Part shown: in pieces, positions 1-64,000 of the stretch
How the letters are laid out: every line of letters begins with the position of its first letter
Numbering within the stretch: position 1 is the stretch's first letter
DNA from: a virus
Strand: one strand, 5' to 3'
IMG/VR virus record: IMGVR_UViG_2706796252_000001
Location: 7,695-71,694 of that record
DNA length: 64,000 nt
Program-made: the position numbers and the translations under genes
Notes under the pieces: generated by a model
Told to the model about the DNA's origin: nothing
The model's database searches: none
What the model saw: the letters and a program-made list of their open reading frames with translations, nothing else

Positions 1-2
1 TC

Positions 3-650
3 AGCTTCACAGCCAAGCTAGCTGGTGTACTTGGCTTCGACGACAAGGCTGACAGCATCAAGACCATCGCTGAGATGGTTGCAGTGCTGGCAGAGCTTGA
101 CGTGTACGACATTGAGCAGGTGTCCAAGTATGGTACATACAAGGTCATCTCTAACATTCAACTACCGGAGAAGCTTCAGCATGCTGTTGAGCGAGCTATG
201 TACCTTCCTCCTATGGTGTGCAAACCATCCAAGCTCACTGGGAACAAGTCGAAGCTGCATCTTACTCTGGAGAAGGAATCCCTGATCCTGAACAACAACC
301 ATCACAACGAAGACATCTGTCTCGATGTGCTGGACAAGATGAACGCTGTTGAGTTGTGCCTGAACACTGAGTTCTTGAGCACCGTGGAGGAAGAGTCCCA
401 CAAGTACTTGGATACGCAGGACAAGAAAGACGACTGGTACAGGTTCGTCTCTGAGTCGCATGAGATGTACAAGCTCATGGTTCAGCAAGGTAATCGGTTC
501 TACCTCCTGCACAAGTACGACAAGCGTGGCCGTGTGTATGCACAGGGCTACCACATCAGTACCCAGGGATCCCCTTACAAGAAGGCCATGCTCGACTTGG
601 CCAACAAGAAGGTAGTCACTGGTGTACCGGAGCACTTGAAGATCAAGTGA
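3..650 (+). CDS. N4-like RNA polymerase II subunit 1 (gp15-like), 5'-truncated by the window edge
   Basis: Frame is open from position 3. Contains YDKRGRVY (T7-type DxxGR motif) and QGxxYKKA, typical of the N-terminal half of split T7-like RNAPs. Lies upstream of subunit 2. Confidence 0.9.
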   Translation, partial: SFTAKLAGVLGFDDKADSIKTIAEMVAVLAELDVYDIEQVSKYGTYKVISNIQLPEKLQHAVERAMYLPPMVCKPSKLTGNKSKLHLTLEKESLILNNNHHNEDICLDVLDKMNAVELCLNTEFLSTVEEESHKYLDTQDKKDDWYRFVSESHEMYKLMVQQGNRFYLLHKYDKRGRVYAQGYHISTQGSPYKKAMLDLANKKVVTGVPEHLKIK

Positions 651-662
651 AGGAGCAAGCAA

Positions 663-923
663 GTGAGTCACTATGCCTTCTACAAAGAAGACGATACATG
701 GAAGTTCGTCAAGTACGACGGATTGCTTGAGCTTGTGCAAGCTGCGTCAATGATGGCCTACAGCCCAAAAGAAGCAGCAGTGTGTACCCGCTACAAGCTG
801 AATGGAGTCAGATGGTGGTGGATGGGTATGACTGATAAGGATGCGATAGAAGGCGTGAATCTTCTGCCAGCAGACCTCAGAGCAATGCTGGTCATCTGGA
901 GTTTAGACCAACTGCTAGAGTGA
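663..923 (+). CDS. small hypothetical protein (paralog A)
   Basis: GTG start with AAGGAG SD upstream; 86 aa; shares N- and C-terminal patterns with the next two ORFs. Confidence 0.75.
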   Translation: MSHYAFYKEDDTWKFVKYDGLLELVQAASMMAYSPKEAAVCTRYKLNGVRWWWMGMTDKDAIEGVNLLPADLRAMLVIWSLDQLLE

Positions 924-957
924 AACTTCTATTCACAGTAACGAAGAGGACAAGTAA

Positions 958-1242
958 ATGGAACTGGTGGTTTGGAAAGACGGCGACAATTGGAGAGTGT
1001 TTGCTGATGATGCTGTCCCGGCTGTGGACGGTACCGTAGACAGAGTTGCAGAGGGTCTAGCTACTCTCTACCGGAAAGAAAAAGAACCTGTTGTGTTCAC
1101 CAGGAGGAAGACCGCCTTCTATGATGGTCAGTACTGGCTTATGTGGAAGTACTACCCCACCTACGGACGTGCATATGGCAAGGAAGCATCAGATGAAATG
1201 ATTAAAGAACCCAGTGCTATTGCACTACTTGCAGGGTACTAA
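958..1242 (+). CDS. small hypothetical protein (paralog B)
   Basis: ATG with GAGG SD; 94 aa; tandem packing with neighbours. Confidence 0.75.
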   Translation: MELVVWKDGDNWRVFADDAVPAVDGTVDRVAEGLATLYRKEKEPVVFTRRKTAFYDGQYWLMWKYYPTYGRAYGKEASDEMIKEPSAIALLAGY

Positions 1243-1245
1243 CCA

Positions 1246-1518
1246 ATGAACATAGCTGCATGGCTTCACAATGGTGAGTGGCACCTGTTCACGTGTGAGT
1301 TGAATAGGGTTGTATCGGACCAAGCATATTACCAAGCTGGTCTGAAAGGACCAGATAAGCGGGATTTAGTGCTTCTCAGAATGACCACAAAGAGGAGAAA
1401 TACTGCTTACTGGTTTCACTTCAGGAAGGACAACCCTTTCAATAAGTACATGCCTGTAGCTTATACCGAGGAAATACCGAAAGAACTTCAAGCACTGTTG
1501 ACCATCTACGGTCTTTAA
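1246..1518 (+). CDS. small hypothetical protein (paralog C)
   Basis: ATG 3 nt after the previous stop; 90 aa. Confidence 0.75.
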   Translation: MNIAAWLHNGEWHLFTCELNRVVSDQAYYQAGLKGPDKRDLVLLRMTTKRRNTAYWFHFRKDNPFNKYMPVAYTEEIPKELQALLTIYGL

Positions 1519-1552
1519 TTCCAATCCACCTTCGTTTAATGGGAACTAAACC

Positions 1553-1792
1553 ATGACCCCTTACACCGCTTTCGAATACCTGTTGATCGACGCTGCAAAC
1601 CAAATGGGCCATGACAAGTGGCTCTTCGAACAACGTATCCAATGGTGCTACGACAACTTCGACAACCTGGAGAACCTGGAGTGCAACGAGAAGACTCGTC
1701 CGCAGTATCTCAAGGCTGTCATGGCCATCCGTGCTGCTCAGCGTGGTGAGCCTGTTGGCCATCTGGTAGGGCTTGATGCCTGCTGCTCGGGT
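1553..1792 (+). CDS. RNA polymerase II subunit 2 (gp16-like), exon 1
   Basis: 80 codons ending GLDACCSG, the first half of T7-type motif A (T7 DGSCSGIQ), followed at once by TGA at the intron start. Confidence 0.92.
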
Positions 1793-2792
1793 TGATTTCT
1801 AGCCCCTTCATGGAGCAATCCATGTCGATCACTTCCTTAATTGCTGGGAACCCCTTATAGCCACGCTACCACTGCGAGCCGAAAGGCAAAGCGAAGGTTT
1901 GAAAAGTGTGTGGATTGGGCAATCAGCAGCCAAGCTCCGTATGGGAGAAGGTTCAACGACTAGGCTTAGGCCGTACACCCAAGTGGGTGGAAATGGGAAG
2001 CACCCTTCTGGGGTGAAGATATAGTCTTGCCTGTGGAGAAATTCACAGCAGTGTCAGTAGGGCGTGGTAACATATGCACTCCAGAACAACTAGGAGGTCA
2101 CATGAACCACTACGCTTACTTGCTTACTTTCGCAGACGGGATGTACTACATAGGTGCCCGCTCGTGCAAGCTACCGCCAGAATTAGATACCACGTATCTC
2201 GGATCTGGTAGGGGCTTACCGGTGGACCGAAAAGACAACCCGCCTGTGAAAACCATCTTGAGAACCTTCAATACTCGCCAAGAGTTGATGGACTTCGAAC
2301 GGAGTTACATCGAAGAACACAACTGTGTTGCGTCACCCAACTGGTACAACCAGCGTGTTGCAACGCATGACCGCCATGGTTCCGTCAGCTGGAACAAAGG
2401 CATCAGTGTGGATCGTACTGAAGCAGGTAAAACTTTCAGCCGTCGCTATAATGGTAATCGCACCCCAGCGATGATTGTTGCTCATGCAGCGACGGCTGAA
2501 AAGATTCGTGGAACTAAGTGCAAAGACAAGGGCCATGCTGGTACCTCAAATACAGCATTCCAGCCTTGGTACTACGTGACCCCAGAAGGGGTTTACGTAG
2601 AAATCCACGATCAAACCAAGAAAGATGTAGCACCTACTTTGGGACTTAAGGAACATCAAATAGCCAATCGCATGCGGGAGTGCAATCAGCACAAACCTGC
2701 ACCGACGAAACCTTTGAAAGGTTGGATATTTGGAAATCTCCCACGTCCTGCTGACACGACAGAAGATTAACGACCTTCTGTGAAAACAAGCG
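1793..2792 (+). ncRNA. group I self-splicing intron (IA2-like), 1000 nt, with nested endonuclease ORF
   Basis: Exon ends in U1792, which can wobble-pair with G1802 in P1. P2 hairpin 1809-1824. P element AATTGCTGGGAA 1839-1850; Q element AATCAGCAG 1921-1929; R element GTTCAACGACTA 1951-1962; S element AAGATATAGTCT 2016-2027. P3 CTTCC/GGAAG; two hairpins between P7 and P3' (P7.1/P7.2); P8 2001-2015; terminal G2792. Removal restores DACCSG-MQIMS in frame. Confidence 0.93.
2102..2770 (+). mobile_element. intron-encoded GIY-YIG homing endonuclease (222 aa)
   Basis: AGGAGG SD before ATG 2102; N-terminal YAY-x8-YYIG GIY-YIG motif with downstream R and E; C-terminal helix-turn-helix (NUMOD1-like) region. 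The track start at 2027 lies in the ribozyme core. Confidence 0.85.
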
Positions 2793-3794
2793 ATGCAGAT
2801 CATGTCCGCCCTGGGTGGCTGTGAGTCTGGTGCCCAAGCCACCAACCTCATCAACACTGGCTTCCGCCAGGATGCGTACAGCCTGGTCACCACTGCTGCC
2901 TCTACCCACCTGGGTGAGTCGGTAGGTGAGATCAAGCGGTCGGACATCAAGACTGCAACCATGACCCACTTCTACGGTTCGAAGGCTGAGCCGAAGAATC
3001 TGTTCGGGGAAGACACCCCTGAACTGGAAGCCTTCTACCAAGGCGTAGAGATGGTTGCCCCCATCGCCAACGAGATGCGGGATGACCTGATCAACACTTG
3101 GCAGCCCTATGCCATGAAGCACTCTTGGGTGCTGCCGGACAACTTCCACTCCATCGTCAAGTCCACGGACGTGTTCGAGACTCGGGTGGAAGTGGACGAG
3201 ATGGAAGGCGCAAGCTTCGAGTACATCTACAAGCAGGACTGCGGTGTAGAGCGTGCTGTGAAGAATGCTGCCAACGTCATCCACTCCATCGACGCCTACG
3301 TACTGCGTTCCATGCACCGTCGTTGCAACTACGATCGTGAAGCCATCTCCAAGGTAATGGAGTTGGTTTGGGGTGAACTGATGGACCGTCACTCTGGCAA
3401 GTGCGAAGCCGAAGTAGCCAGGGACGACAAGCTGGCCGTCTACGAAGACCTGTATGACCGTACCAACATGGTCGATGCAGTGATCTTCAACCACATCAAC
3501 GCTGTCAACGTATGTCAGCTGGAGACTGACCACCTGGAGGCTCTGTGTGCCCTGTGGGATACCATGCGTGTGCATGAACCCTTCGAACTGGTCACCGTGC
3601 ACGATGAGTTCAAGTGCCACCCGAACTTCTGCAACGAGATGCGCCAGCACTACATCAACATCTTCGCCGAACTGGCCGACAGCAACGTCCTCGACGACAT
3701 TGTTCACCAGATCACTGGAAGCCATGTCAGCTACGACCGGGCGATCCACAACCTGTCTGAGCTGATCCGTGATAGCGAGTATGCGCTGTCTTGA
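2793..3794 (+). CDS. RNA polymerase II subunit 2 (gp16-like), exon 2; spliced product about 413 aa
   Basis: Begins MQIMSAL (continuation of motif A); motif B KTATMTHFYG; motif C VTVHDEF; no evident SD before 2793. Confidence 0.93.
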   Translation: MQIMSALGGCESGAQATNLINTGFRQDAYSLVTTAASTHLGESVGEIKRSDIKTATMTHFYGSKAEPKNLFGEDTPELEAFYQGVEMVAPIANEMRDDLINTWQPYAMKHSWVLPDNFHSIVKSTDVFETRVEVDEMEGASFEYIYKQDCGVERAVKNAANVIHSIDAYVLRSMHRRCNYDREAISKVMELVWGELMDRHSGKCEAEVARDDKLAVYEDLYDRTNMVDAVIFNHINAVNVCQLETDHLEALCALWDTMRVHEPFELVTVHDEFKCHPNFCNEMRQHYINIFAELADSNVLDDIVHQITGSHVSYDRAIHNLSELIRDSEYALS

Positions 3795-3803
3795 GGTTAG
3801 TGG

Positions 3804-3818
3804 GCGTCTTCCAGACGC
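3804..3818 (+). promoter_or_regulatory. variant TCC-loop hairpin (possible vRNAP-type promoter)
   Basis: GCGTCT-TCC-AGACGC, 6-bp stem with 3-nt loop, resembling the hairpins at 4044 and 6838. Confidence 0.3.
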
Positions 3819-3835
3819 TACATGGACCCGAATTT

Positions 3836-3873
3836 GCCTGATCCCAGAAATGGGATCGGGCGCTTATTTTTTT
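3836..3873 (+). terminator. intrinsic terminator after the RNAP II genes
   Basis: GCCTGATCCCA-GAAA-TGGGATCGGGC stem followed by a T-rich tract. Confidence 0.8.
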
Positions 3874-3891
3874 GAGGGGAGCTTAGAAACC

Positions 3892-4044
3892 ATGAGTAAA
3901 CACAGGCTATGCAAGTACTGTGGTAAGCCAATAGTGCTGGTCCCCAGTGCAGAAGAGAGGGCCAAGAAGTTCGGAGAGTCACCCAAGTTCTACCTCAATC
4001 TCTTCTATGCCCACGGGGATTGTATTGTGAAGAGTCGAGGTTGA
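3892..4044 (+). CDS. small hypothetical protein (50 aa, CxxC and HxxC)
   Basis: ATG 3892 after GAGGGGAG SD; MSKHRLCKYCGK...HGDC may bind zinc. Confidence 0.65.
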   Translation: MSKHRLCKYCGKPIVLVPSAEERAKKFGESPKFYLNLFYAHGDCIVKSRG

Positions 4045-4060
4045 GCGTACTCCGTACGCT
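4044..4060 (+). promoter_or_regulatory. TCC-loop hairpin, putative virion-RNAP (early) promoter
   Basis: AGCGTAC-TCC-GTACGCT followed by TTTTG; same C-TCC-G loop architecture as N4 vRNAP promoters; exact copy at 6838. Confidence 0.55.
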
Positions 4061-4116
4061 TTTTGCATTTTCGCTGGTTTTCGGCGAGATCATCAATAGA
4101 TAGAAGGAGTAACACC

Positions 4117-4341
4117 ATGCGCAAGTCTTACCTGAAATTCCTGGACACCATGGCTTGGATCGCTGCTATCCTGGTCTTCGTAGTCGTGGCAGTCGCCGCC
4201 CTGACAGTCTACAACGGCCTCGTCGCCCTGCTGGTAATGCTGGGTGCTGCTGTTGGTATCGGCATGACCTTCGGTTTCTGGTTCCTGGGCTATGGCATCT
4301 ACGAGGAACTCCAGAAGCTCAACGCCCGCACCAAGGTGTAA
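4117..4341 (+). CDS. small membrane protein (74 aa, two TM segments)
   Basis: AAGGAG SD before ATG 4117; two long hydrophobic stretches. Confidence 0.8.
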   Translation: MRKSYLKFLDTMAWIAAILVFVVVAVAALTVYNGLVALLVMLGAAVGIGMTFGFWFLGYGIYEELQKLNARTKV

Positions 4342-4344
4342 GCC

Positions 4345-4971
4345 ATGCAGGTCCGCAACTTCATCTACGAGGACGGGGGGTGGGTGCTGGATGGCATGGA
4401 CACCTTTGATCCTGGCGATGCCATGACAGTCGTTCATGACTCGTTCGAGCACATCGACAGCACCGAGGGCCTTGAAGCTGAGTTGCGGGCCTTCGGTGCC
4501 ATGTGGTGGCTCCGTGGCGAGACAGACTGGTGGTGTCATTTTCCTAGGATGGACCCTCGTCCTGAGCAGGTAATGTACTACGACATCGCCACATTCATCA
4601 GGGAGAACGACTTCCTCATCGACAACGTGGGGAAGCGGTTCAAGCTGGGCGTGGACGAAGAGAACTTCCTCGACGTACTACGCAAGCTTGTCGAAGATGC
4701 CCTGGAGAGAGACAGTCAGTACCTCGACAAACCAGTGGCAAAGAAGGTGATCCAAGAAGCGGCAAGCACTGCTATGGATTGGCTTCGTGTTGGGTACAGG
4801 GCAGCCCGTAGAAAATACCCTGACAACTTCGCAGTTGCTGACCTCATGTACGACATCTATAGCCGTGTCTACGCACTGAACTTCAGGGCGTTGGAAGGCA
4901 GCATGCTGCAACTCAAATACACCCTCAACGGCAAGTTCGTTGAGATCAGTTTAGATGGAGAACCCCTATGA
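4345..4971 (+). CDS. hypothetical protein with HDxxEH...E motif
   Basis: 208-aa ORF with phage-like codon usage, tightly packed in the operon. Confidence 0.8.
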   Translation: MQVRNFIYEDGGWVLDGMDTFDPGDAMTVVHDSFEHIDSTEGLEAELRAFGAMWWLRGETDWWCHFPRMDPRPEQVMYYDIATFIRENDFLIDNVGKRFKLGVDEENFLDVLRKLVEDALERDSQYLDKPVAKKVIQEAASTAMDWLRVGYRAARRKYPDNFAVADLMYDIYSRVYALNFRALEGSMLQLKYTLNGKFVEISLDGEPL

Positions 4972-5522
4972 TCCCATTCGTTTCCCGCAAGCGTTTCGAT
5001 GAAGCCCTGGCCCGTGTGACCAAACACTACGAAGACAAGGTTCAGCGCAGAGATGCGATCATCAATGTCCAAAACATTAAGCTGGGAGAAGCGACAGAAG
5101 AAATTCGTTCTAATCGTCGGTTGTTTGCAAGGGCCCAGAGCGATAACTACCGCCTCCAGAACCAGATCAAAGATCTGAAGAAGGCGGTAGAGGCCCGTGA
5201 CAAGAAGATCTCGGAACTCGCCAAGCCATTCCATGGGGACCAGGAGGTAGTTCCCGTACTCGTCGCGGAAGAGACAGTCTTCGAACCTGTGGACACCGGT
5301 CTGGAAAAGCAGCTGGCTGAAGCCAAGAAAGAGATCGAGATCCTCAAGGACAAGGTTCGTAAGCAGCGCCGTAGCGATGCCGAACTGACCATGGACACCC
5401 TCGTGCATGCTGTCATGCGTGAGTACACCAACTTCCAGCGGAGCAACAATCCACACCTGCTGCTCCGTTCCTGCGAGAACCTGACGAAGGCTCATCGTCG
5501 TCTGGTGAAGGGTAAGCGCTGA
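4968..5522 (+). CDS. hypothetical coiled-coil protein
   Basis: ATGA overlap with the upstream gene; heptad-rich 184 aa. Confidence 0.8.
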   Translation: MIPFVSRKRFDEALARVTKHYEDKVQRRDAIINVQNIKLGEATEEIRSNRRLFARAQSDNYRLQNQIKDLKKAVEARDKKISELAKPFHGDQEVVPVLVAEETVFEPVDTGLEKQLAEAKKEIEILKDKVRKQRRSDAELTMDTLVHAVMREYTNFQRSNNPHLLLRSCENLTKAHRRLVKGKR

Positions 5523-6103
5523 TGGACAAGATCACTTGGTTCCGTCGTGGGGAACCCATCGATGTCCCCACCGAGCGCTGTCTGTACTTCCTGGCTGACG
5601 GCAAGCTGGTGCAGTTCGTGTACTACGACGAAAAGGGTCTTTTTCAGCTTGCTCATGTGACCGGCCTTTCTGTAGGCAAGATCTACAGTGCCCTCAAGGG
5701 GAAGTTCGTGTACGTCCGTCATGGCTTCATCGTTAAGAACGAGCGGGTTGGTATCAGCCTCGGCCATGGAGAAGACTACCGGCGTCCTGTATGCGTTTAC
5801 GTGAAGGGTTTCGAACACATACGGGGTTCACTGACTGCCGGTGCCCAGGAACTCATCACCGCCCAGCTGCTGGGGGACCACGTGAAGCTCTGCACCAAGC
5901 AAAACATCGGTGGTGCCCTGGTGATGCTTCCAGGAGAACCGGGTGAGCGTGTCAGGAAGAAGGTCATCATCGAAGAGATCGGTACTGACATCCACCGCAA
6001 CTGGTGTGGCAATGCCTGCTTCGAGATCGCTGTGATCGACAAGCATGGTCGCCGCTACACCGAACTGAACGACCATTTCCAACTCTACGGGGTGAACAAG
6101 TGA
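5522..6103 (+). CDS. hypothetical protein
   Basis: 193 aa; TGATG coupling to the upstream gene. Confidence 0.8.
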   Translation: MDKITWFRRGEPIDVPTERCLYFLADGKLVQFVYYDEKGLFQLAHVTGLSVGKIYSALKGKFVYVRHGFIVKNERVGISLGHGEDYRRPVCVYVKGFEHIRGSLTAGAQELITAQLLGDHVKLCTKQNIGGALVMLPGEPGERVRKKVIIEEIGTDIHRNWCGNACFEIAVIDKHGRRYTELNDHFQLYGVNK

Positions 6104-6618
6104 TGATGAGCGAAGACAAGTTTCAATACGAGATCTCTGCCATGAAGGGCAAGATGCAGAGATTGCGTCGTCGGGTAGAAGTTCTCAACAACAAGCGAGA
6201 TATCCTCCTCGAAGATATCGATGCAACCAACAAGATGGTGGAAAACCTCAGCGGTCAGGTTGAAACGCTGTTACGGGAAGCCAACAAGGTCAAGGGTCCG
6301 GTCATGCAACCGGGTCGTCTACACCAGAGCGACGTACTGCTCACCGGCCAGAACATCCAGGGTATGATGGACTCTGGGGAAGCTGTCGCCCAATTCGAAG
6401 TGAAGAAGGGAGACGACCAGACCACCACCATCCTGAAAGATGCGGTGGTCACCCAGATGAGCAACAAGCTGGCTGAACTACTGGATGCCCTCGGCTTCGG
6501 CAAGGAGCATGTTCAGAAGCATGGCCTGGACGAAACTGTCTACGATGCGTGCTTGTACATCCAGTCCCTGAAGGGCGGCGAGGCACTGCTGAACAATCTG
6601 CGTTCGATGCTGAAGTGA
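6103..6618 (+). CDS. hypothetical coiled-coil protein
   Basis: Start re-assigned to ATG 6103 (TGATG coupling); 171 aa. Confidence 0.75.
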   Translation: MMSEDKFQYEISAMKGKMQRLRRRVEVLNNKRDILLEDIDATNKMVENLSGQVETLLREANKVKGPVMQPGRLHQSDVLLTGQNIQGMMDSGEAVAQFEVKKGDDQTTTILKDAVVTQMSNKLAELLDALGFGKEHVQKHGLDETVYDACLYIQSLKGGEALLNNLRSMLK

Positions 6619-6839
6619 TCAGCGACAAGCTCCGCAAAGAATTCGAAGAAGAGTACCGCCACTGTGTGTGGTCCTTCGCCGGGGTAGTCATCACCCAGGA
6701 AGAACTGGCGAGTAAGCGTAGTCGTCTCGGAGACTACGCTGACAACCCTTTGATTCATGGGTTCTTCCGAGGCTGGCTGGCGGGCCGCTTCGGTACAGAT
6801 GGGATGATGTACCTCACAGGTGAACAGGCTATTCATTAG
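6615..6839 (+). CDS. hypothetical protein
   Basis: GTGA overlap with the upstream stop; 74 aa. Confidence 0.7.
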   Translation: MISDKLRKEFEEEYRHCVWSFAGVVITQEELASKRSRLGDYADNPLIHGFFRGWLAGRFGTDGMMYLTGEQAIH

Positions 6840-6854
6840 CGTACTCCGTACGCT
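6838..6854 (+). promoter_or_regulatory. TCC-loop hairpin, putative virion-RNAP (early) promoter
   Basis: AGCGTACTCCGTACGCT, identical to 4044-4060, at a gene boundary. Confidence 0.55.
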
Positions 6855-7082
6855 CTTGTCCTGTTTGTTCTTTCTTTCATTGGTTTAGGAGCAAGTGCCA
6901 TGCATTAGCAGTAATCCTTTAACTAACTCCCTGCGCATAGCGTCGCATAAGGCGAGACAGTCTAAGCGGACTATTAGTACATAAAGAGAATGCCGAGTTT
7001 CCAAACTACACAGGATGTAGTCCCTGAGTAACTATCGGCATTCTACTGTGTGTATTAAGACAAGAATTAAGTAGGAGAAACT

Positions 7083-7268
7083 ATGCAGTTCAGTGATCTC
7101 AGTCCGGTGGAGCAGAAGCTCTACCCAACCCACAGTTCCTTAAAAGAAGCCCTCGAAGAAGCAAGACATCTGCTTCCTGGGGGCAGTCATCATGACTTCA
7201 TGCGAGCCATGATGGGGTATCACAATACCCTTCTACTCTTTGTAGGTGAGTGGACCCCTTCCGAGTAA
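7083..7268 (+). CDS. hypothetical protein
   Basis: AGGAG SD; 61 aa ending in the YHNTLL pattern I recall from N4-like phage small proteins. Confidence 0.75.
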   Translation: MQFSDLSPVEQKLYPTHSSLKEALEEARHLLPGGSHHDFMRAMMGYHNTLLLFVGEWTPSE

Positions 7269-7326
7269 TATTTGGGGTTACGCATTCCCAGATTTATTAA
7301 TATTCCCGTTTAAAGGAGACTAACCA

Positions 7327-8160
7327 GTGTCCCAAGCCAATGAAAAAACAATCGAGCGGATCGGCAAGATCCTTCTCATCTTCAAAGCGTCCGAAGGCGA
7401 GATTCGTCCTCACTTCTGGTTGACCGGCCCTTCTGGTTCGGGCAAGTCCTTCAACATCATGGACCAGTGCAATCGCCTGGACATCATGCTGCCCATGACC
7501 GAGGTCAACTGTGCATCGCTGACCAAGGAAGGCTACTCCGGCCTGAGCCTGAGCAAGGCACTGGCCCCACTGGCTACCCTCGGCAATGTCCCCAACGTCG
7601 TATTCTGCGACGAGATGGACAAGCTGTTCCTCTCCGGTAATTCCAACGACAGCCATGCCAACGAGATCAGCATCGGCGTGCAGAACGAGTTCCTGCGTGT
7701 GCTGGAAGGCAGTACTACCCAGACCTTCGGCGACTACGGCAAGTACAACACGGTCAGCGTCGAGCGTTCCTTGTTCATCTTCGCCGGTGCGTTCAACGGC
7801 CAGGAGAACATGGACGCCACCGAACTGCTGAAGTGCGGCGTCAAGACCGAGTTCATCGGTCGTACTGGCTTGGTCTACAACCTGGAGAAACCGACCATGG
7901 AAGCCCTGGTCCAGTACCTCAAGGAATCGGAACTGTGGGCGAACTACCGCTCTCTGTTCCCGAAGGAAGACCACAAGAAGGCCGAGAAGTGGCTGATCAA
8001 GGAGATCGGCCGCCAGTATCCCGACAGCAACATTGGCGTCCGCTTGATCAACACCTTGATCCACCAGTACTACATCAACGCCGGCGAAGACTCCAAGCCC
8101 CAAGCGGGCAAGAAGGAGTTCGCCCGTATCCTCGACTTCAGCACCGGGAGACTGAAATGA
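7327..8160 (+). CDS. ClpX/HslU-like AAA+ ATPase (minimal)
   Basis: Walker A GPSGSGKS, pore loop EGYSG, Walker B FCDEMDK, VQNEFLRVLEG (ClpX VQQALLKLIEG), EFIGR, GVR; AAGGAG SD before GTG. Confidence 0.85.
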   Translation: MSQANEKTIERIGKILLIFKASEGEIRPHFWLTGPSGSGKSFNIMDQCNRLDIMLPMTEVNCASLTKEGYSGLSLSKALAPLATLGNVPNVVFCDEMDKLFLSGNSNDSHANEISIGVQNEFLRVLEGSTTQTFGDYGKYNTVSVERSLFIFAGAFNGQENMDATELLKCGVKTEFIGRTGLVYNLEKPTMEALVQYLKESELWANYRSLFPKEDHKKAEKWLIKEIGRQYPDSNIGVRLINTLIHQYYINAGEDSKPQAGKKEFARILDFSTGRLK

Positions 8161-8399
8161 GCAAGCTGCAAGACCTGCCTGTACTGATCGACCGTCCTGG
8201 GAACTACGTCACTCGTGACGGTTCCCGCGTGGTGATCTTCACTGTCACCGAGCGTCCCGAAGGCTACTCCATGCTGACCTTCGACGCTCGTGGCAGCTAC
8301 ACCAGGGTCAACAACACGGCCAAGCCCGAGTGCTGGCATATCAGCGGTCGGCTGCACGCTTTCCGGGAGCACCCGAAAGACGTAGTGGCCAAGGCTTAA
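8157..8399 (+). CDS. hypothetical protein (80 aa)
   Basis: ATGA overlap; PGNYVTRDG phage small-protein pattern; the track ORF from 7833 is an upstream extension. Confidence 0.75.
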   Translation: MSKLQDLPVLIDRPGNYVTRDGSRVVIFTVTERPEGYSMLTFDARGSYTRVNNTAKPECWHISGRLHAFREHPKDVVAKA

Positions 8400-8430
8400 A
8401 CCAATCAAATCAATCGTTTAGGAGTTCACC

Positions 8431-9501
8431 ATGCACTTCCCCCAGGAACAAGAAGTATCCATTTTCGATGCCAAGTTCATTGCCGAAGGTTTCCTACGTG
8501 CCGGCCTGAAGCCGATGATCCACGGTTCGCCGGGCATCGGTAAGTCGGCAGTGGCCCGTCAGATCGCCAAGGAAAACAACCTGAAGTTGATCGACCTGCG
8601 TCTCACCCAGATGGACCCGGCTGACCTCAATGGTTTGCCGAACCTCTCCGGCGAGCGTGCCAAGTTCCAGGTATTCGAGCAGTTCCCCCTGGTCGGCGAC
8701 GAGTTGCCCATCAACCCCGAAACCAAAGAACCCTTCGCTGGTTGGCTGCTGTTCCTCGACGAACTGACCAGTGCGGACGACGACCGTCAAGCGGCGGCCT
8801 ACAAGCTGATCCTGGATCGCCAGATAGGCAACGAGGATCTCCATCCGAAGTGCCTGGTCATGGGTGCCGGTAACCTCGAAACCGATGGTGCCATCGTCAA
8901 CCCGATGTCATCGGCTCTCATCAGCCGACTGCACCACATCGTGGTTCGGAATGACCTGAAGCGCTGGCTTCAAGTCGTGGCTCCCAAGCTGGACATCGCC
9001 ACCAAGGTACAAGCATTCCTGGAGTTCAGTCCCCGTGCGTTCTACACCTTCGATCCGCAGAACAGTGGTCGGGTCTATGCGTGTCCGCGTACCTGGGAAG
9101 ACTTCTCGAAGTGGTTCCTGAAGATGTCCCCGGAGCAAGACCCTCGTGCCCTGGACGACATGCTGAACCTCGCTGCTGCCATGGGCATCATCGGTACCGT
9201 GGCCACCGACTTCAAGGCGTTCCTGGCCTACTTCGGTCGCCTGCCGAGCCTGGAAGAGATCCTGACTTCCCCGAGCACGATCTACGTGCCGAAGGATGAG
9301 CCGGGTCTGATGTTCGCCATGTGCTCGATGCTGGCGGATAACGCCAAGGTGGACAACATCGAGAAGATCCTGATCTTCCTCGACCGGTTCAACCCGGACC
9401 ACATGGTGATCACTCTGCGTATGGCTTGCCAGCGTAACAAGGGTCTGATTCAGAACCCGCGTATCTCGGAGTGGGTGAAGAAGAACCTGAACATGTTCTA
9501 A
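8431..9501 (+). CDS. MoxR-like AAA+ ATPase (N4 gp24-like)
   Basis: HGSPGIGKS Walker A, LFLDELT Walker B, GAGN sensor, ALISR arginine finger; VWA partner downstream. Confidence 0.88.
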   Translation: MHFPQEQEVSIFDAKFIAEGFLRAGLKPMIHGSPGIGKSAVARQIAKENNLKLIDLRLTQMDPADLNGLPNLSGERAKFQVFEQFPLVGDELPINPETKEPFAGWLLFLDELTSADDDRQAAAYKLILDRQIGNEDLHPKCLVMGAGNLETDGAIVNPMSSALISRLHHIVVRNDLKRWLQVVAPKLDIATKVQAFLEFSPRAFYTFDPQNSGRVYACPRTWEDFSKWFLKMSPEQDPRALDDMLNLAAAMGIIGTVATDFKAFLAYFGRLPSLEEILTSPSTIYVPKDEPGLMFAMCSMLADNAKVDNIEKILIFLDRFNPDHMVITLRMACQRNKGLIQNPRISEWVKKNLNMF

Positions 9502-9512
9502 AGGAGAATCCA

Positions 9513-10031
9513 GTGAGTGGTCGATGGGAACTTTTTATGGTTCGTCAAGAAGACCTCACAGGTCAAGCAATAGTTGACGAGTATGCAAACAGCGACTCCC
9601 CCAATCGACTACTCTCTGGAGAATTCGAAGGCTGGAGAGTTAGCATTTATGAAAAAGATATCCAGAACGGGATCAAGCTCGGTACTAAATCAGTACTAGA
9701 AAAACTAGCATCTGAATTTTGTCCGTACGTAGTTACCGTTAAGCCCCCAGACGGCTCATATGTAACACCTGGTCTTTATGTGGGTCACTGCCGTAATAGT
9801 GAAAGCCAATACAACCAGAGTTACTCTCGACTAGGTGGTACCGCAGCTTCAATTAATGAAGTGGTGGAGCTAATAAGAATAACCAATCCACTAAATGGTC
9901 ACTGGATTTTTGACGAAGAAGAAGTTTTCGTGGCCCAGTCTCTGGCTGTTGTTTCCTTAATACCTGAAACCCACAATCAAGTTGAGTGGTGCAAGTTCGC
10001 TAAGGCGATGGCCATCATCGGAGGTGAGTAA
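9513..10031 (+). CDS. hypothetical protein, lower-GC insertion
   Basis: AAGGAG SD before GTG 9513; 172 aa; visibly AT-richer than the flanking genes. Confidence 0.75.
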   Translation: MSGRWELFMVRQEDLTGQAIVDEYANSDSPNRLLSGEFEGWRVSIYEKDIQNGIKLGTKSVLEKLASEFCPYVVTVKPPDGSYVTPGLYVGHCRNSESQYNQSYSRLGGTAASINEVVELIRITNPLNGHWIFDEEEVFVAQSLAVVSLIPETHNQVEWCKFAKAMAIIGGE

Positions 10032-11260
10032 TGACTGATCGTTCTGCTGAAGACATCGCCCTTTCCAAGGCGAAGATCCGAATCATAGGAGACTCCAAGG
10101 TGAGTTTCTACGCCAACATCATGATGGGCCTGAAGTACGTGTGGGAAGAGGGCATGGGTACTGCTGCCATTGACGGCGTGACCATGTTCATCGACCCCAA
10201 GTTCTTCATGTCCCTCGACGACATGAGCCGCAAGACTGTGATCCTCCACGAGATTGAACACGTCTGGCGGCATCACATTGGTAAGGCTCGTATGGGTGAC
10301 CGTGACCCCGTGCTGTACAACATCGCAGGGGACCACGTAATCAACAACAACCTCTTGGCTTGTGGCTACGGCCCCATCTCCTGGACGGACTACAGGACTG
10401 GTGCCAAGTGCAACTGGGTGTGCGATCCGAAGTTCGCCGACATGTCCACCGAGGATGTCTACGCTGCCCTCTATCAGGAGCAGCAGACCCAAGGTGGTGG
10501 TGGCTTGTCTTCACCAATGCAGGGAAATAGCGGCAGTGGTAACCCGGTGCCGTTCGATGACATCTCCCGGCCTGCACCGACCAAGGACGATGGTACCCCC
10601 ATGTCCGAGACGGAGATCCAGGGAGCCATCAACGATCTGATCCTCAGTGCTGCTACTGCTGCTCGTGCCAATGGCAACCCTGGGTCCATTCCAGGCGAGG
10701 TGCAGGTGTTCATAGACAGCCTGATGTTCCCTAAGCTGCCCCTGCCTCACCTCCTGCGTCAGTTCTTCCAGGTGGTGAAGCGAGGCGGCTTCACCTGGGC
10801 ACGTCCCAATCGCCGGCTGATCAACAGGTACTACCTGCCCTCACGTCGCGGTAAGGCACTCCTGCGGATTGCCATCGCAATGGACCTGTCGGAATCGGTC
10901 AGCAACGAAGAGATCCGCCGCTACCTGTCGGAGATCGCCAACATCTTCGTCACGCTGAAACCAACACAGCTGGATATCATCCAGTTCGACGCTTCCATCC
11001 GTTCGGTGGATACGGTCCCCAACCTCAATGCCCTCATGAACATGGAGTTGAAGGGCCGGGGTGGTACCTGCATTGCCCCTGTGATGCAGTGGGCCGCAGA
11101 GAACAAACCTCACGCATTGGTGGTGTTCTCTGATGGGGAGTTCCACCACTACAACAACAACCCAGGAGTACCAATTCTATGGTTGATACACCCGTACAAC
11201 AGGAAATCGAACTGGAAAGCCCCGTACGGGCAAGTGATCCTGTTCGATCCGAAGGAGTAG
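10031..11260 (+). CDS. metallopeptidase-like plus VWA domain protein (N4 gp25-like)
   Basis: HEIEH zinc motif; MIDAS DLSES; GRGGT; VFSDG. Confidence 0.88.
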   Translation: MTDRSAEDIALSKAKIRIIGDSKVSFYANIMMGLKYVWEEGMGTAAIDGVTMFIDPKFFMSLDDMSRKTVILHEIEHVWRHHIGKARMGDRDPVLYNIAGDHVINNNLLACGYGPISWTDYRTGAKCNWVCDPKFADMSTEDVYAALYQEQQTQGGGGLSSPMQGNSGSGNPVPFDDISRPAPTKDDGTPMSETEIQGAINDLILSAATAARANGNPGSIPGEVQVFIDSLMFPKLPLPHLLRQFFQVVKRGGFTWARPNRRLINRYYLPSRRGKALLRIAIAMDLSESVSNEEIRRYLSEIANIFVTLKPTQLDIIQFDASIRSVDTVPNLNALMNMELKGRGGTCIAPVMQWAAENKPHALVVFSDGEFHHYNNNPGVPILWLIHPYNRKSNWKAPYGQVILFDPKE

Positions 11261-12516
11261 ACAAGCCTGCTCCCTTCGTACTGACGCCCGGCCAGGAAGC
11301 CGGGTTTCAGACCTTCATCAACTTCTACACCAACCCCAATGCCCAGGTAATGGTCCTCAAGGGCTGGTCAGGAACTGGCAAGTCCACTCTGATTCGTCGA
11401 ATACTCGACGAGATGGAGACTCTGGATCGCGCCCTGTCTACCCTGGACGACAACTTCGAGCCGTTCGAACCCCTGCTGACAGCCACCACAAACCAAGCAT
11501 GTGATGCTCTGGCGGTGGCCATGAAGGAGTTCAACCACGAGGTCAAGACCATTCACCGGGCATTGGGCCTTCGTCTCCGCACCGACTACAAGACGGGCAA
11601 GAGCGAACTGATGCCCATCCGCAACTTCGACATTCCGTTCCGTTGCCTGATCGTGGTGGACGAAGCCAGCTACATCGACCCTGCGCTGCTCCAGTTCTGC
11701 TTCGACAGAACGGACTGCTGCAAATTCATCTTCGTCGGCGACGACTGCCAGCTGACTCCGGTCGGTACCAACATCATGCCTGCCTTCGCCATGAAGGACA
11801 TCGTGGTGGAACTGACCGAGGTCAAGCGTCAGAACAGTGGACCTCTGCTGGACCTCTGCAATGCTTTCCGTCACACGGTGAAGACGGGTGAATGGCCGAA
11901 GATCCAGTTGGACGGTGACCAGCTGATCCATGTACCACGGGACAAGTTCGTAGAGATGGCGGAAGATGCCTTCCAGAACCCCCAGGTGCACGGCAGCACC
12001 AAGGTATTGGCTTACACCAATGCCTGTGTGACCGAGTACAACAGACACTTCTCCCAACTGCTGCTCGGCTCCAGCGATCCGCAGGTAGGTCAGAAGATGC
12101 TGGTGAACGAAGCCGTCATCAACAAGCATGCCCAGCTGTCCAACGGATCCGAGGTGGTGATCGAAGACATTCGTCCAACCAGAGAGTTTGACGTGGACGG
12201 CTACCTCGTGAAGCTGATGCATCACAGCAGCAGCTTCTTCCTGCCCAAGTCCCTCAAGGATCGCAAGGACCGGGAGAAGCTGGCTCGGAAAGAGGAGGAT
12301 TACAAGATCCTTCAGCTGATCGACCAGAACTGGGTAGACCTTCGGCCTGCCTTCTCGTGCACCGTGAACAAGTCGCAGGGCTCCACCTACGATACGGTGT
12401 TCATCGACCTGGACAACATCTGTGGCAAGGTACACCGCCCGAACGCCCTGGCACGCCTTCTTTATGTTGGCTTCAGCCGAGCACGTAGACGGGTGGTCAT
12501 GACAGGAGACATGTGA
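11179..12516 (+). CDS. Dda/RecD-like SF1B DNA helicase
   Basis: GWSGTGKS Walker A, VVDEAS, VGDDCQL, EVKRQ, TVNKSQGSTY, LYVGFSRA. Confidence 0.92.
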   Translation: MVDTPVQQEIELESPVRASDPVRSEGVDKPAPFVLTPGQEAGFQTFINFYTNPNAQVMVLKGWSGTGKSTLIRRILDEMETLDRALSTLDDNFEPFEPLLTATTNQACDALAVAMKEFNHEVKTIHRALGLRLRTDYKTGKSELMPIRNFDIPFRCLIVVDEASYIDPALLQFCFDRTDCCKFIFVGDDCQLTPVGTNIMPAFAMKDIVVELTEVKRQNSGPLLDLCNAFRHTVKTGEWPKIQLDGDQLIHVPRDKFVEMAEDAFQNPQVHGSTKVLAYTNACVTEYNRHFSQLLLGSSDPQVGQKMLVNEAVINKHAQLSNGSEVVIEDIRPTREFDVDGYLVKLMHHSSSFFLPKSLKDRKDREKLARKEEDYKILQLIDQNWVDLRPAFSCTVNKSQGSTYDTVFIDLDNICGKVHRPNALARLLYVGFSRARRRVVMTGDM

Positions 12517-13043
12517 TGCAAGCGAGAACCCCGGAGTTCCTGATCTTCAAGAGGGCAGTGAAGGACTGCTTGGATCACTTCCTCTATGCTCCGGTGAGGA
12601 AGGCTTTCCAGGAGCGGATGAACGAACTGATCATCGCGGATGCTGTAGCCCGAGGTGATGGCATCCGGGCGTTCTGCCACCGTGGTCGCAACTTCATGAT
12701 CCCTGGAGAAAAGCCCAACTTCCGCTACTTTCCCCGGCTGAGTCGTAGCAACCGAGTGCTCGTAGACAGTCTTCTGTCCGAGTACGACCCGGTGCTGGTA
12801 GACGAGCGTGACTCTGTGCTCACGTTCATCAGCCAGGTGCTCAACAAGTCTGACGAACCGTCGGAGTACCTCAAGATGTTCCCCAGTGGTTTACGGGAAC
12901 CTCTGAAGAGGGTCTATGAGCACTTTGGCTTGCCGGTGGAAGGGGTGGAATTCCCGACCGAAAGTCCCATAGGTTCAAACCAAGCGGGTTGGGATAAGCT
13001 CTGCACCCGCGTTGGATTGAACCTTGTACTAGGAGGACTGTGA
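12513..13043 (+). CDS. hypothetical protein
   Basis: 176 aa between helicase and polymerase, overlapping both. Confidence 0.8.
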   Translation: MMQARTPEFLIFKRAVKDCLDHFLYAPVRKAFQERMNELIIADAVARGDGIRAFCHRGRNFMIPGEKPNFRYFPRLSRSNRVLVDSLLSEYDPVLVDERDSVLTFISQVLNKSDEPSEYLKMFPSGLREPLKRVYEHFGLPVEGVEFPTESPIGSNQAGWDKLCTRVGLNLVLGGL

Positions 13044-15658
13044 TGAAGTACATCACCTGGGAAGAACAGGATAGCTACCCTGTGGCTATCCTGATCAAGG
13101 AGGCAGCGGTGAGTCGGTCAGCCGCTGAATCCACTTACATCAAGCAGCTGGAAGGTCTTGGTGTTCCCCGCAAGAATGTCATCGTGATCTCACTGGATTA
13201 CGAGGGCAAGAAGGTATCTGCCAAGGCGATCAAAGAGTGTATCAAGGATCGCGACCAGCTACTGCGGGATCTTGGAGTGCAGTATGCCTACGTGGCTGAC
13301 TCCAAGTACTTCAAGGAGTGGGCCAAGCGGAAGACAGATGCCGATTTCGGCAATCTGTCCCCACCCGCTGGTTACGATCCTGGGTACTTGGTGACTCCAG
13401 GAGTGAACCACCAGGTGCTGTTGTTCGATCCAGGGCAGATGCACAGGCTCAGCCGTGGTTTCAAAGCCATCGTTGACCATGCCAATGGGGTGTATCGGCC
13501 CGTAGGATCTGACCTGCTGCACGATGTCACGTACATCTACCGAGGCCACGTAAGCCAAGCCAAGGAAGCCCTGGCCAAGCTCATGGACAAGCCGGAGATA
13601 TCCTGTGATATCGAGGGCTTCAGCCTCAGTATGTTCGATTCAGGCATTGCCACCATTGGCTTCGCCTGGAGTGAGCACGATGCTGTACAGATCCAGTGTG
13701 ACTACCGGGAGATGTTGCAGGATGAGAACAAGCACCACGGATACTACGAGCCGAACGCAGAGATGCGGGAAGTGCTCAAGTGGTTCTTCACTGAGTACCC
13801 TGGGCGAATCATCTACCATCGTGCAAACCATGACGTGAAGGTTCTGATCTACACCCTTTTCATGGAGCATGACCTCGATAAAGAGGGTATGCACCGTGGA
13901 TTGGAGATCATGACTCCACGGATGGACGATACCAAGATCATTGCGTATCTCGCACTGAACTCAACCGCTGATGTCAGCTACTCCCTGAAAGACCTGGGGC
14001 AGGAACATGCGGGTAACTGGGCACAGGACGAGATCAAGGACATCCGGCTGATTCAGCTGGACGATCTCATGAAGTACAACGCGGTGGATGCGGTGACGAC
14101 CGTATGGGTGAAGAACAAGTATTACCCCATCATGGTGCAAGACCAGCAGGAAGCTCTCTACCACGGCCTGTTCAAGGACAGCTTGGACCTGATCATTCAG
14201 ATGGAACTCGTGGGCATGCCCATGAATCCGAAGAAGATCACGGAGGTCAATACTGAACTGAACAACTTGCGGGACGGGTACCACAATACTGTGATGAGCC
14301 ACCCCGCAGTCGCCAAGGTGGAAGTGCTGATCCAAACCAGCGAGATGGAGAAGGCCAATGCCAAGCTGAAGACTATCCAGCATCCGCTGAGCAAGTTTTC
14401 GCACATTCGGTTCAACCCCAACTCTGGCCCGCAAGTGGCTCGTCTGCTGCATGAAGTACTCGGCCTTCCTGTGCTGGACGTAACGGCGACCAAGCAACCC
14501 TCCACCAGTGGGGGTACGCTGAAGAAGCTGCTGAACCACATCAAGGCGGAGCCGTACAAGGATCTCATCCAAGCCCTTATGGACCTGGGTGCCGTGGAAA
14601 AGGTCATCTCTGCTTTCATGCCAGCCTTCAAGGCGGGTCGAATGAAGGCGGACGGAATGATGTACCTACACGGTTCATTCAACCTTGGCGGCACCATCTC
14701 TGGTCGGCTGTCATCCTCGGACCCCAACCTGCAAAACCTCCCAGCTGGCTCGACCTACGGAAAGCTGGTGAAGTCCCTCTTCTGTGCGCCGCCCGGCTTC
14801 CTCTTCGGAGGGGCTGACTTCGCTGCACTAGAAGACCGGATCAACGCCCTACTCACCCAAGACCCGAACAAAATCAAGGTGTACACCGATGGCTACGATG
14901 GTCACTCGATGCGTACCTTTGCGTTCTGGCCTGGCAAGTGTGAAGGGATCATGGATACGGTGGACTCCATCAACTCGATCCAGAAGGTCTACCCGGATCT
15001 GCGGAGCAAAGCCAAGACTCCACACTTCCTACTCCAGTATGGGGGCAGTTGGATGGGTCTGGTGCGGCAGGTGGGTTTCTCGGATCAGGAAGCTCAGGAG
15101 ATCGAAACCAACTACAACAAGCTCTATCACGTAAGCAATGAGTGGGTGGCTGGTGAGATCGACAAGGCGACCAAGACCGGGTACGTGGAACTGGCCTTCA
15201 ATCTACGGCTGAGAACGCCACTGTTGGGGTCCACTATTCTTGGCTTGAAGGCGACTCCCAAGGAGGCCGCTGCTGAGTCCCGTAGTGCGGGTAACGCAGT
15301 GTCCGGTCAATCCTGGGGTCTACTGACCAACCGTGCTGCTGTGGAATTCCGCAAGCTGCTACTGGCCAGTCCCTACAAGCTGAAGGTAGAGATCATCTCT
15401 CTGATCCACGATGCGATCTACGTGATGTGGCCAGATGATCCTGATATCACTGTGTGGGTCAACAACACTCTTTGCAAGTGTATGGCTTGGCAGGACGATC
15501 CCAAGATCAACGACATGCGGGTACCACTCGGTGCCAACCTGGACATCTTCTGGCCCAGCTGGCGTGAAGCCTGCACCCTGGACTACCCCATCACCAAGGA
15601 ACGCCTCATCGAGCAATGCAGGGAACATGCTGCTGCACTCAAGGAGAAAGCCAAGTGA
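13040..15658 (+). CDS. DNA polymerase, family A, with 3'-5' exonuclease
   Basis: Exo I CDIEG, Exo III YNAVDA, SGRLSSSDPNLQN, motif A GADFAALEDR, motif B KTPHFLLQYG, motif C IHDA. Confidence 0.96.
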   Translation: MMKYITWEEQDSYPVAILIKEAAVSRSAAESTYIKQLEGLGVPRKNVIVISLDYEGKKVSAKAIKECIKDRDQLLRDLGVQYAYVADSKYFKEWAKRKTDADFGNLSPPAGYDPGYLVTPGVNHQVLLFDPGQMHRLSRGFKAIVDHANGVYRPVGSDLLHDVTYIYRGHVSQAKEALAKLMDKPEISCDIEGFSLSMFDSGIATIGFAWSEHDAVQIQCDYREMLQDENKHHGYYEPNAEMREVLKWFFTEYPGRIIYHRANHDVKVLIYTLFMEHDLDKEGMHRGLEIMTPRMDDTKIIAYLALNSTADVSYSLKDLGQEHAGNWAQDEIKDIRLIQLDDLMKYNAVDAVTTVWVKNKYYPIMVQDQQEALYHGLFKDSLDLIIQMELVGMPMNPKKITEVNTELNNLRDGYHNTVMSHPAVAKVEVLIQTSEMEKANAKLKTIQHPLSKFSHIRFNPNSGPQVARLLHEVLGLPVLDVTATKQPSTSGGTLKKLLNHIKAEPYKDLIQALMDLGAVEKVISAFMPAFKAGRMKADGMMYLHGSFNLGGTISGRLSSSDPNLQNLPAGSTYGKLVKSLFCAPPGFLFGGADFAALEDRINALLTQDPNKIKVYTDGYDGHSMRTFAFWPGKCEGIMDTVDSINSIQKVYPDLRSKAKTPHFLLQYGGSWMGLVRQVGFSDQEAQEIETNYNKLYHVSNEWVAGEIDKATKTGYVELAFNLRLRTPLLGSTILGLKATPKEAAAESRSAGNAVSGQSWGLLTNRAAVEFRKLLLASPYKLKVEIISLIHDAIYVMWPDDPDITVWVNNTLCKCMAWQDDPKINDMRVPLGANLDIFWPSWREACTLDYPITKERLIEQCREHAAALKEKAK

Positions 15659-15879
15659 CTACTACCTGCTGGGTAAATGACCACGAGATCACCGTGACGC
15701 AAGGCGTAATTGCCTTGCGTAAGGACGGTGTACTCGTTCACGAATGCGGCGGCCTATGGGCGGCCTGCGACTTTGCGAGAGGTATCAACAGTGCTGAAAG
15801 CCCCGGACCCGAGGTCGATGAAGTACAGGAAGCTGTACATGTCGATAGCGGTGAATGCGGCCAGGCAGAGTGTAGCTGA
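15655..15879 (+). CDS. hypothetical protein
   Basis: AAGGAG SD, GTGA overlap with the polymerase stop; 74 aa. Confidence 0.65.
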   Translation: MTTTCWVNDHEITVTQGVIALRKDGVLVHECGGLWAACDFARGINSAESPGPEVDEVQEAVHVDSGECGQAECS

Positions 15880-16309
15880 ACGCCATCAAGTTGGAGGGGT
15901 GCTGGTCACTACGACCGGTGCCCTCTTCACTGGGTGGAACGGCACCATGCCTGGAACCAACAACTGCTGTGAGAACGGCGAGTACCTTCGGGAAGAAACT
16001 CGCTTCAAAACCAGCCCCTATGGGGTGATCCACGCCGAGCACAACATCTTGGCTTGGGCATCCCGTTCTGGTGTACCCCTGGACAACTCTGTCCTTTGGG
16101 TCACTCGGGCACCCTGCGTACGCTGTGCAGAAATGATCGCAACCCATGGTGTTCATCTCGTGCTGTACCGGGATGATCACGATGATCCTCAAGGGGCGCA
16201 GGTACTCGCCATGGGCAACATCCGAGCCATGAGTTGGAGCACCCTGGACTCCCTTATCACCGAACACGGGGGTCACCACGTTGTCTCGAAAACCCTGCTC
16301 GCTTACTGA
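15818..16309 (+). CDS. dCMP deaminase
   Basis: VGGVLV, GWNG, HAEHN and PCVRC zinc motifs; start re-assigned to ATG 15818 (GAGGT SD). Confidence 0.92.
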   Translation: MKYRKLYMSIAVNAARQSVAERHQVGGVLVTTTGALFTGWNGTMPGTNNCCENGEYLREETRFKTSPYGVIHAEHNILAWASRSGVPLDNSVLWVTRAPCVRCAEMIATHGVHLVLYRDDHDDPQGAQVLAMGNIRAMSWSTLDSLITEHGGHHVVSKTLLAY

Positions 16310-16481
16310 CCGGAAGTCCTACTGGGCTTCCTTCAACCATATGATCAAGCACTTCGGAAGCGTAGAGGAAGCTGAATCTGCTATCGCTTCCGGTCGTGCT
16401 GTCTATGGGAAACCAACAGTGCCCAAGGGTTACATCTTGGGCACTGACATCAAAGGCATGTACGTGCTGCATAAGGAGTAG
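16281..16481 (+). CDS. hypothetical protein
   Basis: 66-aa ORF filling the gap in the operon. Confidence 0.65.
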   Translation: MSRKPCSLTDRKSYWASFNHMIKHFGSVEEAESAIASGRAVYGKPTVPKGYILGTDIKGMYVLHKE

Positions 16482-16483
16482 TC

Positions 16484-16882
16484 ATGGCGAAGAAAGCCAA
16501 ACTGAAAGCTGATTGGACTCCGGGTAAGTTGGGTCATGCGCCTGTCAACGGACGGTATTTCTTCGTCAACCGTACGACTCGCATGACCCACACCTGGACA
16601 ATCGGACAACTGCCTGTGCCTGAAGGGTACGAGCAGGTGTCCATGAAAGAGTACGACCTCTTCCGGTCTGAGAACCGGATGATGTCCAAGAAGAAACTGT
16701 TGTCACACATCAAGGGAGCAGTACCGTGTTCGAAGGACGCAGGAAAGAAATCCGGGAGCGAATCGAAGCCCGCTGCAAAGTCGAAGACACGGGCTTCATC
16801 CTCGACAACAAGCCAAGCCCCTGCCACCTCTGGCAAGGCCCGGATTCAGGTACGGGCAGGGGCGGTGGTTACGGGCGAATGA
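16484..16882 (+). CDS. hypothetical basic protein
   Basis: AAGGAG SD; 132 aa; the low-complexity C-terminal tail overlaps the HNH gene. Confidence 0.7.
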   Translation: MAKKAKLKADWTPGKLGHAPVNGRYFFVNRTTRMTHTWTIGQLPVPEGYEQVSMKEYDLFRSENRMMSKKKLLSHIKGAVPCSKDAGKKSGSESKPAAKSKTRASSSTTSQAPATSGKARIQVRAGAVVTGE

Positions 16883-17070
16883 GCCTGGACGGCCAAACAG
16901 TTGCCGTCCACATCGTCATGTTCACCAACTACTTCGGCTACGTGCCGGGCAAGAAACAGATCGACCATCTCTGCGGACAACGGTTGTGCTGCAACCCCGC
17001 TCACCTGGAGATGGTCACTCATCTCACCAATCAGAAACGTCGCGCTAAACGCGCCAAGTCCAAGGAGTAA
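16726..17070 (+). CDS. HNH endonuclease
   Basis: CHLWQG, GYG, IDHLCGQRLCCNPAHL and N, the HNH_3-type pattern; GGAG SD before GTG. Confidence 0.88.
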   Translation: MFEGRRKEIRERIEARCKVEDTGFILDNKPSPCHLWQGPDSGTGRGGGYGRMSLDGQTVAVHIVMFTNYFGYVPGKKQIDHLCGQRLCCNPAHLEMVTHLTNQKRRAKRAKSKE

Positions 17071-17073
17071 TCC

Positions 17074-19590
17074 ATGCAGGTAACTCATCAGAAAGACTAC
17101 GCCACTCATGTTGTGATTGGCGGTAAACAAGCCATCTCCATGGGCATCAGTGATGACCCGGCCTTCTTCCAAGTTCTGTCGAGTTCCCTGTACACGGACA
17201 AGATCCTTGCCGTCGTCCGGGAAACTCTGTGCAACGCCTACGACGCCCACAAGATGGTAGGCATCGAGAAAGAGACCCCGGTCGAGATCACCCTCAAGGA
17301 CGACGAGTTCGTCATTCGTGACTTCGGTCCTGGCATCCATCCCGACGACGTGGGCACCATCTACGGTGTCTACGGCGGCTCCACCAAGAAGCACGACGGC
17401 TCCCAGACTGGCGGCTTTGGTTTGGGGTGCAAGTCCCCCTTCGCCTACGTGGACAACTTCCAGGTGACCATTCACCACGAAGGGAAGACCAACGTCTACC
17501 GCATGCAGAAAGCTTCCATCCAGAACGGCGGCCGTCCGGCGATCACTCCTGTGGTCACGGACATTCCTACCGACCAGACTGGTCTGGAAGTACGCATCAA
17601 CATCAAGAGCGAAGACGTCCGTCGATTCGCTACGCTGATCCGTCGTATCGTGGCCAACGCCGAGATGCTGGCTAACTTCAACGGTGTGAAACTGCCCACC
17701 CTGCCCTTCTCCCAGGTGACCAAGGACTGGTCCATCGCTACCGAGCAGGTGCTCGAATACAACGGCCACATCATCTGTGTCCGCTATGGCGATGTCATCT
17801 ACCCTGTAGAGCGGGATGAGTTCATCGCCGAGGTGTACGACCCTGTGCACAAGTTCGTGAACTCTCTGCCGGGCAACGTCAACGTGCTGGTGCTCCAAGC
17901 CAAACCGAACTCGGTGTCGATCACACCGTCTCGGGAAGCGCTGTCCATGGAAGACCACACCCGCAAGACTCTTCTTCAGCTGCTCAACAAGTTCCTCCGT
18001 GCAACGCGGAACATCAACAAGGAACGCAGCGACATCCTGGCGAAGTCCTGTGAAGAACTGGTACAAGCCAGGGCAGGCAGTATGATGCGGCCTGAAGAAG
18101 TAACGGCTAACCGCGTGCTCGTAAGATCCATGAAGGGGGCCAGGCTGACCACCAAGGGACTCATGACTACCATGGAAGAGGTTGGCATGAGCCAGCTGTA
18201 CCATTCGCATAGCCGGAGTGAGAAGGAGAACTTCAAGACCCTGCTGCAACAGCTTTCCCTCATCGGAAAGCAGCCGAGAAACCAAGGAAACACCCTGTAC
18301 CCTTCGCTCATCCGGCTGATGAAGAAGGTTGGGATGGCACCTGCCTACCATCACTACGATAGTGCCACCTTCGAGAACCTCACGAAGTTCCGCAAGGATT
18401 CCTGGCAGGCCCTGGCAGTACGCAAGTGGGGACAGAAGCACCTGGTATCCAAGTTGTTGCCGCTGATCCACGAAGAAGGGCTGTGCCCCACTCGGCTGAT
18501 CTGGTACGGCGCTGGTCGTCACCTGCACAACGGGGATTCTACTCGGAACTACAACACCCATAATGGGTATCCGTTGGTTTCGTACTGGTCCAAGAATCCG
18601 ATGTCCTATGTGCCGCTGTTCCGTCGCTATATTGTCCTGACGCACAGCCGTCGTGACATCCATAGCCGTGTGGAGGATCTCGACGAGTGGGTAGGCGGTT
18701 ACAATGCTGACGACTCTCTCATCGCTTACGTGGTTCCGCGTAGCATGAAGAAGGTGGAGGAAGCCAGGAAAGCCCTGAGTACTCTGAAGGGCTGGGAAGT
18801 ACTGGACCTGACCAAGGAAGCTGAGGTAATCGAGTACGACTCGAAGACCGGCGCTGCCCCAGTCGCAACCAAGCCAAGGAAGAAGGGTTATCCGATGCTC
18901 TCGGCTTGCCATAGCAGCGGCATCTTCTCCCTGGAGATGGCACGTACTGAGAACGTAGCTCGGGTGGAGAATCCAGCTTACTACGTACGCCTCAACACCA
19001 AGAGCGACTACTACGTGCGTAAGTGTGTTCGTGGTTTGGACAAGACCTGCTCTGCCTACCTGCTGAAGAACTACGGCAACTTGGGTGCAGTCGTGTACAC
19101 CGAGACCCAGGAAGCCAACATGGAGAAGAAGGGCATCAAAAGTGCTCGTGACTTCCTCTTGGAAAAGTTCCTGGCAGAGCTGGACAAACCTGAGTTCATC
19201 AAGGCTTGTTCGTTGCGTTACGACATGCTGGTTCAGGTTACAAAAGACTCGGACTATGTGGACCTGGTTCGTACCATGATGGCAGTCAAGGAATGTCGTG
19301 ATGACTTCAAGCTGCCCGAGCCGGAAACAGCTGATGCTGAGAACTTGCTCAATACCATCTGTGCTATGGACCCCAGGTTCTTCACTGAAGACCAGAAGAC
19401 GGCCTTGGGCAAGGTAGCGGAAAAGATCAAGGCTGTTCCGGGCGATAAGAAAGTGCTTGGCATGCTGAAGAAAATCGCAGGAGCACCATTGATTACACTT
19501 CTGAACATCTCAGAAGTACGTGCTGCTTTACGCGATAAGAAGACTGTCGCTTCGACAGTCAAACTACTGAAAACAGCTATTCGTGGCTGA
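17074..19590 (+). CDS. rIIA: rIIA-like protein
   Basis: N-terminal GHKL ATPase motifs RETLCNAYDA, IRDFGPGI, GGFGLGCKS; 838 aa; followed by an rIIB-like gene. Confidence 0.9.
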   Translation: MQVTHQKDYATHVVIGGKQAISMGISDDPAFFQVLSSSLYTDKILAVVRETLCNAYDAHKMVGIEKETPVEITLKDDEFVIRDFGPGIHPDDVGTIYGVYGGSTKKHDGSQTGGFGLGCKSPFAYVDNFQVTIHHEGKTNVYRMQKASIQNGGRPAITPVVTDIPTDQTGLEVRINIKSEDVRRFATLIRRIVANAEMLANFNGVKLPTLPFSQVTKDWSIATEQVLEYNGHIICVRYGDVIYPVERDEFIAEVYDPVHKFVNSLPGNVNVLVLQAKPNSVSITPSREALSMEDHTRKTLLQLLNKFLRATRNINKERSDILAKSCEELVQARAGSMMRPEEVTANRVLVRSMKGARLTTKGLMTTMEEVGMSQLYHSHSRSEKENFKTLLQQLSLIGKQPRNQGNTLYPSLIRLMKKVGMAPAYHHYDSATFENLTKFRKDSWQALAVRKWGQKHLVSKLLPLIHEEGLCPTRLIWYGAGRHLHNGDSTRNYNTHNGYPLVSYWSKNPMSYVPLFRRYIVLTHSRRDIHSRVEDLDEWVGGYNADDSLIAYVVPRSMKKVEEARKALSTLKGWEVLDLTKEAEVIEYDSKTGAAPVATKPRKKGYPMLSACHSSGIFSLEMARTENVARVENPAYYVRLNTKSDYYVRKCVRGLDKTCSAYLLKNYGNLGAVVYTETQEANMEKKGIKSARDFLLEKFLAELDKPEFIKACSLRYDMLVQVTKDSDYVDLVRTMMAVKECRDDFKLPEPETADAENLLNTICAMDPRFFTEDQKTALGKVAEKIKAVPGDKKVLGMLKKIAGAPLITLLNISEVRAALRDKKTVASTVKLLKTAIRG

Positions 19591-19601
19591 AGGAGAAACC
19601 A

Positions 19602-21380
19602 ATGAGCAACAAAGTAACTGTCGTAGGTGCTGTCCTCGACGAAAGGTACCTGACGTTGTACGTGAAAGGGTCTGCCGATCAGATCCGCATTCCCCAAGGC
19701 GATCCCCGTGTCGCCATCTTCGTCGAGAAGTACATCCCCATCCTGAGCCAGGGCGGTGAAGTGGACTACTCCGAAGACCTGCTGGTCATCAACAACGTCT
19801 ACGAAGCCGCCGAGAAGAAATCCGGTGGCATCATGCGGTTCTTCCGCGTGGCGAAGAAGAAGGTCGCAGAGTTCTTCTCGGCGGCTTCCGCATCCGAGCC
19901 GGTTGCTCCCGTCGCTCCCGTCACCGCTGGCGCGGTTCCTGGCGACTGCGCACCGGACACGGATGCTGGGCAGGATGTGGGGGAAGAGGTGGTCGAAAAG
20001 GTCACCATCAAGGATCCCATGCTGGCCAAGGCTGTGGATGACATCCTGGCCCACGCTGTACCGGCATCTGCCCCCAACTTCATGGCTGCGGACCTGGAAG
20101 TACCGTCCCCGGATCGAATCGAGGACGAAGAACCCGGTGACGACGTAGAAGAAGGTGACACCATCATCGCCGTGACCGACCAAGGAACCATCGTGCCGGA
20201 TGCTCAGAAGCTCAAGACCCAGCTGACCGCAGCTGTTCAGTCGAAAGCCAAGGGCAGCACTGTCGGCATCGAGAACTTCCTTCGCCGGGCTGGCTCTGTG
20301 GCCGCCAAGCGTCAGCACAGCGTGCAGGATCTGATGCGCTTCATCGAACGTGGGGATCTCCCCATCGCCGATGACGGTTGCATCGTGATCTACAAGCTGC
20401 TGCTGAAAGACGGGCCGAGTGATCACAAGGAGTTCTCCTACCGTGACATCCACTCGCAGAAGGTGCCGCAATCCGTCGGCACTCTGGTGTGCATGAACGA
20501 GTCCCTGGTGGACCCGGATCGCCGCAACGAGTGCTCGAATGGTTTGCATGTGGCTCGCCGGCAGTACCTCGGTAACTTCAGCGGCAACGTGTGCGTGCTG
20601 GCCAAGGTGGCACCGGAAGACGTGATCGCCGTTCCGTCCTACGACGCGAACAAGATGCGTGTCCGGGCCTACCACATCCTCTTCGAACTGCCTCACGAAG
20701 CCATGGTGGCCCTGAAATCCAACCGCAGTATGACCGACATCAAGGAAGCCTCCCGCATGCTGGGGGCTGCTCTGGCAGGTCAGCACAGCGAACCGGTTTA
20801 CCATGTGGAGATCACCGGTCACCGTGGCTCCAGCATCGTGGTGCACAAGGGTCCGGCGAGCACCAAGAACAAGGTGCAGACGGCTGTTCCGAAGAACGCA
20901 CCTGAAGCCCGCTCGCTTCCGACTACCCCCAGCGAAGTCGTCGGCGAGAAGGTAGACGTGCTGGCTGTAGTGGATACCGTCATGACGGAAACCAAGAAGC
21001 CGGAACCGGAAGCTCCCTCGCTGACCAAGGACGTGCCGGTCGCTGAGCCGAAGCCTGCCAAGGTCGAGAAGAAGTCGAAGAGCCGTGTGCCTGCCCGTAA
21101 AGCCAAGAAGCTGAAGTCCGTCAAGGTGGAAGCCAAGCCCGTGGCTCAGCCTGTCCGGGATACCTTCAAGGCCAAGGGTGAACCCCTGCCGGCTGACAAG
21201 AAGACTGCCCTGACCCTGGTCGAACAAGGCCAGGTTCTGTGGCAAGCCTTCGTAGACAGCAATGGCGACAAGGCGAAAGCTCAGGCTTGCCTGGACTTCA
21301 AGAAAGCCAAGAAGAAGGGCTGGACCGTTCTCGGTATGCCCGGCGACGCGGCTGACAAGTTGGCCAAGGCGCTGAAGTAA
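19602..21380 (+). CDS. rIIB: rIIB-like protein
   Basis: DGCIVIYK, ECSNGLHV, KVAPEDVIAVP; synteny with rIIA. Confidence 0.88.
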   Translation: MSNKVTVVGAVLDERYLTLYVKGSADQIRIPQGDPRVAIFVEKYIPILSQGGEVDYSEDLLVINNVYEAAEKKSGGIMRFFRVAKKKVAEFFSAASASEPVAPVAPVTAGAVPGDCAPDTDAGQDVGEEVVEKVTIKDPMLAKAVDDILAHAVPASAPNFMAADLEVPSPDRIEDEEPGDDVEEGDTIIAVTDQGTIVPDAQKLKTQLTAAVQSKAKGSTVGIENFLRRAGSVAAKRQHSVQDLMRFIERGDLPIADDGCIVIYKLLLKDGPSDHKEFSYRDIHSQKVPQSVGTLVCMNESLVDPDRRNECSNGLHVARRQYLGNFSGNVCVLAKVAPEDVIAVPSYDANKMRVRAYHILFELPHEAMVALKSNRSMTDIKEASRMLGAALAGQHSEPVYHVEITGHRGSSIVVHKGPASTKNKVQTAVPKNAPEARSLPTTPSEVVGEKVDVLAVVDTVMTETKKPEPEAPSLTKDVPVAEPKPAKVEKKSKSRVPARKAKKLKSVKVEAKPVAQPVRDTFKAKGEPLPADKKTALTLVEQGQVLWQAFVDSNGDKAKAQACLDFKKAKKKGWTVLGMPGDAADKLAKALK

Positions 21381-21386
21381 CAGATC

Positions 21387-21414
21387 GGGGGAGGTAACTC
21401 CCCCTTTCCTTTTT
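21387..21414 (+). terminator. intrinsic terminator after rIIB
   Basis: GGGGGAG-GTAA-CTCCCCC followed by a T-rich tract. Confidence 0.8.
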
Positions 21415-21427
21415 CACAGGAGAAAGC

Positions 21428-21652
21428 ATGAACTACTACTTGTTGTACTTGGCTTTGGGCGCTGCCTGGTTCTTCATCGCCATCGGCCACATCTTCCGAG
21501 TCCCCTACGAGCAAACAGTCGAACGGATCATCACGCCACCCATCATCATCTCGCTCAGTGTCTTCAGCACCTTCATGTTCTACGTGTTCCTCTGGCCGCT
21601 GGCACTGCTGATAGACATCTGGCGTCGGATGACCAGGAAGTCAACTACCTGA
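21428..21652 (+). CDS. small membrane protein
   Basis: AGGAG SD; 74 aa with two hydrophobic segments and a basic C-terminus. Confidence 0.75.
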   Translation: MNYYLLYLALGAAWFFIAIGHIFRVPYEQTVERIITPPIIISLSVFSTFMFYVFLWPLALLIDIWRRMTRKSTT

Positions 21653-21735
21653 TGGATAACCGTGTGTTCCAGTAAGGATTGCTTTATCATGGCAACTGGC
21701 TGCTATACGGCCTTGAACTTTGCTGGAGAGTACCA

Positions 21736-22053
21736 ATGCCTTGGAAAAGCGACCCTAACATCTGGGGGGTGCTGAGTGCGATTGCACTCAGTGTACTGAG
21801 TGGGGTGATCAGCCTCACTTCAAGGGTTGCAAAGGGACACCCACCTAAATTTGTGTGGATTGTCTCCGAGCTATCCTCAGCGATCCTCGTCGGCTACCTG
21901 ATCTACGACGTGTATCCCGTGATCCAACATCTGCTCTACGAGTGGATGACCATGCCAATCTGCATCGCAGTTGGTGGCCACTTGGGAGGTCGAATCTTCC
22001 AGTGGGTTGAGTTCAAGTACAAGGAGAAATTCGGTATCCCGGACTCCTACTAA
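21736..22053 (+). CDS. probable holin (LydA-like, 105 aa)
   Basis: GGAG SD before ATG 21736; three hydrophobic segments, GGHLGGR motif and charged C-terminus. Confidence 0.65.
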   Translation: MPWKSDPNIWGVLSAIALSVLSGVISLTSRVAKGHPPKFVWIVSELSSAILVGYLIYDVYPVIQHLLYEWMTMPICIAVGGHLGGRIFQWVEFKYKEKFGIPDSY

Positions 22054-22062
22054 ACCAACCAG

Positions 22063-22088
22063 AAACCCGCTTCGGCGGGTTTTTTATT
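22063..22088 (+). terminator. intrinsic terminator
   Basis: AAACCCGC-TTCG-GCGGGTTT followed by a T run. Confidence 0.9.
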
Positions 22089-22102
22089 GCCTGGAGGAAA
22101 CC

Positions 22103-22294
22103 ATGGCTGAAGTAATCACCACCGTTTTGGAACTACCCAACACCGTCATTGCAACAGCTGTTGGTGACAAGGTGCTGGAAGCTGATGCGTACCGGCACTA
22201 CCTGGAGTCGATCAACGTTGATCCTCAGTTCGTGCTCGCCGAGTACACAGCAATGGTCGAAGAGAAAGACCGGGAGGTATGGAAGAATGTCTAA
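22103..22294 (+). CDS. hypothetical protein
   Basis: GGAGG SD before ATG 22103; 63 aa. Confidence 0.75.
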   Translation: MAEVITTVLELPNTVIATAVGDKVLEADAYRHYLESINVDPQFVLAEYTAMVEEKDREVWKNV

Positions 22295-22844
22295 GTACGT
22301 TCCCGTATTCGATAGTGCCAAGGTAGCCCGGTTCTACCATGTGCGTGCAGTTACTGACAGCAACAGAAGGCAGGTCAGATTCTTCAAGACTACCTGGGTT
22401 GGTTTCCTTGAAACTGACAGGGCCTACTGGGTAGTAGATGAGGATGATCTTAAGGAACTGGAGCATATTGCGAGCATTCGTAAGATCACTGCTACCAGTG
22501 ATATTCGTGATCTCGCTAAGGAGAGATACGGTGCCTTCCTCGCACTGAAAGACGGTAGCACCAAGCGAGCGCGAACCTCTGTGAAAGCTGCTTTCCACAG
22601 CATGATTCGCCGTCGTGAACGCCAGCTGGACATACTGGAACGTGACCTCAACAGTGCTCAGGCAATCCTGTTAGGTACCCGCCTGGATACCAAGGCAGCC
22701 GAGCGGTTGGAGATGCTGAACACCACCACAGTGGAGATCCCCAGTTCCTGGGACATCGATCAGCAGATCCTCACCGAGCACAAGCGTCTTCATGAGAACG
22801 AAGGTCATGAAGAAGGTGCCCTCTGCTGGAATCCCGACTTCTGA
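22287..22844 (+). CDS. hypothetical protein
   Basis: ATG 22287 overlapping the upstream gene; 185 aa. Confidence 0.75.
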   Translation: MSKYVPVFDSAKVARFYHVRAVTDSNRRQVRFFKTTWVGFLETDRAYWVVDEDDLKELEHIASIRKITATSDIRDLAKERYGAFLALKDGSTKRARTSVKAAFHSMIRRRERQLDILERDLNSAQAILLGTRLDTKAAERLEMLNTTTVEIPSSWDIDQQILTEHKRLHENEGHEEGALCWNPDF

Positions 22845-22852
22845 CAGGCATT

Positions 22853-22886
22853 AAAAAACCCCCGAAGACCTCAGTCTAAGGGGGTT
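22853..22886 (-). terminator. terminator of the tail-fibre/lysis operon (possibly bidirectional)
   Basis: AACCCCC...GGGGGTT stem with an A tract on the plus strand, between convergent genes. Confidence 0.7.
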
Positions 22887-22906
22887 GCGCATGGTGTCGA
22901 AGGAGA

Positions 22907-23419
22907 CTACTGGGGTGGAGCGTGCCCCAGTGACTTCACAATAGCGTAGCTCTTCTGGCATGTCAATCCTGCCGCATGGCTTCGGTCAAGCGCTCCTGCG
23001 AGTTCTTGTCGATGGCTGACACAGCTTCCGTACAGGTCGGCGAGCACCACAGAGGCAGCGTTGCTTGCATGCCGCTCAGTGGTAGCCCTGGCACCGTCGG
23101 CGATGAGGTCGTCACGTAGACGGGCGACTTGCTCCCGCAGGCTACGAGACTGAGCATCAGCAGCAGCAATGCGGGAAGCTTGATCAGCCAGTTGTTCATC
23201 AGCATCTTTTTTTACCTCGTTCATGGCTTCGAGCAGACTCTGTTCGATGGCCTTTTTGTTTTCTTCCGCAGTCCTTTCGGCCTGCATCATGCGGAGTTCC
23301 CACTCCGCATTGGTCTTGGTTTCCGCCTTCACGAACCCCTTGTTGTAGGCATAGAGGGCGATGATGGCGAAGAGCAGCACCTCTGCTACCCATCGGATCT
23401 GCCGGGCTGAGATAGTCAT
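22907..23419 (-). CDS. Rz: i-spanin (Rz-like)
   Basis: N-terminal TM segment followed by coiled coil; ATGA overlap with the endolysin stop (start re-assigned to 23419). Confidence 0.85.
   Translation of the reverse strand: MTISARQIRWVAEVLLFAIIALYAYNKGFVKAETKTNAEWELRMMQAERTAEENKKAIEQSLLEAMNEVKKDADEQLADQASRIAAADAQSRSLREQVARLRDDLIADGARATTERHASNAASVVLADLYGSCVSHRQELAGALDRSHAAGLTCQKSYAIVKSLGHAPPQ
22963..23205 (-). CDS. Rz1: o-spanin lipoprotein (Rz1-like), embedded in Rz
   Basis: Signal peptide with lipobox LVAC, Pro/Ser-rich body and WCSPTC; fully nested in another frame of Rz. Confidence 0.85.
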   Translation of the reverse strand: MLMNNWLIKLPALLLLMLSLVACGSKSPVYVTTSSPTVPGLPLSGMQATLPLWCSPTCTEAVSAIDKNSQERLTEAMRQD

Positions 23420-23940
23420 TGGGTCACCACCCTTACCGCCTTGCGGTACAGTTCCGGCCATGTGGCTTCATGGGGCTGGCCAGGACGCCATTGACGAAGG
23501 TAGAGATCCCATGCTTCAGCCTGTGCCTTGAGAGGCGGCAGGCGATGAGGGTCCGTGTAGAGAAGGATACGAGCCAAGGCACAAGCCAAGACATCATCAT
23601 GCTCCAGGGCATCCCACACAGCATCTTGGGTGGCTGGCACACCTCTGGCCTTGCAGACCGAGTGGACCAGTTCCTTGGTGGCTGGCTTCCAGAAGTTGAG
23701 CAGCCCCTTGACGGCACCACCCTTCTCCATCTGCCAGTAGCCCTTGGCCGGTCCGAGGGGAAGAAGGACTTTACGCCCTTCGCTGTTGATGGAGTTCACC
23801 AGCTGTCTGCGAGAAGCAAAGCGGGACTCCTGCAAGCCAATGGCCAGCAACATCACGCTGGCCTCTGGACTGTTCATGCTGGCCGGAAGCAGCTTGTAGG
23901 CTTCCGGTAGCACTTGGTTGAATACCTGATCAGCAGTCAT
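23416..23940 (-). CDS. endolysin (lysozyme-like/lytic transglycosylase fold)
   Basis: AIGLQESRF catalytic Glu motif and GPAKGYWQME; directly upstream of the spanins. Confidence 0.88.
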   Translation of the reverse strand: MTADQVFNQVLPEAYKLLPASMNSPEASVMLLAIGLQESRFASRRQLVNSINSEGRKVLLPLGPAKGYWQMEKGGAVKGLLNFWKPATKELVHSVCKARGVPATQDAVWDALEHDDVLACALARILLYTDPHRLPPLKAQAEAWDLYLRQWRPGQPHEATWPELYRKAVRVVTQ

Positions 23941-24179
23941 TTCGGTTCCTCCGGGAGAGGGTAGCGTTCTTGAATCTCCTTGACCTTTTCAAGCCAAGCA
24001 GTGAGGTCAGCTACCTCGCCCTTGTCCATTGCGTCAGCTTCCAATTCGATCCGAATCGGTTCGCTTTCCGACTGGTAGGCTATCGCTCGAAGGTTCTTCA
24101 CCTCCTTGAGCGCCTCCTGATACTTCGACATCTCCAGTTCCTTCGGGTTCTGGAAGTCGTTCCAAGCGATAGAAGTCAA
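23937..24179 (-). CDS. tail fibre assembly/chaperone-like protein
   Basis: R..AY..ESEP...W..KVKEIQERYP pattern; TTG start with GGAG 7 nt upstream (alternative ATG 24131). Confidence 0.6.
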   Translation of the reverse strand: MTSIAWNDFQNPKELEMSKYQEALKEVKNLRAIAYQSESEPIRIELEADAMDKGEVADLTAWLEKVKEIQERYPLPEEPK

Positions 24180-24495
24180 AGGGCATCTCCACGGGACCGT
24201 CCTCGGTCACCAAAAAAGGTTCGATGATCGACTCTTGAGCATCGAAGATCTCCAGAGTCACTTGGTGAATATACCGGATGAAGAGGTTTCCGTCTTCATA
24301 GTGGATGTCCTGGAAAGGAGTCCGGCCTATGTAGGCTTGCGGAGGGAGGTACCCTCCCCCAATGAAGGGGGAGAAGTCATGTTCCTCACCATCCACAGTG
24401 AGCTTGGTGCCGGATACCGACACCTCACTCACTCGTTCCCGACCTGGAATATCCACTTGCATGTCAGGCTTGAGGATGAATTGCATTATTTCCAC
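24034..24495 (-). CDS. tail fibre-associated protein
   Basis: LTVDGEEHDFS...DGPVEMP pattern, as in proteins encoded after Pseudomonas phage tail fibres. Confidence 0.65.
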   Translation of the reverse strand: MEIMQFILKPDMQVDIPGRERVSEVSVSGTKLTVDGEEHDFSPFIGGGYLPPQAYIGRTPFQDIHYEDGNLFIRYIHQVTLEIFDAQESIIEPFLVTEDGPVEMPFDFYRLERLPEPEGTGDVEVSGGAQGGEEPSSDSLPVGKRTDSDRIGS

Positions 24496-27400
24496 CGTCC
24501 TACTGCGATCAGTGCGCAGTTAATGAATGAAGTACTGGCAAAGCTGTGTGCAGTATACCCAGCAACCCGGTAGATCTGCACGAGAGCATTTCTATTGTTC
24601 ACGTTGTAGGTAAACGGACTGGTCACAGCGAAGTAAGGCATATTGTTGATATCAGCACGAGCACCCAGTATAGGTTGCACAGTGATAGTAGGAGGTGCTA
24701 CGAACCCCATCGGGTAGGTGTAGGTGTACTGCAACACATCCACCGCAGAGTAGGTGAGTCGTATCGTTGCGTAGACGATCTGAGTGCCGTCAGCGAAACG
24801 TACAGAACGACCTACGTTCTGGTTGTTGTTGCCGTTGTTCTGGAAGATAGCGGTAGTCAGAGGTTCAGAGGTTACCGAACCCTCCAGTTGGTTCGAAGCC
24901 AACAACCGCACCCAGCTTTCCCACCCGTTGTTCGACCGAGCACGGTAGAACACAGAGGTAGCGTAGGAACTAGCACCACCAGTACGCGGGAAAAGCAGCT
25001 GGTACTTCGTGGAGTTGTCGAAGACCGAAGTGATACCAGCGTGACCGTTCGTACCTTCCATGCCCGGCGGAAGACCAGCAGTTCCATTCGGTACCGAGTA
25101 GAAGCCGTTGAGGGCTGCGTTATCGATGCTGTTACTCGGAAGGGTCTGGTTTGCAATGGGCATACCACCAAGGTAGCTCAGCGCCCCACCAGCCGAAGAA
25201 GCACCCAGCAAAGCCACACCAGTAGGCGTGGCAGACAGGTTACGCCAGCCACCGTCTGCACTGTCCTGAATCGGTACGAAGCCAGATAGAGTCGGGCTGC
25301 CAGCAGGATTGAACAGCGGCAGTTCCATGAACTTCAGGGTTCGTGGCTTGGTGACGTTGTTCTTGTCCAGCCAGGTGAAGGTAGCCAGTTCTACCGGGGT
25401 CTGCCACGTACCAGCGGAGTTGGTAGTACGGATGAACAGACGGCCAGTGTAGGCCGGATTCCACAGCTGCCAGCCCTTGTTGGTGTCGTAGGACTTGTGG
25501 TCCACGAAAGCCAGGGTAGTGTTCAAGCCAGAGGGCAGAGGGTTACCCGCACCGGCAGGTACATGGTAGTAGCCACTGCGTACACCCGAACCAGACAGCT
25601 GAGCACCGGTACGGCTATCCATGGTGAGTTCACCGTAGCCGTACCGTTGAGTCCAGGCTTGGATGAACGTGACCACGTACTCGGTGTTGGCGATAGCCTT
25701 GCCGTACGGCAGGAAAGGAGTCTGTGTGGGGACAGTCGGAGTACCAGTGAAGGCCGGGCTATCCAACGGAGCGAAACCATTGGTATCGCTGGAGTTGGAG
25801 AAGAACTGACCGAGCTTGTCAGCGATCTTTTGTGCCGAAGCATTGGTCAGATGCAGCCCATCACTCGCAGCAAGATCAGGGTCCATGTACCCGTCCTTGG
25901 CGATGAGACGTGCGATGTCCAGGGTCTGGGCCAAACCATTGACCTTTGGCAGTTCGGTGTTCCACCACTGGTCGGTGTAGTCACGCAGCTTGACCGTGTT
26001 GGACGAGGCATCGTTGTACGCCTTCGTGCCCTGCATGGAGTTGAACAGCACCACCTGGGCACCGACAGCATGAAGCTGGTCGATGATGGCTTGGGTATCA
26101 GAGGTGCGCTTCTCCATGGTCATGGAGGCATCGTTCACGTCATTCGTGCTGGCATGCATGAAGACTACCTTGACGCCAGAGTTGGAGATCTCCGACAGCT
26201 GGCTGAGGTACTGCCAGGTACGACGGCCTTCCACACCCTGGACAAGCACCAGGTTGTTCCGGTTGGTGGCGTAGAGCGGAACCTTGCCGAACCAGGTACC
26301 AGCCCAGTTGCGGTTGTTGTTGTAGGGGTTGTTCCCACGGGTTACCCCATACTCGTTCTGACCAGCAGCGATGCTATCTCCGTAGCAGATGAGGTTGGGC
26401 TTGCACACCGAGATGTAGTCCAGATCCAACCACCAGTTCTGTGGTGCTACAGGCATGGACGAGACTTCGATGAAGGCCGGCTTGATAGCGTCAACCATCA
26501 GACGACCACCACCCTTCTGCCAGATGCCATTGGGCATGCGACGGAAGAGTTCAATGTGGCGGTTCACTGCGTCGTACTTCACAGCGAGGTCTAGCCAGTC
26601 CTCGGTACCCAAACCAGTAAACATGGTGGCAGCGTTGCGGGTACCACCCTCGGTGCCTTGCATGTGGATGGTGTTGGGTTCCACCAAGCCATTCGCATTG
26701 ACGTTGAAGTAGACCACGCAGTCCTTGTTGTCAGCAGCGATGAAGCGGATCTGTGCAGAACGGTTCTGCGAGGCGGTACCGGTCTGGGTCTTCAACCGCA
26801 TGTAGACGATCCAGTGGCTGTCCGGGAAGGTCACTGCCTGCCGTACGAACGCACGGGAACCGCTGCCATCGGTCTTGGTCAGGCGCATGACGCTACCGTC
26901 CGAGACAGCCGTAGCAGGACCAGAGACGGTCCAGCGGTAAGGGTCGGTACCTTCGTAGGTGAAGGTTTCGTTCATGCCTACCAGCGGAGGTAAAGAGCCG
27001 CCCTCGACCTTCTCAGCCATGGCGTCAGCCAGATCCCATGCACGGTCAGCCTCACTCTTGGAGCGGTCAGCTTCCGTCTTCGCACGGTTTGCTTGCGTGT
27101 TGGCTTGGGTGGCAGAGTTGGCCGCAGCAGTAGCCGAATTGGCTGCGTTCGTAGCCTGGGTAGTGGCACGGTCAGCTTCCGCCTTAGAGCGATCGGCCTG
27201 GGCGGTAGCCTTGGTCACCTCTGCCTTTGCAAGGGTCACTTGCTCAGCAGCCAAACCAACCTGAGCCTCTGCACGGTCAGCCGACTCTTCGGCATCGTCT
27301 CGTGCATTGCGAGCATCAACCACCGCTTGGGTGATCTTGTTCATGGCTTCCTCGTCCCACGGCAGATTGTTGGGCGGAGGCATCAGGATCAGTTCCTGCA

Positions 27401-27695
27401 CGTAGACCGGATCAACAGAGTCCGGCACGTAGAAGGTGAAGGTGTACTGCGAGTAGGGATCGTCCTCGAACTCATCCTCATCACCGAGTGCGGTGACGCG
27501 GTAGGCAGAGGTAGACGATTCCAAGTCCATGGTGAACTCACCATTGGAGTCAGTCACCATCTCGTAGGTTTCGGGAATAACGACACAGTGCTCTGCATCG
27601 CTCATACCAGGACGGGTGAGCCGCACAGTGAACTTCTCGTTCGCCTGTGGGCTACCGTCCGGGCTATGGAAGGTGAAGATCACCTTGGTAGTCAT
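24486..27695 (-). CDS. tail fibre/tailspike with SGNH hydrolase domain
   Basis: 1069 aa; Ala-rich ADRS/A coiled repeats; GDSI, G, STND and DGLH SGNH blocks; PLDSPAFTGTPT fibre repeat; knob-like C-terminal modules. Confidence 0.9.
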   Translation of the reverse strand: MTTKVIFTFHSPDGSPQANEKFTVRLTRPGMSDAEHCVVIPETYEMVTDSNGEFTMDLESSTSAYRVTALGDEDEFEDDPYSQYTFTFYVPDSVDPVYVQELILMPPPNNLPWDEEAMNKITQAVVDARNARDDAEESADRAEAQVGLAAEQVTLAKAEVTKATAQADRSKAEADRATTQATNAANSATAAANSATQANTQANRAKTEADRSKSEADRAWDLADAMAEKVEGGSLPPLVGMNETFTYEGTDPYRWTVSGPATAVSDGSVMRLTKTDGSGSRAFVRQAVTFPDSHWIVYMRLKTQTGTASQNRSAQIRFIAADNKDCVVYFNVNANGLVEPNTIHMQGTEGGTRNAATMFTGLGTEDWLDLAVKYDAVNRHIELFRRMPNGIWQKGGGRLMVDAIKPAFIEVSSMPVAPQNWWLDLDYISVCKPNLICYGDSIAAGQNEYGVTRGNNPYNNNRNWAGTWFGKVPLYATNRNNLVLVQGVEGRRTWQYLSQLSEISNSGVKVVFMHASTNDVNDASMTMEKRTSDTQAIIDQLHAVGAQVVLFNSMQGTKAYNDASSNTVKLRDYTDQWWNTELPKVNGLAQTLDIARLIAKDGYMDPDLAASDGLHLTNASAQKIADKLGQFFSNSSDTNGFAPLDSPAFTGTPTVPTQTPFLPYGKAIANTEYVVTFIQAWTQRYGYGELTMDSRTGAQLSGSGVRSGYYHVPAGAGNPLPSGLNTTLAFVDHKSYDTNKGWQLWNPAYTGRLFIRTTNSAGTWQTPVELATFTWLDKNNVTKPRTLKFMELPLFNPAGSPTLSGFVPIQDSADGGWRNLSATPTGVALLGASSAGGALSYLGGMPIANQTLPSNSIDNAALNGFYSVPNGTAGLPPGMEGTNGHAGITSVFDNSTKYQLLFPRTGGASSYATSVFYRARSNNGWESWVRLLASNQLEGSVTSEPLTTAIFQNNGNNNQNVGRSVRFADGTQIVYATIRLTYSAVDVLQYTYTYPMGFVAPPTITVQPILGARADINNMPYFAVTSPFTYNVNNRNALVQIYRVAGYTAHSFASTSFINCALIAVGRWK

Positions 27696-27724
27696 GGGTA
27701 TATCCTCTTCTAAGGGAGCGTGCA

Positions 27725-28401
27725 GTGTACCGTTTATTCAATAGCCAACAAAGGGTGATCAATGGTGTACCTAGGCTTGTTACCGCTGATAAAAGCAGCG
27801 ATGTACATCCAGCCCGTAGGACCATTGAGCATTCCTATGGTGAAGCCATTGTGCCTGAAAGTTGTATTCCCGAAGTCCACCCGGAAGTAGGCACCTTGCT
27901 TAATCTTGGTAGCATCAGCATACCAGCTTCCAAGTGTTCGACCCCCAGGGAAGTTAGGGTTGTAGCCGTAGGGCAAGAACCTTTGGATACCACCAAGGAA
28001 TACTGCTGGTGTGTAGCCAGTATCGAATACGCCATTACCATCAGCGTCAAATACCTGCATACCCCAGCCAGCAGTCTTTGGCATATGCACAGCAACGATC
28101 TTGTACTTACCGGAATACACCGAAGGAGCCATACCAGCAAAGTTGGTCAGTACAAAGCGACAACCGGTCCAGTTACCGTTAGAACCGAACCAAGTGAAGT
28201 CCATGAAACCATGAGGGCCATCTTGCTTAGCGAAGAAAATTGGCAAGCTCTGGGATCTGATAGGGGTAGGGAACTGCACGTAGATAAAGTCTTGCCTAGG
28301 GCTGTCATACTTATAGGTTCCTTCGAACACAACAACATAGACGGGGTTCATCTCGTCGATGCAGATGTCACTGTTTTCGTTCGTCAGTTTGATACCGTAA
28401 G

Positions 28402-28405
<4 letters not shown>
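27725..28405 (-). CDS. tail-associated protein
   Basis: 223 aa; MTYGIKLTN...I.IDE N-terminus typical of genes downstream of J-like tail tips. Confidence 0.7.
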
Positions 28406-30037
<1,632 letters not shown>

Positions 30038-30041
<4 letters not shown>

Positions 30042-30310
30042 TCCACGCAGGAACGCAGTCCGCCGAGGATCGAGCGCAGCGAGCACCGCAGAGCGAGACG
30101 GGAGTGGATGCGTGGATAGGCGGAAGGAATAATTGAATATTCAATTTCCCCCGGTCAGGGGTCAGGCTACGGGTCATCCCTTGCGGGCCTCGCTGCGCTC
30201 GCTCCTCGGGCGACCACTTCACCTGACCCCTTCCCTGGATGGAGAAGGGGGAGGGTGAGCGCTAGTGGTCGCCCTGGGACGGCCCCTTCCAGGGGCGAAC
30301 CCCTTCGAAA
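30038..30310. repeat. cluster of inverted repeats in the divergent intergenic region
   Basis: CCTATCCACGCA/TGCGTGGATAGG (30038/30109); CGAGCGCAGCGAG/CTCGCTGCGCTCG (30071/30189); palindrome ATTGAATATTCAAT; GGGCGACCACT/AGTGGTCGCCC; GCCCCT/AGGGGC. Confidence 0.85.
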
Positions 30311-30379
30311 GAAGAGGGGTGAGAGTCCCCTATTATATATAAGACACTTTCGTGATCATTTTTTAACCAGGAGGTTTTC

Positions 30380-30808
30380 ATGGAAAAACTCACCGCTGCG
30401 GACGTACCTTTCAAGGACTTCCCCATCGACTCCATGCCAAACCTCCTGGCTCAGCTGGGCAAGGCTCGTGCTGACACCATCCGGTTTCATGGCTTGGATC
30501 GAAGATCGATAGGAGGACCACGGACTCGTTGGTTTACCAACCCCCACGCAAAACGCCTACAGGGGCTGCCTGATGCGTTTTCAGACCGAGGGGTAGAGGA
30601 CATCCTCTCAGGCATCGCATCAGCCACAGAGGGCTCCCAGAGGCCGTTGTCGGCTGCACGTCTGTTCGTCCTGCTACAAGAACCTCAGCTGTGCTATGAC
30701 CTGCTCATGGGTGGCATGGCTTTGGAGAAGCGACAAGCGCTTCGCTACATGGCAGCAGCCAAGCTAGCCGTGTTCCACCTCAACCGATACTTTGGAGCAA
30801 GCCAATGA
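30380..30808 (+). CDS. hypothetical protein
   Basis: AGGAGG SD; 142 aa; first gene of the replication operon. Confidence 0.8.
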   Translation: MEKLTAADVPFKDFPIDSMPNLLAQLGKARADTIRFHGLDRRSIGGPRTRWFTNPHAKRLQGLPDAFSDRGVEDILSGIASATEGSQRPLSAARLFVLLQEPQLCYDLLMGGMALEKRQALRYMAAAKLAVFHLNRYFGASQ

Positions 30809-31185
30809 GTGATTTTTCCGACTCGCCACATCCCGTGTGCAATGCACAGCATCCACAGGGCCAGCCCTGTGTAGACTGCAAGAAGCTTCATCAAATGATG
30901 CCGGTCAAGTCAGCAGAACCGGCCCACAAGGTCCAGCGTGAAGCTACACCCCTGAATCGCTACCAGCGTCCGATCCCCCGTACCTGGAAGTTCGTAGACG
31001 TGTACCGGATCAACATGCTGTTCCCCCTGGGTGAACTGGATCCGTCCGGTGCCCTGGACCACGCTCGCAAGAAGCTGATGGCACCAGGTCAACGCAGCGG
31101 CGGCAAGAGCCTCTGGCAAGACGTGAAGGAAGCCAGGGATACCCTCAATCGTTGGCTTGAAGACAACGCAGGAGAGGACGACTGA
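30805..31185 (+). CDS. hypothetical protein (DUF3310-like pattern)
   Basis: DVYRI...DHARKKL..G.R..K...QDVKEA. Confidence 0.7.
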   Translation: MSDFSDSPHPVCNAQHPQGQPCVDCKKLHQMMPVKSAEPAHKVQREATPLNRYQRPIPRTWKFVDVYRINMLFPLGELDPSGALDHARKKLMAPGQRSGGKSLWQDVKEARDTLNRWLEDNAGEDD

Positions 31186-31186
31186 C

Positions 31187-32197
31187 ATGGGTCAGATCTA
31201 CACCAACCAGACGGGTATCCCGATGGCCATGGCTTTGTGGCTGGCTTCGGACTACTACGACTACAGCGAAGCAGGGCTGTCGGCCACCACCCTGCTGAAA
31301 CCAATCAGGCAGGTTGTGCTGGCTCGACGGATCAAGCCATCCGACTCCATGGCCGATATCGAGGGCATGATCGCCAACCGCATGGGAGCGGCGATTCACG
31401 ACTCCATCGAGAAGGCTTGGACCGTGAACAAGGACCGGGCACTGGATGCCCTGGGCATCCCTGCAAGCGTCGCTAAACGTGTGCTGGTGAATCCCACCGA
31501 GGCGGAACTCAAGGCGTTCAACGAAGCCAACGAGCAGCCTGCTATCACCGTCTACATGGAGCAGCGGTCCAAGAAGGAGTACGCAGGAGTAATGGTCTCC
31601 GGCAAGTACGACTTCGTGGCAGACGGCCAGGTGGAAGACTTCAAGTCCACCACCACCTTCAGCTACATCAAGGACTCGAAGGACAGCGACTACATCCTGC
31701 AAGGGTCGATCTACCGTGCTCTCAATCCTGGGCTGATCACCAAGGACACCATGAGAATCCACTTCATCTTCACGGATTGGCAGAAGTTCATGGCGAAGCA
31801 GAACAAGGACTACCCTCAGAGCCGTGTGGCTTCGAAGGTATTCAACCTGATGCCCATCGCCGAGACGGAAGAGTGGATCACCAACAGGGTGAAGTGGTTG
31901 ATGTCCCTCAAGGATACCCCTGAAGCGGATCTGCCCCTGTGCAGCGACGAAGAGCTATGGCGTAGCCAGCCGGTGTACAAGTACTATCGTGACCCCGCCA
32001 AGGCTGACCAGAAGGGTGCTCGCAGCACCAAGAACTTCGACAGCCTGTCGGAAGCCATGGCTCACCGTGCCAAGGATGGGAACGTTGGCGTAGTAAAGAC
32101 CATCCCTGGCCAAGTGAAAGCCTGCCTCTACTGCCCGGCATACCTACTGTGTACGCAGAAGGACATGCTCATCGCCAAGGGCGACCTCATCGTATAA
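31187..32197 (+). CDS. PD-(D/E)xK nuclease (Cas4/RecB-like; N4 gp42-like)
   Basis: G.AIH, SGKYDFV, VEDFKST, Q..IY and C-terminal CLYC-x5-C; start re-assigned to ATG 31187. Confidence 0.8.
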   Translation: MGQIYTNQTGIPMAMALWLASDYYDYSEAGLSATTLLKPIRQVVLARRIKPSDSMADIEGMIANRMGAAIHDSIEKAWTVNKDRALDALGIPASVAKRVLVNPTEAELKAFNEANEQPAITVYMEQRSKKEYAGVMVSGKYDFVADGQVEDFKSTTTFSYIKDSKDSDYILQGSIYRALNPGLITKDTMRIHFIFTDWQKFMAKQNKDYPQSRVASKVFNLMPIAETEEWITNRVKWLMSLKDTPEADLPLCSDEELWRSQPVYKYYRDPAKADQKGARSTKNFDSLSEAMAHRAKDGNVGVVKTIPGQVKACLYCPAYLLCTQKDMLIAKGDLIV

Positions 32198-32211
32198 ACC
32201 TGGAGTAAGTG

Positions 32212-34380
32212 ATGCTCACGTACGAGGAAATGCAACACCACCCGACCTCGGAACGCATCGTCGAAATTCTGTGTGAGAAGACCCAATCCAAGAACCACAA
32301 GTTCTTCAGGATCTTGGTTGGCTTCCAGTTCTCGATGATGGCAGCGCACATGCGTTGCCACATCAAGACTCACGAACGAGGCGAGATTCCGGTCAACATG
32401 TACGCCCTCAACCTGATGCCTTCGGGCGCAGGTAAGGGTTTCTCCACGAAGGTGATGGAGGACCAAATTACCTATGGCTTCCGCCATCGGTTCATGGAAA
32501 CCTTCGACACCGCAGCCGAGAAGCACCTCGACGATCTGGCGTTCAAGCGCCACATCCGAAAGGGGTCCGAACTGCCCGACGAGCAGGAAGCTGTCCGTAA
32601 GGAGTTCAAGTCTCTCGGCCCCCTGCTGTACGACTTCGACTCGGGCACTGGCCCAGCCGTCAAGCAGATGCGTCACAAGCTGCTGATGGCCAATGCTGGT
32701 GCAGTCAATCTCGTCGTTGATGAGATTGGCTTGAACCTGCCTGCCATGACCGAGATCATGCCGACGTTCCTTGAACTGTTCGACGTGGGTTCGGTCAAGC
32801 AGAAGCTGGTCAAGAACACCAACGACAACCTTCGCGGCGAAGAGATCATCGGTCGAACGCCCACCAACCTCATGGCTTTCGGTACCCCCGGCAAGCTGCT
32901 GGATGGGGGCAAGACCGAGGACCAGCTGATGGAGTTGCTGGAGACTGGCTACGCTCGTCGTTGCTTCTTCGGCATGGCTGGCGAAGGCAAGAAGGTGGAC
33001 ATGACTCCGGAAGAGGTCTATGACCTCATGACGAAGAACTCCACTTCCACCTTCATCGAAGATCTCTGCGACGATTTGGAACGTCTGGCAGACGCGAGCA
33101 ACATGCGTCGTGTACTCACCATGGACAAGGACACCGCTCTGCTGTCCATCGAGTACAAGCTCAAGTGCGAGAAGATCGCAGCAGGCTTGCCGGAACACCA
33201 GGAAGCCAAGAAAGCAGAAGTGACGCACCGGTACTTCAAGGCTCTCAAGTTGGCAGGTGCTTACGCTTTCGTGGACGACTCGCCGGTACTCACCATGGAT
33301 CACCTCTACGCAGCCATCAAGGTTGCCGAGGAATCTGGTGAGTGCTTCGACATGCTCATGACCAGGGACCGTCCCTACGTGAAGCTGGCGAAGTACCTGG
33401 CAGCGACCAACTCGGAAACCACCGTGGCTGAACTGGATGAAGATCTCCCGTTCTACCGTGGCTCCCGTCAGCAGAAAGACGACATGCTGGTGATGGCTAC
33501 TGCCTGGGGCTACAAGAACAACATCATCATCAAGAAGACCTACGAGCAGGACATCATGTTCCTCCGTGGGGAAGCACTCCAAGCCACTGACATCCATGAC
33601 AAGAGCATGATCGTGGCCTATTCGCAGGACATCGCGTACGGCTACTTCAACGATCTCGCTACTTGGGATGATCTGTGGAAGATGACCCAAGCCAATGGCA
33701 TCCACTGGATCAACCACCACCTCAACGGCGGGGAAGATCGCAAGGGTCACCGCAATGAAGAGAACTGCCGGGTTGGTTTCAACCTGCTGGTAATCGACAT
33801 TGACCATGGGTGCAAGATGTCCACGGCCAAGGAATTCCTGAAGGGCTACAAAGCCCTCCTGTACACCACGAAACGCCATCAGACGGAAAACAACGGTGAT
33901 CGCTTCCGCATCATTCTGCCGTTGAACTACACCCTGAAGATGGACGCCAAGGAGTACAAGGAGTTCTACAACGCCGTCATCGAATCCCTGCCTTTCGAGG
34001 TGGACGATGGCGTCGGTCAGCGTGCACGGAAGTGGCTGTCTCATGCCGGCCACTACGAATACCTGGATGGTGAGTTGTTCGACGCACTGCCCTACATCCC
34101 GAAGACCACGAAGGATGAAGAGCGTCGGCGTAACCTCAAGGATCAGGCGTCGATGGACAAGCTGGAGCGTTGGGTAATCAACAACACCGGCGACGGCAAC
34201 AGGAACAACATGTTGCTCCGTTACGCAATGATCCTTCTGGATGCTGGCTTCAGCGTCAATGCAATCCACGGCAAGGTGAACGAACTCAACTCGAAGATGG
34301 CTGACAAGCTGTCGGAGATCGAGATCGCTTCCACCATCATGGTCTCTGTAGCCAAGAAAGCTGGGGCCAACGGCAACTGA
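32212..34380 (+). CDS. DNA primase (N4 gp43-like)
   Basis: SGAGK; primase-like VIDID, YTTKRH, RFRIILP; C-terminal GNRNNML (PriCT-like). Confidence 0.85.
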   Translation: MLTYEEMQHHPTSERIVEILCEKTQSKNHKFFRILVGFQFSMMAAHMRCHIKTHERGEIPVNMYALNLMPSGAGKGFSTKVMEDQITYGFRHRFMETFDTAAEKHLDDLAFKRHIRKGSELPDEQEAVRKEFKSLGPLLYDFDSGTGPAVKQMRHKLLMANAGAVNLVVDEIGLNLPAMTEIMPTFLELFDVGSVKQKLVKNTNDNLRGEEIIGRTPTNLMAFGTPGKLLDGGKTEDQLMELLETGYARRCFFGMAGEGKKVDMTPEEVYDLMTKNSTSTFIEDLCDDLERLADASNMRRVLTMDKDTALLSIEYKLKCEKIAAGLPEHQEAKKAEVTHRYFKALKLAGAYAFVDDSPVLTMDHLYAAIKVAEESGECFDMLMTRDRPYVKLAKYLAATNSETTVAELDEDLPFYRGSRQQKDDMLVMATAWGYKNNIIIKKTYEQDIMFLRGEALQATDIHDKSMIVAYSQDIAYGYFNDLATWDDLWKMTQANGIHWINHHLNGGEDRKGHRNEENCRVGFNLLVIDIDHGCKMSTAKEFLKGYKALLYTTKRHQTENNGDRFRIILPLNYTLKMDAKEYKEFYNAVIESLPFEVDDGVGQRARKWLSHAGHYEYLDGELFDALPYIPKTTKDEERRRNLKDQASMDKLERWVINNTGDGNRNNMLLRYAMILLDAGFSVNAIHGKVNELNSKMADKLSEIEIASTIMVSVAKKAGANGN

Positions 34381-34416
34381 GCTTAGGGGTGCCTCCGGCA
34401 CCCTTTCGCTTCCAAC

Positions 34417-35163
34417 ATGGAGTCAATCATGACGCAAGTGAACGACCATCTGGTCTTGGTTTCCGGTCTGTCCGCTACTGGCAAGTCTGCCTGTCTGCGG
34501 AATCTTCGGGAGCCGGAGAAGGTCATCTACCTGAACTGCGAAGCCGGTAAGCGGCTGCCGTTCAAGTCTCGCTTCATCGAGCGGACGGTGACCGATCCCT
34601 ACCAGATCCCCACTGTCTTCGATGCAGTGGTGGAGGGAAAGGTAGAAGCCCACACCATCATCATCGACACCCTCACCTACCTGCTGGACATGTACGAGTC
34701 CCAGTACATCTACCGGGCTGCCAACGGGCAGGCTGCATGGATGGATTTCCAGCAGTTCTTCAAGGATCTGATGCAACAGAAGGTTGCCAGCAGTCCCTGC
34801 AAGGTGATCTTCCTGGCCCACACCAAGGAAGAGTACAACAAGGCAACCATGGCCATGGACGTGTGTGTCCCGGTCAAAGGCGCCTTGAAGAATAACGGCA
34901 TCGAGTCCTACTTCTCCACGGTGATCTCCACCAAGAAGGTGGAGCTTGGGAAGCTGGAGCCGTTCAAGGAGAACAACAAGCTCTTGGAGATCACGCCGCA
35001 GGAGGAAATGCTTGGCTACAAGCACGTCTTCCAGACGCAGATCACCAAGGAAACTGTCGGTGAGCGCATTCGTGGTCCCATGGGTATGTGGACGCACGAG
35101 CAGACCTACATCGACAACGACATCCAGAAGGTTCTTGACCATCTGGACTGGTACTACAACTGA
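34417..35163 (+). CDS. Sak4-like AAA/RecA-fold ATPase (N4 gp44-like)
   Basis: GLSATGKS Walker A, IIIDTLT Walker B, FLAH; located between primase and SSB. Confidence 0.8.
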   Translation: MESIMTQVNDHLVLVSGLSATGKSACLRNLREPEKVIYLNCEAGKRLPFKSRFIERTVTDPYQIPTVFDAVVEGKVEAHTIIIDTLTYLLDMYESQYIYRAANGQAAWMDFQQFFKDLMQQKVASSPCKVIFLAHTKEEYNKATMAMDVCVPVKGALKNNGIESYFSTVISTKKVELGKLEPFKENNKLLEITPQEEMLGYKHVFQTQITKETVGERIRGPMGMWTHEQTYIDNDIQKVLDHLDWYYN

Positions 35164-35189
35164 TTCACGCATCGAAAGGAAACAGCACT

Positions 35190-35936
35190 ATGTTCGGTAA
35201 CCTCAGCACCAGCAACAACAGCGACATCAAGGAAGCCAAGGACAGCATCGGTGGCGGCAGTCGCATCTTCGACACCGACATCTACGCCTTCAAGATCCTG
35301 GCCGCCTACGGCTCCGAATCCTCCGGGGGCGCACTGGCAGTGAACTTCGAGTTCGAAGAGCACGGCACCGGTCGCAAGCTGAAGATTCAGCAGTACGTGA
35401 CCAGCAACAAGGAAAAAGGCCAGACCAACTACTACGTGAACGCCGAGGGCGAGAAGCACTATCTGCCGGGCTTCAACATCGTCAACGCCATCTGCCTCAT
35501 GACCGCCGAAAAAGAACTGGCGGCCTGTGCACCGGAACAGCGCACCCTGAAGATCTACGACTACGACGCCAAGGCCGAAGTACCCAAGCAGGTTCCGGTT
35601 CTCACCGACCTGACCGGCAAGGACATCTACCTGGCCCTGGAGAAGATCATCGAGAACAAGCGCGTCAAGAACGAAGCCACCGGCCAGTACGAAGATTCGG
35701 CGGAAACCCGCGAATCCAACGACGTGGCGGCGGTCTTCCACTTCGGCACCAAGAAGACCCTGAACGAAGCCCGTGCCAAGGCTGAACCCGAGTTCTTCGA
35801 CAAGTGGAAAGAAGCCAAGGCCGGTACCGTACGCGACAAGTCCAAGAAGGTCGCAGGTGGCGGCGCAGCTTCCGGTCGCCCTGCTCCGGCAGGCGGCCAA
35901 GCAGGTGGCGGCAAGCCCGCAAGCCTGTTCAGCTAA
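35190..35936 (+). CDS. ssb: single-stranded DNA-binding protein (N4 gp45-like)
   Basis: N4-type synteny; SIGGG, YLPGF; Gly/Ala-rich C-terminal tail. Confidence 0.82.
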   Translation: MFGNLSTSNNSDIKEAKDSIGGGSRIFDTDIYAFKILAAYGSESSGGALAVNFEFEEHGTGRKLKIQQYVTSNKEKGQTNYYVNAEGEKHYLPGFNIVNAICLMTAEKELAACAPEQRTLKIYDYDAKAEVPKQVPVLTDLTGKDIYLALEKIIENKRVKNEATGQYEDSAETRESNDVAAVFHFGTKKTLNEARAKAEPEFFDKWKEAKAGTVRDKSKKVAGGGAASGRPAPAGGQAGGGKPASLFS

Positions 35937-35939
35937 GCC

Positions 35940-36305
35940 ATGAAGGTCCGGGAACTGCTCGATTCGTTGAAGCGGCAGTTGAGCTACTGCACGAACCCGC
36001 AACAACGCGAACGGTTGCTGGACCACACCTTACGCATCCCTGTCCTTCGCCCCGGAACTGTCGGGGCGAGGCCATCTGTGGATGTGCTGAGTGTGGTTCC
36101 TGGCTTCGATTGGGATGACGGTTCGATGTTCTGTGAACCCAATTCCGACATCAAGCTGACCGTACTGACCCCTGAAGAAGTGAAGACCATCATGGCGAGC
36201 TACAGCAAGGGGACATCTTGGTTTGCCTACCAGGAAACCAAGAAGCTACGGGAAGAAATCAACCGGCTGAAGAAACAGCTGGAGCTACTTGGAGGTAGCG
36301 AATGA
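35940..36305 (+). CDS. hypothetical protein
   Basis: 121 aa in the operon. Confidence 0.75.
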   Translation: MKVRELLDSLKRQLSYCTNPQQRERLLDHTLRIPVLRPGTVGARPSVDVLSVVPGFDWDDGSMFCEPNSDIKLTVLTPEEVKTIMASYSKGTSWFAYQETKKLREEINRLKKQLELLGGSE

Positions 36306-36745
36306 AAGTCAACCCGCAAGACGTGAAGAACATGATCGTGGAAGAGTCTTTCACGATCCTTCCCAACGGACTGACCACCGTATGCCAGCTTACCCTGGTC
36401 AACGGTTGGACGGTCACCGGGCAGTCATTCTGTGTGGACCCCGATGAATTCGATGCCGAGATCGGAATCGAGATCGCTCGTCGTAACGCTGAAGACGAGG
36501 TGTGGAAGTTCGCAGGCTACGAACTCATGCAGAAGCTGCACAAGCGGCGGATGGGTGCGAAGGAGCGGCTGAAACTGGAACTCCAGGAGCTTCGTGAGCG
36601 GCAAGAAAGGTTGTTCAACCTGCTGCATACCGATGCTGCTGTTGACATCCCGGAGTACGCCTACAGCCTCCTGGAACAGCAGGAAACTGCTCAGCGTAAC
36701 CTCATCGAGATCCTCGAAGAGCGGCTGAAGCAATGGCAAGACTGA
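36302..36745 (+). CDS. phage gp49/gp66-like domain protein with coiled-coil tail
   Basis: TVCQLTLVNGWTVTGQSFCVDPDEFDAEIG...VWKFAGY. Confidence 0.8.
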   Translation: MKVNPQDVKNMIVEESFTILPNGLTTVCQLTLVNGWTVTGQSFCVDPDEFDAEIGIEIARRNAEDEVWKFAGYELMQKLHKRRMGAKERLKLELQELRERQERLFNLLHTDAAVDIPEYAYSLLEQQETAQRNLIEILEERLKQWQD

Positions 36746-37293
36746 ACGTAGTCGGCATGGACCCCAGCATGAGCAACTGGGGTCTAGCCTGCGGTCAGTA
36801 CGACACAACCTCCAACACCCTCAGCCTACGGCATATCGAAGTCATCAAGACTTCCAAGACCAAGGACAAGCAGATTCGCGTCAACAGCGATGACTTGAAC
36901 CGGTCTACCGAGATCACCACCAGAGTCATGGAGGTGATCAAGGAAGCCAACGTAATATTCGTGGAAGTGCCCGTAGGATCCCAGTCTGCCGCAGCCATGA
37001 AAAGCTACGGCATGTGCATTGGGATCCTCTCTGCCGTGCGAGCAAGCGGCAAGCCCTTCCACCTGCTCACCCCAACTGACCTGAAGGTCATGGCTTGTAA
37101 TTCGAAGACAGCTTCGAAGGAGGCCATGATCGAATGGGCAGTCAAGAAATACCCCCATCTCAATTGGCCCATGACCCCGAAAGGGGAAGTGATCGCCAGT
37201 CGGGCTGAACACATGGCGGATGCCTGTGCAGCAGCCGAGTATGGGGTCTTCCATCACAATGATTTCAAGCTGGCCCTGGCCATGCTCACTTAA
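36733..37293 (+). CDS. RuvC-like Holliday junction resolvase
   Basis: VGMDPS, FVEVP, ASKEAMI and EHMADA acidic residues. Confidence 0.85.
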   Translation: MARLNVVGMDPSMSNWGLACGQYDTTSNTLSLRHIEVIKTSKTKDKQIRVNSDDLNRSTEITTRVMEVIKEANVIFVEVPVGSQSAAAMKSYGMCIGILSAVRASGKPFHLLTPTDLKVMACNSKTASKEAMIEWAVKKYPHLNWPMTPKGEVIASRAEHMADACAAAEYGVFHHNDFKLALAMLT

Positions 37294-37304
37294 AAGGAAC
37301 CAAG

Positions 37305-37742
37305 ATGAAAATCGAACTGCAACAAGCCGAAGTCGCCGCTGGCATCGCTACCTACCTGACCGCCAACGGCCTGAAAGCCGACGCTTCCCAGCTGACCATC
37401 TCCTTCCAGACCACCCGCAAGGGCGACGGCGGCATCGTGGCCTTCGTCGAAGTACCGGAACTGGCCGTAGCCAGCCTGGTCGGCACCAAGGCACCGGTCG
37501 CTACCGAACCGCAGGTTGCGGAAGTGGCCGAGAAGCCGAAGAAGGCCGAGAAGAAAGTCGTCAACACCGAAGCGGCCGCCGGCCTGGCAGCTGCCGTTGC
37601 CGAATCCAAGGCAAGCGAAGAAGCGCCGGTCGAAGTAGCTACCGAAGAGCCGGCTGTGGCTACCGAGGAGGAAGCCAAGGAAGAAGAGCCGGAAGCTGGT
37701 CAAGCTGCCCCGGCCAGCACTGGTGGTAGCCTCTTCAGCTAA
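37305..37742 (+). CDS. conserved N4-like protein with acidic Ala/Glu tail
   Basis: AAGGA SD; globular N-terminus, disordered tail ending GGSLFS. Confidence 0.8.
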   Translation: MKIELQQAEVAAGIATYLTANGLKADASQLTISFQTTRKGDGGIVAFVEVPELAVASLVGTKAPVATEPQVAEVAEKPKKAEKKVVNTEAAAGLAAAVAESKASEEAPVEVATEEPAVATEEEAKEEEPEAGQAAPASTGGSLFS

Positions 37743-37757
37743 CACCTCTTCCAGGCC

Positions 37758-37783
37758 GATAGCCCCCGTAACAGGGGGCTGTC
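37758..37783 (+). terminator. stem-loop after the replication operon
   Basis: GATAGCCCCC/GGGGGCTGTC stem; no clear U tract. Confidence 0.5.
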
Positions 37784-37799
37784 TCTACCGGAGTAAGCC

Positions 37800-38204
37800 A
37801 TGAAACCCAAGTCGTACTACCTCCTGGCCTTCGCTGCACCCACAGGCGTAGGCACCGTATTCCAGTCGGCCATCCATGCTTTCGAGCAGGGCAAGAGCCA
37901 CGACTTCACCGTACCCCTCATCGCTCAGATCAAGGAGCGTAGCGGTATCGGTGCCAACTCGATCATGCTCAGCGTCTCCTTCCTGGGAACCATGACCGAA
38001 GCAGAGTTCAACCCGCCGTTCCGTCCCGGAATGGATGCCACCGTTGCATACCTCGAAGGTGTGCGTGCTGGCTTGGAGAACTCCGAGAAAGACAACCCGT
38101 ACCCCACTGGTTCGGTGGAAGCAGCAGACTACCGTAATGGTCGTATCTCTGGCTTCAGCATGCGTGAAGGCCAACAGCCTCCGCAGGATCACAGTCCACA
38201 GTAA
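37800..38204 (+). CDS. hypothetical protein with Rmf/CrpP-like C-terminal motif
   Basis: GGAG SD; AYLEGVRAG...NPY...YRNG. Confidence 0.75.
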   Translation: MKPKSYYLLAFAAPTGVGTVFQSAIHAFEQGKSHDFTVPLIAQIKERSGIGANSIMLSVSFLGTMTEAEFNPPFRPGMDATVAYLEGVRAGLENSEKDNPYPTGSVEAADYRNGRISGFSMREGQQPPQDHSPQ

Positions 38205-38310
38205 AAAGAGCATTCCCTTTTGTCCGCTGATACGTCACTACCTTCATTCCTTTTCTGAAGTTCTCGTAATGGTTACGGGTAGGCGGACTCTTTTTAGTGT
38301 TGACTGCCAT
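38155..38310 (-). CDS. possible small basic protein (51 aa)
   Basis: AGGAGG SD 6 nt before ATG 38310; overlaps the convergent gene by 50 nt. Confidence 0.35.
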   Translation of the reverse strand: MAVNTKKSPPTRNHYENFRKGMKVVTYQRTKGNALFTVDCDPAEAVGLHAC

Positions 38311-38328
38311 GTCAGCCTCCTGTAAGTT
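38300..38328 (+). promoter_or_regulatory. possible sigma70 promoter
   Basis: TTGACT-17 nt-TAAGTT. Confidence 0.35.
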
Positions 38329-38609
38329 GAGAACCATGAAGTGGAGACAACCTCTTACCACCTCATCGGCCCCTGGATCCACTACCAAGTCCCCCTTGTC
38401 CCCCTAGATCCAAGGGGCCGTTTACCACCTCCCTTAACTGATGCCTCTGTAGACCAAGCCAGCTACCCCCAGCTGGCTTTCTTATGTCTATTGAACCAGT
38501 AGGCATAAGGGAGTGCTCTGGCCCGTTGCAACGGGTACACCCACCACCCCGCAATGGGGTCCAGACCAGAGCACTCCATCCCTTACACCCAACCAGAAGG
38601 AACTTCGCT

Positions 38610-38846
38610 ATGGGCGATTTGAGCAAAGCGTGCATGCTGAAAAACATGCACGTCACCCGTGTGCTATCCCTCATCGAAATGCGCAACAAGCTGACGAACA
38701 CCCTCCGGGACAATGCCACCGACGACGGTATGGCTACCCTGGAAATGTTCGACGCTGCCCTGAAGCAGGAAACCGACCGCTTCCTCCGCGCTTTCCGTGC
38801 GGTAGGTAACGAGAACATCAACGAGATCAAGAAGGCGGCCGAATGA
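38610..38846 (+). CDS. hypothetical protein
   Basis: AAGGA SD before ATG 38610; 78 aa. Confidence 0.7.
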   Translation: MGDLSKACMLKNMHVTRVLSLIEMRNKLTNTLRDNATDDGMATLEMFDAALKQETDRFLRAFRAVGNENINEIKKAAE

Positions 38847-39160
38847 GCCTGGTAGATGCGGTAGTAGAAGCCAAGCGCCAGGGCGTACAGCACAGCCTTC
38901 GTGGTAGCAACTACGAGTCGGACATCCCGCCGAGCCTGAAGGCTCTCCTGGATGAAGCACTGCGTCTGGCCAACGAGCACAGCATCCCGCTGTACTGGTC
39001 TGCCAGTCTGCCGAACGGTGTGATGACTCGTGCAGCACTCGGCGAGAAGGGTGAGAACATCCACATCCAGTACCTCATGTCCTACGCGGCTGCGGTACAG
39101 GATCCTGCCCTGGCACAAGAAGTTGTGCAGAAAGGTATGGCCTTCCTCGACAAGAAGTAA
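38843..39160 (+). CDS. hypothetical protein
   Basis: ATGA overlap; 105 aa. Confidence 0.75.
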   Translation: MSLVDAVVEAKRQGVQHSLRGSNYESDIPPSLKALLDEALRLANEHSIPLYWSASLPNGVMTRAALGEKGENIHIQYLMSYAAAVQDPALAQEVVQKGMAFLDKK

Positions 39161-39169
39161 GGAGTCCAC

Positions 39170-39373
39170 ATGGGAGTCCTGAAAGGATTGTTCGGCGCTG
39201 GGGCACTAGCAGGAGCCGTGATAGGCATTCTATTCATTGGCTTCGTATTCAGCTGGATCTTCAGAATACTCGGCGTGGTAGTAGCACTGTTCATCGTGCT
39301 ACTCATCCTATGCTGGGTAGGATGGGAATGGTTGAAGTATTGCTTCAGCAGGAAGAAGGAGGGGGAGCAATAG
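39170..39373 (+). CDS. small membrane protein
   Basis: AAGGAG SD; 67 aa, almost entirely hydrophobic, with a basic tail. Confidence 0.75.
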   Translation: MGVLKGLFGAGALAGAVIGILFIGFVFSWIFRILGVVVALFIVLLILCWVGWEWLKYCFSRKKEGEQ

Positions 39374-39388
39374 CTCCCCCTTTCTTCA
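39361..39388. terminator. terminator between convergent operons
   Basis: GGGGGAGC-AATA-GCTCCCCC followed by TTTCTT. Confidence 0.75.
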
Positions 39389-42300
39389 TTACAGGTTCAT
39401 AAGACCTTTGATACCCGGTAGTTCGCTCAAGCTGGATGGCCAGGACCACGGACCAGACTGGAACGGGTTGTGCCCAATCCGGTTGATCCAAGAGCTATCC
39501 ATTACCGACTGCAAGCCACTCACAAAGTAGTTGGCAGCAACCAGAGCCAGTGCACGAGCAGGCTTCTGACGGATCAAGCGAGCGATCACCTTCTGCACAC
39601 GCAGATAGTACTTGGTGAACATCACCAGACCCATGTCGTTCATGAACTGAAGACCACGGCCAGAAGGCAAGTCGTAGTTGATGAACGATTCTTCAGCCTG
39701 ACGCAGTGCATCAGCTTTACTCAGCGGATCCTTCGCACGAGTAGTCAGGTACTCATACAGAGCGTACCGAGCAACCAGATCACTCAGCTGAGTGGTTTGG
39801 CTTAGGAACTTGTACACAGCAGTGTCATGAGTCATGTAGACCTGACGACCAATGTCCCGAACCAACTTCGGAAGCTTGCTGGTGTACTTCTCGGTCTTCT
39901 TCTGGAGCAGAGACTTGTAGCTGTACTGCGAGTCATCAGCTTCCACATCTTCTACGATGGTGGGCATCAGTCCAGCATCTACCAGCGGCTTGATCGGGTT
40001 GCGATTCAGGCGATCCATCAGCACAGCGATCTCATCCCGTACAGCTTGCTCACCGGAAGGCAGGTAACCAACGTCAAGTGCACGCTGAAGCTGGATAAGC
40101 TTCTTGTTGTCCTGACGATACTGGAGAGCAGCCTTGATGCCGGTAGCGTGAGCACGTACACCTTCGGACAAGCCAACACCTTCCCAAGCCAACAGAGTCA
40201 TGTTCGAGACAATGTTGCCTACGAGAGTGGTGATGTTCTTGATTACCAGGATGTCCTTGGCTTCACGGACCAGTTCCTGCATCACATCCTCAGCACGACC
40301 AATGCGGAGTGCTGCCTTCTCACCCAGGATGGCTTCAGCAACTCGTACAAGCACCTTCTCAGCGATGTTGCGTTCGTCTTCTGCCAAACCAAACGGAGTA
40401 GTCAGACTGTACTTGCGGTAACCCATGATCATGTTAAGTTGATCAGCAGGGATCTGCATGTTGTCGCTACCCCAAGTCTTGCGGATCTCACGCTTGGTGT
40501 TCTCCGGCAGCAGTTGATACAACTCAAGCAGCTGAGGATCAGTGCTGTCCTTGCCTACAACCAGATAGCTACTAGGACGGTTGGCGTAATCCTCGCGGAA
40601 CTGGTCGTACATAGCACGAACAACGTCTGCGTTCTGGATTGCGGAGTCAACCTTGTCCACGATCTGACCTGCAAGGGTACCCAGTACCTGCTCCATGGAG
40701 TTATCACGATCCAGCAGACTGTCACGGTTGTGTTCAGTCATGGTGTAGCGATAGTCCACAATGGCTCCGTTCGGGTTTACCACGGGAGACACTCGGCCCG
40801 GCTTCTGTTGGCGAGGATCGTAGGAACGATCACGCAGGAACATGTCACTCACATCCTGTGCAATGTTGCGCTTGATGGTAGTGATGGCGTTCTTCGCAGT
40901 TCCCGGAGCGGACGACAGCATGTTGGTAGCCTGACGGTCCACCTTGGTACCACGAGCATGCACACCGGTGTAGCTCATCGCACCAGTCAGCAAACCAATC
41001 TGACCACTGCCACGACGGGTCACCAGAACCTTGTCGGATTCCAGACCAGCACGTTGGTCTACCTGCACGTCACCAGCAACAGCGTAGCCACGCTTCTGGA
41101 AGTAGGGCAGATCACTGCGGTCTACGGCCAGCACTTCGATCTTGGAGTCGAAGATGTCCGGTACGTAGCCATCGGTGTACAGACGCTCGGTGCCTTGGAA
41201 CAGGGCATCCTTGGAGCGCTTACCCAAGCCATGGTGCATAGCCAGGATCAGATCCACACCGTTGCCATCGGTACGGTTGGATTCGGTCTTCAGCACTTCA
41301 CGGGCACGGCTCTTCACCTGGGAACCAGAGTACTCCCACCCATAGACAGCTTGCAGCTGGTCCAGCAGTTCGATGGCTTTCGCACGGTCTGCCTTGGAGG
41401 ACTGGAGCACACGCTTGGTACCGAGCATGTCTGCGATATTCGCACTGTTCAGCATCAGGTTCGGACTGACGTTGCCACCAATCACACGGTGGTAAGCCAA
41501 GTCCTTCACAGCACCCAGGTAATACTGACCATTCGGCAGTGCCAGCAATTGGTCTTCGAGGTCTTTGCGGAGATTGGCGAACTCGCCATTGTCCAGAAGG
41601 ACTTCCTTCAACCGATCCATACCCAGGGCTTCACGAAGGTTACCCATGTTGGTACGCAGGAAACCCTTGGTCAGTGCGGCACGGTCTTCAGTGCTCAGGT
41701 ACTGCCCGTTGTCCTTGAAGCCCTCATTGATCATCGCAGCGGTGTACTCGATGTGTTGCTTACGAGCCATCTCGTTGGACTTGGCTTGCTTGAACAGAGT
41801 GTGTGCAGCGAGGTTACCCTCGTGTGCCCCACGCATCTCGTTCACTACCTGCATGGCCATGCCGTGCTGGCTCTTGAAAGCGTTGTCACGGATGCGAGTG
41901 ATACCGTCCAGGACCAAGCCAACACGCTCATTGGTGATGGTGCTGATGGTCTTGCCAGCTACCCGAATAAAGGGACTGCTCGACTGAGTGAAGAAGGTCG
42001 ATTCAGCGATCCGGTTCAGGTTGTCCTTGATGGCTTCACCAGTGTTCGCCAGGGCAGTTTCCACCTGGTCCAGGGCACCCACTTTCTGGTCAGCCAGACG
42101 GCCACGACGCTTGGCTTCAATGTCCACCAGACGATCCACCAGGGTGAACAGTCGGCTCTCAGCCACCTCACCCGGACGAGTCTTGTCGTGCAGCTGACCC
42201 AGGCGGGTAAGCAGGCGACGGAACATCTCAACCAGACGGGTAGCCAGAGGCATACCAGACAGGGACTTCTCGCTGCTACGGGTAGTGAACTGAAGCAGGT

Positions 42301-45300
42301 TCGCTACTTCCTGGCTCGCTACACCCAGGGCAGCAAAGCGGCTCAGGTAGTCACTACGGGAACCAACACGCTCAGGACGGAACAGGAAGTTGTACTTCTC
42401 CTGTGCCACATCCTTCTCTGCTTGAGTGGCTTGGTCCCACTCACCAGCAAAGAAGTCCTTAGCAGACAGGCGATCCTTAGCTTCACGCCAGAGATTCTCC
42501 AGGCTGCTGCGGATGAAGATTCCATCGTTGCTGTTCAGAGTGGTGGCCACAGTAGCCTCAACCTGCTCCAGCACGTAGGCTTCCTGCGGGCTGACAATGA
42601 ACGCCGAAGCCAATGCCTGAGAGGCGAAGGGCAGGCGACCAGTGTCTAGAGCCTTCAGGACGGCATCAGTGGTGGTCAGTGCTTGGCCACGAGCAACCTC
42701 GTTGCGGAATGCACCCATAGGACCGTAAAGCTCGGTGACGATGCTGTTCAGGACAGACTTCAGCTTGTTGCTGTGAGCCTCGGTAAGCGGGGTCTTCTCG
42801 CTCTCTAGGGCATTGAAGATCTGCTCACTGCTCATGGCGTTGACTTGATCCACAGCGTCCTCGTACTTCAGGGTCAGGTCGCTACGCTTGGCCATCTGTA
42901 CAGCAGCCTCAGCGAACAAGACAGAGGTATTGCTGATCACCAGAGCCATGGCATTGGTATCGGACGGCTTGGTGTCACGGAACAGCAGGGCAGTCAGGTT
43001 ACGAATGAACCGCAGCAGCCCGTCAGTGAAACCAGCATCACGCTTACCAGCAGGCATCTCCAGCTTCTTCAGGACTTCTTCCTGGAAGCCCTGGTTGGTC
43101 ATGCCCCAGCTGACAAGCTCATGCACGTTCGACACAGCGTTGGCGTACTTGGCAGACAGCCCGCCGTTCTTGCCCAGCATGTCGCTGGCACGAGCACGGA
43201 TCATCTCCAAGTCATTGACCATACGCCAGGTAGTAGAGTCGTAGTTGGCATTGGCTTGTTTCTTGTCCAGTTCGCGCTGGATGGTACGACCAAGGCTCAC
43301 GTGCAGCAGTTCATGGGTCAGCATCTCTTCAGTGATACCGGACTCAACGAACTCAGGACTCTTCACGTAGAGAGCCTCGAAGTTGCCACGGGTTGCATAC
43401 CAACCACGAGCCTTGCTCACACCCTCACCAACTGCACCTTCCGGGCCAGTGGTAGAGGTGACCAGCTTGACCGGCACGTCTTCACGGATGGACCGAAGAG
43501 CGGCACGAAGCACCTGCTTACGGAAGGGATCATTGGTACGGGCTACCAGAGCCTCAGCCAGACCACGGGTAGTGAGGTCATTGGTTTCGGTCAGAAGATC
43601 CACCAGTGCTTGGTCAGACGGAGTTACCGGCTGGCCCAGTTCACCCCATACCGAGGTCTTGTCACGGCTGTTCTGCTGGACAGCTTGGATTACCTCAGCC
43701 GCACGATCTTCAGGCAGAACTTCCTTGGCAGACTCCAAGCTCAGGTTGGATTTCTCCATCACTTGGGCTACCTGCTGGATGTCCTGTTGCAGTTGGCCCT
43801 CAGACTTGATGCGGTCCATGGTGTTCAGCGTAGTAGCCGGAGCCAGGGACTGTACCGAGTCATTGCGCAGAGGCTTGCGAGCAGCAGGCTTGGCTTCACG
43901 CGGAGTAGCCTTCAGCTGAGCATCGATAGCATCAGCCATCGTCTCCGCTTCAGGATTGAAGGTACTGCCGATCTCTTCACGAGCCTTCACAGCAGCAGCA
44001 CGATCAGCATCGGTGACGATGTAGCTACCACCATCAGTGGCGTACTGACCCACTGCACGCATGTTGGCCAGCATGTTCAGCTTGTCAGTGTCAGCCTGTT
44101 CAGCGACGTGACGGATGCTGGCCAGCTGAGTGGAGACGGTAGTCTTCTGGCTTTCCAGGTACTTGCCGAACTGGTTTGCAACCTGCGGATCCTGTGCCCA
44201 CTTGCTGAAGCCAGCAAGAGTACGTTCGAAGGTCGAAACCATCTCACTGGCTGCCGAGTAGTTCAGCATCAGCTTGAAGGTCTGCTCGTTCAGGCGTTGG
44301 CCAGCAGCGTCCATGCCCAGTACACCTACACCATGAGCATCGTGGATGTTCAGGACATCTTCGCCCATCAGTGCATTGTGGGAGATGAACGAGTCACCTG
44401 CGTGGGTAGCAGTGATGAACGGAGCTACGCCCGGACCTTCGTTGACGGTGGTCATGCCACTGGCACGGAAGCTCTTCACAGACTGCTTGCGGCCTTCCTC
44501 ATCGGTGAACTCCAGAGGTTCAGCGAAGTGGACTTCCGAGCGGTACAGGGGAGAGTCGTTCAGTTCACGACGAGTCTTCGCCATCAGCATCCCCGAATCC
44601 AGGTCACCACTGGCTTTCGAGAAAGCGGTGTGCAGGATCGGTTCCATGTCCTTCAACTCGTTGCGGATCTGGTCGATCTGAACAAGAGTGAGATCAGCGA
44701 AGGGCTGGCCATCATTGCCACGAGGCAGGTTGGCCGAAGCCAATAGCTCATCACGACGAGCCTGGAAGACAGCTTCGTACATCTGGAAAGCCATGTTCGC
44801 AGTCTTGTTGATGGTGTCACGGCGAGCGATGAAGACCTCGTAGGTGTCGTTCAGTGCACTCTCTACCTTGCTACCCAGCAGGTCGTAGAAGGCTGCCTTG
44901 ATAGCGGTCTGCTGAACCGGGGAGTAGACGGTATTCAGTGCTTGCTCGAAGCCCATGTCAGTAGGCCACAGCTGACGCTTGTCGCTGTTCTTCGAACCGA
45001 TGAGGCTGTTCACAGCAGCGATCACCTTGGACAGGGCAGCTTGGTCACCAGCATTGGCAGCGTCTTCCATCTTGGAGTAGATGGTTTCGATGAAGGCATC
45101 AGCCATACCGCTGACAGCAGTCTTGGTGTTGGAACCAAACATCATTGCGGTCAGGGGCTTCTTGATGACGTTACGGCCCTTGGACGATACACCGCCTTCC
45201 TCGTTGGTCAGCACACCAGTGATGACTTCCACAGAGGACAGCAGCGGTTCATTGCCCAGACGGTCCAGCACAGCCTTGATGGTGCCCTCGTACAGGTCCA

Positions 45301-48300
45301 GGTTGCCCTGTGCCTTGTAGTCGTTGAACTGGGTGTACGGATCTTCCAGGCTGAAGAAACCACCCTGGTTCAGAGTGTCAAAGCCCTTGGCACCAGACAT
45401 CAGCAGGGACAGCATAGGACCGTTGGTCACACCGTCCACTTCGCCGAGCAGCTGGGTAGTGAAGGACTCAGCACCGTTATCACGGGCGATCTTCTCTTGA
45501 GCCAGTGCTACCAAGCCATCCAAGCTGAAGAACTTCTCACCAGCTTCGGCTACGGCTGCCAGGATTGCGGACTCGTTGGCCACAGTGTCTTGGGCCTCAC
45601 CACGGAGGATCTCAGCCAGGGCAGATACACCAGCCTGGATCGCCGGGGTGTTCACCTTGCTGTCGTACTTGGCCAGCACTTTCGAGGTGTTGTTGCCCTC
45701 GGTCTTCACGCCGAAGGACTCCAGTACACGTAGCTTGAAGCTATCCATCTCTGCCTTGTTGGACAGGTTGATGGTGTTCTCCCAGCCTTCCATTGCCAGC
45801 ATGTGGCGATGCACCTTGCTGGTCTGAGGGTTGATCATGTTGGCAGTCAAGCCAACACGCTGGGGCTTCCACACGCTCCGGTCGAAGTACAGCGGCTGTT
45901 CCAAGCCAAGGTCAGAGACCTCTTGGATCCGACCGAAGAACTCGTTGAAGTTGTCGATCTGGCGTACGAGTCCATCGTTCTTGGCTTGGGTGCCAGCACG
46001 GTTGGCCTTGTGTACGAAACCACCTTCGACATCTACAGCACCAGCGATGGTGGCCAATGCGTTCTCGGACAGGTTGCCCCAGACTTGGAACATGTCCTGG
46101 CGAAGACGCATGGGACGCTTGCCTGCATCGTCCAGGATCTTGGCCAGTTCCTTGGGTACCGGCTGCTGAGTACGCTTGGCGTTCTTCTGGGTAAAGGGAA
46201 CCGGAGTGAAGCTCGGCTCAGTCTGACCTTCAGTCGAACCGAACAGCTTGGCCAGGATGGACTGGCTTCCGGTATTGGCTTCACGGATCTGGCGAGCAAC
46301 TGCACCCGGAACCAGCTTACCGTCTACACGCTCACTGACCGGGGTCAGGAAGTAGTGCTTGACGCGGGGGTTGGCCGGTTCATTGGAGTCCATCAGGGAC
46401 TTCAACTTGGCGTCGCTGACAGTGGTGATCTTTGCCACACCCATCTTCACCAGCAGAGCCAAGGCATGCTCACCCAGGGAAGCTTCCAGACGAGCACGCT
46501 CGTTCACAGGAGCATTCGGCAGGACTTCCAAACCAAGAACATCAACGATCTTGGCACCCAGCTGGGAAGCTGCGGTGGCCTGTCGAGTACCTACGTTGCC
46601 CAGGACTGCATAGGCAGCAGGGGAGACTTCATCATCGGAGTCCTTGCCCAGGATGGCATTGATACCGGCATCGGTGTTGACCAGGTTGTTGGCCGCATCG
46701 ATAGCCCAGTCGTACGCACCGTAGGCAATGGCAGTGGTCAGGTTCTCGTCCAGAGTACCGTCAGCGTTCACCAGGAACTGAGCATAGTCCCGGAAGTAGT
46801 AACGACTGGCGTCACTGGTCTTCGAGGTGTATGGCTTCAGCGTACGCTCGATGATCGGCTTGGCAGCACGTTGGAACTTCATGAACTGCTTGATGGCAGA
46901 CTGTTGCTGGCCAGTGAAGCTCTTCACTCCAGCGAACTCAGCCATGCGACCTTCGCCAGTACGGATCTTGGTAGCGAAGTCTTTGACTGCTACCAGAGGC
47001 TTCTGAGTGTCACCGTCATTGCGAGCCGGGGACTGCTGGAAGAAGGCGGAAACCAGGTTGGTAGTCTGGTAGTTCTCGGCGGCAACTTCCTGACCACGCA
47101 CAGCTTCACCCTCACGGACAGCCGTGAGTTCACCAGTTTCGGCCTCGGTAGAAGGTTCTGCCTGGATCGACTCGGCTTCACTGACTGGGACATCTTCAGT
47201 GACCTGAGCGATAGGCGCCTCTACCGGGGCCACCTCTTCAGCTACCTGTACGGGCGCTTCCTGTACAGGGGCAGCTTCTTGCACTACAGGGTTCGGACGG
47301 CCAATCGGACCAGCCTTGACCAGTTCACCCAAAGACTCAGCCGAGCGAGACAGTGCGGTGGCTTCCAGTGCTACAGCATCACGCAGCTTGAAGGAGCGAG
47401 CGGAGATCTCCAGACCACCAGCCGACTTCAGTTGGCGGGCAGTCATGGACTCCGGTGCTTCGGTCCAATTGCCAGCTTCATCACGTACGATACGAATGGA
47501 GTTGTCGGTACCCTTGACCTGTTGATACGCAGCGTCGATGGCATTGAACTTCGCCACACGACTGTCAGCGAAGGCACGCAGTTGGTCTACCTGACCAGCA
47601 GCCGCTTCTTCGTTGCCGTTCATCAGAGCCATACGCACAGAGTTGCGGTACTGAGGCAGACCTTTGAAGCCATCACCACCAGACTCGATGTCAGTGCGTA
47701 CACCGCTCAGACCCTTGAGTTCGTTGAGTGCAACCTGTGCTTCGCTGAAGCTACGCAGGGATGCACGCTGCTCAGTGGTCAAGGTGTTGCTGGTGTCAGC
47801 TACCAGAGCATCTACCTGCTCCAGGCTCAGGGCATCCGGGTTGATCATGGTCAGGGTGACCAGACGCTCGGAGGCTTCCGGCTGGACAGCAGCTTCCTGA
47901 ACCAGAGTCTCTACCTCGGCAGCTTTCGGAGCGGCTTCCACCTGGAAACGCTTGATGGCGTCACGAGTAGCGGTCAGTACCTGCTGAGCATCCTTCAGTT
48001 CCTTGGCTTGAGCCTGACGCTGCTCAGGAGTGATGTTGCGGATCTGCTCACGTACGCCACTCAGGTTGGCCAGTTCTTCGTCCAGACGGGCAACGGTAGC
48101 TTCATCAGCACCCTGCTTGGCCTGCTCACGTTGTTCGATGGCTTGCTCTACCTTGGCCAGACCTTCTTCACTGAACAGGACTTGTTCCTGCTCCAGCTGG
48201 GATACACGCTGGGCAGCTTCCTGCTCGATGGTGTCAGCCTGCTCCAGGGCACGGTCCTTGACCTCTTGGGTCACACCGTCAGCCATGACTTGTTCCTGGA

Positions 48301-49585
48301 GAACTACCACTGCACCAGCAGGGTTATAGGACTCCGAGGTCACATCGGTCAGGACAGAGATGTCGCCGGTTTCACGGGCAGCATTCACAGCTTCACGCGA
48401 AGCCAAAGCAGCCTCAGCACGGGTAGCACCAGAGCGGGCACCTACAGCAGCACGGCCACCGATGTTCATGGTTCCGCCGACAGCAGCACCAATGGTTGCG
48501 GCTTCGACGATCTCTTCGAGGCTGGTGTCTTTCAGGTGAGCAACGTTCTCACCCCAGGTTTGGTAACCCTCGGTCACGCCTTCACGAGCGCTGGAACCAA
48601 GAGTAGAGCGGATCAAACCACCACCTTCACCACGGATACCACGCAGTATGCCAGCATCGGCTACCTGCTCAGCTACTGCCAGAGAAGCAGCAGCAAGACC
48701 CATCTTCAGACGATCGTCAGCATCCGGCAGTTGGCCTTGGTTCTCGGCCTGGTACTCGGTGATGCCTTCACGGTATTCATCCGAGGCATAGCCCACGTTG
48801 GTAGCAGCACCCAGCACAGGGTTAGCGGCATAGGCCAGCATCTGCGGAGCGTTCTCCACAGTGTACTCGCCGACTGCCAGCGGGTTGGTTGCCGATGCAC
48901 CGATAGCGGTAGCAGCGGTCTGGCCGACACCGAGTGCACCTTGCACCAAGCCATCCAGAATCTCGCCACGGCTGAAGGACTCGCCTGCATTGCGGAGACG
49001 TTCTACGCCACCAGCAGTTGCATCAGCGATGTCGTCGCTCAGTTGGTCACGGCGAGTAGTGTCTACGATGCTCGACCAGTCGAAGAACTTGTCCACGTTG
49101 GTAGAGAACTTGCGGAGTTCATCCACACCTTGCATACGTTGCAGCATGGTCTGCGGAACACCGTCGTCACCAGCAGCAGTCTGGCTCAGGATGGCTTCAT
49201 CGCCTTCCTGCATCTGGCCGGAGACATAGCGGTTGTAGGCTTCAATGGCTTCGTTGGTTACACCAGCCTGACCCATGTCAGCAGCAGCGTTGATCGGGAG
49301 AGCAATCACGTCGCCGAGAGCACGGCCAGTACCGGATACGAAGGAAGCAGCAGCGTTGAGGATCTCAGTGCCAGCAGCACCGGGAGTGATGCCCATCTTG
49401 CCGATGAGGGATTCTTCCACGTTGCGCTTCTTGCGCTCGCGGATACCGTCGAGGTCGTAAGCCTTCTGCGAACCCTTCATGTCCAGGCCCACACTGGCAA
49501 AGTCCAGAGCGTCGAATGCCGGGGTAGCCCCGGCATTCGCCTCTTGACGATCCGACAGGAATTGATCCAAGTCGAAATCAGCCAT
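39389..49585 (-). CDS. virion-encapsidated RNA polymerase (N4 gp50-like)
   Basis: 3398 aa; motif A EVDGVTNGP, motif B RNVIKKPLTAMMFG, motif C NIHDA; no Cys seen on reading, as known for N4 vRNAP. Confidence 0.97.
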   Translation of the reverse strand: MADFDLDQFLSDRQEANAGATPAFDALDFASVGLDMKGSQKAYDLDGIRERKKRNVEESLIGKMGITPGAAGTEILNAAASFVSGTGRALGDVIALPINAAADMGQAGVTNEAIEAYNRYVSGQMQEGDEAILSQTAAGDDGVPQTMLQRMQGVDELRKFSTNVDKFFDWSSIVDTTRRDQLSDDIADATAGGVERLRNAGESFSRGEILDGLVQGALGVGQTAATAIGASATNPLAVGEYTVENAPQMLAYAANPVLGAATNVGYASDEYREGITEYQAENQGQLPDADDRLKMGLAAASLAVAEQVADAGILRGIRGEGGGLIRSTLGSSAREGVTEGYQTWGENVAHLKDTSLEEIVEAATIGAAVGGTMNIGGRAAVGARSGATRAEAALASREAVNAARETGDISVLTDVTSESYNPAGAVVVLQEQVMADGVTQEVKDRALEQADTIEQEAAQRVSQLEQEQVLFSEEGLAKVEQAIEQREQAKQGADEATVARLDEELANLSGVREQIRNITPEQRQAQAKELKDAQQVLTATRDAIKRFQVEAAPKAAEVETLVQEAAVQPEASERLVTLTMINPDALSLEQVDALVADTSNTLTTEQRASLRSFSEAQVALNELKGLSGVRTDIESGGDGFKGLPQYRNSVRMALMNGNEEAAAGQVDQLRAFADSRVAKFNAIDAAYQQVKGTDNSIRIVRDEAGNWTEAPESMTARQLKSAGGLEISARSFKLRDAVALEATALSRSAESLGELVKAGPIGRPNPVVQEAAPVQEAPVQVAEEVAPVEAPIAQVTEDVPVSEAESIQAEPSTEAETGELTAVREGEAVRGQEVAAENYQTTNLVSAFFQQSPARNDGDTQKPLVAVKDFATKIRTGEGRMAEFAGVKSFTGQQQSAIKQFMKFQRAAKPIIERTLKPYTSKTSDASRYYFRDYAQFLVNADGTLDENLTTAIAYGAYDWAIDAANNLVNTDAGINAILGKDSDDEVSPAAYAVLGNVGTRQATAASQLGAKIVDVLGLEVLPNAPVNERARLEASLGEHALALLVKMGVAKITTVSDAKLKSLMDSNEPANPRVKHYFLTPVSERVDGKLVPGAVARQIREANTGSQSILAKLFGSTEGQTEPSFTPVPFTQKNAKRTQQPVPKELAKILDDAGKRPMRLRQDMFQVWGNLSENALATIAGAVDVEGGFVHKANRAGTQAKNDGLVRQIDNFNEFFGRIQEVSDLGLEQPLYFDRSVWKPQRVGLTANMINPQTSKVHRHMLAMEGWENTINLSNKAEMDSFKLRVLESFGVKTEGNNTSKVLAKYDSKVNTPAIQAGVSALAEILRGEAQDTVANESAILAAVAEAGEKFFSLDGLVALAQEKIARDNGAESFTTQLLGEVDGVTNGPMLSLLMSGAKGFDTLNQGGFFSLEDPYTQFNDYKAQGNLDLYEGTIKAVLDRLGNEPLLSSVEVITGVLTNEEGGVSSKGRNVIKKPLTAMMFGSNTKTAVSGMADAFIETIYSKMEDAANAGDQAALSKVIAAVNSLIGSKNSDKRQLWPTDMGFEQALNTVYSPVQQTAIKAAFYDLLGSKVESALNDTYEVFIARRDTINKTANMAFQMYEAVFQARRDELLASANLPRGNDGQPFADLTLVQIDQIRNELKDMEPILHTAFSKASGDLDSGMLMAKTRRELNDSPLYRSEVHFAEPLEFTDEEGRKQSVKSFRASGMTTVNEGPGVAPFITATHAGDSFISHNALMGEDVLNIHDAHGVGVLGMDAAGQRLNEQTFKLMLNYSAASEMVSTFERTLAGFSKWAQDPQVANQFGKYLESQKTTVSTQLASIRHVAEQADTDKLNMLANMRAVGQYATDGGSYIVTDADRAAAVKAREEIGSTFNPEAETMADAIDAQLKATPREAKPAARKPLRNDSVQSLAPATTLNTMDRIKSEGQLQQDIQQVAQVMEKSNLSLESAKEVLPEDRAAEVIQAVQQNSRDKTSVWGELGQPVTPSDQALVDLLTETNDLTTRGLAEALVARTNDPFRKQVLRAALRSIREDVPVKLVTSTTGPEGAVGEGVSKARGWYATRGNFEALYVKSPEFVESGITEEMLTHELLHVSLGRTIQRELDKKQANANYDSTTWRMVNDLEMIRARASDMLGKNGGLSAKYANAVSNVHELVSWGMTNQGFQEEVLKKLEMPAGKRDAGFTDGLLRFIRNLTALLFRDTKPSDTNAMALVISNTSVLFAEAAVQMAKRSDLTLKYEDAVDQVNAMSSEQIFNALESEKTPLTEAHSNKLKSVLNSIVTELYGPMGAFRNEVARGQALTTTDAVLKALDTGRLPFASQALASAFIVSPQEAYVLEQVEATVATTLNSNDGIFIRSSLENLWREAKDRLSAKDFFAGEWDQATQAEKDVAQEKYNFLFRPERVGSRSDYLSRFAALGVASQEVANLLQFTTRSSEKSLSGMPLATRLVEMFRRLLTRLGQLHDKTRPGEVAESRLFTLVDRLVDIEAKRRGRLADQKVGALDQVETALANTGEAIKDNLNRIAESTFFTQSSSPFIRVAGKTISTITNERVGLVLDGITRIRDNAFKSQHGMAMQVVNEMRGAHEGNLAAHTLFKQAKSNEMARKQHIEYTAAMINEGFKDNGQYLSTEDRAALTKGFLRTNMGNLREALGMDRLKEVLLDNGEFANLRKDLEDQLLALPNGQYYLGAVKDLAYHRVIGGNVSPNLMLNSANIADMLGTKRVLQSSKADRAKAIELLDQLQAVYGWEYSGSQVKSRAREVLKTESNRTDGNGVDLILAMHHGLGKRSKDALFQGTERLYTDGYVPDIFDSKIEVLAVDRSDLPYFQKRGYAVAGDVQVDQRAGLESDKVLVTRRGSGQIGLLTGAMSYTGVHARGTKVDRQATNMLSSAPGTAKNAITTIKRNIAQDVSDMFLRDRSYDPRQQKPGRVSPVVNPNGAIVDYRYTMTEHNRDSLLDRDNSMEQVLGTLAGQIVDKVDSAIQNADVVRAMYDQFREDYANRPSSYLVVGKDSTDPQLLELYQLLPENTKREIRKTWGSDNMQIPADQLNMIMGYRKYSLTTPFGLAEDERNIAEKVLVRVAEAILGEKAALRIGRAEDVMQELVREAKDILVIKNITTLVGNIVSNMTLLAWEGVGLSEGVRAHATGIKAALQYRQDNKKLIQLQRALDVGYLPSGEQAVRDEIAVLMDRLNRNPIKPLVDAGLMPTIVEDVEADDSQYSYKSLLQKKTEKYTSKLPKLVRDIGRQVYMTHDTAVYKFLSQTTQLSDLVARYALYEYLTTRAKDPLSKADALRQAEESFINYDLPSGRGLQFMNDMGLVMFTKYYLRVQKVIARLIRQKPARALALVAANYFVSGLQSVMDSSWINRIGHNPFQSGPWSWPSSLSELPGIKGLMNL

Positions 49586-51150
49586 CTATCGTTTCCTCCC
49601 TCGTAGTGCAAAAGTTAGATCATCGGTCGAGTCCATGGTAACACCCTTTTCCCGTTCTGCCGAGCGAGTTACCTTAACGGCATTCGACCGTTTTTGGTTG
49701 GCGATATCCGACACGGTTTTCAGGAAGTTTTCCCGAATGGTCGGAGCGTCTTCTCGCATCTGAGTCATGCCATCAGTGGTCATGAGTTCGATGATCCGTT
49801 TCTCCACGTCACTGGCATTCTTGAACAGCCAAGTGTTCGTGGTATTGAACGCCTGTTCCAACAGCTTCGACGGAACCACAGCAGTACGTCCGTCCGGTAG
49901 CTTGATGCCGTTGGTGGCGAAGTCCACGAGCATGTTGTTCAGATCCTGGCGGTCACCTTCCCAGCCGAAACCAGACTTCACAGCCTTGTCTACGATCTTG
50001 TTGACCGAACCCAGCGGATCCTTGTCAGGCTCGACAAACGGGTTGCGTGCAACTTCCCGTTCGTAGTCCTCGGTAGCCGTCCGTTGCAGGGTATCCAGTT
50101 CTGCGTTAACCGCACCGATGGTTGCTTCAACCTTCGTGCGATCTTGCGGAGCCAGACCCTCCAGGGATTCTCGGAGTTCCATCTCTTGCTTGGCCTGAGC
50201 GATACCCTTCGAACTTACCCCGGCATCCACGAGAGACTTGAGTGCAGCATTCCGCCGCTCGGTAGCAGAGGTATTGGCTTGCACACCAGCTTCGTTCAGC
50301 GCATTGCTGAAGGCATCAAGTTGGTCTTGCGAAGCACGGCTCATGTCGGGCATGCCCTGGTCATCGGTAGGCATACCGACTTCCTTGCCCACGATCCGCA
50401 TGATCTCGCTCTGTGCCTGCCGAGACTCGTCGTAGTCCTGGAAGGTAGTAGCGATGGTTCCCGAAACCAGCTTCGCTTCATCTCGATCACGGCGTAGTTC
50501 GTCACGCTGTTCACGAGTGAAAGCCAGATTCTCCCGACCAGCAGCCATGGAGAGGGAGTGTGCTTCAGCTGCCCGGTTGGCCGCTGCCTGTGCACGCTGT
50601 TCACCAGCTGCCCGGTACTGCCGATTCTGGATAGCATCTTGCACACCAGTGAGTTCCTTGCGGATCTCGCCCTCGTTGATCAGCTGTTGCTCAGCCAAGA
50701 TCTGGTTGACTTCACCAGCACGGCCTTCAGCTGCCAGGGTACGAAGCTGATCTACGATGCCTCGTTGACCTACCTCAGCCTGCATGTCGTCGAACTTCTG
50801 AGTAGCAGCCGCTTGGTTCTGTTGAGCACTGATCTGCTTGGTGATCGCATCACGAGTAGCAGCACGATCCAGGTTCATCCCCATCGCATCACGTTGGGCC
50901 TCCAGGCCACTGCGATAGTCTGCGTTGCTGAGTTGTTCCAGGGTGGATGCTGCCACCTGGTCCAGATAGCTTTGCGTGTTGGCTTCACGCTGCAACTTGG
51001 CATTGTTGACGTTCATCTCCTGTTGACGGGAGATGATGTCACCCAGTGCACCAAGTGCTTGTTGGACACCGGTAGTCCCAGCAGACATCGAAGATGCACT
51101 GCCAGGACTTACCGTTGCACCAATGTTACGCCAAGTGATCTCTTGGGCCA

Positions 51151-51151
<1 letters not shown>
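49586..51151 (-). CDS. internal virion/ejection protein (gp51 position)
   Basis: 521 aa, Cys-free, Ala/Gln-rich; MAQEITWRNI start; synteny. Confidence 0.8.
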
Positions 51152-54846
<3,695 letters not shown>

Positions 54847-55512
54847 TTAGTCCTCCTTGAAGGAACCGTTGACTGCCTGCTGCTTGCGGAGGGATTCGAG
54901 TTCATCCTCGCTCAGCTGCGGCAGGATCTCCACGGAGAATTCACGTACCGACTTCGACCGGCGTACCTTCTGCGGACCCATCGGGGTCTGCTCGGTAACC
55001 GTGTAGAAGTGCTGGTACTGCTTGGACTTGATGAAGTTCAGCAGGGCTTCCGGCACATGCCAGTCCACCTCGTACGGAACCAGACGGCGGATCGTGCCGA
55101 TCTCGTCGTTGCCGATGCTGAAGTACTCGGCATCCCAGTCGTTCTTGTTCGGGTTGTGGCAGGTGATGGGGCAGCGGATCAGACGATGCGCAGCCAGCCG
55201 GCGATCACGAAGCAGTTCACCTTCGGTCTTCGGACGCGGTGCTTCGGCGGCCTTGAGGGCAGCTGCACCAGCTTCAGCGGACGGCTTCGGGATGGACGAG
55301 GTAGCTTCGGTGGCTTCGTCTTCTTCCTCGTCGCCGACAGCTTCGTCGTTCAGGACGGCATTGATCTTTTCACGCAGCTTTTCCACGCCGGTATTGGAGC
55401 GGAAAGAGATGCCCAGGGCAGTAGCTTTTTCTTGCAGGACTTCCAACTCGGAACGGGTATCCGGGGATTCCAGCGGTGCTTCACTCAGGTTTTGCAGTTC
55501 GTCGAGGGACAT
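54847..55512 (-). CDS. structural/assembly protein (gp55 position)
   Basis: 221 aa directly after the capsid gene; GGAG SD. Confidence 0.8.
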   Translation of the reverse strand: MSLDELQNLSEAPLESPDTRSELEVLQEKATALGISFRSNTGVEKLREKINAVLNDEAVGDEEEDEATEATSSIPKPSAEAGAAALKAAEAPRPKTEGELLRDRRLAAHRLIRCPITCHNPNKNDWDAEYFSIGNDEIGTIRRLVPYEVDWHVPEALLNFIKSKQYQHFYTVTEQTPMGPQKVRRSKSVREFSVEILPQLSEDELESLRKQQAVNGSFKED

Positions 55513-55530
55513 GGGTGATTCTCCAGGGTA

Positions 55531-55560
55531 AGAGTTAAGAGGGGGAGGTTACCCTCCCCC
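55531..55560 (-). terminator. stem-loop terminator after the major capsid gene
   Basis: GGGGGAGG/CCTCCCCC stem; weak U tract on the minus strand. Confidence 0.65.
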
Positions 55561-55568
55561 ATGCCTAG

Positions 55569-56768
55569 TTACAGGCGTGCCACGGTCTTCAGCAGGGCGA
55601 TCCACTCGGGGCGGAACACCATGAAGCCGTAGTACCACTTGATGGACATGAAGCCCATCTCGCCGTACGGGTCACTGCGGTCGGCAGTGGCTTCGCCAGG
55701 ACGCTTGGTGATGATCTTGAACTTGACGTTCTTGCCATCGGTAGCGAAACCGACAGTGGTGAACGCTTCGGAAGCCACACACAGCATCGGGAAGACGCTG
55801 TACTTGCCGCCGGACTCGTGCATCGGAACCTGGTCGTTCGGATCGACAGCCTTGCCGACGCCGGCCCAGTGCATCATCTGCGGGTTGACGATGACACGGA
55901 AGCGACCCAGCTGGCCGACTTCACCATGCATGGTGGCACCACCGGCAGCGTACTTCTCGATGGGGATGAAGGCCGGATTGCCGTGGTTGTCCTTCATGGC
56001 TTCGATGGTCGGAACCAGATCCGAACCCACGTACAGAGCACGGGCGTTACCCACGGTGCGGGTGTCGATCATGCGGGTACCGGTGATCATCTTGATCTTG
56101 GTCGGAGCACGCGCGTTGTCCAGGTCCAGGCGCAGACGCATCAGCGAGTCGTAGGTGACCTCGGTGGTGGCGTCGACTTCAGCGTCGGAGGTTGCAGCGC
56201 CCGGATAACGGACGGTGCCGGCCGAGTTGAGCAGGTCGATCTGGAGCAGGTCTTCGGTGATCTCGTTCGCGCCCTTCACCATTTCGGTGGTGACGTGACC
56301 TTCCATCGCCGGGTCGCTGTCGAAGTCGAGTTGCTCTTGGGTGTACTCGCGGAAGAAGCCGTACTTCTCCAGCTTGCCCTTGATCTCGACACGCTTGAAA
56401 CCAACACGGTTCACACGACCGCCGATTTCGGTGAGGGTCGGCATTTTCGCAGTGATGTTGCCCACGTCACGGCTCGAACCGTAGAGGTTGCCGTTGGCGA
56501 TGGTAGCGCCGGAAGCGTCGATGCCCTGGTCGTTCACGTTGCGGTCGTCGAGCAGCGGGATGTAGTGCAGTCGCACGATCTCTTTGCCGTAGTTCTTTGG
56601 CATCGAGAAGGTATCGGCCAGCTGACCGAAGTACGCTTCCTTGGCGGCGTCGATGAGCGCACGCTTGTACCAGTAGCGAGTGTGGATCTGAGGACCGATG
56701 GAAGACTCTACCCTGTTCGCGGGGTCGTTGTACTTCATCGGCTTGATGTTATCTACAGGACCGGCCAT
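55569..56768 (-). CDS. major capsid protein (N4 gp56-like)
   Basis: 399 aa; YIPLLDDRNVNDQGIDA, DPYGEMG and KWYYG as in N4-type capsids; strongly biased codons. Confidence 0.93.
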   Translation of the reverse strand: MAGPVDNIKPMKYNDPANRVESSIGPQIHTRYWYKRALIDAAKEAYFGQLADTFSMPKNYGKEIVRLHYIPLLDDRNVNDQGIDASGATIANGNLYGSSRDVGNITAKMPTLTEIGGRVNRVGFKRVEIKGKLEKYGFFREYTQEQLDFDSDPAMEGHVTTEMVKGANEITEDLLQIDLLNSAGTVRYPGAATSDAEVDATTEVTYDSLMRLRLDLDNARAPTKIKMITGTRMIDTRTVGNARALYVGSDLVPTIEAMKDNHGNPAFIPIEKYAAGGATMHGEVGQLGRFRVIVNPQMMHWAGVGKAVDPNDQVPMHESGGKYSVFPMLCVASEAFTTVGFATDGKNVKFKIITKRPGEATADRSDPYGEMGFMSIKWYYGFMVFRPEWIALLKTVARL

Positions 56769-56802
56769 GAGATGTTTTCCTTATTCCAGTTTCAGGGATT
56801 GC

Positions 56803-57993
56803 TTAGTTGAAGCCCAGCTTCTCGAACTCTTCGTCCGACATCGCCAGGGGATCGAACTGGGCAGGCTTAGCCTTACCAGCTACAGTTTTGGTCGGAGCAG
56901 CAGCCCGACGCTTTTCTTTCACAGCCGCTTCCTGTGCCTTGGTGCGGGTGGTGACTCGCTTCACCGGTTCAGCGGGTGCTTTACGTTGGCTTTCAGTGGC
57001 CGAGGCTTGAGCCAAATCGTCGAATGCACCTTGAGCCTGAAGCTCATCCCCAACCGCCTTATATGCGTGCAGGTACGGGGTACTATCAGTGATCGTGCCG
57101 AATGCCTTACGGCGCTGGATCTCGGAGTCGATTCGGTCGAATACCCCATTGGTCATGTGCTGTTCGAAGTAGCCGATGACTTGAGGATGTTCGGAAACCA
57201 ACTTCTGAGAAGTTTTATCCAACTTGCCCAGCGTAGTAACCACTCGGTTGTAGGATGGACTGTGCTCGATGGAATCGAGTTGTTCGTCCAGTGCCTCACG
57301 AACTTGGTTGAATGGTACAGCAGTCGGTTTGTAATCCGCAACACTCTTCTCATCCAAGTCGAGCGGATCTACACCGGCATCTTTAGCCAACTTAGCGATG
57401 GCTTCAGGTTTCTTGTGTTTGAGAAGATCGACCACATTGGCGATAGTCTCCGGGTTCAGCAAACCAGCATCATCCAACTGACGCATCATGTGCAGGTTCG
57501 GCTTGAGCGCGGACATCTTGTGGTTGTAGTTGGCACCCATCTGCATCAGACGGATAGCCTCTTCCGGCGTCTTGACCTGGAGATCACGGCCATTCGCTTT
57601 GAACGGTGCAGTGATCTTTGCCATGAAGTCAGCAGGGTCTACCTCTTGCTTGGTAGACTCGGACTTCTTGGCTTCAGGATCTTCTTCAGCCGGAGTATCT
57701 TCCGCTTCTTCCTCGCCTTCTTTCTGCTCTTCCTGTTCCGACTCTTCTTCCGTCGGTTTATCTTCTACAGGAAGATCGCCGAGTTCATCGTCCGGCGAAT
57801 TGAGCGGATCTTCTTCCTCGCTCTGTTCGTCGTCCTGTTCTTCTTCAGCAGGTTCTTCTTCCTGGCCGGCGTCATTAACTTGCTCGTCGTCCAGTTGTTC
57901 CTGCTCGGGTTCTTCTTGCTCGGAGCGAGTCTGCTCTTCTACTTCGTAGAACTCGGGCAGATCGTCGTCACTCATTTCGAGGAAGTCAGCCAT
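56803..57993 (-). CDS. acidic scaffold-like protein (gp57 position)
   Basis: 396 aa; very acidic N-terminus; PFKANG, LMQMGANY. Confidence 0.82.
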   Translation of the reverse strand: MADFLEMSDDDLPEFYEVEEQTRSEQEEPEQEQLDDEQVNDAGQEEEPAEEEQDDEQSEEEDPLNSPDDELGDLPVEDKPTEEESEQEEQKEGEEEAEDTPAEEDPEAKKSESTKQEVDPADFMAKITAPFKANGRDLQVKTPEEAIRLMQMGANYNHKMSALKPNLHMMRQLDDAGLLNPETIANVVDLLKHKKPEAIAKLAKDAGVDPLDLDEKSVADYKPTAVPFNQVREALDEQLDSIEHSPSYNRVVTTLGKLDKTSQKLVSEHPQVIGYFEQHMTNGVFDRIDSEIQRRKAFGTITDSTPYLHAYKAVGDELQAQGAFDDLAQASATESQRKAPAEPVKRVTTRTKAQEAAVKEKRRAAAPTKTVAGKAKPAQFDPLAMSDEEFEKLGFN

Positions 57994-58331
57994 TACTCTT
58001 CATCCTCCTCTTCGCGTACACGTTCGAGTTCAGCGTCACAGTCCTTGATGGCCTGTTCAGCTTCGTCACCACGTACGCCGATCAGCTGGAAGTAGGTGTG
58101 CAGAGCGCCGACCGCATCGATCTCACGGATGATGCGAGCCTGCATCTCGGGGGATTCCATGTTCTTGTCCGCCTTGAGCAGGACCAGACGTGCAGCGTTG
58201 TCCTTGAGGAAGTCGTTGAGGATCAGCGCTTGGAAGTCCCGGTTCTTGTGCAGACGCAGCATTGCGTCACGCAGCCGGACGAACTTCTCAGCGTTCTTCC
58301 GGGTGATCTGAATAGCGTGTTCTTCGTTCAT
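57993..58331 (-). CDS. hypothetical protein (gp58 position)
   Basis: 112 aa from ATG 58331; TAATG coupling to the downstream gene. Confidence 0.78.
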   Translation of the reverse strand: MNEEHAIQITRKNAEKFVRLRDAMLRLHKNRDFQALILNDFLKDNAARLVLLKADKNMESPEMQARIIREIDAVGALHTYFQLIGVRGDEAEQAIKDCDAELERVREEEDEE

Positions 58332-58359
58332 CTTTGCAAATCCTGTCAAGTAAAGGGGT

Positions 58360-58386
58360 GTTGGTTCACCGTAAAGGTGAACCAAC
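58360..58386. other. perfect 11-bp stem-loop after the portal gene
   Basis: GTTGGTTCACC-GTAAA-GGTGAACCAAC; no U tract, so possibly an mRNA processing or stability element. Confidence 0.55.
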
Positions 58387-58400
58387 TATAGAGAAGTTAA

Positions 58401-60593
<2,193 letters not shown>

Positions 60594-60615
60594 TCAAACC
60601 AATGAGGTAAGAATC

Positions 60616-61035
60616 TTGGAAATTAAACAACTGAGCCCGAACTTTATCATGCCCGTGCGTGCCAGTGATACCGCAGGTGGGTACGACATCTTCATGCCGG
60701 AAGGTGGTGTGGCCTATCCAAACCAACCAACCACGGTAAAGCTGGGCTTCTCCGCTGCTGTACCGGAAGGGCATGTAGCCCTGCTGCTGCCTCGCTCGGG
60801 TACGGGAAGTAAAGCAGGTCTTCGCCTGCGTAACACCTGCGGAGTGATCGACTCCGACTATCGTGGGGAGTGGGTAGCTGTAGTCTCCACCGACCGCGAA
60901 CCTTTCCACTGGAAAGCCGGTAGCCGTCAGATCCAGATGGTCATCGTTCCGGTGGCTACACCCGAACTTCAACTCGTCGAAGAACTGTCCGAAACCAATC
61001 GTGGTGAAGGCGGCTTCGGCTCCACTGGGGAATAA
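60616..61035 (+). CDS. dut: dUTPase (trimeric type)
   Basis: AGGYD, PRSG, GVIDSDYRGE, QIQ and RGEGGFGSTG motifs; GAGGT SD before TTG. Confidence 0.95.
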   Translation: MEIKQLSPNFIMPVRASDTAGGYDIFMPEGGVAYPNQPTTVKLGFSAAVPEGHVALLLPRSGTGSKAGLRLRNTCGVIDSDYRGEWVAVVSTDREPFHWKAGSRQIQMVIVPVATPELQLVEELSETNRGEGGFGSTGE

Positions 61036-61038
61036 CCC

Positions 61039-61338
61039 ATGCAACTGATCAAAGAGTACGAACACGCCAAGCCTCTCAAGTTCAAGGGCTGGCAGGTAAG
61101 CGACGACCATGAGCAGAACGTCCAGGCTCTGCAAGAAATGCTCGGAACCTTCCCCTTCATCACGGCAGCCTTCGGCGACAACGCTGATGGCGAACGGGTC
61201 TACTCCATCAGCAACTTCAACGAGGGTGCCACCCTAGACGTGAAGGCCGGCGAATGGATCTTCGTCAACGAAGAAGGTTCCATCGAAGGCTGGTCTGCCG
61301 AGATCGGCGCTGTCCGCTTCAAGGAAATCCAGGCGTAA
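61039..61338 (+). CDS. hypothetical protein
   Basis: 99 aa following dUTPase; strongly biased codons. Confidence 0.75.
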   Translation: MQLIKEYEHAKPLKFKGWQVSDDHEQNVQALQEMLGTFPFITAAFGDNADGERVYSISNFNEGATLDVKAGEWIFVNEEGSIEGWSAEIGAVRFKEIQA

Positions 61339-61366
61339 AAAAAGAGGGGACCGTCCTGGTCCCCTC
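61337..61366 (-). terminator. intrinsic terminator between convergent genes
   Basis: GAGGGGACC/GGTCCCCTC stem; A7 on the plus strand gives a U tract on the minus strand. Confidence 0.85.
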
Positions 61367-61370
61367 ACCC

Positions 61371-63753
<2,383 letters not shown>

Positions 63754-63754
<1 letters not shown>

Positions 63755-63999
63755 TAGGCAAGCTCCCCTTCGATGACTTCACCGAAGTCCATGCTGCGTT
63801 CAGCCACATCCTTCGCGGACAGCTGCTTGCCTGCGATCATCTCCTGCTGGAGACGTGCCAGTGCTTCAGCGTTCTGTCGCATGATGTCGATGGCATCTGC
63901 TGCACGGTCACTGACATCGATCTTCAGTTCAGTCTTCTCCGGCGACTTCAGGTGAGTGAGCAGACTGTTGGCCGACTCCTGCTGCACCTTCTCCGACTG
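63754..63999 (-). CDS. gp69-like protein (putative small terminase), 5' part outside the window
   Basis: Frame open to the window edge (QSEKVQQESANSLLTHLKSPE); TAATG coupling to TerL. Confidence 0.75.
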
Positions 64000-64000
64000 A

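Follow-up and report, generated by a model that had tools for sequence, protein, structure and literature searches.

In this study, we concluded that positions 1793-2792 of the window (the whole 64,000-nucleotide stretch of DNA that was analysed, from an N4-like Pseudomonas phage) are, with a probability of roughly 0.9, a mobile self-splicing IA-type group I intron in the large-subunit gene of an N4-type RNA polymerase II (RNAP II). The group I intron reading, with the splice sites given in Table 1, is supported at the sequence level by a covariance model, by compensatory substitutions and by intronless sister alleles.

The first-pass annotation had the gp16-like gene break after LDACCSG and restart at MQIMS 1000 nt later, and these coordinates proved exact: the ORF at 1553-1795 ends in LDACCSG followed by TGA, and the ORF at 2793-3794 begins with MQIMS. 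Without the 1000 nt of 1793-2792, the gene measures 1242 nt (413 aa) and in sequence comparison is collinear with its gp16-like counterpart in phage LIT1, which is uninterrupted and has the same length, so that the comparison with intronless relatives suggested earlier came out as expected. The joined junction reads TCGGGT/ATGCAG, compared with TCGGGC/ATGCAG in LIT1. The two exon matches to the PHROG RNA polymerase profile phrog_2051 adjoin without gap or overlap, PF00940 matches occur in both exons, and the protein of the joined exons can be aligned over its entire length with N4 RNAPII gp16 (PDB 6dt7_B). The orthologue from intronless LIT1, which has 413 aa and ~97% identity to the joined exons, matched 6dt7_B with E 5e-57 over residues 2-413. 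In the N4 gp16 alignment, LDACCSGMQI stands opposite LDATSSGLQI (motif A) and TVHDEF opposite TVHDCF (the HD of motif C). The intron follows codon G80 and precedes codon M81, five residues past D75, the catalytic aspartate of motif A. D75-A-C-C-S-G80 is aligned to DATSSG/LQI in N4 gp16 and to the D-G-x-C-x-G-[IL]-Q block found in T7-type and mitochondrial RNA polymerases, which bears out the earlier placement of the insertion in motif A.

Table 1. Predicted features of the interrupted RNAP II gene and its intron, in window coordinates.
Feature	Position	Strand	Remarks
Exon 1, N4 gp16-like RNAP II large-subunit gene	1553..1792	+	80 codons, ends ...GLDACCSG; phrog_2051 positions 1-80, E 6.5e-36
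P1	1789..1805	+	exon GGGU and intron UG with internal guide UAGCCC; splice-site wobble U1792.G1802
Group I intron	1793..2792	+	1000 nt; starts UGA (in-frame stop right after 5' splice site), ends G2792
Ribozyme core	1809..2048	+	P2-P9; covariation, 0/500 shuffles
P2	1809-1814/1819-1824	+	GCAA loop
P3	1832-1837/1995-2000	+	
P4	1842-1847/1923-1928	+	
P5	1852-1854/1917-1919	+	extension P5a 1861-1866/1908-1913; GAAA hairpin 1878-1887
P6	1929-1931/1950-1952	+	P6a 1935-1938/1944-1947
P7	1958-1962/2022-2026	+	GACUA/UAGUC
P7.1	1963-1972	+	hairpin between P7 and P3'
P7.2	1976-1989	+	hairpin between P7 and P3'
P8	2001-2005/2011-2015	+	
P9	2031-2037/2042-2048	+	GAAA loop
P9.1 5' strand	2051..2067	+	long-range stem with 2741-2757, loops out endonuclease gene
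SD/start-codon hairpin	2071..2104	+	GGAG 2093-2096 with CUCC 2079-2082; AUG 2102-2104 with CAU 2071-2073
GIY-YIG homing endonuclease gene	2102..2770	+	222 aa; SD AGGAGG 2092-2097; phrog_314 E 7.5e-14
P9.1 3' strand	2741..2757	+	within last codons of endonuclease gene (LPRPADT)
P9.2 hairpin	2759..2781	+	ACAGAAG/CUUCUGU; loop AUUAACGAC contains endonuclease stop UAA 2768-2770
3' terminal single strand	2782..2792	+	ends in omega-G2792
Exon 2, RNAP II large-subunit gene	2793..3794	+	333 codons, MQIMSAL...; phrog_2051 positions 81-401, E 5.8e-131

The ribozyme core was recognized by the Rfam covariance model RF00028, a check proposed beforehand, at 1783-2048 (82.7 bits against a gathering score of 50 bits, E 1.6e-19, model positions 1-253 complete). 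This was the sole Rfam match within the window, and scores of 75-98 bits were obtained in all 10 homologous loci. P2 with its GCAA loop, P3, P4, P7, P8 and P9, which had been read by eye, were all recovered in the fold, and the two hairpins noticed between P7 and P3' are present as P7.1 and P7.2 and covary. Across 10 related phage introns, 96% of the cells in P2-P9 (P7.1, P7.2 and the P3/P7 pseudoknot among them) were paired, compared with 33-45% when partners were slid by 1-3 columns as a control, and double-sided changes occurred at 39 of the 67 pairs; no shuffle among 500 reached the observed pairing or covariation values. Double changes were found in P3 (5/6), P8 (3/5), P7.1 (3/3) and P7.2 (4/5), and P4 and P7 were invariant. 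The PAP02 variant, with a core 79% identical to that of the window and exons 96% identical, carries compensatory changes in P2, P3, P5a, P5b, P8 and P9. The probable IA-type assignment is based on P7.1 and P7.2; a single Rfam model covers every subgroup.

At the 5' splice site, the pairs of the proposed U1792-G1802 wobble helix were confirmed. The last codon of exon 1 is GGU in 7/7 intron-bearing Litunavirus alleles, which all keep the U, and GGC in 7/7 sampled intronless alleles; this C-to-U change at position -1 is synonymous, supplies the splice-site U and tracks the intron perfectly. Other exon differences in the intron-bearing alleles are CUG to CUU/CUA at -18 and CAG to CAA at +6. The GGGU/(U)AGCCCC pairing of P1 was kept in nine distant variants, and the terminal G noted before, G2792 in the window, is the final base in 9/9 variants. 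A P1 register taken from the Rfam alignment (U1793 with G1802) was rejected, as neither the intronless allele nor the G-C pairing in P1 is compatible with it; P1 is simply loose in the RF00028 alignment. The P10 suggested earlier can form, with exon 2 AGAUC (2797-2801) facing intron GAUUU (1794-1798), but it is weak and displaced by 4 nt relative to the splice site, so that it stands as a candidate; in variant L019, AACUU/AAGUU occupies this register.

The 3' domain of P9.1 and P9.2, which returns the 3' splice site to the core, was absent from the first-pass annotation and is newly described here. P9.1 comprises 17 bp, two of them G.U (duplex -34.4 kcal/mol, z -6.2 relative to shuffles), and a stem of different sequence occupies its place in 7/8 other variants. 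A hairpin of 7-10 bp stands at the place of P9.2 in 9/9 variants with differing stem sequences, this covariation being judged from per-sequence folds in which loop lengths vary by 1 nt between variants, and the distance from P9.2 to the intron end is 10-11 nt in all nine (11 nt in the window). An alternative long-range P9 was also considered, in which CUGUGAA (2779-2785) perfectly complements the 7-nt 3' strand of P9, UUCACAG (2042-2048); it was rejected as a chance match, since it was not kept in PAP02, L019 and other variants and the local P9 hairpin covaries.

By its modelled fold, the intron ORF is an I-TevI-like GIY-YIG homing endonuclease. The phrog_314 homing endonuclease profile matched the ORF, and the ORF product missed the Pfam threshold for GIY-YIG PF01541 (12.9 vs 22.6 bits); among 36 homologues, 10 match PF01541 and seven match PF19835 (SegE_GIY-YIG) at E<0.01. 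Foldseek against the PDB gave no endonuclease match at E<=0.001 for the AF2 model (pLDDT 86), and structural Z scores were then taken from a VIA-align comparison. Residues 1-90 of the model, compared with 1mk0, the catalytic domain of I-TevI, gave Z 8.2 and rmsd 2.9 A with 85 of 97 positions aligned; residues 138-215 resemble the DNA-binding region of I-HmuI (Z 5.4), and the model also matches the UvrC N-terminal domain (Z 5.1). The window protein carries Y4-A-Y6, Y16-I-G18 and R20; Y16, E66 and N83 are invariant in the 36 homologues, and E66 and N83 in 78. These two residues may correspond to I-TevI E75 and N90, to which they were likened by fold position and not by residue-level superposition. 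Every variant keeps the ORF open (dN 0.27-0.56, dS saturated), and it is intact in 7/7 Litunavirus copies and all metagenomic variants, with the PAP02 protein shortened at its C terminus to 213 aa. In the hairpin over the ribosome-binding site, the anti-SD partner changes along with the SD (CUUC/GAAG in L019, CAUUCC/GGAGUG in PAP02, ACUCC/GGAGU in L023). Pairing of the tail CGACCUUC with the SD region GGAGGUC was set aside, as it has 7 bp in the window, 5 bp in PAP02 and is absent elsewhere, and the local anti-SD hairpin is better kept.

The intron is absent from ~62 of 70 Litunavirus records, in which the gene is exactly 1242 nt, and nine diverse N4-like loci from metagenomes carry it at this same D-A-x-x-S-G site. 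Host-gene exons across the same-site variants are 40% to 98% identical; in one variant the insertion point has moved by one nucleotide. The cores of six phages are 99.0-99.7% identical, and their RNAP II exons are 96-98% identical to those of LIT1. On the Litunavirus exon tree, which may itself be blurred by recombination, intron presence requires 5 changes, not fewer than with random labels, and this scattered presence, like the near-identical copies, points to mobility.

The insertion could instead be non-splicing, with the polymerase assembled from three polypeptides: a gp15-like subunit, an N-terminal part of 80 aa and, with its translation starting at AUG 2793, a C-terminal part of 333 aa. 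A situation of "genes in pieces" has been described for NrdA of phage Aeh1. There is also a non-splicing precedent in an N4-like DNA polymerase gene, the g39 insertion of phage 10Gb, which yields a two-piece enzyme (10.1101/542787), so that intron-like appearance alone is no proof of splicing. Exon 2 of the Litunaviruses happens to start with AUG and is annotated as its own CDS in public records, but 2793 has no Shine-Dalgarno sequence ahead of it (GAAAACAAGCG-AUG), and in homologous intron-bearing genes exon 2 begins with AUA, GUU, CUA, ACU, UUA or CCA, of which GUU is at best a rare start; unspliced translation of the downstream piece from the junction is therefore unlikely. Spliced RNA was not recovered in two small transcriptomic runs that contain the phage at 100% identity: their sole contigs represent the 5' junction in unspliced form (1690-1843) and parts of the endonuclease gene and of exon 2, and the lack of junction-spanning contigs among these sparse RNA contigs, at a depth of ~2-3 with minor forms dropped, is uninformative and not negative. 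In contrast, the compensatory upkeep of the core, P9.1 and P9.2 is sensible only with the RNA fold in use, the synonymous change at -1 follows the intron, and a break in the protein at this point would lie inside its most conserved block. We regard a three-piece enzyme as highly improbable and retain the splicing intron.

It is also quite unlikely that the intron splices with an endonuclease that is inactive or no longer mobilizing, its patchiness reflecting ordinary Litunavirus recombination and occasional precise loss and not homing. The sub-threshold Pfam score, the shortened PAP02 protein and the possible blurring of the exon tree fit such a history, and PMC9786124 describes recombination in Litunavirus genomes. 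However, the ORF has remained intact with E66 and N83 invariant, the protein is strongly conserved despite saturated synonymous change, and the intron copies (99-99.7%) are far more alike than the flanking exons, which favors the mobile intron.

The intron is of an already familiar kind, and precedents are known. T4 nrdB (sunY) and td contain subgroup IA2 introns with I-TevI-type GIY-YIG endonucleases. The predicted element resembles these, as established for T4, in an IA-type core with P7.1/P7.2, an ORF looped out from a peripheral or 3' helix, an endonuclease with an N-terminal GIY-YIG catalytic and a C-terminal DNA-binding domain, a stop codon soon after the 5' splice site, an occluded endonuclease ribosome-binding site and insertion in the catalytic-site codon block of an essential enzyme. 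Unlike the T4 genes of nucleotide metabolism, its host gene encodes an RNA polymerase of the T7-type single-subunit family, and the endonuclease stop lies in the P9.2 loop, 22 nt from the 3' splice site.

The first-pass annotation knew of no intron in an N4-type RNAP II gene, but earlier cases exist in g16 of G7C-like coliphages (10.1101/542787) and in the Pa_WF01 record. The g16 (RNAP II) intron of N4G2 and Sz33 was found to be spliced by RT-PCR and a junction peptide, and like that of the window it bears an endonuclease and interrupts a member of this N4-like gene family; its site, however, is within QAVMTAFYGSEAK, ~55 codons further downstream than the motif A site at D-A-x-x-S-G, and the element of ~800 bp was reported without an Rfam match, whereas the window intron is canonical for RF00028 (10.1101/542787). 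Pa_WF01 (OQ848593) has the same intron at the same site with a core 99.7% identical; its "Intron_gpI" ncRNA is an automatic feature limited to the 266-nt core, its exons are kept as two separate CDSs, the ORF is a "hypothetical protein", and the accompanying paper makes no mention of an intron. The "HE within RNAP2" of phage ZC08 (PMC5418858) is a different case, being an HNH-type enzyme in a phage that is not among the Litunavirus matches. The nearest blastn matches of the intron core include HPP-Temi, 2050HW, SL2 and PhiPA3, and weak matches of the intron include 94 Escherichia phage records. The cores of HPP-Temi, 2050HW and SL2 align with that of the window with common covarying helices, and all four introns likewise interrupt an essential transcription enzyme of Pseudomonas phages. 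According to PMC12908238, group I introns occur in jumbo-phage genes for the beta subunits of multisubunit RNAP, and a competitive role of the intron endonuclease was shown for PhiPA3 (Birkholz et al. 2024). These introns lie in polymerases of an unrelated family and have another endonuclease and target, and the competitive role was shown only for PhiPA3.

We infer splicing, its timing, the activity and target of the endonuclease and a coupling to translation as follows. The N4 early region is transcribed by the injected virion RNAP. The RNAP II gene would lie in this region, and in its pre-mRNA the GGGU end of exon 1 would pair with the internal guide to form P1 (U1792.G1802). The P3-P9 core would fold, the 17-bp P9.1 would loop out the 669-nt endonuclease gene, and P9.1 together with P9.2 would deliver G2792 to the guanosine site. 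Two transesterifications would join UCGGGU to AUGCAG, with a predicted spliced junction ...CUGCUCGGGU-AUGCAGAUC... and a predicted junction peptide ...LDACCSGMQIMSALGG..., giving the 413-aa polymerase subunit. The UGA right after the 5' splice site would keep ribosomes out of the ribozyme, and the hairpin at 2071-2104 would hide the ribosome-binding site and start codon of the endonuclease. As the last codons and stop of the endonuclease lie within P9.1 and P9.2, translating this gene and folding the 3' domain should be in competition. The endonuclease is predicted to cleave RNAP II alleles without the intron near ...CTGGATGCCTGCTGCTCGGGC/ATGCAG... in mixed infections, and the intron would then be copied in as the cut allele is repaired.

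The intron might even be more than a passenger, a rather doubtful extension of our analysis in which the endonuclease would be a mixed-infection weapon against intronless Litunaviruses and splicing would be sensitive to translation of the intron ORF. The intron endonuclease of PhiPA3, among the jumbo phages, offers an analogy. The endonuclease could act in this way because the host gene encodes the enzyme making all middle transcripts. If true, cutting intronless RNAP II genes would delay the middle transcription of rivals as well as convert them, and the targets would include ~90% of sequenced Litunavirus isolates, among them the therapy-cocktail phages PEV2, DEV and PYO2. Since the stop and last codons overlap P9.1 and P9.2, splicing, and hence the early-to-middle switch, could respond to translation of the ORF.

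The miscall as a polymerase in pieces that had been predicted for automated annotation is found in the deposited genomes of LP14, VL1, FBPa1, phPLST and PAP02, which have separate CDSs. The large subunit of RNAP II appears as two unrelated CDSs and a hypothetical protein in at least six Litunavirus depositions and in many N4-like genomes from metagenomes, and the correct annotation is a joined CDS with an intron feature. The same-site intron variants form a clean natural data set for the co-evolution of intron, endonuclease and host gene. Litunaviruses are used therapeutically against P. aeruginosa, and cocktails mixing intron-bearing and intronless members may show gene conversion or interference. 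Furthermore, the whole middle programme of the intron-bearing phages would hinge on the processing of an early transcript by a ribozyme.

The region belongs to a Litunavirus of Pseudomonas aeruginosa (N4-like podovirus, Schitoviridae) and forms its early/middle transcription module; the nearest relative over 1400-4000 is LP14 (98% identity). The N4 gp15-like small-subunit gene of RNAP II ends at 650, followed by three small ORFs and the gp16-like large-subunit gene (RNAP2). The first-pass annotation had described a break in this gene, and its coordinates were exact: ORF 1553-1795 ends in ...GLDACCSG before a UGA stop, and ORF 2793-3794 opens with MQIMSAL. The intron limits it gave, 1793-2792, were also correctly set, as joining 1553-1792 to 2793-3794 yields 1242 nt, the length of the uninterrupted gene of Litunavirus LIT1. 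In the comparison with intronless genes of related phages, the LIT1 gene was collinear with the joined exons without gaps (95% identity), the junction being TCGGGT/ATGCAG here and TCGGGC/ATGCAG in LIT1. Exon 1 matched positions 1-80 and exon 2 positions 81-401 of the PHROG RNAP profile. The intronless LIT1 orthologue aligned over its full length with the N4 RNAP II large subunit of known structure (6dt7_B, E 5e-57), placing LDACCSG/MQI opposite LDATSSG/LQI. Weak but consistent matches pair the LDACCSG block with D-G-x-C-x-G-L-Q in mitochondrial and T7 RNAPs; this block is motif A, which holds the metal-binding aspartate. Directly 3' of the RNAP2 stop codon (3801-3873), a GCGTCT-TCC-AGACGC hairpin precedes another GC-rich one, GATCCCAGAAATGGGATC, which with its T run looks like an intrinsic terminator.

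The proposed group I assignment held in a covariance-model check: RF00028, the sole Rfam match within the 64-kb window, was found at 1783-2048 with the whole model covered (82.7 bits against a gathering score of 50; E 1.6e-19). Helices were mapped by hand and every pair was checked; the P1 wobble, the P2 loop, P3, P4, P7, P8 and P9 of the first-pass annotation were all recovered, together with the two hairpins between P7 and P3'. Covariation was counted on a sequence-only MAFFT alignment of 10 related phage introns (the window, LP14, phPLST, PAP02, coliphages nepoznato and Pollock, and jumbo phages HPP-Temi, 2050HW and SL2, the last with two copies). Core pairing reached 96% of cells versus 33-45% with slid partners, both sides had changed in 39 of the 67 core pairs, and none of 500 shuffles attained the observed value on any pairing measure. 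The most telling comparison for the fold is the PAP02 intron at the same site, with a core 79% and an exon 1 96% identical to those of the window, in which P2, P3, P5a, P5b, P8 and P9 are all altered by compensatory changes. Judged by this sequence evidence, 1793-2792 is a group I intron.

Helices of the intron core (window positions)
Element	Position	Remark
P1	1789-1794/1800-1805	U1792.G1802
P2	1809-1814/1819-1824	GCAA loop
P3	1832-1837/1995-2000	
P4	1842-1847/1923-1928	
P5	1852-1854/1917-1919	P5a/P5b extension
P6	1929-1931/1950-1952	
P6a	1935-1938/1944-1947	
P7	1958-1962/2022-2026	
P7.1	1963-1972	
P7.2	1976-1989	
P8	2001-2005/2011-2015	
P9	2031-2037/2042-2048	GAAA loop

Group I splicing needs a U at the end of exon 1. 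The last exon 1 codon was GGU in 7/7 intron-bearing Litunavirus alleles and GGC in 7/7 intronless alleles fetched, so that a synonymous GGC to GGU change supplies this U. The intron ends at G2792, and a one-base shift of either boundary violates both rules (exon-end U, terminal G). Nine further variants on metagenomic and IMG/VR N4-like contigs, one of them close to coliphage N4, keep GGGU paired to (U)AGCCCC as well as the terminal G. At L028, an IMG/VR homologue (IMGVR_UViG_3300026125_000119, 1306-2299), the insertion lies 1 nt further 3' (GGG U/UA CAG), in phase 1 instead of phase 0, and the RNA context GGGU in P1 is unchanged despite this shift. The P10 suggested earlier does pair (GAUUU 1794-1798 with AGAUC 2797-2801) and is compensated by two changes in the same register in the homologous locus L019 (AACUU/AAGUU), but its offset from the junction makes it a tentative helix.

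What speaks most strongly against a polymerase made in pieces is the first exon 2 codon of the nine variants, which is AUA, GUU, CUA, ACU, UUA or CCA; AUG 2793 is thus simply this genus's Met codon, and unspliced translation of the downstream piece from the junction is unlikely. Two small 2017 transcriptomic runs (X15, X19) contained the phage at 100% identity, so infection RNA-seq data exist for this or a near-identical isolate. Only three contigs (depth 2-3) fell at the locus, of which 1690-1843 spans the unspliced 5' junction, 2269-2460 belongs to the endonuclease gene and 3239-3435 to exon 2. The joined-exon form was not found in any of four transcriptomic runs at depth 2-3, where contigs drop minor forms, so this absence counts neither for nor against splicing.

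The RF00028 model stops at P9, and 744 nt remain before the 3' splice site. A 17-bp stem, P9.1, pairs GUGUCAGUAGGGCGUGG (2051-2067) with CCACGUCCUGCUGACAC (2741-2757), including two G.U pairs (-34.4 kcal/mol, z -6.2), and stems of other sequence occupy the same position in PAP02 (GGUUACGAUUCU/AGAGUCGUAACC), in the homologous locus L021 (CAUUUCUUUUG/CAAAAGAAAUG), and in L024, L028, L029 and others. Immediately 3' lies the P9.2 hairpin (ACAGAAG/CUUCUGU, 2759-2781), present in 9/9 variants with covarying stems, a conserved A[U/G]UAACGA loop containing the endonuclease stop codon, and 10 or 11 nt to the terminal G. P9.1 thus loops out the endonuclease gene and takes the 3' splice site back to the ribozyme core, the arrangement known for the T4 nrdB (sunY) intron.

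The looped-out ORF (2102-2770, 222 aa, strong AGGAGG upstream) matched phrog_314 'homing endonuclease' (E 7.5e-14); its Pfam GIY-YIG score was below threshold (12.9 bits), and GIY-YIG and SegE_GIY-YIG matched 10 and 7 of 36 aligned homologues, respectively. In the AlphaFold model (pLDDT 86), the catalytic domain of I-TevI was matched by residues 1-90 (Z 8.2, rmsd 2.9 A, 85 residues) and the DNA-binding part of I-HmuI, at its end, by residues 138-215 (Z 5.4). The protein has YAY...YIG, R20, E66 and N83, with Y16, E66 and N83 invariant among the 36 homologues; no variant has a disrupted reading frame (dN 0.27-0.56, dS saturated). A local hairpin base-pairs both its SD and its start codon, and in several homologues the anti-SD varies along with the SD. 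Because its last codons fall within P9.1 and P9.2, translation may compete with 3'-domain folding, as has been described for I-TevI. PAP02 (L004:2202-2888) has a second intron lineage in nearly identical exons, and the endonuclease ORF there (69% aa identity) is about 9 codons shorter, closing with a TAG in the 3' strand of P9.1.

The intron belongs to a well-known kind, not a new one. The Pa_WF01 GenBank record carries an automatic 'Intron_gpI' ncRNA at the same site, and the accompanying paper does not mention an intron. A spliced ~800-bp intron in g16 of G7C-like coliphages was shown by RT-PCR and junction peptide (2019 preprint, 10.1101/542787); it differs from the window intron in insertion site and reportedly had no Rfam match. 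For phage ZC08, an HNH endonuclease inside RNAP2 has been reported (2017; PMC5418858), and a 2015 review (PMC4496689) described two N4-like species with gp16, a protein with motifs A, B and C, in two parts. No paper on the motif A intron of Litunavirus, or on the wider family of that intron, was found in a library with few subscription journals. Jumbo phages have related introns in multisubunit RNAP genes, and one endonuclease mediates interference competition (PMC12908238). In HPP-Temi (L016:1440-1725) and 2050HW (L017:1471-1754), genes annotated 'RNA polymerase beta subunit' are each divided into two CDSs by a related group I intron, both records being without intron annotation. In nepoznato (MN850571, L006:2452-2793), the separately annotated hypothetical proteins nepoznato_257 and _256 flank a group I intron that has no ORF (RF00028 92.9 bits; 77% identity to the window core) and probably marks one interrupted gene. 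In Pollock (KM236242, L005:2946-3298), a group I intron missing from the annotation (101.4 bits) lies upstream of an N4 gp24-like ATPase fragment; that gene is probably interrupted, and the 87-nt CDS CPT_Pollock30 may be exon 1. Such interruption has been reported for Vibrio N4-like phages JA1 and VchO139-I (PMC3670811).

On the sequence evidence, the element is a true mobile group I intron that carries a GIY-YIG homing endonuclease and is predicted to splice. The 1242-nt RNAP2 gene is intact in about 62 of 70 Litunavirus records, and the insert occurs in 8 records, representing six phages, plus this genome. Among the six, intron cores are 99.0-99.7% identical, and their RNAP2 exons are only 96-98% identical to those of LIT1. 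On the exon tree, intron presence requires 5 changes, no better than random labels, with at least 3 forced by strongly supported branches. This distribution fits recent horizontal spread, although the tree is blurred by recombination among exons. Intron-bearing alleles frequently carry synonymous differences close to the site (CUG to CUU/CUA at -18, CAG to CAA at +6), where the intronless sequence is uniform; these changes could reflect co-conversion or target immunity.
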